Assembly (NCBI GenBank): GCA_965655095.1
Contig: OZ296651.1
Coordinates: 4,402,001-4,466,000, forward strand
Direction of reading: 5' to 3'
DNA from: Haplodiscus bocki
Taxonomy: Eukaryota
DNA: 64,000 nt
Part shown: positions 1-64,000 of the stretch, piece by piece
How the letters are laid out: each line of letters begins with the position of its first letter
Position numbering within the stretch: the stretch's first letter is position 1
Notes under the pieces: generated by a model
Databases searched by the model: none
Seen by the model: the letters and a program-made list of their open reading frames with translations, nothing else
Told to the model about the DNA's origin: nothing
Translations under genes and position numbers: made by a program

Positions 1-2650
1 AAGAATGTTGTATCTAGTTACAAGCGCATCCGATTTCACCCTTGCTGGAATCTGGGACCAGGAAAAACTATGTAAGTTTACCACAAAACTGTAACCCATT
101 TGTTACGGAGGTCTAATGGTAAACCGAACAAAGGTAAGGAGCCAAGAAAGTTATGTATCTTTCTCGAAAGGTACTGCTCGTTTCTCGTCGGTAGAAACAT
201 CATTCTTCGTTGAGACAACCAAGCCCTCTCTCGTCTCAGTACTTAATCCACGGACAACGGAATTGTTGGGAAAGAGAATGCTTGCTTTGCCCATTACCAT
301 TTTAATCTAACAACAGAGATCCAGCCAAACACGGAGGTGCTTGTGGACTCATGAAAAAACTGAAGCTCACAAAGACTCAACGGCATTTACCCAGATAAAC
401 CCGAAGCAACAGACTTTCACTACCAAAAGTTGACCGGCATGGAGGAGTAGACAAGAGTTTCAATCCGATCACGCCGGTTCGGAAATTATTTCCCTTGATC
501 TCAGAAAAATGGCGCTTCTTGTTGGTGGACTGAGGGTTCCTAGGAACAGAGGCAGAGCTACGACCTCCGACGATGGAAGAACAACTGACCATCCAGGTGA
601 AGAAAATATATCTACTTCAACTGAAATGTGGTCAAAAATGTGATATTGCGAAGAGCTATTGAAGCCGGTTTTCTCATCAGAGTAATTTGCCTAATGATGG
701 CTGGAATTAGCGAATGTCTTAAGAGTTGTCCTCGCATAGTAATATCTCCAAGCAAAAATGATTACCGTGGAAACAAAAAGCGTTTGAACAGAAGCCCTTA
801 AGTGTTTCTTTGTTGTGCTCTGAATCCATGACAGTGCTTGTAACCTAATCAGCTCATCGTCGTTTCGCAATTGTAGCAAACCGAAATTGTTTGAGCTGCC
901 TTTGTTCCTTTTTTGAAAAGAGACATATGGTGCAAAGGCAATTTACCAACGAGTTTTTGAATGCTTCCTGTGGAGGGGACTGCACAAAGCTTAGCAAATA
1001 CATGACCACTTTACTTAATTGCTAGCTGGCATGGAACACCGCTGGTGAAACCTTTTTCCCTCTCACGTCAGAAAACTAAACTCTTTCATGAACCTCTACA
1101 ATGGATCTTTTATAGATTTCCTTGGAACCAATAGGAACACCCCATCCTCGTCCAGGGCAATCATTTCTCTAAACTACTTGACGCCACGCCCTTTGGCGAT
1201 AAAAATTCTGGTCAAGAAGCTTTTGACTCCATGGCTGACAAATGGTTCTAAAATACGGAACCGCAGCCTAAGGTCATTTCGACAACAGACTTCATTTCCT
1301 TGCTGAGTTGCCACACTTTTTGTACCAAGCGCGCTGCGGGCTGCCCTGCACCAGTTTCTCCCACACCTTAACATACGCGATCGAAAGGATTTTTTAAACG
1401 AACATGTTCGAACAATTCGTTCTTTGTCCGTGTTTCTAGTCACAGAGGCGTCATGACTGGGATTGACACCTCGATGAAATGACAGGAATCTATATTGCAA
1501 TAGACGACGTCACAACAGTACCGTTTGCTATCCCTCGATGTAAAAACTATACCTCCTTTACATATCACGCTTAAGGGTCTACCTGAAAAACCAAAATAAA
1601 AAATAAGATTGCCCTGCTGACGACTTGATAAAACAACAAGAATTGTAACACTTAGCGCGACAAAAATCTCAGTTCGACCTGCGCCGACAGAAATATATGT
1701 CGACAACCATATGGGTTAACCCTAGCCGAGAAACTTGATGAATTAATATGGGTTTTCACAAAAACTGTCCACAAATGTTGACCCACCGTTGAACCGTTTC
1801 AGTAACTCACACCGAAGTGCACCAAGAAGGCAGTTGTTACAAAAATCTTAAGGGCAAGCGTCTGGCGGACGCATCAAATTGGAGGAACAGAAAGTTTCAG
1901 TTTGTTTTACAGGGTGACGAACGAAGATCAGGTGATGAAGTACAGTATTTGAACACCCAAAATATATCTGTCAACAAGACTTTGCTCCATCCTCTTCCGA
2001 AGAAAGAACTCCAACGTCTTTCGCAATCACACAAAAGAAAAGAAAATCAAGGACTCAAACCTTTGAACACACTGTGAAAAAAACTACGAGAGCTCACAAG
2101 ATACCACACTGAGTGCGACGATTTTGGCATTCAATTCTTCTTGAAAGACCCCTAAAAAGATATTCTGCTGAGGCCCTTTTCTCTGATTTAGATGACGTTG
2201 ATAAAGCCACAGAAAGTAACAGAATCCACGCAGCGTCAACCCCGAAATCAACTGATGTTATCCGGAAGCTAACCATGGCACACGCAGGCTCAACACCAAT
2301 TTCATGATCGTGATCAAGGCCTAGATGCCATTTGCTGGGTTTAGGAGAATTTACTATTACCGAGCAATGAGCAAAGTAGTCGCAGAACTTGTTTCCAACG
2401 AACGTCAAGGGGTATTTGAATGGTACGATGGACACTTGTACCACTGGAAGGAAGAACTAACCCGAATTCCAACACTGTGGAAAAAAATTCCGAGTACAGG
2501 CTCGGAGAACCCGATAGGAATGGACCGGACACCAAGCATTTCTGGTTGGGGAGGGGCATCGAACGTTTTGCGAATTCATCAAAAACATGTCTCAACAAAG
2601 TGAGAGTAGAGACAATTAGGATCAGGTTAAACTCCGAGCCCAAATCGAAT
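1..2650 (-). mobile_element. Decayed DIRS-like (tyrosine-recombinase) retrotransposon
   Basis: Minus-strand order of RT-like (VSIVPFKYPLTFVG), RNase H-like (FDASA; STYISVGAGRTEIFVALSV), methyltransferase-like and YR-like remnants; very degenerate. Confidence 0.4.
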
Positions 2651-3161
2651 ATTCAATCAACTTTTTAACGCAAAGCAAAGTTGTACTTCACTAGGCGTGC
2701 TCAATAAGATTAAAAAGACAACAAAAAGTTTATGAAAATATACTTAATACGGATAGGGATATCTTCATACCTTTACAAATGATGAAAGATTTCTCGGTTG
2801 TATAAGCACCTCTCAGTCAGCTTCAAGGAATAAGGAGTCATTCCACAACAAATGATTTTGAAGCTACATATATTCGTCCCCTTTAATTGGCCGCGTTATC
2901 TTCTGATTTTGAACCCACCGAAACAAATGGTACTGCACTCCTATTGTGCGCACTGATACCAGAGAGGCGACTTACTTGACGTCGGTGAAGTAACGAAAAC
3001 AGAATGAAGAGATCGAACGGAAAGAGTGCAGGTAAAACGATAATCGGAACTTCTTTTGTGTTCAGGTGGAGTAAAATGGCAGCAGTTGGTGGGCTCCTTC
3101 TATTTGCTTGGCCTCTACTTGAACAACAAAAAACTGATTGAATTTTTACCAACTTAGCCAG

Positions 3162-6100
3162 ATATATCCTGTACACCTCAGATGGTTGGTTTTCTGGGCT
3201 GCATTTGCCACCCATGTATTGTTGTGTGAACATTTTTTTTCTCGAGTTCGGAGCTTCGGGTATGTTCTATGGAAGAGGCAGTTCTGCTGGTTAAAAATAC
3301 CCTTAACGACAGCAAAAATTGGTGCCATATTGCTCTCAGGGGTGCTCGTTTATAAGAAACAATTGAAACTCTCAATTTTACGTATTCTTTGAAAGTCATG
3401 TAGATCTAACGTATTCTTGCATAAACTTTCATCGCCTTGACGTTGACAAGCCATTGGATACAAACAGTGAGTATAACAACTTGCTTATTGCTGCCACCCT
3501 TACCATAAAGTATCTGTTGACCTTTCTGGTTTTACAACTGAAGCCATTGACCTTGTAGTTTGTACCCCCGATCATAGACTTAGCTCCGATCTAAAATAGC
3601 TTTTTGCAGGAACAAACCGCAAGAGAAGCTGTTCCACGTGCGCGAGTCTCACGAAGAAAGACTCCTACTCCTATTGGAGGTGAAAGGTTTGCCATTCTTT
3701 GCGTCGTTACAGTCACGGATAAGGTAATTTTTATCCCTGAGACATTCTACAAAGATTTACTGCACCACAAACGTATATCTCTCGACCCTAGCCTGCAAAA
3801 CTTGCAATTTACTTCAATGGCTGTGGGCAATCGATGTTTAATCGCAACACTGTTGAATAACGCTTTGTATTTGCTTTTAGTTATACACCTATGTAACTGA
3901 CACTTTCTTGTCAACTTGTTTCTCAGTTTTTAATAAGTGACCCTATCCGGTCATTCGATGCCAAGAAACATTGTCACAAGCTCTGAATAGTTTTAGTTTA
4001 TTTGCTTGATCTCGCTTGAGCTCAGTATTTATTAATCAGAAACTGCATCAGTCAAATCAGGCCACAATGGGAGACCTGTGTGACGGTTCTAAAGAGGACC
4101 ACTTATATCGCAAACCCTGTGACCACTGTAGGCCCTCAAGTTATCTTATCACCTTGATTCTTTTAATGAGAGAATCGAATCATTCTCTGATAATTCAGAC
4201 GAAGATAAATCGGCCTTTTGGGCGAATCCAATATTGAATACCAAACCGCCTACAACACTTTGGCTGACACAGAATGCAAACCAAAATTCCGTTAACATCC
4301 TGAGAATTCCTGCTCTAATGTGCCAGCTGGCTGGGAAGAAAAAACAATTTTTTTATATTTGCTGTCGAAGAATTTTTTTCGGAAGGAAGTTATTCAATTC
4401 ACTACTCGGAGTTTTTTTTCTGTCTTGAGACTGACCATTGCAAAACCAATAGCGCCTTGAATAACACTTATTTGTGGGTGTCCCTGCGGTTAGGAAGCCA
4501 GAGGTGGCGGGTTCCAATCCCGCTGTCGGCCTTTTTCAAATTTTTAGATACTCGTTATCACGTTCTTATGCCTTAAGAGCAAAAAATAGAGTTTTTCGAC
4601 GGAATTTTAAAGCTTTTTAGGAAGCAGGCTTTTTTCGAAATTACTCTTTTTCCGACAAAACTGAAGCAAATTGTCGTTTCTCGATAATTTTGGTCTCGAA
4701 AAAAAGTTGAAAGTTTATGATCAGTTAAAAAAAACTTAATTAGGTTGTAAAGAATTGAAATTATTTTAGTATCTGGGTATCAGTTTCCACCGCCACGCCA
4801 GCTTCTCCGGTGCAAAAAAAACATTTACTGCGAAAATACTTCCATTGGAACATGTCGTTCTGTGATCCCCAGATTAAGGAAGTACCAAAAAGCGCATTTA
4901 GTATTTTGAATTTCCATGAAGTTGCAACTTTTTTTCTCCAAAAATACAAGGCTTAATTACTTCATCTATTTTTCAACCAGAAACCTTGTAAATATACCAG
5001 AGTACTCCATTGAGAAAATTATGATTTTTGCATTGCGTCATAATCCTGATAGTCCGAAATCTCAGAAAACTGCTCTCGTTATTGATACATGTGGATAAAC
5101 AAACTCTTTTCTCACAGAAACTAGTGAATTGATTTCTTCGTTAACGGCCTTAATCAAAACCCCGCCTTTGTAGAGCAGAATTTGCTTAGAAAACCATTCG
5201 TTTCCATCCATGTGTCAAGTTCCTAATTGTCAAGAATTTCCTCCAAAAGAAAACTTTCAGTTTAAACTTTTATCGATTTTGAAACTCTAATTTCTCAGAA
5301 ACAACAGCCTTGACATCTTCAAACAAGGCCTCAATCGAAAACATCACTTTTTACGGAAACATTTGCTGAAGAAGTGATTCGTTTTGATCCTTTCATCGGA
5401 ATCATAAGAATCGGAAAATTCCAAAAAGTACTACTAATATTGTTTCATCCCGGTTTTTGAATTCATGTTCCTCCATAACTACAGTTTTACTTCCGTCATC
5501 GAGGTCTCACTGGAAAACTCCACCCACTTGTAGGAGCAAGCGTTAGATGAGAGAAACTTCGATTTCCATCCTTGTATCAAAATCTTCATAGTCCGAAAAT
5601 GCCGAAAAGTGATTTTTTAATGATATACTTCGTTTTTTATGCTCATTTTTCTCGATAAATATGGGTTTCATTTCCTGCATCAAGGTGGCGATCAAAAAAC
5701 CTACATCTCGAGAAGATGATTTGACGGGAACTTCAATTAGTTTCTTCTATGCAACAAAATCCTTTTGTCCGAAACTCCGAAAGGTGTTGTTGTCAATGAT
5801 TGTCTCGATATTCAAAATCATACTTCTGCGTAACTACAGGTTTGGTTTTTCCTCACCAGGCCTCAATTGAGCAACTTATACTATGCAGGAGATTTCAATT
5901 AGAAGAACAATTACTGTTCTCCTGTGATAAAAATTTTGACAACCCGAAGGTTCCAAATTGAGTTCTTCCAAAATGAATATTGCATTAGGTTTGATTCATC
6001 AAGCGATAAAAATTATTTTTTCTTCAGAAACGCTTGTCCAGTTTCTTTAATCAAAATCCCCATTGACAAATGAATGATAGTAGAAGCTCACTGGTTGTGG

Positions 6101-9100
6101 AAAGCATCGATTTTGTTACTTTTGGTGGAATTTTGACATTTTGAAAAAGCGAGCGATCTGCTGTTAGTTGCGACGTTCATCCGATATTCCACTTCAGTTC
6201 TCCATAGCCCCTGACTTAATTTCCTCATTCTAAACCTCAATCCATAGCTTTTTCTCTTCAGTAGAATACTCGATAGAAACTTTATTGATTTTGTTGCTGG
6301 CGTCGGGATCCTGCTAGTCCGAGATTGTCCAGCAGCTCTCAATTTTGATAAATCTTTTCATTCAAACATATTTTTTCAAAAGTACAGGCTGAATTTATTC
6401 AAACAAGGTCAAACTCGAAATTCCTCTACTTTTTGATGAATTTTATGTTGAAAAAAGCAATCAATATCGTTCCTGCATTGGAATTGTGGTATTCCATAGA
6501 CTCCAGAAGTTTTTAATTTTTTTGCACACAGCTCGATTTTCAAAGTCGTTTCTCTACATAAAGATTGACTGGAGTTTTTTCTTCAAATTTCTTTTTTTGA
6601 ATGTTTCCACTTTTCCAGGAAAATGTCGTTAACAATCAATACCTTCTGTCCATGCAGTAGAATCTTGAAGGACGAAAACTGCCAGAAAGTGCTGTTAGTC
6701 TTGAAATGCTTCGTCATACATACTCATAACTGTCAATCCTACCTGCTTCAATTTTCCATCGAAAAGTCAATCGTTATTTCTTTATTTGTAGCGGACTATT
6801 CTTATCTAAATTTCAAAAACGTCATCTACGTCAGAATTGGAAAAACCTGATCGACCACACTTCACAAAGTGCCTTTGTTATTAAGGCATCTCGAAATCCA
6901 ACTTGTCCTTCTTGAGTCATACTCATTTGAAATTTCTGTCAAAGTGTGAGCTGACGGTAATATGTTCTCAAATGCTCATCAGATGGAATATTTAGTGATT
7001 TTGTCCCTACAAAGGTATATTGATAAGCTGAACTTGCAAAAAGCTCCAATGATTATTCTTATTTTGGCGAAATTCAGACTCAGAATTATTTGATGCTATA
7101 GGCTTGAATTCTTCCACCGTGGTCTCTATCGAGGTGTTTTGCCAAAATTGGGTTGTTTGTATAATTGATTTGATGTATATTTGCTCAATTTCCTTCCGCG
7201 TTTCATTGATGGAAAACATCGCAGTGCGACTGCACATCTTGTTTTTTTCGCCACATGCTTTAATATGGGCACTTATCCGTACTTAATTTTTTTCGGATTA
7301 CACTCCGATCGTTTACCACAGTTTTTGCGCCGTACAGATGAGCAGCGTTGACTTTGACTTGTTGAAAACTTCCTTTAGTTTTCGTCAAGAAGTTTTTCGA
7401 AAGGAAATTAGTCAACTACAGTTTTCCTTTTTTCCAGAATTGGAAAATCACGCAATTTTCGCTTTGCAGATAAATATCTCACATGTTTCTCACAGGAATG
7501 CGGTGTTATCTCAGACTGGTAACCCCAACCAATGGACGCACTGAAACATTTTTGAGGTGGTTTTTTGTTTACTGAAAGTTATATACTTTCAATAAATTTC
7601 AATAAATCTTTTTGTCGCTCAAGACAGTATTCTTTTCGATATTCCTTTGGGTTTTTCCGAAAAGACCCCCTTCTTCTATATAAATGAGTAAACTCAACGT
7701 GTTCCAATTTTTCTGGAAACATAAAAAAGTCGAGATCTTGCGATACCTTTCAGCTGTCCGAAAATTATACAGTGATTATAAAAAGTGACATCCATTTTAA
7801 AACTTCGACTTGTTTTTCCTGGAAAGATTCTTGGAAAACCTGTAAATTATTTTCCTATGAGTGCCTCAAACAACAGAAACGCGTTTCCTTATTTGTTTTT
7901 GCGGAACACATCCTTTTCTACGTTGTATGGTCCTTAGAATCAAACGAGGTTTAGAAAACATCAAGTAATTAAAACTCTCGATACTCAAAAGTAATTCTCC
8001 TCCAAAATGACCGACTGGGTTTCTCCCATTAAAGACAAATTCAATCATTTTCCACTTCCAGAAGCTTCGACTTTATCGGAGTATTTCAGTTTAAATACCT
8101 GGCGTCTGGAGCAAGGATCATTTTTGAAAGGAAAATATTAGAGCGGCAATTTTCAAAATCGAAATCAAAATCAAAATCAAATTTTCTGCAAAACTATTCG
8201 GGTCTTGTTCCTCAAACTCGGTTTCCCTCAAAGCAGCAACTGTCAGTATTTTCCCCGTCAAGGTGCCAATGCACATTTTCTCTTTTTTAAAAGTTGATTC
8301 ATAAATCATGTCTGCTTTTTTCATCTTTTCCTCGAAAATTTGATAGGAAGTTTTTGCCAAAATTTTCGTAATGTATGATGCCTGTTTATATTAGAAATAG
8401 TTTTTTTCCACAACTATCGGCTGCATTTTTTTCTTTGAAACATCCTTGGACAATTTTTGAGTTTTGAAAAATTTTGAAATGAGAAACTTGGGGTTTGATT
8501 TCTTTGAGCAGAAACGTGAAACGTTATTGACTGAGAATTCCGAAACTTGCATATGCATGTGATTGTTCTTGAGCTTCCAACTCATCTCTTTCCAAAACTA
8601 CTGGCTGGACTTTTTTCACTTTTGTCTCAGTTGACAATTTTAATTGAGCATGAGGTTTTCCGAAAAACCTATTCTGATTTATGTTGCCTGCATTCGTACC
8701 CTCATTGGCTGAAATTGGCGAAAGTGCAACTTGTAGTGGTTTTTCTCAGAAATTACAGAAGGTGATTCAGAAAACACCTCGAGTTTAATATTCTTCTTCG
8801 GAACTCTGATATATCGATAACGCCATGAACTGTAGAATTGAGTGGTGGAATGGATGTCTATGGAAAACCTTTGAAAAACCGATTCAAACCAGTTCTCTTG
8901 TTTCAACTGTTTGCAAAATTTGATCAAAAGTTATGTAATTGGAAGAAAAATATGCTGGTGTTAGCCGGCCGTTTTGTCTAATTGTTTTCGACAAAAAAAT
9001 ATCATCTCGAGAAGACTTAAATCCGTGTGAATTTATGGGTTGAGCATGAACTTAGGCAACCCTACTTTTTCTGCTAAGTTGACCGTACCCGAAGACTCTT

Positions 9101-12100
9101 AGACTCACTTGCACAACTCAGTGGCATCAAGAGCCTTTAAGCGCAACTCAAATGCGGTAGAGTGTCAAGGTCAAGCAATGCCAGTCCAGACAAAGCAGCA
9201 GGTTGACAATGCTGGTACACAGTGAACGCCCATATTTCTCCATTGACAGCATTATCAACGACAGATCCACTATCCAGGATGAATAGCAATACCGTTTCGC
9301 AAAAGGTTTTGAAAACAACAGGGGTCCGCAGTTGTCGCTGAAGCCGCATTCGACCTAACATATCAACGCCTCCATCCAGCTCTTTTGAGGCAACTTGCGT
9401 ACAGCCATCATCAATTGACCTCAGTTTTGAACATTCGACCACCACCGCCGTCGAAGTATGTTCCTCTGTGGGAAGTGATGGATCGTTTCCAAGGTTCAGT
9501 CTATAATCATCCGTCAAATAAAAAAGCGAAGAAACTCAGATAGCATAATCAAAACACTCAGAAGGACACGCTACTTTGCAAAATTAACAGCTGCTTGCTC
9601 TGCCTAGAAAAACTACCAATCTGCTGATAGTAACCCAGTCAATCACGGCTTTCATTGTGTGTGGATGTCTTCGGCTATCAAATCCAGGGCCACAAACCCC
9701 AAAACATAGTGTCAATCTGATTGATATGATTTTAGATTGTCGGCGAACATTGTGTTGTTCCTAATGAGAGATCCGAGAAATCAATCAGCCACGTTCTACA
9801 CTCCAACAGTTAGTTGTATTCTTTGAAAACATAACAGCTGTGTCTTTAATCTGAGATGTTACGAGCTCACCGTACCGGGAAAATGTCACCATTGTGAACC
9901 TCTTCAAGCAGCCTCAAACCTTTGGAGATTTGCTGTGGCTTTTTAAACGGTACCTGGAAAATTAAACTCCATACTATATGCTGCTGTCAGTCGCGCTGAA
10001 AGCATCGCCTACATCCATCAACTTGACCTCACTGAAGATTATGTTGCTACTCTTCCTGCTTCTCTTTATGGTCTTGCAGTTCTGCTTCTATTGGTATCTG
10101 CTATAAATCGGTTCATAGTAACTCTACGCAACATGATTTTGGATGAAAAATTCCGTCAAGATGCAGCTCATTTTCTCTAACACGATCCGAATGTTTTGCA
10201 ATCTATATTTCTGATTTTAACGTAGACGATAAAGCCTTCTCTGACTGGTCAACGCTCATGAACAATTTTTCTCAAGCAGTGCCTCCCAAAAGAAACAGGG
10301 ATTTTGAAGAATGTGCTTCAGTTCTCGGCTCTATTTTCCTTGGTCAAACGAAAAACGAGGCGACAAACAACCAATGCCTTCAGTACGGACATAAGAGACA
10401 GGCATGAAAAACAGCTTCGCTTTTTTGATTGCCCGTCCGTTTGTGATTATCAGAAATACAATTGTTATAAGCTGAAGCCGGACCAAGAATCACTTTCGGT
10501 ACTCCACGCAAAAAGCACTTCCACCACATGAACAATTGAGTTATCTGTAGTAATGCATCGTTCAACTTAGGGATTCTATTTTGTAACCACAGTGGTACCA
10601 GGAAACCATCGGTTGCTTTCACAACCTGGAAGCAGCAGCCTGGATAAGGAAAATAAGTCAAGAAGCAGACAATTTGTAACGTGAGTAAACGGATACTTAC
10701 GAAAATGTCTTACTAGAATTGCCTTCATTGTGTATCCAAACCACTATTACGCTTCTGGTGGAGACCTTTGAGCTGGACCAATTTACTTTTTCGAAAAAAA
10801 CCCAGCAGATGACTCTTATCAGGACCTCGATCTTCCCTTGCCTGGTCGCTGCAACACAAAAAAGTTTCGTGTTAGCGAAAGATGAAAAACGTTGACTGGC
10901 CCAGAATCGATCCAACCACGCAGACGGCTCCGCCTATAAAAATCTGAGTGTCTACGATTGCCTCGTCAACGTAACGCAGCGGATCCTAGATGAAGATCGC
11001 AGCTTTTCTCGAGTTAGCAGAGAACTAAACAAATGGTCGTTGACAATATCAAAATGCTTCCAGCCAGAGGGGTTAGATCCAGAGCTGTGCAACAGAACGA
11101 TATCAGTCGGGCTTTTAAAGAGCCTTTCAAGATCAGTTTCGACTCAGTCTCACCCAACGCTACATGTCTCCTTAGCTTAGGAGGAGAGACTAGTGATTTC
11201 CACTTATGCAATCCTCAATGGAAACTTCTTGCTGCCTCTGTCACTTAAAAGATCAACAGAAATTTTCCCTTTAAATGGTGTTTCGAAAGCCGTTAAACAA
11301 AAAAGAAGCCATCTTGAGGGCTTGAAGCTAGAAGCAGAAATCCTTTCGCTGAGAAAAGGAAAATAGTTTCGTATCAGAGGTCCTCAACTTGATGGAGCGC
11401 TGAACATCCAAAACCGACACTGGAGTCTTGAATTTCATGCTTTATTCCAAACGGAACCTCAAACTAGAGAAAATTGTGCAATTTTCCCAAAACAAAACCC
11501 CCTCGATCAATTTTGGCCCGAATTATTGCCAAACTCGTGCTACCCGTACTCTGCTATTGTCCACAGTTCAGTCGCTGGTACAAATTACTACAGAAATTGT
11601 TGCGCTTGCTTTCCAGAAACCAGATTATCCAGCTTACGACGCACCCATATCTTTTGTCGGTAAAAAGCCTAATAAATATTGTGATAAACTTACTATATAG
11701 TTTCAGAGACTGCTCAATGCCTAGAAATCGAACAACATCAGCCAGCGTGGCAGACGAGGAAGGGTCTACACAACTGATCGAGTGCACTGTCAAGCTGCAA
11801 GGGTGACATGGCATGGATCCCCATATGCCCTACAGGTTCCCCAGGGCTTCAAGAGCCGGCCGTTCTTGTTCACGATCAACGCAGCTACGGAGATTGGGCA
11901 ACTGAGGTCCACCGCAGTGATGCCAAAGGAACCTGGGATCAACACCAAGCTAACGAGTATCTTCAATGATGATTCCAAACCCAAAACGGTCGAAGGTAGA
12001 ACGTCAAGATTTTCGGAGTCAATGATGAAGCAAACGATGAAGTGTATTAGAAAGTCCTTGATGTGCCTGCTTAGGCTTGTGTTGAGGTGTCGCAGGAGGT

Positions 12101-15100
12101 CATCAGCAATTGTTTTTAAGTGCTCGGTAAAACAGTGAGAAAAAGGGAGGGACGTTCGAATGTTGTCAAGATTGTCCGCAAGCAAACACATTTAGGGCTC
12201 ATATCAAGTAAGTACAAGCTGGGGGGAGCCGGGAAATGATTCATCAATATTGACGAATTGACTCCTTCGCGTGCCAGGCTAGTGAAAGCCCTAACTCAAC
12301 GAAGTCATGACGCTGCAGTCACTATGATGAACGAAAAGGTTGTTTTTAATCAGGCTGATAGCTTGAAGTTGGTTTTTGAAAGCCTTTTCAACAATTATCA
12401 ATGGGACCGTGACTCCATCTCTCCTGTTTGAAAGAGGATTTTTCGTTTAAATTCGGGGTCCTCTTTGTATCTCCTGAAGCCTAAAAATGCCAAACTGAGA
12501 AAACAGAACCGTTTTGAAAGCTCTCAAATTTGGCGCAGAGTGAGCTTTTTACTTTAAAATAGGATGTATCCAAAAAAATTTGACGAACCTGTCTACCAAG
12601 TATCCGCATTGCTGGATCAGCCCCCCTTTTTTAAGTTTATGAAAAATATTTGGTCATGTAAAATGTTTTGATCTGTTCAGATTGGAAGGCTATCATGTTT
12701 CAACAAAGGTAGAAGGAGTGCGTAGAAACGGACGGCTTGCAATTTACGTTGCTTGAAATTATCTGCTCGTGCTTACTGACAGATATATGGAGTGCCTGCT
12801 GATGAAAATTTTGACTGGTCATTGTGAGTAGTAGATAACTTGTGTGCATATATCACCGTCTACACCAAAATTAAACTTTCACAAATTCAGAGCGTCCTTT
12901 AAAAGAACATCGAAGCCACAAACTCAATTGTTTGTTTTGGGAGAGTTGAATATTAAATTTCAAAAAGGTAATTTGGTAGTTTGGAAAAATTTTTGGATAT
13001 GGTAGTTTCGAAATTTATTTGGATATTCTGCATATAAAAGCCTTCTTGGAACAGACAAAAGCAGCGACAAGAAGAACGTTGCAATGTGAAAGAGTCTTGG
13101 TTTTTATTTTGGGCGATCATTTTTTTTCCTTTTTAACTGGTATCAAGTATTTATTGATTACTGACAAATATGGAGTTTTTGTCTGACTCTGACAGTTGAA
13201 AAATGAAACTCGCAGATCTGGACGATATATTCAGAATTTTTTCTGTGAAAGACGACAGTGTTCAGGGAAAGTACTTTTAGTGAATGTAGTCTGCTCTATG
13301 CCAAGCTTATGCTACACTGAACCTCGACTCACAATTCAGCGACTTTGTGATTTCTATACAAGGCTACAAAGCACAGTGGGCATGTGTACAACATCGAGCT
13401 AGGTTAGGACTGCAAATAGACCAGACTTCTCTAGTTTGACAAGTTTTATCAAAATCTTGCAGCTATACAAACCAGCTTTTTAAGCTCCGTCAAGTTTCAC
13501 TCCCGACGTTGAACGTATCACGAAATCGGTTGACTGTGCAACTGCTGCAGGATCTTCAAAACAGAGGAAATTCATTTAATTCCACGGGAGTTTTGCCCGA
13601 CTGATGGGTGAACCCAAAATATGTTCTCAACAATTGATTTCGATTTGAGGACGATTAATTGGAAGCCCCTGCTCTCTGCTGAAAATTCAAAGCGGTGCTT
13701 GATGAAATGGATCATGATGTTGCAATTACTTTCAAAGTGCAGTTTGCTTGGACACGATGTAATCTTTTTGATGAGACACTTGAAACAAGTGAGAACCTAC
13801 GGTTTCCTGTCGAAAACAGTGTCCTTTTAAGGATATTGTTTTTTCCGCAGGCTGAAGTGGAGATTTTTACTGTAGTGTTGAAAGCTTCTCATGGGAGAGC
13901 TCTCGGACTGGATAAGATCTCAGCTGACAATCCTAAATGTAGCTTTCCAGTGGCAAGAAATGTTTTGATGTTTCTTGGAAAACAGTCTTTCACTCTTGGT
14001 GAGATTCCAGCTTTTCTCAAACAAGCAAGAGTGATGCTGCTTTTCAATCTTGGAACACGGCCCGCCAAAAAAACAATATGCGGCTTTCGATCCCGCCAGT
14101 GTTGAGTAAAATCTTGGAACGCGCTTTCGGCAATTGAATCTCCATATAATGAGAGTCGTGAAAAAAGACATTTGTTAAACAGTTTGGTTTGTGAATGCAT
14201 CAAGAGTAAATTGATGCCTTGGCTGAAATTATGGAAAAAACTAGGCGTGACTCGAATCTCAAGCACAGTAGCCTGTTTATGGGATCGAAAAAAGCGTTAC
14301 AGGGCGTGAATCACGGAGAAATTCTGTTGGGCGTAGTGAATGAATGGATGAAATCTTAATTTTGTGAACGAAAGCAAAAGAGCTTTAGTAAGTAGAATCC
14401 AATCTCGGACTCGAAATATGAAAAATCGAGGTTGCAATCCCAGAGTATTCGACACTTGTTCTTTTTTTGTTGTGTCTGTACGTCAAATTCCACCGATGAT
14501 CCCTAGTGGAAATGTTTTTTCATCTTTTGCTTTTACTACGAACAATGTTCATCAAGATATTTCCGAAAATGAAATAAAGGAAATGCTGGTGGATTTCCGA
14601 ACTCGAATGATTAAAGCCAGGCTCTTACTAAACAGTAAAAAAACGCATTTTTTTGTTTTTGGAAACGTAAACACGCTCTCATATTAAATGGTGCAACTAA
14701 GATTAAGATTGTGAGGCAACTAATTGCAACTAGGAGCAATTAAGATTTTGAGGTTGTTGAATTTTTGCGCAATTTTAAGAAGTAAGTTTGAAAATTCAGA
14801 ATCATTTTGATACTGAGTTGAAAAAAACTTGAGAAGCTACAAATCTGTTGTCTGCACCTTTGTTCTTCGGTGCGAAGAACTGTTCTCCTAGGATACTGAA
14901 GGTATACATCGGTCCAACTACACAAGACGGTCTACTTATCTGTGGAAAAATAACAAGTAACGAAAAGTAACTAGAGTTACGAAAATCCAAGGAAAGGAAT
15001 CAATCTCAACAAAATTCTCGCTCGAAAACAACCTGTCGAACTTTGCAAAGAAAACCTTTCTACAATTTAGAAGCATCAAATTGTCTCAGAATGGGAAGGA

Positions 15101-18100
15101 AAACCAGTTTAACATTGGAAGTCGGGAATCTCGTCAGTTTCAGGAGCAAAGACAAAAATGTCGAACAATGCGTGAGAAGCTCCTTCCTGTAAAGAATCTA
15201 GCAGTTTTTTTAAGCCGTTTATAAAAGTGTACGAAAAACGTTTCGGATATATTGAAAGTCAACACTTTTCGACTAGGCGTAAAAAATAGACATGAAACTT
15301 CTGATATCGCGAAAAGACAGGTTTTGGTTATTTTGACGAAAATCAGTAAAAAAGAAAACATTTTGAACAATTTCATTGGTTCCGAGTTTAAACCGAAACT
15401 AGGAAATGTCTCCGTCAGACTTTTATGTTCAAAATCTTACACGAGCAACGTCTTGGTTCACGTGTGTAGAGCGTTTCCGTATAATAAAAGTTGAAAACAG
15501 ACGTCATAAACAAAAGTAAACAATCAATTCCAGAACTCAGCGATGAGCCGAAGGTTTGAAAGAATCACTTGTGATCGGTGTGTTTTACTGACTGACACCT
15601 ATGTTCAATAAAATGTGCGTTTTGAGTGGACATGTACCGGAATACTCTGATGGCACGAAGTAAAATGAAAATAGACGACAAACTTTAAAAGAACACAAAA
15701 ACACCAAGAGACCAAAAGACAAATGACGGGATCGAAATTTCAAAATTGAAGAGTCTGAGGTCGTGTGAGTTGAAATTTGGTTACGGATACCTCCGAGATA
15801 ATTTTACCGCAACCGATCAGTGGATCCAGCGATATTGAGAGCTACATAACATATTTTGAACTTTTAGGGAATCTCCTAAAATGGAGAAGGACCGAAACGC
15901 AAGGCAGAAGGGAAGAATTGAAATCGCTGAAAGGCGGCACTGTTTTGCACTTGGATTGAAAAACGAGCCATTGATTTCTACCGTCTGTTAACGGATGCCC
16001 AAAAAATCAGCTTTGATGAAATTGTTGATATTTGCAGAACTCACTGCACTCAGGAACCAGTGATAGTCCAGGGGCAGCTTGTGAGAAGCAGCACCCGCAA
16101 GAAGCAGCACCCGCAAGAAGCAGCATCCGCAAGAAAAATTGACAGACCTTCTGGGAGACGTGTTATCGTTGGCTATGAAAACCTACCTGCTTGAGTTGAT
16201 TGAAATTCGTGACCATTTGGTTTTGCTTGAATTCTTGAAAGAAGTTCACGACGTTCAAATCAGATTTTCTCTGAGGAAAACCATCGTCGACTCAGAGCTA
16301 GCAATCAGAAAAAGTCTGAAAGAAAGCAACACGTGTTGCAACCGTTGCCAGAACAGAGTAAGAAGAGAAATAAACCAATTTTGCACTTCTTCAACCCGAC
16401 AAAACCTAAAAGTTGACTAACTATGTAAATCGTCTTGCTGAATGTTTGTTTCTGCCCCGGGATTCAAGAAGTGAGAACAGCAGTATGTTTTGCGGAAGAG
16501 ACAAATAAAGAAACAACAGTTGAAGAGAGAATATTAGGTAAAGATTGTTTGGGGATCGTAGTAGAGGAACCAGAGCGTGTTGTAGTTTGTGAGATGGCAA
16601 AAACTAGGCTCTCATCGCAGAAAAGACCCAAGAAAGAGAAAAAAGGTTCCTGTCTCGCTAGAAGTTTCCACAATGTCATAGGGAAGTGGGTTTCTATAGT
16701 GATAGCTGTGGTTACTGCAGTTAATGTGGTTGCTGGGCAAAAAAGTTTAAAAAATGTTTCAACTGTGGAAGTTCAAACTTTTTCAGAAAGTTCATTCCTT
16801 TTTAAACTCAAGAAGGTTTTTGTGAAGATGAGGGCAGAATTGTCTACGCGTCTCATGGCAGCAGTGAGATTGACGAGCAAAACGAAAACAATGACCAAAA
16901 AAAACATTATGTTCGACACTGCTGGGACAAGGCAATACGCCATCTACACGCCCAGCTAGTGGCAGCAATGTTGCTCTGCTTAGCTGGAACGTTTTGAAAT
17001 CGGTTGGATCCAGTGGTGCAATTGAAGACTACAAAAAACCTTACAGCGATCAGTACAACAACGCCCGTTCAGACAAAAACTGCGCTGAAAGTGCAAGTCA
17101 AAAAAATTGCAGCCTGGTTTTGGGTTAATTTTCTAATATCAACCGTAGACGCCCTCCGTTGTCTACTGGGGTTGGATTTCCTGCCAAAAATATTGCGAAA
17201 GAGGAAGAGGAAAAAAATCTTTTTTTTAGAAAAATACGAAGAACACTACAATTGAACACAAGCCCAAGTGCCATTAGGGCAAGGTATCTTACTGTAACTT
17301 GAACACAGGGCCTGCCACCTGCTAGCCAAAAACAATTGAAATTCGATTGGAGGAGTGGGGAAAGACCGAGATTTTTTTTGCTACGATTGGGTACGCCAGT
17401 GGATTATTTTCAAACCTTACTTAGAAATATCGACGGAAGTTGTTGGGTCCGTTAACTGTATTTTCATAACGGAGACTTCGTTAAAAACGGTAAATCCAGG
17501 CTTGGATCCAAAAGACTATTGTGTTTGACCATCATTTCTTTGCTCGTCGAGAAAAGACCGCAAAAGGGCAAATGCCGATAAAGAAAGCCGTAAAATCGAC
17601 AAACAAGTCCAAATGGAGAGAACGAAGCTTTCTTTAACCGCAACTGAAAAAAGTCGAAAATCTGTGCCGGGATTTGTAATAGTTATTTCGAAGTGGGAAA
17701 ATAACCTGGGTGTCTACAATCCGATTGACACCATATCAAATTGAAGGCTGATGTGAAGCTGTTGTGTAGGGTTCATAGTTACGAGGGTTCCAAGAAAAAA
17801 GAGACAATGCAAAACTGGTGCGAGGGACAGTCAAAGGTGATTCATTTACTGCTACGCAATCTTATCAATCTGCTCCAAGTGTTTTAGAGTAATTTATTTC
17901 CCAAGACGGAGGAAACATACAGTTTAGTTGAGTATTACGGTGGGCTTCAAACAGAAGTAAAAAAAAACAATTCATCTCGTCCAGGAATTATCAATATGAT
18001 CGATTGCTTGGAAAGTATTATATTTTTCTCGAGGGTTGACTTGACGTCAAGATATGTTCAAATGTTTCTGAAAGAAGAAAGCCGCAACGTGACTGCTTCC

Positions 18101-21100
18101 AATGCTTAAGAAAAACTCTACAAATGGTAGCGTCTACCAATGGGATTGGTGTCAGCTTAGAGCCGGAGCATTCTAAAAATTATTGGATTTTTTTATTGTG
18201 GACTTTCTTACGAAGTTGAACAGGTGTATTTGGACGATACAATTGTTTTTGCGAAATTGATTCGCGGGCATCTACCGCGTTTCCGACAGGAGTTTGCACG
18301 AACGGAGAAGAATGGTTTGAAGTAAAAGGATCAAATATGAATTTCTTCCGAAAGTAAGTAACTGATTTGGGCATGTTCTCTTAGAGAACGGAGTGGAAGT
18401 AGAACAAGAGAAAGTGGCAGCAGTTGACACAGTGAAATCGCCAATTAACAAGAAAAAGACCCAGCTGTAATCTGTTTAGCTGCTTTCTGCAGGAACTTCA
18501 TTCCGGGAGCCACAAACACTTCAGAGCCCCTTCAAAAACTACTGAAAAAAGAGAAGAAGCTTTTGTGTACCTTTTGTGTACAGAAAAATGCGAAGATTCG
18601 CTGCTAGATTTGAATGACAAACTTCTATCAGCACCCATTTTGAGCTACTCAGAAACTGCAAAGAGTACACATTTTCCACAACTCCATCAATATTTGGTAT
18701 TTTGACTCAAAAGCAAAGGTTGGATAGAATTAATGCATATGTGAACATGCTGGCTAGACTCTGACCATAATTCAGGGAAACTATTCTGAAACAATTTGTG
18801 AGCTTTTTGAGAAAAATTTAGAAGTCTTTGCCAAACTTACCTGCTGGGCTGCAAGTTTGTGGTTGTCAGAGACCAAAGAACGTTGATATGACTGTACAGT
18901 TTTACAGACTTGAAAACGAACGGGCTGAAAAAGATGGGAAGAGACACGCACCATGCAGACTGTCTATTGCGCGTACGAATGGAGGACTGCTGCATAATTA
19001 CATTTGTGGCCGCGGTAACAAAACACCCCACTGGAAATCGGATTTTTATTCTTTTCTTTGACATTTACTTCAAAGCAATGACCGAAAAAGCGTCGAAACT
19101 AGATAAAAAAAACAGATTCTTAGTCAACCTCTTTGTTTGGCTACAAAATAGACGCAGATCTGACCGGAAAAACATGACTGTCGCTTCATAAAAACTAGCA
19201 TTTTTGGCTTGATAGTAGAAATATAAAAAAAGTGAGTGGTTTCTGTACAGAAGAGAAACACTTGTGAAAAATTAGACAAGTAAAAAGGCAACTGACTGTC
19301 GCTCAGAATCTTGTTCTATACATCCTTTCTCCAATTGTATAATCTCGCTGCGCGGCTTATCTTGATATCCAAAAAACGTGTCAGTTGAACGACGAACGTT
19401 TCTTTTGGCTCGGAATGAGTCGTGATTTGCAAATTTAGGTTGATAGTTGCAAACAGTGCCTGAAGAAAAATATTTCGCGGCAAACTTCTAGACACAGTCT
19501 CGAAACTTTGTAGACTAATTAACACTTTTTGCAAACCTTGGACTTGATTGTACACCTGCCTAATTGGAAAGGTTGTAAGTTTATTCTATTAATCGGACCC
19601 CAGTTCAGCACATGGCAAGAGGTTGTGGGATTGACAAATAAAGAGAAACAAACAGTTCTAACCTTTTGCACTGGTTGGTTTCAAAGTGAGTCAAATGATT
19701 CCAATGACCCGTCAACCTGCTCAGCGTTTAGGGAAGACTTTTCATTTTTGAACTAATATGAGAATTTTGACGAGTTCTAGTAGTTGAAAAGACTTCAATG
19801 GAACTTTTTCACACTGAACGTATTCCCTTGATTTGAAGGTCGAACAGGTTATTGGAGGCAGCATGTCCAGAATTGCAGATTACCATCAGCATGAGTGGAA
19901 ATTTTATTGTCAATTACTTAATATTACCCAACGCTGCTCAGGTCACGCAGTAACAAAATATCTTCCTTCCTGCGTGTATTCGAAAACGCCTGCACGATAC
20001 AAGTCACAAAGGGCTTTTTCCGCTGGGAAGTAGTTTCATATTGAATACCAAAAGGGAATATTTAAGCGCACATCTTTTGATGAGGGCAGACTCTGATTTG
20101 CAAAAGGGTCATTGGAAGAGTTCCTATGCCTAATGTCCTGAGGTTTTACGCAGAGTGACGAAGATGGCAAGCTCCTACTCGCTCTTTAGCTTTGAAATAG
20201 GGGACCGAACAAATTCATTTCTTTTAGCATGTGACCATGCGCATCCGGCGTAAAAAGTAATAACAAGAAGTTTCGTCTGTGTGGTGAAGAGTCAAAGATA
20301 TGACAGTGCATTTAGACAGATTTAAAAAGTGCGAACTGAAAACGTTAAAAACTGGGAACAAAAGGAAAAAACCTCACAAGTTTCAGAAATTGATGACGAT
20401 TTCATTGAAAGAATGGTAGAAAAGACAGTAGTTCCAGGCCCTGCCAAGGAGAAATTGTCAGCGGAGGAAGAGCAAACTGAGGCATCCAGTCACTAAATCA
20501 ATCAGAAGGATGTCTGAACTTAGGGTCGGGAGAGAGATTGGAAAAAGATGAGAGACCCTTTTTTGCCGAAGAAACTTGCAATAGTTACGAAAAAACAGTG
20601 CAAGTCCGGAAACGCCCGTAAAGAAGAAAATTAGGCGAATTTCCGAACCACCGCTGAAGCAAAAAAGTTCTCATAACCGTTTGGTACTGAGAGTACACAC
20701 TGACTACTGTGTTTACAACGAGGACGATGACAACCTCAAAAGCCTTTATAGTCCTCTCAGGAATCAGGTGAGCATTAACGGTGGACAGAGGAGGAAACCT
20801 GATTAGTGAAAGTAGAAAGTCGTTTGGATTGACTTTGATTTGGTTTTTTTTCAGGGGGTTACCAAAGAGAGGTGAAAGCAAGACAGTGGGTTATGATTTG
20901 GAGCAAAAGGTAAATAGCTCAGTGTTTCTTAAAGTGACCGGCAGCTCTGCTCTTGATTTTTGAGAGCCAGTACCAAAAAACCAGAGGCAGCTGTCCTTTA
21001 TTATGGAAATAGAGTATAAAAAAGATTGAGACTGTATTGTAATCAAGCTGCAAACAGTGTTGCGGAAAAACAGGTCAAACGATTATGATGAAGGACTCAT

Positions 21101-24100
21101 TTGTGTCAAGATTCAAAGAACTTCGAACGCTTCACTTGATAGCAATTGGAACTTCCCAGTCGGTGTGGCGGACAAAAAAATCAAACTGCCAGCTTTTGCA
21201 AAGAATCAAGGCAATTGGTTACGGCTGATTTTAATAAAGTGGAGCTTTCGAAGACAAAATTACTTGAAAGCTAAGGTTACTCAAAACCATTGGTGAAAGG
21301 AGAAAGATTAGGTTTTACACACCCTGTAAAGTAGATTGCACTACTAGGACAGACAATAAATTGACTGATCTGTGTTCATCCATGGTAGACTGAAAACAAG
21401 TAAGCTGCACGCACCAAGAGAAAGGCACAACGGAATTTTGTTTTGAAGTGGCGAATTGAATTTGAGATTCAACTTTTCAACCCCTTTCTTCTGGTGATTT
21501 CGGGCATTGTTTCGTTTTCTGCTTTTCTATGAATTAAATGTCTGTTCGGAAGTTGTGACTGCTTTGAAAAAAATGGAGCCTCAAAATTGAAAGATATAAA
21601 CCAAATTTGTATTGCGTTTCATTAGATCAAGAGGCGATAAGCGATTTGCTGTCGAGATGGACAACATACCTTTTAGTATTTCCCACGAAACTCTTTCTAT
21701 AGAAATCAATCAGATTGTGTATGTCGTTTCCAGTTTCCTAATCTAATAAAAAGATCAAAAGCAGAAGTGAACACAATTAACCAGTCAGTGTTCACGGAAA
21801 TTCGGTTTGAACTTGTCTCTGCGCGAGGGCTGCAAGAGATGAGCAACAGCTGGATAAAAATGGGTTCTCATAACTGTCGAATGGATTAACTACGAAACAA
21901 AATGAAGCACTCGCTTGCTTCCAATTTTTACACTGAGTGGTGAGGAGTAGGAACAAAAGGTATTTATTGCGAAAAAGCTGAGAAGGATTTGTTGAGAAGA
22001 AACAACTGAAGTGATTAATCAGTTTTTGTGGTTTCTACCTTCGGAAATACTCTAGGTGGGAAACAGATAGTGTATGTAAACATAAGAAGTGAAAACACTG
22101 CGGAAGGAAAGTAAATTTTGGGTTTTACTTCTCGTGAAAAACGCAACTCGCAAAAAATTTGAAAAGCAAAAGCTCTCTGCAGCGACTTTCGTTTGAGCCA
22201 AGATTCAGAAGAGTTGTAGTTCCCAAAGGTTGACAATGACATGGTAATGCTACGGAAAGTGCGATTGCGTTCCTCATTATGTTGACTGAATGCATCCCAA
22301 AGTTGTTGAAACAGTGTAGTACATCTCCGAAGACTTCGCAGTCAGGTCAGAGATTCAGTCGCAGACCTTCCGTGTAGAAGGTACTCTCAGCAACAAATGC
22401 GTGGTTAATGCAGTTTTGTCCTTTCAGCCGCTATCATTGGTCACGAGGATGATGTTGGATGAATCAGATGTTGCTGCAGTTCAAGACCAGAACGCTGTTT
22501 TGTGAGAAACTTGCTTCATCAGCTCCAGAACATGAAACCAATAGTTTTCGCACCTCACAGGAGGGTGACTCATTGGGGTTTTGCGGCTGTTGATAGACGC
22601 CGTTGATCAATTTCAGCATATCAGCGAAAAAAAGTCAAAAGCCTTCCTGGAACTGAGAAAAGTGACAAACGTTGAAACAAAGTATGTTTCAGCAATGGAA
22701 GAGCTGGACAAGATAAAGAACGTTCGGAAACCAAGCTGGAACACTTGCTAGTGCAGCTTGACACGGTTACTATGCCCAGTCGTGAACTGCGTTACCAGGA
22801 AAAACACACAAAAAAGCGAGTTTCTCAATCTCAATCTCTCAACCAATTAAGAAATCACCACAAAACGTTTTCTCTTTTCTGACACTACGTGTGCAAAAAA
22901 ACTATTTTTCATGTACAGAAAAAGAGCCAATTTGGTGGAGACAGAATTGAGTCAACCCTCACAAACAATGTCATTCCAGCGCTCGTAGGCCAATCAACAG
23001 TATGGGAAGAAGGTCAGGATTTATTTTTGCTACATCTCTATAAGAGGGGCTTCAACATCCGAAAACCAACAGACCGTTCAGAAAACCCTTTATGGTCCAA
23101 AAACTTTTTAGGACATCCACATGTTAAAACAAATCAGAGGAAATTCAAAACCAAAAAAAACTACAACCTAAATTGAGCGGAAAAAAACCACGAGCGGAAA
23201 TTCGGAAGTAGCGAAGAAGTTACGCCACATTGAAATCAAGGACACCATTGCAAAATTCATGGTTGATTTGTGCCTTGATATCGAAATCAAACCACTTCTT
23301 CAATCTTTTGAAGGCGAAAGCTAAAGCAACATTTTGACTACAAGAGATGAAAAAACTGACTCAGATATCAAGCCGAACGCTCTATGTGGACAATGTTTCC
23401 CTCCATAATTTCTTGATTAGAAAACTTCTAATCGGTTATCCAAAACGTCGAAAACATTACCTGATCCCTACAAAAAACCGAAGATCTGAAAAAACTGAAG
23501 TAACGACCATCACGATCTTTTGCTTGTTTTGTGTTTTGAATGAAATCGCACATAGTGTCGAGGAGTTTTTCGGCTCTTCATTCGCGAGGACTGCGCTCTG
23601 TTCTTCTAAGTATATCCGTAATTGTGATTGATATGATAGTTGTTCTTTTTCGTCTTCTGAAATTGTTTTCTCGACTTGTGGTGAAACATTGTATCACTGT
23701 TTTTTGTGCAGGCATATTTCCGTCCATTCAAAAGACGTGTCCCAGTAACTCCCATTGTCGCTTTTGCACTTGTGATCCGATGGTAATGATGCTGCACTTT
23801 TCATATGCAGGTTTGTTTGAATTTCGGAGTTGATACTCGATGTTAAGATTAACTCATCGTTGTTTGTTCATGAAATGCATTTAATTTTTTTTCTGACTGG
23901 CTCAATCCCCAAGTTTCAGAATTATGCATTAAGATTGACTTGACGAGAGATTTTTTATCAATAATTCTTCTCTGTGTAATTTTAGCACTTCTTTTCCAGT
24001 TTTCTTGTAGTCTGGAAAGGCTGTTGTAGTCAAGACTTGTCATTTGATGATATCTACTTCATCGCCTGAAAACGATTCGAACTTTTTTTTATCTCCTTGC

Positions 24101-27100
24101 CATTCTTCGATCATCTTTTCCGCATCTCTTTCAAAGATCGTGATTCCAGTTTCCTCTGGTTTTGCGTGGAGATTGTTTCTGTTTCAATGAGGATATTGAG
24201 TTTTCTTGTATCCATTTTGATTGTATTTGTTCGGAAACGATGAAGTCGGCGTCATATGCGTAAATTGATTCAGTCGGACGCGTTTGTACCCTGGGGTTGT
24301 TGGAAGTTTCTCGAGCTAGTTTAAACGTGTGTCGTTTATATGTTATCTGCTTCAGAGCTGTTTGAAATTAAATCTTGAAGTTGATGCCGCTGACTCCGTC
24401 ACCTTGGGGTGATGCAATGTTTGTGTTGAAGCGCTCCTCGCCGATATAATTATTCTTTTTTATTGACAATTTTGTACTCGATAACAGTTTTTGGACCAAC
24501 CTATTTTCGTTGTTCTCGGATATAATAAGGTATGTATTTAATACCTAATTTCTATAACAATATTAATAATTTTGTATTTCAGTAACAGAAAAAACGTCTA
24601 ATACTCTAAGTAACAATTGTACGGCAAAAACTCAAAGAATATGTTTCATTACAATCCCTCTTTTTCAAGGCAGCGATCTTGGATTATGTTGAAATTCTTG
24701 AAACCGACAGGATTTGTTGGTGGGGGTCTTCCTCTCAGCTTCCCGGTTGCATTGAGCTGTCGAAGAGGAATCAAAGCTGCAAGAATGTGTTTCTCCGTTT
24801 CCATGTTTCTTATCAGCCTTTGCAATCAGATTGTTCTAAAATTCTGTAGAAATCAGTATCGACTGTGACGTTTAGTAGGTTGTTTGCAAGACTATTGGCT
24901 GAGGAAAGTTTCTTGAGGTGCTTTTTGGGGACTCCCCCGTAGACAAAGACACAGTATGTAATGTGAAGCAAAACAATGGAGTCGAAAAAATGTCGCATTT
25001 GTTCGATGTTTTATGCGCGTTTTAGGAGCCTGTTAATCTGGAATGTTGTTTTCCTGCATCTCAATGATAATTTCTCAATGTGAGTTTTGACGCAAGCGTT
25101 TGTGTCAAAAAGGACTCCCAGGACTTTCAATGAGTCACACCGTGGAATAGTCGTCAGGCACTCTACGTGTCTTTTCCTAAATTGCTCAAGAAGCTATCGA
25201 CTTTTGCTTGTGTTGAGACTCAATTTGTATATTTGGAACCATTCAATTACCGGACACAAGCTTTGATAGCTTTCGTCTCCAGCGTCGAAGTATCCAGCAG
25301 TGGCAATGGTCGCGTCATCAGCGAAATTAGAATGCCTCGTGGATTCCGTGTCTGTGAGGAGATCCTTGATATAGTAATTGAAAAATCGTGGTCCACTCAC
25401 TGTTCCTTGAATCACTCCTAGGTCGAGCGAAAGCATTTTTGACACGAATTTGTTCACAGTGACGTATTGATTTCGATCAGTGAAAGAATCAGCGATTAAG
25501 TTTATGACATGGTAGTCAAGATGACAGCCATAAAATTTCTCAACCAAGAGATTGTGTTTCACTTCGTCGAATGCCTTTGAAAAGACCAAGGAGATGATCC
25601 GAACATAGTTAAATCCCGCTCATTGAAAGAGGCGACAGTCACTCTGCAGTCGTGTAGGGGCATTCTCCTTCGATCTTCCTACTCGGAATCCATGTTGGCG
25701 CGCCTCAATTTCCTCCTCGTAGTTTGTGGCAACGAAGCTTTTGAGCAAAATTTTTCCCATTATCCAAGACATCATTGGGTTAATTGCAATAGGCCTTAAA
25801 TCATTCAGACTTCTAAACGTTGCAACTGTAGGTAAAGGAATGACTTTGGTTATATTCAGGCGAACGTGGTACTTCCCTTGTGCTAGACAGTGATCAAAAG
25901 TGTGCTTGGGTGGGAATGTAAGGTTATGTGCATTCTCGTGGAAAACCCTGACGGGCATTCCATCTTTCCCACGCACCGTGTCTCCCGTTTTGCGTAGTAC
26001 TCCATACACGAGGTGCGGCGAGACCTCCACTGGTGGCGTTCCTCCAATTTCCGTCTTTCTCGGAGGCTGATAGTCCTCGTCCCTTCAAACATCTGCGAAA
26101 AATTGATTCATCTCTTCCACGTCGGAGTCAAGCGCTGTTGAGCACCTTTTCCTCTTCCCCAGCGTGTAATTGGTTGTTTTCCACCACGAAGCACATCCCG
26201 GTTTGTTTTTTGCGCTCTTATTGTTCGAGATAATCGTGTCCTGGATTTTTTTTTTCAATTTCCTTCAACTTGTCTGCTTTTGTTTGCGTTTCTTTTGTAG
26301 CGGAATTTTCAGTAGTGGGCTCTTATAAGGTGGGTCTTTTGTTGACATTTATATTATTCGCATTGGACAGTGCGCGTCCATTTTTTCAGTAAAAGCTGGC
26401 ATTAGCTTTCCTGTTGCTGGCGAGGGGTCCGCTACCGAGAACAAAGCGTCAAATACATGTCTGTCTAGCGCCAAGTTCATCTTCCGTCGCTTCTGAATGC
26501 GATAGTCCCAGACTTTCATATTTTGTCGCTCCGCTCTTAGTGGTTTCCTGGGCTGCAGTGAGATCGCGAGATGGTCTGTATTGAACAACGTCCTAATAAT
26601 TTCAACTTGATCAATTAAATCTGTATTTGAAACAAAGACTTTGTCCGGACACTTCTTGCCTCTGGTGCCTGAAGTTTTAGTTCAGGTGCATTGAGTTTTT
26701 TCTGATACTTCGCTGGCTTCGAGAAAGTTGGAATCTCCACCAATCACAAAGGTATACCCGGGGGGTTTCTACAGCTAGTTTCTCGATACTGTTTCTCATA
26801 AAACTCAACAGCAAACTTCATTTCGTTGCATCGCGCGGGTTGTACACTACTACTGGGTACAGCTTCAGCTCCTTGCTCAAAAGCTACATCAGCCCAGAGT
26901 CCTCAGATCCAACTACATTCAATTTAGTGACGTCCATTGTTGTCATCGAGTAGCTGTAGTAGTGAGGTACAAGATAGATGAAACCACGATTCGCATTGTT
27001 CACATTGGATGTAGTCTTTTTCTATCAAAAGTTTCGAATGCTGCGGTCATGTTTGCCAGAAATTTATATGCAATGACTCGCGGAGAAGAAAGGAAATGAT

Positions 27101-27978
27101 CGGAATCATATGTCGACGCCATGACTTACATCCGAGCCAAAGTGAGCTTTGCTCTCCGTAGCTCGATACTTTGAGGGGCTGCAGATCAATGAAAGGGGAC
27201 GAGGGACTAGAGAATTCAATTTTGAGCCATCATTGAAGAAGGAAGTCCGTAATTCCAAGTGCAAATATATAACATAAAGCATTTCAGAATATCATACGAT
27301 GCACTAAATTATTGCCTTCTTGTGTTAAACAGGGGGATCGTTCCATGACACTACAGAAGTGGCACAGGATGCAGCATATCAACGACCCGGTCCCTGAACT
27401 CTTCATGACATAATTTTTCCATTTTCGCTGTGCCAGGACTTATGCATCAGTCGCGATACAGGAGGATGCCAAGGTGGCAGAATCCCGAAAATACAGGACC
27501 TATGAAGAACTGTCACGCAACTACATAGTGCAACCAGTAGCCATCGAAACCCTTGGAGGCGTTGGCCCTGATTCAATTTCCTTCGTATCTGAGCTCGGCA
27601 AACGAATAACCGGTGTAAGTAGAAGCCCTTTGGAAACTTCATACTTGCGACAGAGACTTGGTATCGCTGTACAACGAGGCAATGCAGCATGGGTTCTTGA
27701 AAACTTGTCGTCAGACTTTTAAAATTTTTTATACACTTTTCATTTTGAGATGTTAATCTGGTTCTTTGAAGGCGCTTGTCATTTTATTATTGGTATAAAC
27801 ATTATTTTGACATTCCGAATTGAATTCGAACTTTAGAAAATTTTCTTTGGCTTATTCTGAATACTGGTGTGTTGAGGTGGTTGAAAAAATTAGCGCCTGA
27901 TAATTATGAAATTGAATTCACTTTTTTCCATTTCATTGTAGATTTTGGACCTTTTCTTCGTTTAAACAGTGGCGATAA
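3162..27978 (+). CDS. Putative small single-TM protein (~68 aa), possibly a divergent NDUFB1-like complex I subunit; exons 3162-3259, 12681-12708, 12783-12823, 27942-27978; start codon not in these exons
   Basis: Four phase-compatible GT-AG exons (donors GTATGT, GTAGAA, GTGAGT; 74-bp intron ending ctgacAG) splice to IYPVHLRWLVFWAAFATHVLLCEHFFSRVRSFGLEGYHVSTKIYGVPADENFDWSLFWTFSSFKQWR*; AATAAA follows 18 nt after the stop. Confidence 0.55.
3420..4430 (-). mobile_element. Decayed LINE RT fragment
   Basis: Degenerate GVPQGSILGP-like stretch near 3570-3640 on the minus strand. Confidence 0.3.
4476..4536 (+). repeat. tRNA-derived SINE head or tRNA pseudogene fragment
   Basis: T-arm GCGGG-TTCCAAT-CCCGC (4507-4523) followed by a T run; 5' half does not fold as tRNA. 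Confidence 0.45.
4940..6700. repeat. Highly diverged ~179-bp tandem repeat
   Basis: GG(C/T)CT-like anchors at 5146, 5327, 5503, 5684, 5859; GTCCGA anchors at 5052, 5591, 5767, 6317; related unit near 58480-58600. Confidence 0.7.
7000..8400 (-). mobile_element. Crypton-like tyrosine-recombinase remnant
   Basis: Degenerate RKT-V and ISAH (for SGH) catalytic-like motifs near 7250-7330; weak. Confidence 0.3.
10650..12430 (-). mobile_element. Decayed DIRS-like element (RNase H, methyltransferase-like, YR)
   Basis: LVLIPGSFGITAVDLS (HIPG.N..ADLS-like); NKNGRL...YGDPC; LKLYSKF; NWSSSKVSTRS (GWSS..TF-like YR end). Confidence 0.45.
13200..15100 (+). mobile_element. Decayed CR1/L2-type LINE (ORF2 RT)
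   Basis: GLDKISA...GEIPAFLKQARVMLLF; SKILE; KKA..VNH; LLLNSKKTHF; frameshifted. Confidence 0.65.
15640..20900 (+). mobile_element. Decayed Ty3/Gypsy LTR retrotransposon (gag-PR-RT-RH-IN)
   Basis: gag-like DIESYITYFELL; protease FDTA; RT LPMGLVSA and VYLDD; RNase H NYSET.CEL; HADCL; integrase-region fragments; LTRs not resolved. Confidence 0.75.
16085..16132. repeat. 16-bp tandem triplication
   Basis: GAAGCAGCA(C/T)CCGCAA x3. Confidence 0.9.
21800..23520 (+). mobile_element. CRE-clade (RLE) non-LTR retrotransposon, 5' part; its 3' end resumes at about 27000-27240
   Basis: EGDSLG (QGD-like); RGFNI; HIEIKDTIAKFMVDLCLDIEIKPLLQSFEGES; DIKPN RLE-like region. Confidence 0.55.
23560..24530 (-). 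mobile_element. RTE-like LINE fragment
   Basis: QGDGVS; YAYDA (YADD-like); SLVKSILMHNSETWGLS...KLNAFH. Confidence 0.7.
24600..26990 (-). mobile_element. CR1/L2-like LINE ORF2 (APE endonuclease + RT), frameshifted
   Basis: IGGDSN; TDHLAI; DLRPIAI; QHGFR; FSKAFDEVKH; GVIQGTVSGP; FADD. Confidence 0.85.
27345..27725 (+). mobile_element. 5'-truncated CRE-like non-LTR retrotransposon (C-terminus of RLE ORF)
   Basis: KYRTYEELSRNYIVQPVAIETLGGVG...LRQRLGIAVQRGNAAWVL. Confidence 0.8.
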
Positions 27979-27996
27979 TGGATGGAGGAGTTGATG

Positions 27997-28002
27997 AATA
28001 AA
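27997..28002 (+). terminator. AATAAA polyadenylation signal of the putative upstream gene
   Basis: Canonical hexamer 18 nt after the TAA at 27976-27978, followed by GT/T-rich sequence. Confidence 0.5.
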
Positions 28003-28164
28003 GCCATAATGTATGGGAGCTGTTTTCAAGATTTTTTGGTGGCTATGTATCATATTTCCAATCCCTGATTAACTTCGTCTCTTTAATTCAGTAATTTTAT
28101 AAATGATGATATTAAATTAACTAGATGTAAAATTACCTTTTTATTATGTACTTTCAGAATTATT

Positions 28165-28291
28165 ATGGCTGCAAAGATGAATAACCAGACGCAGTCTGGA
28201 TTAACTCGAATTGCAATTGTGAGCAAAGACAAATGCAAGCCGAAGAAGTGCAAACAGGAATGCAAAAGATACTGCCCTGTTGTTCGAGGAG
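28165..28291 (+). CDS. ABCE1: ABCE1 coding exon 1
   Basis: [42 protein letters not shown]-g; donor GTTTGT at 28292; preceded by tttcAG acceptor at 28156-28157. Confidence 0.95.
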
Positions 28292-31200
28292 GTTTGTTTG
28301 TTGGAAAACAAAGCGTTAGCACTGAAACCATTCAATTGTTTGAAGTGTGTTAGGTGTTGACAATTAAAACTTGGAAAATAATTGAGGACAAAAAAGCTGC
28401 AATCAATTAGTTAATTGATTCCCGTATCACTAATTGATATTAATAATTGCAGTAATTGAGGAATTAACAATACACTTGAAAGAAAGATACCATGAAGGAG
28501 CAAACTTAAGTGGTCAATCATTCAATGAAGGTGAAAGTAATCGTTTTGACGTTCCAATATTCCTTATTAGGTTTCAAGACAAACTATTCTTCTAAGTGTT
28601 CGGATGATGTTGTTTCTTAATTCATCCATTTCTGAAGAAATCCAGCCAGACTGAAGAAACTTTCAAAGAAATTTGACATTGGAAACAAAAAATTGCAGTC
28701 GAAATAATTTGATTCGTTGCCTTTTCTTCTGTCGTTTTTGCAGAATTGTATCTAGGAAATTCAATTGAAGCACTCGAAGATCCAGAATACCTGTTTCAGA
28801 GTACTTGCTTTCAACGATACAGGAGAATACTTATCCTCAAATTTTTGCAGAAATACTTTTTTTTCAGGACCCAGTTTTGGATTTTTTCATGCATCCATAG
28901 TCGAGCACTTGACATATCGGCTGCAAGTAACAATATTTTTGAGTCAGATCGACAATATCAATAGGTTTGAGCTCCGTGCAGACCCAATTTAATCAGTTTC
29001 GTCAAACATGAACGTTAGTCGATCGTATGTATCTATCATCCGCATCGAGTTCTGGCTTCATCAAAATGTAACGTTTGATGTTTTCCATCTAAATTTTCTG
29101 TGACGGGTTCATATTCTATGGCGATGGTTGCCAAGTACTTTTTCCTTTGTTTTTCATTTTGGACATTTAAAAATTTCGAAAAGGAGTTGACCCACTAAAT
29201 TAGGCGCAATATCACCGACGAACATGAGTTGTTTGTTGTTACAGGAGTCCGTCAAATCGATGGGGGGAGAGGGGGTGGGGTGTAGCAAAAACGTCTCCAT
29301 GCCCAGATTTGAACCTGTGCAGACGGAGAGCTCGAATCCTTTGGACAGAGGCTATCCATTTGGCCACCGACTTTCTTGCATTCCTCACTTTTGAGTTGAA
29401 TATAAATTGATGAAATTCGCTTGTAAAATCTATGGTCAAAGTGTACCCCAGATTCGAACCCGCACAGACAGCGTGTTCAAATCCGTTCGCCAGCCGTCCC
29501 AACCACTTGGCCGCGGCACCATAGCAGTAAGCCCATGAAGTTCTTTTTTGCGTTAATTCAACGAACAATCGTTTCTTGAGCTGGAATGACAGGAACACGG
29601 TTGGTAATAATTCGAGCGTTTTCGGTTGTAATTTTAACTCTCGCCCTTTTCTTTTCTGTTAATGTCGTGGTACCGGGGCCATTGCATCATGTCAATGATC
29701 TTCCCACCGATTATTCCAGTGCATACTCGGAACTTAGACATTTGCTGTTCCCACATATATGAAGGTTATTGTTTGAACGAGGGAATCTTTCCATTCCACA
29801 GACGCTGAAGGCCCTGCTTGCATTTGCAGAGAAGTATACGGAGGTAACAGATGTGACAAATACATGTGCTACAATTGAGAATGGTATTTGAGTTCTCTAT
29901 CGAATGCTCTAAGGAAAATCTGCAAAGGTTGCAAGAGAACTACTTTCTGACAATATTACTGCAAAGACCACAGAATGAAACTGAAAAACCATGTATCAGC
30001 TGCATCCCATGTTATGTTTCTGGAAGAACCTGATCGCTTCAACATAAAGCCATTAAAAGTTCCTCGTATATCTTTTTAGATGAAATTCGAAGTTTACCGC
30101 TCAGCTAGAAAGTTTGACGAATGATGTCGATTACTTGCTCGGCACAAAGAATTGAAAAAAGCAATTCTGAAACCATTGTGGAATACCTTCATCTATTTTG
30201 CTGCTGTTTCCGTCTTGCAGTGCTTTTCAAACGCGCTGTCCCAGAGGATATCGCTGCACTTGATTGTTAACTCCATTAATCACCACCATTTCCTAATCAG
30301 ATGTCATGTGCGTGCTCATTCTGGAGCAGTCCTGGCATTGTACGGTATTAGTCGAATTTTGTCGCAAAAAGAAAGACGATGCACTCTGCTCTCTTTCTCA
30401 CATTAACATTCAAAACAATTGATTATCCTCTTGCGTGTACTTACGAAATCAGCATTCATGGATTTTCGAACATTTCAAGAGTCTTCCTAATTTAAGGTCC
30501 TTTACAGTTTTTCAGAGGAGTTGTTAACTGAATCTGATTGTATGCATAGGCCGATCAATTTGATGTATTTGCGCCAAACCATTTGTTGTTTCTGCAGTAC
30601 AAAGCTGATTGCTCAGAAAATCTACCTCGAAATGAGTAATATAGCATTCGTACCTGACTCTGGTTGTTGATTTGAATGATTCCGGCGCAAAAACCACTGT
30701 TTTTGTGTCTAGGGAGTGTCTGTCCCCGGACACCACTACATTGACAGTTTTTTGCTCCAACCACCGTACAAATTTAGTTACCTAGGCAATGAAAACGAGG
30801 AAAAACTTGGATTAGGAAAAACCTGCACTGCATCCCGTGGGAAGCTGGTTCACATGCCTATTCTTTCTTGATCAGCCTCCTCATGAGCTTCAAGATTTGT
30901 TTCCTTAATTTCACTCCAGTATACGGTAACGGCAATGACAACACAATTGCTGCACAAACATCCTCCGATTAACCCTGTCCCCGAACTTGAATCACTCAAT
31001 TTTCAAAATAATGGACCAACTAGTGAGCAGCCTCCAATTGAGCCTCAACTGAACCTGAAATTAGACTCTCTAAACAAAACTACGGGCAAGTGAGACTTCT
31101 TAAACTTTTAGAAAGAACCGTAATTCAGTTGACCTCACCTGAATACTGGTGGTTGAAAGCTAGGTTCAGTTCAGTAGATAGTTTTCTTCAACTTGTATGC

Positions 31201-34200
31201 AGCAAAGAAAGTGAAAAACAAACGCCCCCAAAGACTTGATGGTTGAACGAGGCTTTGAATAGCTGAGATTACCGCCGAAAGTACTCTTCCGATTTTCCTA
31301 GACGGGATTGACAATCCTAGGTTGCCAAAACAGATTGCCAGGGACTTGCTTGACTGATCAGAGAGGAATTTCTGGAAATTGTTTTTTTTCCCAGTAGGAA
31401 ATTGAAGTAAAACGAGCAAAGATTTGTCGAGTAAAACTAGATTCTAGTGCTGCATTCATTGTTCACGCGTTTCCCCACTACTATAAGGAATTAATCTTAA
31501 AGCTGTTTTCGTAGTTTTGCTTTATACAATTTGCTATGAAAGTCTTTCTTTGCATTCAGTTTTCAAGAAGATGGAGGAGCATGCAGTTTACTCCGTAGAC
31601 GCTATTCAAGCTAATCACCTAGCTATCGACAACAATGGAAGCGGAAGATCGTATTTTGAAAAATTTGTTGTTCAGTCACTTTTTTTCACGGAAGATGCAT
31701 TAACACTTATAATTGTGTTTACTTGTTTTTTGAAAATAAACCCGGATCCGCCTCCTTGTTGAGAGCAAACAAAGTGCTTTCCGCTTTATTGTTGCTCGTT
31801 TGGATACATTTTACCGAAGCCAAACTTGTGATTGAGTTAATTTTCGCAAATGATTGACTTTTCATGTCGTTGGTAGGTGTAGGTGTTTCTGGTAAAATGC
31901 GTCTTTTATGCAATGCGTGCCTCGCCCACAACTTTTCACCGACCGACAAAACTCATTTCTTTTGCAAAGAGTATTAACCTCTCTTCGAAGAGATGGCGGA
32001 AAAGCTGGACATTGAATTTTTTCCTTGCTTGGTGTTTTGAAATAATTAAAAATCTGGAAAACTGTCTACTTGTTTTGATGTTTCTCCGACAAAATTTGCC
32101 AAGGGAAAGATTTTTCAGAATTGCTGTTGGCGGTCGTCATCAAGAATTCATTGCTTTTTTGCCAAACAGAGGTAGGTCCACCATAGCAAATGGTCACGAG
32201 CCAGTGATGAAAAGACAACTCATTGTTTGTTGAAATCAGCGAGCGACGTTCAGCAGATTGGTCACTTTGCACGACAGCTAAAGCACAAAATTTATTTAAG
32301 ATTGGTACAAAAGGGCCACATCTCAACTTCTTGCTGTTTGCTCAGTCTTTGATCTCATGACATTCGATTGTTTACGTTTCTTCAAATATAGTCGGTCCTC
32401 ACCCAACTATTTTTGGTTTTCCATCTCACCTGGTGAAAGAAACACTTTTTACAAATGCCTGGGAGAAGAGTGCATATACTGAAGCATTGGCCAGAAGACA
32501 AAAGAAGTGATTATCATCGCATTTTACATGACTAACAAACCCTTCGGCCATATCAGATTAACTAATAAATCTAAGAACTTCCTAAACATCCTTGCACGTT
32601 TTCGGCTTCAAAATCCTCTTTCACGATGAATGGATGAGGCAGGCGAGTGAAATTAACGAACTACTTGAACTCACTTGCTCTCTTCATTCGGCATGATCAC
32701 CATGTCGCCATAACCGAAACAATATCACTGACTTTTAATGCTTCGCTCTTTTTTGGCTCGCTATTTTTACCTGCTGACTTCAGCCTTTCGGCAATGACGT
32801 CAAGAAGTTTTCATCTTCCCAAGAGCCGAGACACAGTTCACTTTCCATTTTGTATAGGGTTGCTGCAGTGAAGACACCAAATTCCTATAGGAATGTGCAT
32901 TCAACATTTTTAATTGTAACATCCCTTTCAAAGGAAACCATATGATACCTTACGAGAATGAATTGAGGGTCTTGTAGCACAAGTAGAACATCGAATAAGC
33001 AGCCAATGAAAGTTTTGTTGTCAGTCAGAGGCATTAATTTACTCCGGGGAATCAGTTGCCCCATCATTGGGTTTTTTGTCACAATGAGTTCACTCGAAAT
33101 TATTTTGATACCGAACGGAAATTTTTTTAAAGAACAACCGAAAAAACCACATTCAGTAGACGATCCAACATTAACGCAAAGGTTGCATAATCTAAACTTT
33201 CTCCGACGACAACTTCTTACAAATAGAGAAACAGCAAAACCGGCTGCAAAAAAGGAGAAACACAAAAATGTGAAGAAGCAGCGGTGCTAGAAGTTGTCGG
33301 TCAAGAGTTTCCGTGCACTGTCAATGATTGAACCTCGTCAATGTGAGAAGTCTACTCCTTTACCGAAGAAATTTCAAGAGCATGCAGTTATTGGAATTAA
33401 AAATGGTTTGCAGACGATTGATTACAGTCCAACGTCAATTGAAGGAACAACTTCTTTCTCCAACGACAACTTCCTACAGATACAGGAGCAAAAAAAGCGG
33501 ACACAAAAGGAAAAACAGATACAGGTGAAGGAGAAGCTGTGCCAGAAAATGCTGGTTCAAGAGTTCTTAATAAAATTCAAGACTATAAATGCTTCAACCT
33601 CATCAACTCGAAAAGTCTAATCCGTGACAGCAGGAGAATGCAGATTTTGAATCCAGTAATGAAGGTGTGACGGTTGGTGACCTTTCATTGTCATTTGAAG
33701 CAACAACCTTCTGAAACTTGCAGCAAAACATTTAAACAGTTGCACGATCGAAAATCAAATTATTTTCGGAGATTTTCGACATTTCTGCCTAAATAGTCGC
33801 AAACCGCCAGGCCAAAGTGTCAAATCAAAAGTTTACAGAATAAAGTTGCTAAGAAGGAACTACGAAACCGCGGGAAGCTGTCGAAGGCTGAAGACCATTA
33901 TTCTTGCGGTGCGGCTGGAAATGGAAGTTTAAAGAGTCTGCAAAAACCTAGCAAACTCAAAATTTGAACCTTTTTGAAGGAAAATTACCCACACGAAATA
34001 TCCATTTTTGTATGAAAATTTCCCCGCCTCAAAATCTTCGCCTACAGCGTTAACGAAATTTGTTCGGTTTGTTCAATGGACGTGGCTTATGGTGACGAAT
34101 TGGCCAAATACCATATTGGTTTCAAGTTTCTAGTCGCAGTTATGTCTTTTCACGTTATCTGCGAGTGGTACTGTTGCGAGCAAGAAGTGCTCATGGCGTT

Positions 34201-37200
34201 GTCAAACCTTTTGAAAATTGATTGATCGAGTTCAACCCCAAAAGCTTGAAACCGAGTTTAAGGGAGCGTTCAAATTTTTATGACAAAAAAGGCCTCGACA
34301 CACGCAACAGCAAGTGAAACAAAATCCGCTTGCTGAACGAAACATCGGCTTACTTAGAAGCAATCTTCAGAAGCATTTGTGGACCTGTCATTACATGACG
34401 AGATTGCAGTCTTTTGTTAGCAACTTCATTTCTCGGGTAAACCGTGTTAATCGCTGAGCACGAAACAGGGTTACAGTAAAGGTTGTGCGATTTTTGGTTT
34501 CTGTAGCTGCAGAACACTCATCGAAGTCTGTCACTAAACCAACATTCGCAATTGGTAATGATGTTCGAATAGCGAAAGAAGGTTTACTGTTCAACAAGGG
34601 CTACAAACAAATCTTCACCAACGAATTTTTTACAGTCACTAAAATTGTCACTCAACCCACCATGCTATTCAACGAAAAAAGACCATCAAAGGAAACTTTT
34701 AAGAGCTCGAGTTAACAAAATTAAATGGATGAATTCAGCATTTACCTCGAATATAGGGCTCTGATGATTTTTTGCCCCAAATGCAATAGTTGGTTTTCGC
34801 AACCTACTTTGCACGTCCAATTCAACTAAAGACCGACTGCTGCATGGTTTTTTTCCTGAAATCATTTTTCCTCTGAGCTTCGAAAACGTTACAACAGACG
34901 ACATTTTCATTTGCACGCCAATAATACCAGTAAATTTTCTCCAAACTGATTTGGTAAAATTTCTAGTATCTCGTGAGAGCTGGGAAGACAATGCAGAATT
35001 CCCTTCAGGTGATTAAAAAAATTTGAAAGATGTCTCCAAAGTATTGGAAGTTGTCTTGTCGGCAAGTACAAAGATTATGGTAAGAAGACTTAACCACTGT
35101 TTAGTTTCAAATCCACCATTCTCAAGGCCGGGACATGTTCTTTTCAAATACGAGTCTCACTGAACAACATGTTGCGGGTGTCAAGTCACCATTGTTGCGA
35201 ATCATTGATAGTCGAAGAAGTGTGTCGAACGGCAGCGTAGAATTTAATTCAACAAAAGTTCGAAAATTCTCCAATTAGAGAAGTTGCTTACCAGCACCAT
35301 TGAGGAAGTTCAAATTGAATTTGTTACTGGTCGAAGATTTCCGTCAGTTGGTATTGGAAGAGTTGCATTGACCTTGAAAGTCATAAGTTTTGAAAATGGG
35401 GCAGTACAGTGGTAGAAACTGTCGAGAAGCAAGAAGTAAGATCAGCAAAAGGAAAAAGCAAAGTCTTCAAACAGAAACTTGTCGAAGAGATGTCGGTAGG
35501 ATGTTTTTTTAAACAGTCAAAAATGTTGCCTGAGATTTTAACTGTTGAAGCATTTCTTAGTTCACTTCCTTTTTTGAAGGTTGACCTGTAATAATCACTT
35601 TTGCTACGTCATTCGGGCAGAAAATTCGCCCCGTTTGTGCTCCGAATGGACCAAGACTGAAATTTGGAGTTGCAGGTGATCGAGGCATTTTTTCATCTAC
35701 AAAACTATTGCCGGGACATAAAATGTAAATTGAGCAATCCAGATGGAATAGATGTAACTTACGAAGCTACAGCCACTGCAAACAGTGATTGGCCACTATT
35801 GGTGAATAACCCGCTGGTTGCTATGTTTTCTGATTGCAGTATAACGGCAAATGTATAACGTTTTCGGTCGACAGTGTGCAGAGTTGGGACCAAGAAAAGA
35901 TTTTCTTTTCAGAGTGCCCATACAAAGATTGGTTCTCGTGGGGACAACAGTGCTAGATTGCTTGGCGGTAAATGGACGCTCCAATTCAGTTACCAAAAAT
36001 TTGTATTGAACCGTATCACTGCTTATCGTAACAGTTTTCCTACTGCTTGAACATCCTTGATAACGGATACTGACCAAAAGTTTTCTGACTTCATTTGATA
36101 TCCTTCGAATATCTACAGTTTGTCGACTGTATTGGCATCATGGGTTGTTCTCTCGACAAAATGGCCAGTTACTTGCCAAAAGTGAAGTTCAAAATTTTAT
36201 CTAGTTGCTCCTGCAGCCACACCGAAGCAGACAGCTACTTCATCAAAAAGGGCACTACCCATATTTTTTATAGTTTGACGAGGTTGACAAATTTGAGGAG
36301 GCAAAGCTACCACCAAGAGAATAGTAGAAAGGTTCTTTTCGTATTGGGGAGTGATCAGTCATTCCAGCTCAATGGCAGCACAATAAAAAAAGTATAAATC
36401 AGCCTAAACTGCACAAAGTTGGGAGACGGTCAGGATTTGTACCTGAAAACGAACACCGCGATAGTTGCATGCGTTGGTGGGGAGAGTTTCGTGGGCTCTG
36501 CTACAGAACAGTCTCGACAGCGCTCATTGTTTTAACATGCTCTCATCACTCTCTCTTTGTTTTCCTCAAAAAGTATTAGGTGTATTTTGAAATTGTGACA
36601 AAGGGCGCATTTGGAAATGGTTCAAAAAATGATTCTCGGGGAAGTTTCCTCAAATTATGGCAAAAGGTTTTTCAAAGCCAACAATGTTGAAAATCATTAG
36701 TATAACGACCAGGAGACTTACGGGTTATTGATCGATGGAAACAACTCACGATGGAATATTGGAAAAATTTCCACTCCTGTTGAATGGTTCCCAAACAATG
36801 CAAACTTGCAACGTCAACTGGATCTTGGAGGCATCGAATCTGTCAGCATTTAGGTATGTTATTTGAGCTGATTTGCTTTATCCTGTTAAACTTCATGGTA
36901 GGCGTCAAGACTTCCCACTAGCCCCCCCACAATAGAAAAAATTGACTACAAACGTTTCGAATTGAAAATCTTGGAACAAATCAGAGAGAAACGCTAGAAA
37001 AACAGTTGGGGCAAGAAGTGGATACAAGCACTCGCTGACAAAAATAACTGTACCCTCTACTACCTGATTTTGCATGTCACCTTTGGATTAAAAACACGAA
37101 GGTCTACTGAGTGCTCAGAAGTAGGCAATCGTTCTGGTTGAAACCAGACATGCAACTGAAAGCTGAAAAAAGGAAGCAGGCGCAGAACAAGTTTGAAGAA

Positions 37201-40200
37201 AGTGTCGTCAAACTGATGAACAACTCATCTTACGGTCAGACCCTTAAAAGCGGAAGGAATCGAGTGTCCCCTAAGCTAGTGTTTATTTTTATAACTGCAT
37301 AATTTATATAACTGCATAATGACTTTCAATTTCGGAAACAAGTTGGTTGGCGAACGAATCCGACAGTCTGGGACTATTCCGAAAATGTATTCTTTTCTGA
37401 TCGGAGGATTGCATGAATTATCAGCCAATGATGGCACTCAACTTGCGCAGCGGCAGCTTACTCACGATCATCACAAAAAAGTCCTAAAATCAGGAAAAAC
37501 TCTGGATACAGTCAACTCAAGAATGGGATGGAAGCTCCATCAGCTACAAAAATATACAGTGTAAAAGTTATCCTTAACTAACTTTGACGACAAGTGTTTC
37601 ATCTGAGAGGACGGCGTAGCAACTTTGTCGACTGGACACTACTTCATAAGAGACGTTCATGTTTCCCAAAGCATCACACATTACTTTGATTGGGGTACGA
37701 GGAAGCACCACCAAGTGCAACGTGGGATGCCCTGATTGGCAATCACCCCATTCAAGCCATTGGTGAAACTCAAAACGAATGAATCTCCTATCGGATGCTG
37801 AGTCATCGCAATTTGAAAACGCACGTTTATCGTTAACACAACAGAAGATGGAGGCTCTGGTCACCACCCGATGCTGGCTTGCATTCAGGAGTTCTTAGTT
37901 TGGGAGTTGGGAGATGAGATACTTGATTTCGGTCAAGGTTTCGTGCTGGAGCAAATTCCGGAGCGCAATCCATTCATAAACGATGCATTAGATGGAGCTT
38001 CGGAGGAACCCGCCAAAGAATGCGACAGATTTTTTTTTTAATGAAGAGACTGTCCAGTCGTTGTGTTCCTTACACGGAAGATGAAGCAAATGCACTGCAG
38101 GACTTGGAATATTTGATTGATTTTGACAACTGGTACAGTGATGAAGATGTCGATAACCTCAGACTGGCGAAAAGTGGACGCCATCAGATGAAAATTGGCT
38201 GCGAATGAAAACAGACGGTTCGTGTGTGATGTGATAAAACTCGAGATAGATTCCTGTTGCAATGGCTCTGTGTAATCAATTCGCATAATGTAATAAATTT
38301 TGAGATTTGTCTTTACTATGTAAGATACTACTCTCAAGTACTTGCTCAATGTTACCTCAAGTGGTTTCAATTTGAATGAATTCAATTTTTTGGTAAAATC
38401 TTATTGCGCGAATCAACAACTGTTGGAAAGTCACAGCAGTAAAGAGAGAGTCCAAGAGAAGTTAAACTCTTTTCTTATATAGATGCCTACTGCTAGCCAA
38501 AACAATCCAAAGGGTCCAAATATGTATGCGTATATTACGTATGTTCCATCAGTTTTCCGCTAGTTGCGTAATGCCAGCCGAAACACTGCAATAGTCCAAG
38601 TATGTATGCCAATACTGGGTACATTCCAACATTCTTTCACTATCAAGATGCGTACAGGATGCCCGAACAGCCTATGTGTCCAAATATGTCTTCGTATTCT
38701 CTGTATATTGCATTAATCTGTCACTTTATAGATGGCTCCTGCAAGCAAAAGCAATCTAAGGTTCCAACTGTATGCGTGGAGTATGTACATTCCGTCACTC
38801 CTCCACTGTGCAGATGCCTTCTGCCACCCAAAAAATCTGAGAGTCCAAAATTTTTCTGCCTTCACTAGGCAAATTCGAACAATCTTTCACTTTGAAGTTG
38901 CCTACGGGATGCTAAAATAGTCTATGAGTCCAAATATGTATGCGTACTCTCTGTACATTGCATCAATCTGCCACAATATAGATGCCTTCTTCAAGCCAAG
39001 TCTATCTACGCGTCCAAATATCTATGCCTTTTCTAGTTATAATCCAGCAATCTTTCACTATATAGATGCGTACTGCCAGGCAAAACATTCTAATAGTCCA
39101 AATTTGTATGCCTATACTAGGTTTACTCCACCATTTTTTTTTCATTTTATAGTTGTGTTTTAATGTACTTGACTTCTTAGTTATTCATGCTGTTAGGAAT
39201 CCTACTGCTCTTCAAACATCCTCGCTAAGCACCCTGTTACGTGATGTGCTTCAGTGTCACGTTATGCATGTTAGTTCTATGCGTGATATTATCCTGTCAG
39301 ATTTCAAGTATGGGATTGTTTCTAAATGTTCTTCGGTCTGATGAAGAAAAAATGGAAAGCAATGGTCAGTTGATCACAACAACAAACGTAGTTCGAAGGT
39401 GAATGAAAAAACTTGACCTGGAAATAATCAGTTGCGTGGGCTTTAAATTAGATGCCATTCGATTGATTCTTAGGCCGGAAGAGTTATTGGTGAAAATGCA
39501 TGCGAACAAAAGTCTGAATCTGGTTCTCACCACCGCAACTAAATGAAATCCAGCACCCTCAATCCGACATGCTAAGGCAGTGCATTAGTGTAGTAGTCGA
39601 TTCATTCATGTACTCTAAACTTTTTCAAATAAGCGAATGGGTTTGAAAGTATTTCAATAACTTCAATGTCTCCGGGACTTCCATAGCGCCGAGTAAACGC
39701 TTTCGATAAAGTTTTTTGTACCACACAAAGAAATCACATTATTTTCAACCGAGGAATCATTTAATCCTTCTATTGTTTTCGTTTTCTTGGCAACGTATGA
39801 TATGCCAATTCCTCTTGCATTAGGGGCTTTTACAGTTGAAACTTGAACTGGGCTCATTCTACCACGACCCTCTTGTTTGACGGTACGGTATAATGGGCCT
39901 CATTGCCAATACAATTCAAATGCTCCGCCTCTATCACGTCGATGTTCAGCTTTGCGGTTTTTAGAGCCCCTAAGATTAACTGCACGATCACGCTCTTTTT
40001 TCAACCAGCCCAAAAAACTTGCTCGAGGGATTGTCAAATTTTCATTTTGCAAAAGTTCCATCTCCCGCGATTCTTTTTGAGTTACTTTGAACAACTGCGT
40101 TTATTTTTCTGATTTTTAGTTGTCTACAAAAGTTGCCATTGTCCTCATGTGAAAATTGTTATATGACAGACCAGACCTCTTTTATTCGCAACAACTAACT

Positions 40201-43200
40201 CATGCATCATGTATTATGTTGGATTTCACGTCCGTCATCGTGTAGCATAGATTGCAAGACTTCATAGGCGAGGGTCATCAAGAAATCAATGGTATCTGGC
40301 TCTTTCATCCTTAGCGGTTGTGAGAACAATTGAACCAAGTCTTTAATCTTCTTAGATTTGACTAAACGCCCTAGCTTTGTCTTGGGTTTCTTGAATTCAA
40401 TTCCCGCTTACAGCTCCTTTCAAAGATCAAACTAGCTAGTTCCAATAGAAGCCCAAAAGTAGGAGCCCAGTATGTAATTATATTTTGTACCCCTGAAATG
40501 ACTACCAGCTCAAGAATTCCAGCTCTTGAATTTGTGCGACTCAAGAGTTAATGGGTCGAATTCCAGTATTATCAAGCGTCAGACAGTTTGTGATTACAGA
40601 ATAAACGAACATTTCGAATAGAGCGTCATGAAAACTGTCATAATTTGTTTACCATACCAGGTACATAATACCTGGTTGACTTCTCGGCTAAATAGTGTGA
40701 TATGAAAACAATGTGGCATAGATTGAAAACTATTCAAATGTAATACACTGGCATATTGCAATCATTATGACTCATCAAAATTCTAATTACTACCCAATAT
40801 TGCAAATCAGTTGGAGGAGTACTGAAGCCTGGTTCAATAAATTTCAACGACGCACAAAAGTTGCCACATGAGGTTCGAATCCGGGGGAAGCGATTGGTGC
40901 ATTATTACAAAGCACAAAAATGCAGTTACAACACTTTCAACTCAGTAGCATATAAAAAGGTTCTCCATCGGATCGTTGGGCGGATAGATACGTTCTCTGG
41001 CCGACGGACTTGAACTTTCCGTCAGCGGAGGTTCGAATTCGGGCGTGAAGAAATTTTTACGTCACACCCCCTCCCCATTGATTTGACGGACTCATATAGC
41101 AACAAACTACTAACATGTATTATCTCGCACCATTAGGGCAACTAGACAGGGACACTTGGGGTTGGCTGTGGTAAGAGGTGTCGTTTCGTATTGCTCGCAG
41201 ATAGCTGACATGCGCCTTAGTACCACAGTTCAAAAACATTCAGTCGATTCCGATAAAACTCACCAAGACTGCAATCTTCTGCCACATCTTACAACTGACC
41301 ACTCCTATGATTGGAGAAGACGCTCTGTTTTAATCGTTGTTCAAGTTATTGCGCATCCGCAATATTTTTCCAAGCTGTATTTCTCCTCACGATTGCCGTT
41401 TTTACGTCGTTTTACTTGTCCATATCATAGCAGTTCATTGGTCTCAGGTAAGTGATTTGTTCTACTTGGTCATTGAGTTGGTTTTCCATTCAAATCTTGA
41501 TTGTTAGAGTTTCTCTGTACTGTATTTTTCAGTTTTTTGGCTTCTTGAAAACTCAGTTGTACTTGTTCGATTTTCCAGCGTGCTGACTTGTTTTAATTGA
41601 ATATAAGGCGAATGACTGCTATAGTCATTCGTACTTGATACATTTGTTATATTTTTGAGAATTAACTGAGTTAATCAGCTTACTGTTCAATTGCTTGATC
41701 AGTAGTTTTTTTAGAACGTTGTGCCTTTCAATAATCAGCCATACTTGTTGAATTTTTTTCACTGGCTTTCCGTTGGCGGAAGTGTTACGAATCACTTTTT
41801 CTTAAGTGCCTATTCTTTCCTTCATTTATTTGCACAACTATCATTTATTTATTTGCTCAATTTGTTCCCACCGGACACTTTGAATCGGAGTTTTCATAAC
41901 TCTGCCGAAGAATCTTCGCTCAAAGTCCGATTTTTGTACAAAAGCTCGGAAAAACATTAATTTATGAGATGTCTCCTAAAACTTTTTCCCAAAATGTTCC
42001 TTTGGACATGTAGATTGCAGTTTTGGCCACCCTGCTGAGAATTATTGCTCAAAATTCTAATCAATATCTAAAGCTGTAGATTTTCCAAAAAACGCTGATA
42101 ATATTCATCTGAATACCTAGAAATGAGTTTAGAGAAATGTCTATTTTTCTATTTACTGTGCTAAGAGGGGGCCGCATTGCACCCTAGGGTGCCTGTTTTT
42201 TGTGAAATTGTCAGCGATCTTTTTGGAGCCATTACTTACCGCCCTCAACGGAAATTATCGCGGCGCTGCTGCACTTCTTGTGTGTAGTTTTTAACTGTAA
42301 GATTTTCTCCAGATTTCGATCGATTTTGTGAAATTTATGCTCAAATTCTTCCCACGTTTGCTTCTGATTCCGACATGAGTCAAATTTTCAATTGTTTCTC
42401 TTCAACTACTTTCTCAGTTTTTTCTTTTACGACTTCATCGAAAGTATTTCAAATTTGAATTTTCAGAACATTTTTTAGAGCCTTTGTTCCAATATTTTGT
42501 AAATGATGGTCCAAACAATGAAACTGATGCTTATGATGTCAGGTTGTGTCGTTTTTCTGAATGTTTTTCCTGCTAAACTACCCAACCATCTCTTCTCATT
42601 TGCGGCTTCCTGCACAAGTTTTGTATGTAACTTCATAACCGGAAGATTTTCTCACATTTTGTCTCAATTTTTCATGATTATTGTCCAGTTACTGCTACAA
42701 ATGCCTTTGATGTCATTAGTCTGTTTTTTAAATGCTTTCTCTCTGAAGCTACTCTCTCAATTTTTTTGTCAAGCTTAGTTGAGAGCATATCATATGTAGA
42801 TTGATATTTCAAAAATTAAGGGCAATTTTGGCCCCAAATTCGTCTGATGCCGATTTTGGTCAAATTCCCAATTACTGTTTCTCTGACACTACCCACTCGA
42901 TTTCATCTTTTTTACCGTTTAATTGACAGGAGTTTTTGTGAACATTCACTTAACGTGATGATTTTCACCTTTTGTTCATTTGCTGATAATTTTCTGCAAA
43001 TTTTGCTACACATGCATATGATTTCAATTTTTGTCATTCTTCCAAAATATTTTATTTCTTGTAAGCTACCACCTAGCTTCTTTTCAGTCATGGCCTATTC
43101 TGTGCACTTTTATTTGTGATTTTTTAGGACAGCAGTTTTTCGATCTTTTGTTCCAATTTTTATCGGACGGCGTTTTATGTCCATTTTAGTTGTTTTTGCT

Positions 43201-46200
43201 GTTAAACTACCCTTCCAACTTCTGTCACCTGAAATGTAGTCAAAAGAGCTTTCTTTCTAGATTGCTTCAAGTGGATCGGTATAATTGCGCAAGCAGTGTT
43301 TCAAAGGCATATGGTGTTGATTTTCGCCAATATACCATTTGGTTCCTCTTCGAGCAGGCACTGGGTTTTTTCGTTATAAAGCCTAACCGAAAGCCTGTAC
43401 TGTGTGTACTGATATGAATGGAGCGTGACTTGACTTTTTTGTACAAATAACCTGTTTTCTAGAAATGATGTCCCTTACATCACTTGAGAATCATCTGTCG
43501 CATCTAGTCATTTTTCAAATTGCTTCTTATCAACTTTTGAAATATTTTTCATCGGGGAACTAATCGGGAGTTTTCTCTGTAGGATGATGAACTTCAAAAA
43601 CACTTTTGCTATTAGTGGTTTCAATTCCAACAACTTTCGGTCGACTTTTTAAGGGGAACATGTTGTCGATTTTCCTTACTTCGCAAAATGTTTTTCAATT
43701 TTTTCATTTGGGGCATTATCAGAAACCTATCGTATGTTGATTCACCGGTGCTCATTTTTAAGTTAACCTCTTAGATTTCATTATGTTGTGCAACTGAATA
43801 CAGTCGGTCATTTCCAAGACGTTTGTTCAATTCGATTTTCAAGACCAGATAAAAATTTTTGACAATCAGTCAATTGTCTATCAAGGAGTTGCCTCGGTCG
43901 TGCGCTGAAGCATTTTTGCCTGTGCAGAAGCATTTTTGCCTCTAGTCTTCACTTTGCTCTCAATCGACCAACTTCTGCTAACAGTGGAGTATTCTAGCAT
44001 GGTTTAGAGATCGCTTTCCGTTTCTGCAAGCAAGAGTAGCGTCTGCATAGCCAATTATATTGACTTTTCTGCAACCCTCCTTACAATTTTTTAAGCTTTT
44101 TGCTGATGATACCGTACTGAATGAGTTAACGTTGTCTGATCTGATTGGTTATTCACTGCTGTTTTGCCTTCTGCTTGATGCTGCACCTTCTTTCTGAGCT
44201 TATAAATTACTCCAACCAGTGCCTCTACCATGTTTCGATTTTCAACTACAAAAAAAAGCCAAGCGTCGGGCTCATTATTGAGATACTTGGATTTTTTGCA
44301 GGTGCAGATTTCACCTAGATTGATGCATACCAAAACAGGGGGCAGATAGCCGCCTTCGGCGGAGACCACAGTGCAGCGCCCGGCTATGGCGGAATAAATG
44401 TACCGCTGATGCCCCTTGCTGACGAAATTTTCTAGCCGTTTTTAATCAGTGCCTACAATACTACTGGATATCTTTTTCATCCTCCTCCTACTCCTCCTCC
44501 CCCGCCCCCACACACATACGTTGAAAAGTTTACTTCTTCACGTTCAATTTGAAAACCATAACAAGACGGCAGGCTAGCACCGGCATATTTTCCGCCTTCC
44601 CTTTCTTGTAAAGATGCCTTTTAAAAAGATGAAAGCGTTTTTTTTTCAAATAACTTCTAATTTTTCCAACTTTTAAAATTTTTGATTTTCTGCCAAAAAT
44701 AACATTGAAGGTGGAAAAGACATTTTAAAAGAAATAACTCATGTGATACGCATTCTATAGCAACTTTGCTGCCTTTAGCGAGTTTGAAAAATTCAAGTTT
44801 TTTTTGGAAAAGAAACCGATCTATATTTTCTATAGAACCCAAATTTTGAACGTTTGGAGAAACCTTACTATTTCAGTAGCATTCTCCTGCAAATGTGCTA
44901 TAATTTAGTGATGAAAACTTTTCAAGCTCAGAAGGTCTCCTGTGAAGTCGAACATCGGACAGTATCAATTGGCAATCATCGGGTCAAAAAAACGTCGGAT
45001 TTGACTGTTTTGAGTGGATGGTTTTCCTTCCATATTTTAAATATGGGCGGATAAAACAAAAAGACTTCTGGAGGCTCTTGCACATACTTTGAAGAAATTA
45101 TGAATACTAGTGCTCAAAAATTCCATTATGTAGAAAACTACATTCAAAGTTTGAAAAAAATGGGTGTGTGGGGGGTGGATGGAGGAAAAAGAGCTGGTAC
45201 TGGAATGATGTGGCGGGACATCGAACACCTGCCCAGTTACCGAGAAATTTGAAAACAATCGCCTTTTTTTTGCTTTTTCACTTTTTTGTTCGTTTTTTTT
45301 TGCAAGTAAGTTCAAAATAATGGTCCTGTTGATCAAAATTATGAATCATCATGCTTAGCCCAGTCATTTTTTGTTGTGCAAACAATTGTTATATCAGAAT
45401 CTTTTTTCTTTTTTTCCAGATCCGTTCACAACTAGCATTTGTGCCTACATTCTAATATTGCATTGGTTTTGTTCATGCGCTCTCGCTCTCTCGCAAAAAT
45501 TTGTCCACGTGACCTATTCTCTAGCCTGTGCGCTTGTTTTAATTAAATATAGAGCGATTTAACTCCTACATCCGTCCGCACTTGTTAAATTTACTTATTT
45601 ACAACTCTGACTTAATTAAATTTCGGTTTATTTTTTTTATTCAAGTACCGTGGCCCCTTCAAATTCAGTTATACTTGCTCGATATGTTCTCTAGTATTCC
45701 GTTGGCGCAAATTTTGCAAAACCCAGCTTCGCCCTCCGTGTTACAAACCAGATAAACAAACTTTCGTTCTCAACGGTTTTTGCCTGTTTCGTAATTTTTG
45801 ATTATTCCAAAAAAATCGGATGTCCTCAATTGAGGACGAAAAGACTGTCAAGGTTACATCAATAATTGATAATAATAATTATTCAAGATGTCAATTATAT
45901 TATTGGAAATGAATTATTGCAATTATTTAAGTGGTAATTCTTAACTGCCAGCCCCTGGTATTAGGCTCACTTTACCAAATTTTAAGTAACTCAATTTGTT
46001 TAAATCTGACTGTTTAAGGTAAACTTTGCATCGAAGTAGCGCCTACTTCCAAAGTAGCTACCATATCGGAAGAGCTATGTATAGGTTGTGGAATATGCCC
46101 TAAGGTAAGCAGAGGAGACTTTTTACATCAATTCAGGTCCTACGTATCTCAGTTTCTCCACGAATGTTTTTTCCAGAAATGTCCGTTTGAAGCTATCAAC

Positions 46201-49200
46201 ATTATCAATTTGCCTACAAACTTGGAGAAAGAGACCACGCATCGCTACGGTTCGAACTCATTTAAACTCCACAGGTTGTTTCTATAACTTGTCGTAATTC
46301 TATGTAATGCGTCAAAAAGTATCTTCAATGAAGAATCGAACTGACATGTTTGCAGGTTACCTGTTCCCAGAACGGGAGAGGTGTTGGGTCTTGTGGGAAC
46401 CAATGGAATTGGAAAATCGACTGCTATCAAGGTGCTGGCTGGAAAGTTGAAACCGAACTTGGGAAAGTACGAGGTAATCACAAAATTGAACTACTGATTA
46501 TTTAACGCTCAAAAACAAGGCAGTAACTGATTCGACAGAGAAAAGTCCCTGAAACGGGAAACACAAAATTTGAAAAGCACCAGAGCGTCTCTCTTTGAAG
46601 TTTTTTTGGCTTCAGACGGAAATTGTGGAAAACTTTAATTACCTGCCCTTTTGGAAACCCAAATCCTCAGACTTTTGTTCTTGGCCTGTCGGTACTTTTG
46701 CTTCTCTATTTGCAAAATGCTCTGCTTTGCTTGCCACTTTTGGTCAACTAACTAAGTATTATTTGCCTGGGCAGTAAATGAAATTTTGGAATTAGGTCAA
46801 TCACAGGGGCCTTGAAAGAACACAAGTCACTGTAATAGTCGGGTCCTTCTTAAGAGAGAGCAGACTCAAAATAAGTTGAGCAAACTCCTAATTTTTAAGA
46901 GTGCCACGATAAGTGGAAAATGTTTGTCTAGTATTTAGATTACATGTGCTGCTCCTCTATATTTTCCTGTTATATGACAATGATCTATTACTTTTAAATT
47001 GTCACCCAATCTGGAATACTTTTTACTTTGTTTTGATCTATTTTTTCTTTGATATAAGGGGAAATGTATTGGCTTTTAATAAGAAAAGGTTGCTCACACA
47101 TCCAACATATTTCTGCTTTTTTAAAGTTTTCGTCATCTTCTTCACTCATATTTGTTCTTATATATTTTTTGAAAATTACTCTCATTTCTTCTAAAGCTAT
47201 TTTACATTCAACAAATTGTTTCACACAATATGGGCCAAAATAACGCTTGTAGCTAGTTTTCAGATGATTTTCCAACTCAGAAGCTATTGTTAAACCCCAA
47301 CTGGTAGCGCTTTCTTCTTAAATGTTTATTGTGTTTCTTAATATTTATGTTAGAAGGCATCTTGTTCTTACCTTCAAAATCAGCAATCCCTAAAAAGTAA
47401 AATCTTAATTTTTGATAGAAGTCCTTAAATGCGAAAGAATCTTTTCTTGGAAAATTCATTAAACAAGGTTTATGTTCTAAATATATTTCTTGGTTATTTT
47501 AAATACATCTTTTGTTGAAAAATTAGGTGAGCAATTTCTACATAATTCTTTATCTTTTGTTCCTATGATTTTTTTTTATTTTAATTTATTTTTGAATTAA
47601 GCAATATTGATTTCTATAAAGTAATAAATCTACAATTCTCTCTCCAGAATCATGGTGTGCACTTTGCGCACACTCACCTTTGCGGAGCTTTTCGTTTTTG
47701 TATATTGGTAAAAAAACTAAGGGGCTTGCGGGGCCCTAATTCTTCTTCATCAATCTCAAAGACGTGTATTGATAAGGTTTTTACTTTTTCAAATTTGAGG
47801 ATGTCTTTAGTTTGTAATCCATTGTCAAAGTTTCTACCCTTTTTGTTTATGGTATTAAAATGTTGTATATAAATGCTAGTTAGAGAAACATCTGTTTTCG
47901 CAGGATGTAAAAGAGCTGAAGTACCAATTAGCACAGTAATTATCTTTTATCTTTTACGATTATAATTGACCTATGATTTACAGGCAGTTTAACATAACTT
48001 GTGCCTCCCATAGTATCTAATCTAGAAAGTTTGACATGCATGCTTTGTTTTCCTAACTAACTCCAACCAAATCCATTTCATTGTTTGTCTTCCTTTTCGA
48101 AAAAACATTAGGCTGTAAATTAATGTTCTTTATTGAATCTGGTGTTGTTAATTGCTTTTGTCCTAGGTTTATGCGAACCTCATTCAAATATATAATTTGA
48201 TGGGATTCATGTGCATCAGTAAAATCATGCTCTAATAACGCATAGAAAGATACAAGATATCTAAAATTGTGTCTTCTAATTATACTTGCAATAGTTCTAC
48301 AAATTTCTCTGACTAGTGGATCTTTATCAACTTCAGCAAAATAATCATAAGCTGTTATTCCAACAATACCATTAGCAAATGAAAGACCAACTGATTTTAA
48401 TTGAGATTTGTAGTAAAGTTGTTGATCTTTGTTAAGGGTAAAAGGATTAGTTGTGGCTTCTGCTCTTTTTTTGTTTTCAAATTGATTATCCTTACCAGGT
48501 TTTAGGATTGATTTTCTTGTATGAGCAATGCCTTTATTATATTTTTCTCTATTTGGTATTTCAACAAGAACTTTACAAATATGACAATGATTGTAGTTTC
48601 GTGAATTAATTTTTTTCTCACATTATCACAATGGTCTTTGGTGTTTTCATGTTACCTTTTATAGAGAAGTTGTTAATATGTATTACAAATATCGCACTCA
48701 ACTTTTTGACAATTTTGTTGTTGGTTTCTGTCATAAATACTTTGACATTTATCACATCTATTTTTTTCCTGTTTCAACTAAGAGTTCATATGATTGTAAA
48801 TGTTTTTCATATGCTTTAGGGAAAAGAGTAATGTTACGTAGGCTAGAATGGAGTTTATTTGTTTGTCCTAAATTGTAATTGTTTTTGGGATTTTATATGT
48901 TATTGATAAAGTTTATCTTGCACATTTCACACATCTTCATATTTGTAGTTCTTGACGACGACTAATTATTTTTCAGGTGTAAAATTATTTGAATTGATTT
49001 TTCATTCAGCGTAGCTTGGTGTATATTTGATTTTATATATCTGTAATAGGCAGTTCTATTGAAATGTCTATTGCCTACATGACAAAGTTTAGTATTTGGT
49101 TTGGCTTCAATTAAATTGAAAAACTCACCAGCATAAAGTTCAACTGTTTTCGTCATTTAGTTTATCCAAAAGGTAGATAAATTTTTTGTTACGTGCCAAC

Positions 49201-52200
49201 CCAGTTTTTCAACCAAGATACAGAAGTTATAAGCCCGTCGGGAGTCCGTTTCACTTATACCTTCACAGCAGTGACCATGCTTTTTGAGAACTGTGAGTTT
49301 GGTGGTTATCCTCCGATAGCAAGCGCATTTGTCAAAGACTGGGGGACGTTGGGCAGCTCAAAGAACTACTTTAGGAATGAACCCCAAACATTCCGGATAA
49401 GGCCCTAACTTTTGTCAATGACGTTACCACTAGACCATGGTAGGCAAAATTAGAACGGTTGTTAAATGTATATGTTCTTGTTAAATGAGTCGGTGATGCA
49501 AAAAAAAGCTTAGCGTAAGTGCGTATATGCCTATATCGCGAAAATGTACTCAACGCAAAAGTTGTGTTTGAAATTGTGCAGAATGCGAAAAATATACTCA
49601 ACGTAAAAATTGTGTTTGGAAATGTGCTGAATGCGAAAATATACGCGAGAATATACTCAACGTAAAAAAAAATGAGTTGGAAGTTGGGGTCAAAAAAAAT
49701 TGATTATGGGCGTATCTATAATGTTTTCGTTTTTTTTTGGCTCCGAAAATTTTCTGTCTTCGCGGGTCTGTATTTATAATGCGGATTATGTCTCTGCTTA
49801 TATTTTACTCCTTCGAAGTTGTTTCGGAATGACGAATTTACACTCTTCAATACGAAATGTAAAATTTCGCAGTCTTAATAGATTAAAGGATTGTCGGTAG
49901 GTTACCAGAAGCTCGCATGGTTTGCAACAGACCAAAGGTAACTATAGTTTTGAGATCTGTCACATTGCAACAGAGTGAACAACTTGCTTTTGTTGATGTC
50001 ACCGCGTTATTGACATTGGTTCCTTTGGTCGAAAGTGAGAACATCCGAGTTTTTAGAGAGATCAGGTGCTTTGCAAAATCTTCTCAGGAAGCTGGTGAAA
50101 AACTTTTGCTATTAGCTTGTGGAAATGTTTGCATATCGACGCCCAGCGAATACTAGACAACGTGATGGTTTCGCTTTGAGATCTCCCGTAGTACCTTTCC
50201 CTGCTGATATCCTAATGAGCCAGCTCATTGATCAAGTTCGTGGAATTGCAGGTGGTATCGTTTTAAAGAGTTACGTTTACGACATTCTACTATCGACTGA
50301 ACCTCGAAAGATGGCGTAGTTACTCGCCTTTGCGAACAATTTACATCCAAAATCTTTTTTCACTCTCGGATCTCGGAAATGAAACTGATCCATCAATTGC
50401 TTTATTCGCTCTGCGAATCACTATATTGTCTGATAGACTAAAAGTTGCCTGGTATCGAAAGAACACCAATGCAAATGTGATATTCTACTTCCACTTATCG
50501 CACTGGTGCAGTACAAGCATTCAATTGTTCGAAGACTTGTCCACCGTCTCTTTATTTTTATTTTCTTGGAAATTTTTCAACAAGGACTCAAGGCAGCAAA
50601 AGCAATGTTTGAAACCAATCAGTATCCTGCATCATTTTACAGCAATCTTATCCGCGATATACTGAAGAGACTTTTGAACCTCAACGAAAACACTGAATGC
50701 AAAGAGGTGAAAGATGGAATGACAAAAATGTTTTTTTTCAACAGTATCGTGGTTGCGTATCAAATGAGTCGAAATCGTAAATTTAGAAAATCGACGGAAT
50801 TGCGAAATTGAAAGTGATTTTCTACTACTCGCAAGCCAAGAACAGTTCTACAGGGCGTTAAAATGTCCGTTCTAACGCATAAAAGTTTGTTTTGTGTACA
50901 GGGCTACTTGTCCTGGGTGCGATTCACGCCAGTGTGGCAGCGTCAGTTGGGAAACGTTTCTCAGGCCCAGGTGAAGATCTGCTGGCAAACACCAAGGAAC
51001 AACCGCAAATTTGTTGTCGAAGCTATTCCTATTGCTAAATTGAAACCGGCAGTAAAAAGCCAGGAGGAATTTAGGCGATGTCACTCGGCGATGCATTTTT
51101 TCGCATTCTGACAAAAGAAAAATGTGTTTTTGAAACCGGCCTTTGCAGTTTTTTTCAATCCTGAATACTGGCCAAATTTTAATCCTGAGTACTGCTTTTT
51201 GTGACGTCATCAGAGCGTCTAGCCATCTAATGTGAAAGATCAATAGGGCTCTTTTCGAAGCATCTTGGCGGGTACTTGTTTTGTTTCCGCGTTCTGAAAA
51301 GTCCAAAATTTTTGAACATTGGTCTGAAAAAGGAACAACAGCCCTCTGAAAGGTATTGTTTATTATAACAATATTTTAAATATGGGCAGTGTATGAGGTG
51401 TTTCCAAAAATTTTTGCTCGTAAAAATTTCGAGCTCCCACAAAGTTTATTTGTAAACAAGACATCGGAGATGAAGAAACTTTTGAAGTTGTTTTGACATC
51501 TTTTTGACTAAAAGAAGCCATTCAGAGAGCTAGAAATTTTTACATGTAACATTTTTAGGGCACCTACTATCGCCCATATTTTAGCAATATTTACTGTGTA
51601 AATCCTAAAAAATACTGGGCCGCGAAACGGCAAATCTAAAAGGACATTATTGACAGATCAACTTTTCGACTATCAGACACTGAGACAGATTCTTATCTCA
51701 TTTCGACCTTTTCATAGACATCTGGTGTAGTATTTCTAAAAGTGCAATTTCATACTCAGGACCTCAATCTATCAATTACATCTTTGATTTCAACCGACAA
51801 GTCAGAATGTGTTGCGATGTTCCGCTTTGCCTCTGTGTTGATTTTCGGAAAGCGTTTGATGTACCATTATTGTATTCGTGTTTGTACTCACTTGGCTGGC
51901 TCCTAGATACAATTTTATTTTTACTACTGAACTGAAGATGATGCTATGAGCATCGAAACATGATGTTTTAATTCATATTTTGTAATGATGGATGGAGTCA
52001 TAATTATTCTGATTTCCAGGAGCCGCCAGATTGGACTGCAATTTTGCATCATTTCCGAGGTTCCGAGCTACAAAACTATTTCACACGTATCTTGGAAGAT
52101 GACTTGAAGGCTATCATCAAACCGCAGTACGTGGATCAGATTCCGAAAGCAGTGAAGGGGACAGTTCAGGCAGTGTTGGAGAGGAAAAACGAGACCAACA

Positions 52201-55200
52201 GACTGGAAGAGTTTGCAGATCAATTGGAATTGAATCACGTGTTTGATCATAACATCGGAGATCTCTCTGGAGGAGAGTTGCAAAGATTCGCCATTGCTGT
52301 CGTGTGTATTCAGAAAGCTGACATGTAAGGCTTGCTAATCTTACCATTTTACATTTCTTCTTCAAAATGAAATGGGAAAGGAAGTCAGATGGTTGAACAT
52401 GTACGAAACAATATATTTTTTTTTGAGTCGCACAGAAGGAAACGATAAATTACGCAAACTTGCAAGTGGGTATAGCTGGCTGAAGTAAATTGCTTGGGGC
52501 TAGTTAGGCTTTGGTTACTTTTTTCAACGAACCGTCCCATTGAAATTCTGGTTAAAAACTTGGCGAATTATATAATTTATATCAAAAAGATGGTAATTAG
52601 TTGGGTCTGGTCGCGGATCCATTTCCAAAACTAATTCATTTTGAATTGCAATTTCGCCCTCGTCTAGTTTCAGTCTATGGAAAGATTGTCTTGCATAGCT
52701 TTCTTCATGCCATCTATGTTATGTTTAGTTTCATGTTTGACGAGCCCTCAAGTTATCTGGACGTGAAACAGAGATTGAAAGCTGCAACGGCCATCAGAGC
52801 TGTTCTTGAATCCCACAAGTAAGAATGGCGTCTTCAATTCCAACCAATGAGAACCAAAATGAATGTTTGTTTGGTATGACGCGTTTGTTTTTGATTGGCC
52901 AGGTATGTGGTTGTTGTGGAGCACGATTTGAGCGTGTTGGATTACCTATCAGACTTCATTTGTGTTTTGTACGGACACCCTGGCGCTTATGGTGTCGTCA
53001 CTCTTCCATTCTCAGTGCGAGAAGGTTAGATATACAATGGGCATCTTTTAATCAGTTGTGAGTTGACTAGACCCTAGACAACTTTTTTACGTCTTCTAGA
53101 TTTTCAGTAGAATGATGTCAATTGACTGGGAGTGTTTTTCAGGTATTAACGTATTTCTGGACGGGTTTGTGCCAACAGAGAATTTAAGATTCAGGGAGAG
53201 TTCATTGCAGTTCAAAATCAGCGAGACAGCTGAGAGAGACAGTGACTTGAAACAGATGCGAAGATATCATTACGGCAACATGATGAAGAAATTGGGAGGT
53301 AGATAGTCATTAAATGTCTTCCTTCTTCTGTTACTTGAGTTTAGCAGCCCATCATTGACAACTTTCAGGCTCTCAAGTGGTTTTCAATTTAGTTGAAACA
53401 TTACAAAAACCAGTGTCAAATTTTTGAACGACGACATTTCAGAAAATGTTCCGGGAATATTCCTGCAGCTTTGTTGAGAAATTCATTTGGTTTCATGAAT
53501 TAGCCAAATTAGTCTAACTTTGCACTGATTTGAAATGTGTATGAGTGTATTTTGGACTGAATTTTTGGAAGATTTAATCAGGTCACACATATTCTGAACT
53601 CATGTTCGAATTGTTTTGCAGAATTCGAGTTGAGCATCGAAAGCGGACAATTCACAGACAGCGAAATTGTTGTAATGATGGGTGAAAATGGAACTGGAAA
53701 AACTACCTTCATCCGGCTACTTGCTGGTCGCCTGGAACCAGATGAGGGTGACGCAGTTCCAGCGTTGAACGTCAGCTTCAAGCCACAAAAGATCAGTCCA
53801 AAATCCGAAGGAACTGTCCGGTTACTTTTACACGAACGAATCAGAGATGCTTACATACATCCACAATTCGTTTCTGACGTCATGAAGCCCCTAGATATTG
53901 AAAACATCATTGACCAAGAATTGCAGAACCTCTCAGGAGGTGAACTGCAACGTGTTGCGCTTACTCTATGTTTGGGTAAACCCGCAGATGTGTTTCTAAT
54001 CGACGAACCCAGCGCTTACTTGGACTCAGAACAACGTATCATGGCTGCCAAAGTCATCAAGCGGTTTATCTTGCACTCAAAGAAAACGGCATTTGTGGTC
54101 GAACACGATTTCATCATGGCTACATATCTAGCCGATAGAGTCATAGTGTTTGAGGGTCAACCCGGGATCAAGACGAAAGCATTAGCGTGAGTGTTAATGT
54201 TTAAGGACGTGATCATGGTTTTATGCATCCTGCTTCGGCATCCTGAAACTAAGTTACTTTCTGGTAAAATTATAAAATTAAAGCAAGATATCTACATGTT
54301 TTGCTCAAGTTCGTGTCATGAGTCAAATTCTCAACACTTAGAAACATTTTGTCAAAATAGTTTTCTTAGGAACAACGTGTGCACGTCAAATAAAAAGCGC
54401 CTTCAGTCCAAGATTCGTCCCGAAGGCTATGAAGTTTATAGTTGATGAAATCGATTTGATTTTTAGGCATCAAGTGAAGCTTAATACTTTTTTATTTTAT
54501 GGGTTTACGTTTTTGCAAACGCGCCGTGATTGACTTATTGAGCGAGGCTGAGTGGTAGTGTTCCATATACAGCTGTTTCTTCGACTATTCAAAAGCATTC
54601 GACAAAGTGCAACACAACATACTCTTTGAGATTCTCTCAGAATTGGTGATAACCGACAAGGATCTAGGACTGATACAGAACGTATTTTTTGCTAGGTTTT
54701 TGTTAAAGTAGACAAATGTACGGTCAAAAAAATTCGCAGACGATTGCGCCAAGAATATAAGCTCTAACCTTACCGGTTATCGCTGTACCGGTAAGGTTAG
54801 AGCTTATATTCTTGGCGCAATCGTCTGCGAATTTTTTTGACCGTACATTTGTACTTGAAAGAAGCTGATAACCAGAATGGCATAGTCGTTGGCGGTATGA
54901 ATCTTGATATGGCACACAAAGAAAAAAAGTGATAGTGAAGCACAGTTCTTAGTTAATTTTATTCGTTCTTCGCTTCCTGAACGGACCTCGTTGTTTACTC
55001 TCTCGATTTCAAGTACTTGTGCTAATTGATGTTCTCAAATATCAATTTTTTTCTCAAATTTGTCAACTAAATTCTTATCACATTTTCCGCTGTTTCAAAA
55101 TGATGAATATTTATCGCGTGGAAAAATTGTCGACTATCAAAGCGTCGAAAAATGCACATTATTCAAAGCGTTGAAATTTTCAAATTATGAGACGTTTTGA

Positions 55201-56413
55201 AATGCTCGAAGCAATGGGAGTTTTTGAATTCGCCCAGTTCATACTTTTTCTTCGCGAATCGATGTGATGTATTCCAATCTTTTGTCAATGTTCTAAGTCC
55301 TTAGCGCTTAATGCCTGGCATCCTTGATGCCTCTATTTTTACATAAGCCGTTGGTTTCAGCCTTGGCGTTTTCCTGAACCAGTACCTTTTTCTGAAATAT
55401 TGCTGTCAGCTGTTTTTTTGAAATTTGCAAAACAATATATTTTCGAAGTTTTGCGAAAGATGTGAGTATCATGTCTCGAGTTGCCTCGCAAGTGTCGCAT
55501 CTCGTTAAAAACGCATTACAGGCAGAATGTATGTCTCATCTGGAAACTTCTGTTATATAGATTTCATATCGGTTGATTTGTTCTTTTTCAGACCGAAGAG
55601 TCTTCTTGTTGGAATGAATCAGTTCTTGAAATCTCTCAACATCACATTCCGAAGAGATCCAAACAACTACAGACCCAGAATCAATAAACTAAACTCCGTC
55701 AAGGTCAGCAGCCATTTCTTAGAATGTATATATACAGTCAAAACCGAAGCAGGAATGATATAGCGTAGAATCGAACACCAAAAACAGATTTTCAGAGGTG
55801 AATTTCTCGGAGCACTGTGAGTTTCTTGCGAAACGTCTGCTACAAATGTTTCTTCTAGTTTACATTGTTTTTGTTTGACATCTGTGTGACTACTATCACA
55901 AAAGTTTGAAATGTGGATATTCCTAATTTTGCTTTTTTGAACTTTGCCTCAATATGCGAAGATTGACTCAAAATTTCTAAAACTTTCAGGAAATTTTTTG
56001 TAGTTTTGGGTATTTTTTTTCTCGGAAGTTTTTACTTCTAAATTCTTATAAGAAGCTTTATAGCGCTTAATGCCTAGCATCCTTGATGCCTATATTTTTT
56101 AAATACATTTTTACATAATGCTCGTCATGGTCGAAAAGCGACAAAAGGTAGAATGCGACAACTTGGCTGAGGTAGTTTAGCTATTTTTTGGCGAAAGTTT
56201 CCTTGGTTATTACAAAAATCTGTCGTACTGCCAGTTGTGGTCAGCATTTGTTGAGCTGCTGAAGCACCTCTTCGTTAATTGTAGGGGCCGTTGCGTCATA
56301 CGTGCAAGCTGTGCAAATACCGATTGAGATTCGTTCGTTTAACTTGTTAACAATGTTTCCAGGATTCGGATCAGAAAGCTAAGGGCCAATACTTTTTCAT
56401 CGAGGAATTGTAG
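28165..56413 (+). CDS. ABCE1: ABCE1/RLI1 ribosome-recycling ABC ATPase (Fe-S domain + two NBDs), 609 aa; exons 28165-28291, 46019-46104, 46177-46274, 46356-46473, 52020-52324, 52729-52818, 52903-53024, 53143-53298, 53622-54186, 55592-55703, 56363-56413
   Basis: Manual splicing gives 1830 nt in one frame with phase-consistent GT-AG introns. Motifs: Fe-S cysteines [25 protein letters not shown] and [14 protein letters not shown]; Walker A GTNGIGKS and GENGTGKT; two LSGGELQR signatures; Walker B FMFDE and FLIDE; two EHD H-loops; hinge [15 protein letters not shown]; C-terminus [16 protein letters not shown]. Confidence 0.97.
29227..29465. repeat. Left terminal inverted repeat of the Maverick
   Basis: agttgtttgttgttacaggagtccgtcaaatcgatgggg aligns with the reverse complement of the right end, agtagtttgttgctatatgagtccgtcaaatcaatgggg; similarity continues through two B-box motifs. 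Confidence 0.85.
29287..29372 (-). ncRNA. tRNA-like Pol III unit (outer, left TIR)
   Basis: A box TGGCCAAATGG (29356-29366), B box GGTTCAAATCT (29305-29315), T5 terminator (29287-29291), all on the minus strand. Confidence 0.55.
29441..29520 (-). ncRNA. tRNA-Ser(TGA)-like Pol III unit (inner, left TIR), degenerate
   Basis: GGTGCCGCGGCCAAGTGGTT...GATTTGAAC...GGGTTCGAATCTGGGGTAC; A box 29503-29513, B box 29450-29460. Confidence 0.55.
29586..29878 (+). pseudogene. Secreted EGF/TGF-alpha-like growth factor pseudogene inside the Maverick
   Basis: Hydrophobic leader [29 protein letters not shown]; after two frameshifts [13 protein letters not shown] / (S for C)[29 protein letters not shown]. Confidence 0.75.
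30520..30900 (-). pseudogene. XPG/PIN-like nuclease fragment (Academ-like) nested in the Maverick
   Basis: Minus strand reads LEAHEEADQ, later [10 protein letters not shown], resembling the HEEAD and DTD motifs. Confidence 0.35.
31100..31420 (-). pseudogene. Adenain-like cysteine protease remnant (Maverick PRO)
   Basis: [24 protein letters not shown] resembles the Q...S.CG.YC..F catalytic-cysteine region, degenerate. Confidence 0.4.
31850..32500 (+). pseudogene. A32/FtsK-like packaging ATPase remnant (Maverick)
   Basis: Walker A-like VGVGVSGKM; [13 protein letters not shown]; RIAVGGRH; [17 protein letters not shown]; frameshifted. Confidence 0.75.
33870..34720 (+). pseudogene. Maverick rve (retroviral-like) integrase remnant
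   Basis: Y..G.A..GS N-terminus; FPRL; SRVNRV; [33 protein letters not shown]-terminal motif. Confidence 0.8.
34725..35390 (+). pseudogene. Maverick minor capsid (penton/PX) remnant
   Basis: Starts MDEFSIYL directly after the integrase; ends [15 protein letters not shown]...[11 protein letters not shown]. Confidence 0.6.
35520..35860 (+). pseudogene. Maverick major capsid (hexon/PY) N-terminal remnant, truncated
   Basis: [21 protein letters not shown]; DIKCKL; [18 protein letters not shown]. Confidence 0.65.
36070..37660 (+). pseudogene. Protein-primed DNA polymerase B remnant (C-terminal part)
   Basis: [24 protein letters not shown]; QDFPLAP; WLKP...[18 protein letters not shown]; FDDK C-terminal motif; many frameshifts. 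Confidence 0.85.
38478..39140 (+). repeat. Degenerate 84-bp tandem repeat (~8 copies) reading as a 28-aa repeat
   Basis: GATGC/GTTGC-like anchors at 38482, 38563, 38647, 38731, 38813, 38897, 38981, 39065; plus-strand ORFs repeat [20 protein letters not shown]. Confidence 0.85.
40868..41111. repeat. Right terminal inverted repeat of the Maverick
   Basis: Inverted partner of 29227-29465; ends in ACTACT followed by the AACATG TSD. Confidence 0.85.
40968..41058 (+). ncRNA. tRNA-like Pol III unit (outer, right TIR)
   Basis: TATAAAAA at 40951, stem-loop GACGGA-CTTGAACTT-TCCGTC, B box GGTTCGAATTC (41030-41040), TTTTT at 41054-41058; a second B box GGTTCGAATCC lies at 40872-40882. Confidence 0.55.
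46019..46104 (+). CDS. ABCE1: ABCE1 coding exon 2
   Basis: ctgactgtttaAG acceptor; [28 protein letters not shown]; donor GTAAGC. Confidence 0.95.
46177..46274 (+). CDS. ABCE1: ABCE1 coding exon 3
   Basis: ttccAG; [32 protein letters not shown]; donor GTTGTT. Confidence 0.95.
46356..46473 (+). CDS. ABCE1: ABCE1 coding exon 4 (Walker A of NBD1)
   Basis: ttgcAG; [39 protein letters not shown]; donor GTAATC. Confidence 0.95.
46860..49160 (-). mobile_element. Second, AT-rich Maverick/Polinton fragment (Zn-finger region and N-terminal pPolB) in ABCE1 intron 4
   Basis: LHPAK...DILKFEK...SIHVFEI; ADFE; [11 protein letters not shown]...[14 protein letters not shown]; GAAH..NL-like motif; CxxC-rich upstream part. 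Confidence 0.75.
49540..49670. repeat. ~48-bp tandem repeat, about 2.5 copies
   Basis: aaaat(g/a)tactcaacg(c/t)aaaa(g/a)ttgtgtttg...gaatgcg repeated. Confidence 0.8.
49910..51110 (+). mobile_element. Penelope-like element fragment (RT, degenerate GIY-YIG region)
   Basis: [14 protein letters not shown]; [12 protein letters not shown]...ADILMSQL; YVYDIL; WYRKNT; ETNQYPASF. Confidence 0.7.
52020..52324 (+). CDS. ABCE1: ABCE1 coding exon 5
   Basis: ttccAG; [21 protein letters not shown]...[20 protein letters not shown]; donor GTAAGG. Confidence 0.96.
52729..52818 (+). CDS. ABCE1: ABCE1 coding exon 6
   Basis: tttAG; [29 protein letters not shown]; donor GTAAGA. Confidence 0.95.
52903..53024 (+). 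CDS. ABCE1: ABCE1 coding exon 7
   Basis: ccAG; [40 protein letters not shown]; donor GTTAGA. Confidence 0.95.
53143..53298 (+). CDS. ABCE1: ABCE1 coding exon 8
   Basis: tttcAG; [30 protein letters not shown]...MMKKLG; donor GTAGAT. Confidence 0.95.
53622..54186 (+). CDS. ABCE1: ABCE1 coding exon 9 (NBD2)
   Basis: ttgcAG; [28 protein letters not shown]...[11 protein letters not shown]; donor GTGAGT. Confidence 0.97.
54712..54852. repeat. Perfect inverted repeat (66-bp arms, 9-nt spacer), foldback/MITE-like, in ABCE1 intron 9
   Basis: 54712-54777 is the exact reverse complement of 54787-54852. Confidence 0.95.
55592..55703 (+). CDS. ABCE1: ABCE1 coding exon 10
   Basis: tttcAG; [37 protein letters not shown]; donor GTCAGC. 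Confidence 0.95.
56363..56413 (+). CDS. ABCE1: ABCE1 last coding exon
   Basis: ttccAG; [16 protein letters not shown] then TAG at 56411-56413. Confidence 0.93.
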   Translation, partial: DSDQKAKGQYFFIEEL

Positions 56414-56700
56414 CACACACCTCCAACATTCAAGTGTTGTCTTCCGGCCAAGACAGCCGAAGTGGTGAATAGGTCAGTGACCTCTGTGAAGTGAATGACG
56501 TCATCAACATCTAGCAGCATCACAGTGGCCACCGGACAATCTCATTCCCGAACGAGGGGGGACAATTTTCCATGTTCTCAAATGAATGTTGCATTGAAAG
56601 CATATTCATGAGAATTCTTCCACATTGTCAACTCGGGAAATTGCATCGGCTTTCCAAAGCGATTTGGGGCTTAGAGTATTTGATATTGCATTTTGACTGT

Positions 56701-56706
56701 ATTAAA
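56701..56706 (+). terminator. Candidate ABCE1 polyadenylation signal ATTAAA
   Basis: ATTAAA about 290 nt after the stop codon, in AT-rich context. Confidence 0.4.
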
Positions 56707-57099
56707 TATTTAATGAAAGTATAGGGAATTCAAATAATCAAGTTGATGTGCTTTCTGGGATAAGAGAAATTTTGAAGCCATAAACTTTTTCACTTCTGAA
56801 ATCTTGAACAGCTAAATTAATTATCTTCGGATTTATGTCGTAAAAACGAAGAGAAGCACACAAAAAACCATGCTTTTCTTTTTCGAATGGTTTTAATCTG
56901 CGTTAATATGGAAGAAGGAGCCTGCGTAAAATTGTTCACAACTCAATGTGAATAGAATAGCTCAACTACTTGAAGTGCTTCTCGATGTGTTTTAATCAAA
57001 ATTTGAAATTAATTCTGTATCATTTTGGAAAGAAACGCTTTGTATCCAAAAAATGAGCGGGAGATTGAGCATTAACAAATTGAAGGCCTGTTGCCAGCG

Positions 57100-58300
57100 T
57101 CTCACATCACCACTCGTTCCTTACTTAGAAGTGTTAGTTTGGAATTCATCACCAAAAGCTTTTGTCATGCATCCTTGCTTACCGAGAATTTGAGGATGCC
57201 AGGGACATCAAAGACACCAACCGTAAGATTCTACTTTGAGTTGCGTATAATTAAAACTTTACGAAAAGCCAACAATACCGGGGTTTATGGCATATTCTGA
57301 GCCGTACGGGCATTTTAGTCTTCAGCTTTCTCAGTTTGTTATTTTCCGTTGATAAATAATTGTGAAGGCAAAATATTCAATTCAGTAATGGTTTTGTCTT
57401 CATTGCCTGAAACTGCCCATAACAAGCAGACTTCGTGTTGCAGAATTTGCCGATGTTTTCGTCTTGCCTCTAAAGGACGAAAAATCAATCTCGGGTAATT
57501 TGGTTGAAAGAATTTGTTATTTTCATTACGGGTGAATGCAGAAAACTCCAACGATAGACTTTTCTCCATATTCAAAAACGTAATACTCCAAATTTACCAA
57601 CTTGTTTTTCTCATCATGGTTTTCATCGGAGACTTTCTTCCTCCAATATGTGAAGGAATATTTAAATCACTGATTCTGTTCCTTGACTTGGTAGCCTGAT
57701 GGTTCAAAAATGCTAGAGCGTTCAGTGACTGAACGCTTTTCTCCATTTTCACAATAATCAAAAAAGACCCCTGTGATTTCATTTAAAATCTGTGACAGCT
57801 CTCCATTTTTAGCGACTTTAATTTTGAAGTCTCCCCATCTAAATCTGTGCATTTGAATCATGTGTGCCCGAATACACCAGTAGATGGAAATATCAAAGAT
57901 TTCTGTAGTCAAAACTTTTTTGCATCTCAACTAGGGGCTTGAGTTCTTCCATCAATATCTCAATTAACAGGACAAGTCAATCTTGATAGGACCAACAAGG
58001 CAAAAAAATGCGAGTATTAAAGGTTATTCTTAATATCTTCGAAATGATTTTTCCGAAACTACCAGCTTGATTACGTCAATTGAAGTTTTATTCGACAACC
58101 TTCAACTTTTAGAGATTTTAGAACAATAGTGTCATCGATCCCGTTCTGTGCATCGGAAATTTGACTGTGCGATAATGCTCAAAAGTGCAATAAGTAATTT
58201 TCTCTTTCTTCAAAATCACCAGTTCTTTAAAACCACACGCTTCGTTTCGTTCTCCAAACTGTCAAACAACATCGCTCCGTGTAAAGGTTAGATTGTTCCT
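57100..58300 (-). mobile_element. Crypton-like tyrosine-recombinase remnant
   Basis: HRFRWGDFKIKVAKNGE resembles the DUF3504-type WGD motif; AVSGNED resembles the catalytic SGH region. Confidence 0.4.
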
Positions 58301-59809
58301 GAATTACATCGGAATCCCGAGGGCAAAATATTGCGAGAAAATTTCATAGGGAACTGTTTCTGGGGCTATTCAAAATTAACTACCGTCAAAAAACGCTGGG
58401 AATTCGTTTTTTGGATCGCTATCGACATCCTTTTTCCTGAACTGTTGGCGAAAACTTACCATTTTTGACATTTCTCTGGGAATCCTGATAGGCCGAAAGT
58501 GACAACAGGTGCAATTACCAAATATTTTTCTGGGTTTTCAAAATTATTCTTATCGATAACTACAGACTTGATTTCATGCATCAAGGTCTCAATCTCATGA
58601 TTTCTATGTTTAGGAAGCTTCCAAAAATTACAACCAGCTTTTCCTTTTCTTGCATCGAAACGTTCATGGGGCTAACCTGAAGAAATGTATTTAGTAAATC
58701 TTTCTCTTCCTTCGTTCAAAACTCATTTTGCGTAAAAATTCCAGTTCGATTTTTCTCGAAACTGATTCGGCAAAATTCTCTTCGATGAAACCATTAATTA
58801 AAGAAACCATTGATTTGTCTAATGCATAGCAATTTCGATAAAGCGTCTTGCAAAATCATTCAGAGAGCTCTGATTTTCTGCAAAGTTCAAGTACAGTTCT
58901 CACCAAAATAAAACACTGGAAAACTTTTGAGTTTCATTCTCATTTCAAATTAGTTTTCGCAAATCTAATGATTATTTTTTTGGCTGCATGTGATTTTCGA
59001 AGGGGCAAATTTACCCAACAAGCATATAGTAAAAGTTTTGTCGATTGTCAAACTCATGAAATTGCGAAAAAAATCATTCGGGCTGTTTTTTTTCAGGTTA
59101 TTAACAATCGACAGTTTCCAATTTGTTGAAGATCATTTGATAAAAATTGGTCAACTTTTCTGTAAATTGGATATCATATTTCTCCATAGTTTGAAGAAAA
59201 GTATATATTAAACATTTTTGTTCATTTTTGAAGGTATTTGCTCGAAAATTGGGTTGATTTCACCAGAATGGTCCGACTCGAAGTTTCTTTAGAGAAACAT
59301 TTCCTTGCGTAAGGTTGTCACTTCTTGGCCGTGCGTGGAATGCTGATTTAAAGAAACTCTCCCAAAAAAGCCAATCAGTGTAAATGGGATAGCGTTTTTC
59401 TGAATTCCAGAATAATCTCTCAGCAGAACTATCTTGTTTTTTTTTCAAAGAGGGATTTTTTGACAGCTTTTTGTAAAAAATATTAGGAGGCAGAGGAAAA
59501 AAATTATTTTTTTTGGTTCGAAACCCGATAGCCTGAGACTTTCAGAAAGTATTTTTAACGTTTTCCAAACAGTTTTTTTGTAACTTCTTGTCAAAGCAAT
59601 TTGATGTTTATTCTATTGCTTACTTGTGCGCTTTTTTGACACAAAAAATCGCATTGCTACTGGTCATCTTGTTGGGTTTGCAAATGATATATCAAAGGTT
59701 GTCTTTTTTTGTCACAAAATTCTCTCCATTCAGTCGAGACAAATTGAGAAATCGAAATTTTACCAGGGACTATAGATTGAATTTTGGAGGAGAGACTGGT
59801 ATTTTTCCC

Positions 59810-60400
59810 CAAAAGAATCAGCCAATTACTCTTGAGAACAATGACTAACGTCTATAGCTGCAGTTGTTGGGGAAGATTTGAATATCGAGAAATGTCTTTA
59901 ATGGTAGCACTTTTGCCACTTTCGGCCTACCTAGAATCCTAACCGAAAATAAGAGACAACACTCAATATTAAGTGGAAGAATGGCCCTCCTCAAGTAAAA
60001 AGCTATGTGCTGAGACCTTGATGGAAAAAAAGCAGAAATAGTTGAAAAATTGTGAGTGTGGTTATCGAGATATGTCAAGATTAGTAGCACTACCTGACAT
60101 TCTGGGTCTATCAAGTTTCCACTGCATGGACAAAAATCAGGGATTGTTCAAATTGGTATAAGTCTCCATAAAAAGAAAGGTGTAGGTGCAAATCTTGATA
60201 TCAAAATATTCTCAATAGTTAGAGATTTTTGAGCTTCAAATTTAATAAGTTCCATAATAGGCTACACTAATAGTTTTTTTTCAAAAAATGAGTGTCAAGA
60301 TTCATCTGCAACGAATAAAATTCATTTTATGGAAAATTCCTCATTACTTGCAATGCTGCCGATGCAGACGCTAGTGAATAAAATGGGGCAGGTGGTTAGG
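59810..60400 (-). mobile_element. Academ-like XPG-nuclease remnant
   Basis: DPECQVVLLIL...ISAFF and NLPQQ/PTTAAIDV resembling the GCD..SAF and LPPT motifs; very degenerate. Confidence 0.25.
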
Positions 60401-63400
60401 GAGAAACTTGTTTCACAACGAAACCTGTTGAGACTACTAGTACCTTCCGTTTCGTCGGGAATCCGACGAAAGGACTAAAATCAAAGCTTTCGTATTTGAA
60501 AAGCAATTGTGCATCGCATTTAGAAAGTATCACATGGACACGTTGGAAGATGAATAAAGTCAAAAGATATGGGAAATCGCGAATCTGAATATCGAGACGT
60601 GTAAATAAATACAAACAGAAAATCATTCGCGGGTATCAGAGTCCCAATGCAAGGAACAAAACCCAAATTTTTGCTATCTAAAAGTCCTTTACAGGTAGGA
60701 AACAAAAGTGATCTTCCTGAAAGATATGACGCCTCTTTTTTGAGAAAACGTAGTGTGAATTCAGAAACGGAAAACCTAATATTTTTACCTTTTTTGGACA
60801 AAAATGTTCAAAACGCCAAGGAAACAGTCGATATTTTGTACTTGCTTGGGACTTCCTTTGTTCAAAAGTGCCGATTAAGACGTTGAAGGAGAAATCAACC
60901 AGTCGTTACGGAGAAATCAGAGTTTGAAAATTGAGTTGTGTCATCACTATTGGCACTTATTGGTAATTTTAGTCTATATGAATTCCGACGCAAATGAGAA
61001 ACAAACCGACTGTTCTACAAACATTTTGGTCCGCCTCTAGTACAACACAGTCAACCGAGGCGCTGGTGGAAATAAACAAGCAGGTGGTAATGAGGAGATT
61101 TGAGTTGGAATATTGAACTAAACGTGTCAACAAAAATGGCATATAATTTTTGTAGGTTGCTCACGATTCAACCGTAAAGACTAAACTAAAGTCAAAGATT
61201 GTTTAATCGAAAAACTATTCTCAAACAGAAAACTTCAAAAAGAGATAAAAATCAAAACGCTGAACGCTGTGGTTTCTTTGGAGAGTGAATTTCAAGGTCC
61301 AATTCATCCAATACTGTTTGAAATTTTTGGCAATCCATGCTTTTGAGGGTTACAGAACACGATGTTACAGTTGCTACATTTTCGAAGTAAGTGTGCATTC
61401 GTTTGCCCCGGAGAGACTACAGTGGCGAAAAAAACTGAACCAAAGGACAAAAAAAATGGTTTTTCATATACAACAATTTTTTTTCGAAAATATGTAGACA
61501 CTTTTTACTTTTTTATCGGCTTTTAAGGAAAACCGATTTTGTTTCCTGTTTTCAAAAAGAGTATTATAAAAAAACGATTTGTTCCATTTATGTCAGAAAA
61601 TTGAGAAACAAGGAGAACAGTTTTTTGCTGCTAATTAGATGAGAAAGTGTAAACGAGTACCTGGAAACATCGAAATTGTGGCCGTTAGAATAATTCTAAC
61701 TCACTATCTGTGGGATGCGTAACCGTAATGCCACTACCTTTAAGTCATATACAAGCCACTAACTATTCTGAAACCCGAAGTTTGTGGGTTATCCGCAGTT
61801 TGAAGGAGAGCAAATAGGCTCCCATGTTCAATTGAAGTTTTCGAAAAATTAAAATGGAAAACAGGCACTATCTTGAAAAGCTGACCATATTCAAAATATT
61901 GCTCATCACCTCAAAATGGTAGTTGTTGATGCGGTACTCGTTAAAAATGGAGTGACAAGAGGAAACAATTTAACTGAAATGGTGTATAAGATAAATTTAT
62001 AAGATTCTGATTTGCACTAGCTTCACTAAATATTGAATACACTAACAACAAATTGAGCTGAAATAAATTTAAGTGATGTTAATGGAAACAGAATTAGTTT
62101 TGCAGCTGTGCAAAATATTCTGAGGACCTTTTACTGTAAACCACATACAAACACTGCATATCAGTTGACCGGGATTCAGACGGAGCTAGCGAGTGTTTTA
62201 TCGGCCCAACACCAATATCAACCAAAAATGATTCACTTCGTGGAAATTGTTGATGATGTGGGTTAATGTTTTCCGCAAAAACAATCAAAATCATCCACTC
62301 AAAATGGTGAATACTCGACCTTTTTAAACGTTATTTATCAAAAGATATTGCCTGATTCCGTTTGTTTTAGACACTTCATACCGTCATTTTTTTCACTATT
62401 GTCGCAAATGTGCCGTCGAAGGCGACTGAAAAAGGCGATTTTTTTAATTCGTCAGATTTTTGGGTTTTTTGAAGAAGCATTATATATATAACAATATTGA
62501 AGAAATAATACTTAGACGCACAAAAACAACCCACTTTTGTGATTTTCTAACTTGCCAGACGACTATATTGTGGTGCATACAATCAAAAGTTTCGAAAATT
62601 TTTCATAGTGAATCGCTACTATTACAAGACGATAAGATCACGGTAACACAATTGTTGCGCGGGGTAGTAGATTCTGGTTCAATTTGATTGTTGTCATAAC
62701 CTTGTAACTTTCATAGTGTGCGGCCGTTATTGATAAAAAAAAATAAACTCAAGTCTCAAAGTTGCATGGCCGGCCCTTATGAAGTGAAAAGAGCGTGCAT
62801 TCACAAGCAAGGACTTAGTGGGTGGCCAATGAAAGGTTTAAGAACTTGTCAAGATTTTATTCAATACAAGCAAGTCCGTTTTTCAAACCCAACAAGTTAC
62901 AGACTCATAACAAAAACAAAGTCAAACTTGGTAGTAGATTTGCAGCGGGGACGATACTGGTTTGAGCAATTTAGGTTTCGGTTTTGAATTCTTTCCATTC
63001 CAGTACAAACTAAAATAAGAACGCCAAGAATTTTTTCATATATCATTATTTGAATAGAATTCATTAACACTCAAAGTTTACGCAAGAACTATCAATAATA
63101 AACTTTTAAATTACAAGTCGAAGACAATATTGTTGCGCGCGCTTTTAATTGACACTAAAACAGGGTATGCAAACAAATGTAGCTCCAGTATTATTCATTA
63201 CGTAATACCTTTCTTTCACCTTGTAGGAGTTGAGTTGCCTTTAAGCACCACCGATTTGCCGTTTTTTGTTTTATTTTGTGCTAGGACGGAGAGTTTAATC
63301 ATCCACCTTTTCTAGCATTCTGTTATTTAGGTTTTTAACTGACTCAGTTTTAGCTAAGACTAGGTAATGCGAGTAACGAATCAACCCAGTGATTTGTCAT

Positions 63401-64000
63401 AAGCCATTTACATAGTTGTCAAACTGGTAGAACAAAATCGAGGGACTTTGTTAACCGACGGGCTCAGTCTCAAACAGTGTTTTGGGTTTGTAACTAAGAC
63501 TGAGTAACTTGCTTTATAGCGCAGCAACCGAACGATCTGTCTAATGTTCAGGCAATTACCAACGGATAACCAATGAACTTGATTCTGATCGATGACTGGT
63601 TTAATAAGTGATTTTAACTAAGACTCAGCATCATTGCACTTTAATGGGATCGGCCTCAACTGGCACTCCCAAATGGCAGGACCACTGAGCGATTCCTCTT
63701 GAGTTCGGGTTTTTCCAATTTGTTTTTTTTTCAGAGAGTTATCATTCAGATCCATTTCCATTTCCGTTGGACTCCTTTCAGAGATTATTTACTAACAGAC
63801 CCGATACTAATTACTCTAAAGTTCATCTGGTGAGTTGTACTTTCCCAGGGTTAGTCAAATTAGTTAGTAACAATTTGGTTTTGTTAGATTGATGAGGAAT
63901 GATTTATAATAGGTAGGTCTTTTGCAATCGTGATGTTCTTTTCCGAGATTCGAATATTCGAACTTCTTTGGATAGTTGGCCGTTTCCCAAAGTATAATAG

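Follow-up and report, generated by a model that had tools for sequence, protein, structure and literature searches.

The window, a 64,000-nucleotide stretch of Haplodiscus bocki DNA, contains a decayed Maverick at 29227-41111, bounded by identical target-site duplications (TSDs) of 6 bp. The element is 11.9 kb long and broken. Its inverted ends (29227-29265 and 41073-41111) belong to a terminal inverted repeat (TIR) that reaches about 145 bp. Its features, in window coordinates, are as follows.

29221-29226, strand not applicable: left 6-bp TSD, AACATG, same letters as 41112-41117
29227-29286, plus: left terminus (AGT-type end) and G run, TIR subfamily B, from the inverted-end and TIR comparison
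29287-29373, minus: left outer tRNA-Ser-derived unit; A box 29356-29366, inward B-box remnant 29329-29339, outward B box 29305-29315, T5 29287-29291
29369-29445, plus: left spacer, resembling subfamily-A subterminal DNA
29424-29520, minus: left inner unit, joined to internal DNA; A box 29503-29513, inward B box 29474-29484, outward B box 29450-29460, first T4 29425-29428
31801-32037, plus: decayed P-loop (putative packaging ATPase) remnant, tblastn with the younger-Maverick ORF L130:263-607
34227-34652, plus: decayed rve integrase remnant, tblastn E 5e-9, query ORF passing PF00665
35600-36080, plus: decayed major-capsid-like remnant, approximate, placed via sister copies
37099-37281, plus: decayed protein-primed PolB motif remnant, tblastn E 1e-9, query ORF passing PF03175
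40805-40900, plus: right inner element; single B box 40872-40882, poor A-like motif at 40812
40951-41058, plus: right outer unit; TATA 40951-40958, degenerate A box 40977-40987, inward B box 41006-41016 (minus), outward B box 41030-41040, T5 41054-41058
41059-41111, minus: right terminus and G run, from the inverted-end and TIR comparison
41112-41117, strand not applicable: right 6-bp TSD, AACATG, same letters as 29221-29226

The element is a Maverick by its AGT-type TIR ends, 6-bp TSD and rve and PolB remnants. AGT-type ends, TIRs, 6-bp TSDs, integrase and protein-primed PolB, and mostly degraded copies are also traits of Mavericks/Polintons with (AGT)2 ends (PMC8097293), and the window element and its family share all of these, the integrase and PolB as remnants. 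It differs from the Mavericks described there in that the TIR of its family holds a tRNA-derived RNA polymerase III (Pol III) unit; the words 'tRNA' and 'polymerase III' are absent from the available text of PMC8097293. Among 13 end pairs of the family, TSDs agreed at 6/6 positions in the window element and in E49/E48, at 5/6 in two pairs, at 4/6 in two and at 3/6 or fewer in seven. One of the 44 open frames of the window element matched PolB in Pfam, weakly (E 0.03). Queries for tblastn were ORFs of younger Mavericks from the same genome, those for integrase and PolB being Pfam-confirmed. The ATPase-like query owes its label to a weak P-loop family match, and the ORF adjoining it (L130:611-1282) matches 11 of 23 family stretches. 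The capsid-like query resembles double-jelly-roll clusters in the atlas with a score below the recognition threshold, and is a lead. Sister copies of the family match both of these weakly labelled ORFs of the younger Maverick. A degenerate tandem repeat region at 38460-39160, within the element, is common to sister copies.

The first-pass annotation of this DNA had described tandem, outward-facing, tRNA-like Pol III units in both TIRs. All four B boxes that it named are present, as B-box-like 11-mers at 29305 and 29450 (minus) and at 40872 and 41030 (plus), with spacings of 145 and 158 bp. GGTTCRAAYY has six matches in the 64 kb, four of them in the two Maverick ends, which is above chance. 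A cluster of B-box-like and TTCGAA motifs also lies outside the element, at 46249-46342. The A boxes attributed to the left units were found, a good one in the outer unit and one with a single mismatch in the inner unit, as were the T5 runs that end both outer units. In both right units of the window the A box is degenerate, and the B box at 41030 is altered at one invariant C. The TATAAAAA ahead of the right outer unit is present at 40951-40958, but it stands at -19 rather than -29, after a 10-bp gap relative to copy L006, whose TATA is at -29. The left inner unit is the usual left unit of the family, and its TATA at -29 has decayed.

Four B boxes are thus in place, but the symmetric tandem design read from them is not. 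The two spacers resemble each other no more than shuffled sequences do (414 of 1000), and the left one scores 21.6 against subfamily-A subterminal DNA, versus 14.7 +/- 1.3 for shuffles (0 of 200 reaching it). The right inner element, present in three right ends, fits the unit profile at its B box alone (5.4 bits) and is not the mirror of the left inner unit. From the asymmetric spacers, the likeness of the left spacer to the subterminal DNA of the other subfamily and the right inner match at the B box alone, we infer that a newer end was added outside an older one, of which the left spacer is probably a remainder.

A survey of the family places the window copy in context. Internal DNA used as a query against the 1.5-Gb genome returned 60 matches (59 with an identity of 65-76%), and a TIR profile run on 60 stretches from the genome gave 61 end matches. 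Removal of three inner duplicates, two tandem copies, one near-identical copy and one inverted duplication left 54 independent ends. Right ends were found with a profile that includes the unit and are biased toward unit-bearing ends. One whole or partial unit was found at 46 ends, two units at three, and one unit plus an older inner B box at two; three ends had none detected. Among left ends tied to internal DNA, 2 of 32 had two units. The unit holds a fixed position just behind the terminus in 46 of the 54 ends, and several right ends retain only part of it. The family rule is one unit per end, and the tandem pair is not the family design; the extra units in a few copies, including the window's, would be later end duplications. 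The family has two TIR subfamilies, distinguished by 10 of 56 terminal columns, by none of 74 unit columns and by 1 of 320 internal-DNA columns. All family copies seen are decayed, and the family described here is a once-active, extinct lineage in one genome. Two further arrangements of its ends were seen. A 277-bp mini element (L015:1263-1539; G000:C1:85151039-85151315), of which one copy was seen, consists of two Maverick ends alone, with one whole and one partial unit, inverted repeats and a 6-bp TSD matching at 5/6. At G000:C3:90.708-90.719 Mb (L025, L027 and L029), one Maverick left end with its flank is present in three tandem copies, 4.6 kb apart.

The proposed tRNA-Ser ancestry of the unit was borne out by an ungapped match of its D and T regions to host tRNA-Ser(CGA) and tRNA-Ser(AGA). 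Counted over ungapped columns, the agreement is 15/19 for the D region, 16/16 for the T region and 5/7 for the 5' anticodon strand, but 2-3/22 for the middle and 1/10 for the 3' acceptor strand; the span, 61 nt, is identical in the unit and these genes. Over 42 D, anticodon and T columns, Ser(CGA/AGA) matched at 36, Ser(GCT) at 32 and Leu(CAG) at 28. Against host tRNA genes the TIR profile gave up to 28 bits for Ser, 18.5 for Leu(TAA) and 12-16 for Arg, with no match to Lys or Thr tRNAs, and a search with the A-box plus B-box pattern retrieved host tRNA-Ser and tRNA-Leu genes along with the units. The original observation is partly confirmed: it is real and narrower than first read, with one tRNA-Ser-derived unit per end.

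The poorly matching middle of the unit is the reverse complement of its T arm, and the resulting 12-bp B/anti-B palindrome is paired in 381 of 453 cells. It reads as a second B box on the inward strand, mostly TTCGAA. An anticodon-type stem-loop with TGA had been put forward at this place. Of the four window units, two show TGA, and the motif is a B box in reverse complement; among 38 aligned units, that column holds C (paired to G) in 25 and T in six. The supposed anticodon loop is instead the inward B box with a C-to-T change. Three other accounts of the unit were considered and set aside. An origin from tRNA-Arg(TCG), whose anticodon loop yields the same hexamer near a B box, needs two insertions and scored lower, and is improbable. 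Capture of a host tRNA gene with its 5' flank did not fit, as the flank profile matched none of 110 host upstream regions; one host Ser(AGA) gene has TATAAA at -29. An inward-facing A box, making the unit a bidirectional gene, is present as a one-mismatch motif whose columns are poorly kept (0.48-0.83). The host genome also has tRNA genes for Ser, Arg and Lys in large tandem arrays, where some copies carry variant anticodons, at L185-L198 (G000:C7 near 38.93-39.03 Mb), L141-L154 and L155-L168; one array gene in L160 was called tRNA-Stop(tta).

Type 2 Pol III anatomy is complete in the sequence, with an A box, a B box at tRNA spacing and a T4+ terminator. T4 runs follow the B box in 37 of 50 ends compared with 9 of 50 controls. 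Upstream, at -34 to -21, TATAWA was found in 8 of 23 left units versus 5 of 460 control windows, and a sequence within one mismatch of TATAAA in 20 of 23 versus 52 of 460. Four further flank groups (E24, E30/31, E37/39 and E41) have a TATA as well, between -27 and -31, though most non-left flanks have none; its columns are no better kept than background, and it was noticed after the fact. Two of 30 distinct host tRNA flanks have a TATA.

Column identities were taken from 23 of the 32 left ends, with dimers, truncations and insertions left out. They were 0.87 and 0.86 for the B boxes, 0.82 for the A box, 0.83 for the loop, 0.85 for internal DNA and 0.71-0.73 for the terminal 68 bp, a flat decay except for the variable termini. 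The comparison of A and B boxes with the rest of the TIR, which the first-pass annotation had proposed as a check, therefore divides: conservation of the boxes exceeds that of the terminal 68 bp, is weakly above that of the remaining unit and, by plain identity, equals that of internal DNA. Variants common to both ends of one element served as a proxy for changes that preceded insertion (12 pairs, not independent; chance floor about 0.5-1%). Such shared changes were found at 6 of 300 positions in the boxes, 14 of 254 in the rest of the unit (Fisher p 0.038) and 71 of 639 in the terminal part; p was 0.07 on the seven TSD-supported pairs and 0.16 for B boxes alone. None fell at the 12 invariant B-box positions, inward box included (0/111), and the five shared B-box changes all fit the B-box consensus. 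The inward B box, which lacks a conserved A box, was spared as much as the outward one. E30/E31, whose inclusion gave p 0.004, was rejected as a TIR pair, being an inverted duplication over 1.1 kb with no TSD. At L136:1-1146 and L137:201-1372 (G000:C4 near 92.72-92.73 Mb), a Maverick end and the flank outside it are part of a 1.1-kb inverted duplication; another inverted pair, of 730 bp, lies inside it, and no Maverick ORF match was found there.

Together, the TATA, the T run and the fewer changes in the boxes suggest a once-functional Pol III unit. The shared-change test lends modest support to selection on the boxes, and the retention of promoter regions with loss of the stems, relative to tRNA-Ser, points in the same direction; for the unit as a whole, evidence of selection, drawn from an extinct lineage in one genome, is modest.

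Our preferred reading, held tentatively, is that the unit was kept as a TFIIIC/Pol III landing site beside each Maverick end, with a role in cis. An ancestor would have taken up a tRNA-Ser(NGA) gene near one end, and end-to-end copying would have carried it into both TIRs; a template switch may then have swapped the 22-nt middle for an inverted copy of the T arm, preserving the A-B spacing. TATA, A box, B box and T run would yield a hairpin transcript of about 90 nt ending 50-80 bp short of the end. TFIIIC and TFIIIB, bound 70-170 bp inside each end, could keep the origin open or mark a chromatin border, so that the presumed benefit in cis would be an open, factor-bound zone beside the protein-primed origin and a border with host chromatin. 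TFIIIC sites exclude nucleosomes, and Mavericks replicate from their ends by protein priming. Since it faces outward and stops short of the terminus, the unit cannot drive the genes of the element.

Several observations weigh against the cis reading: a TATA and a terminator fit a transcript no less than they fit a binding site, B boxes are absent from a young related family that replicates, and opposed B boxes also occur in unrelated fold-back repeats, so that a palindrome can arise without purpose. Symmetry of the ends does not imply function, as one capture copied between ends gives the identical picture. Nor does analogy imply the suggested shielding from silencing. The nearest analogue of an insulator, the IR-L and IR-R boundary repeats of S. 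pombe, resembles the Maverick ends in that B boxes in inverted repeats flank a domain of 10-20 kb, yet these repeats, whose B boxes are bound by TFIIIC, promote silencing of the domain that they enclose; they also differ in being chromosomal, with five B boxes each and no Pol III bound (PMC7474672). Adenovirus, a related protein-primed replicon with Pol III units, offers a parallel in favour of the cis reading, with host-factor sites in its inverted terminal repeat (ITR) just inside the terminal origin and within the core origin; the ITR sites are those of NFI, Oct-1 and Sp1 and are not A or B boxes, whereas the Maverick family has one 90-nt tRNA-derived unit per end (PMC2397415).

It is also conceivable, but in our view rather unlikely, that the product is what matters: a Pol III hairpin RNA of about 90 nt, acting in trans as a VA-like decoy or small-RNA precursor and doubled by the two TIRs. 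The unit has all the parts of a gene (a TATA near -29, both boxes and a T run), which would serve this purpose, and a hairpin likewise requires a constrained anti-B arm. Better-kept copies fold below shuffles (z -1.7 to -5.8 in five of six sister copies, -2.4 in the window left inner unit), but the other three window units fold no better than shuffles. Across 38 aligned units, pairing in the hairpin is no better than chance (457 of 500 shuffles pair as well) and no consensus fold was found. The suggested check for covarying stems gave none, for hairpin or cloverleaf, in a test whose power is low under neutral decay after insertion. All five shared B-box changes keep to the B-box consensus, but two of them disrupt the hairpin. 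The tRNA-like fold fared no better, a cloverleaf in tRNA-Ser register pairing 48% of cells, the same as shuffles. ARAGORN at its default threshold called no tRNA in the window or in 39 loci and, at a relaxed threshold, called one copy Ser; Rfam had no match to window or sister units.

Known Pol III RNAs bear on a product-based role in both directions. Foamy-virus LTRs furnish a precedent: these terminal repeats, which belong to an integrating virus, contain Pol III miRNA cassettes made up of an A box, a B box, a hairpin and a terminator. The foamy virus differs in being a retrovirus whose RNAs have demonstrated expression and processing, and the available text gives no tRNA origin for its cassettes (PMC3993851). 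Adenovirus VA RNAI and RNAII, the models invoked at first, form an internal tandem pair of about 150-160 nt outside the ITR (PMC2397415). The likeness to this pair falls with the finding of two units in 2 of 32 left ends, and VA RNA membership was rejected for a single terminal unit of about 90 nt with neither covariation nor an Rfam match, set against a tandem internal pair of about 160 nt with a conserved fold. A combined version, in which a host tRNA-Ser gene became the Maverick's own Pol III small-RNA gene with a double-B-box hairpin in both ends, working as RNA decoy and end-bound chromatin element alike, strikes us as unlikely. If the small-RNA-gene reading were true, it would be an independent parallel to adenovirus VA RNA and the foamy-virus LTR RNAs, and the first in a Polinton.

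The unit could, finally, have been a passive hitch-hiker: a tRNA gene or SINE head in a master TIR, copied to both ends, made palindromic by template switching and never functional. We consider this quite unlikely. Such a history would accommodate the equal identity of unit and internal DNA, the partial units at right ends, the look of the copies as a short burst from few masters, the young related family that does without the unit and the B-box palindromes of unrelated repeats. It has more difficulty with the remodelling of the tRNA gene, since an acceptor strand and middle that are unrecognisable beside well-matched D and T regions are hard to obtain without selection on the boxes. Shared changes that spare the boxes, and a TATA at equal spacing in unlike flanks, also speak against it.

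The Maverick unit has its closest counterparts in build in the retrotransposons Helenus, Ajax and Cassandra (TRIMp3; Kojima 2024, PMC10886601). These, too, have a Pol III promoter that stems from a gene for a small RNA in their terminal repeats, with boxes kept and tRNA fold lost, but they are retrotransposons with direct LTRs, a PBS and a PPT, whereas the Maverick family has inverted repeats and is a DNA replicon. In Cassandra, Pol III transcribes the element itself, which the Maverick unit, facing outward and ending at a T run, could not do (PMC10886601). Protist Polinton-like viruses carry intact, ARAGORN-detectable tRNA genes, so relatives of Polintons do pick up tRNA genes; theirs are intact, with no TIR location stated in the available text, compared with the remodelled TIR unit here (PMC12220804). 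Our search of freely accessible literature, most of it covered at the level of search listings, found no report of a Pol III or tRNA-like unit in Polinton TIRs. To our knowledge, little is known about cis signals in Maverick ends or about Maverick non-coding RNA. A host tRNA gene pared down to a promoter beside a replication origin would be a testable candidate for both, and would extend the Cassandra/Helenus pattern of captured small-RNA promoters in terminal repeats from retrotransposons to a protein-primed DNA element.

Searches for free copies agree with the earlier view that the units are part of the TIR rather than independent SINE insertions, in that DNA and pattern searches of the genome found no free SINE copy. 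An opposed-B core had 24 matches in the whole genome: ten tRNA-Arg(TCG) array genes, ten Maverick-type ends (at eight places) and four unrelated. Among the 100 matches listed of 195 to the A+B pattern, four are units; three of them lie at known ends and the fourth at a site that is diverged but resembles an end. Every place matched by a 286-bp query was a Maverick end, and the right inner motif had just two genome matches. No SINE tail or own TSD was seen on unit copies, and the G run next to the unit is not a polypurine tract, since the same G run occurs in the unit-less young family. Membership in Helenus (TRIMp3), which needs direct LTRs with PBS and PPT and a 4-5-bp TSD, was rejected, the Maverick repeats being inverted and the TSD 6 bp. 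An origin of the units by insertion of a free SINE or a Helenus-type solo LTR into Maverick ends is consequently most improbable, even though the unit resembles a tRNA-derived head and the searches rest on 100 of 195 A+B matches, on exact patterns that miss decayed copies and on a DNA search that skips very common words.

So far, the unit is confined to a single extinct lineage of this one genome. In the young related Maverick family, full TIRs were present in five of six copies, and a B box was found in none of the six within 30 kb. That family is very abundant (24,883 first-look integrase candidates, 145 of them scored; L224-L241), and its TIRs, of 540-870 bp, are packed with short tandem motifs and have no B box. 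No B box was found in an AT-rich family, nor in the part examined of one related viral contig. Viral contigs gave no matches to the unit, a protein search for relatives returned a near-self match alone, and none of 21 metagenome matches had Maverick ORFs or ends. In eight metagenome contigs (L248, L249, L251-L254, L256 and L258), two opposed B boxes form the centre of long fold-back palindromes that lack Maverick features; these look like inverted dimers of a tRNA-derived repeat. In the window itself, a perfect 66-bp inverted repeat with a 9-nt spacer lies at 54712-54852.
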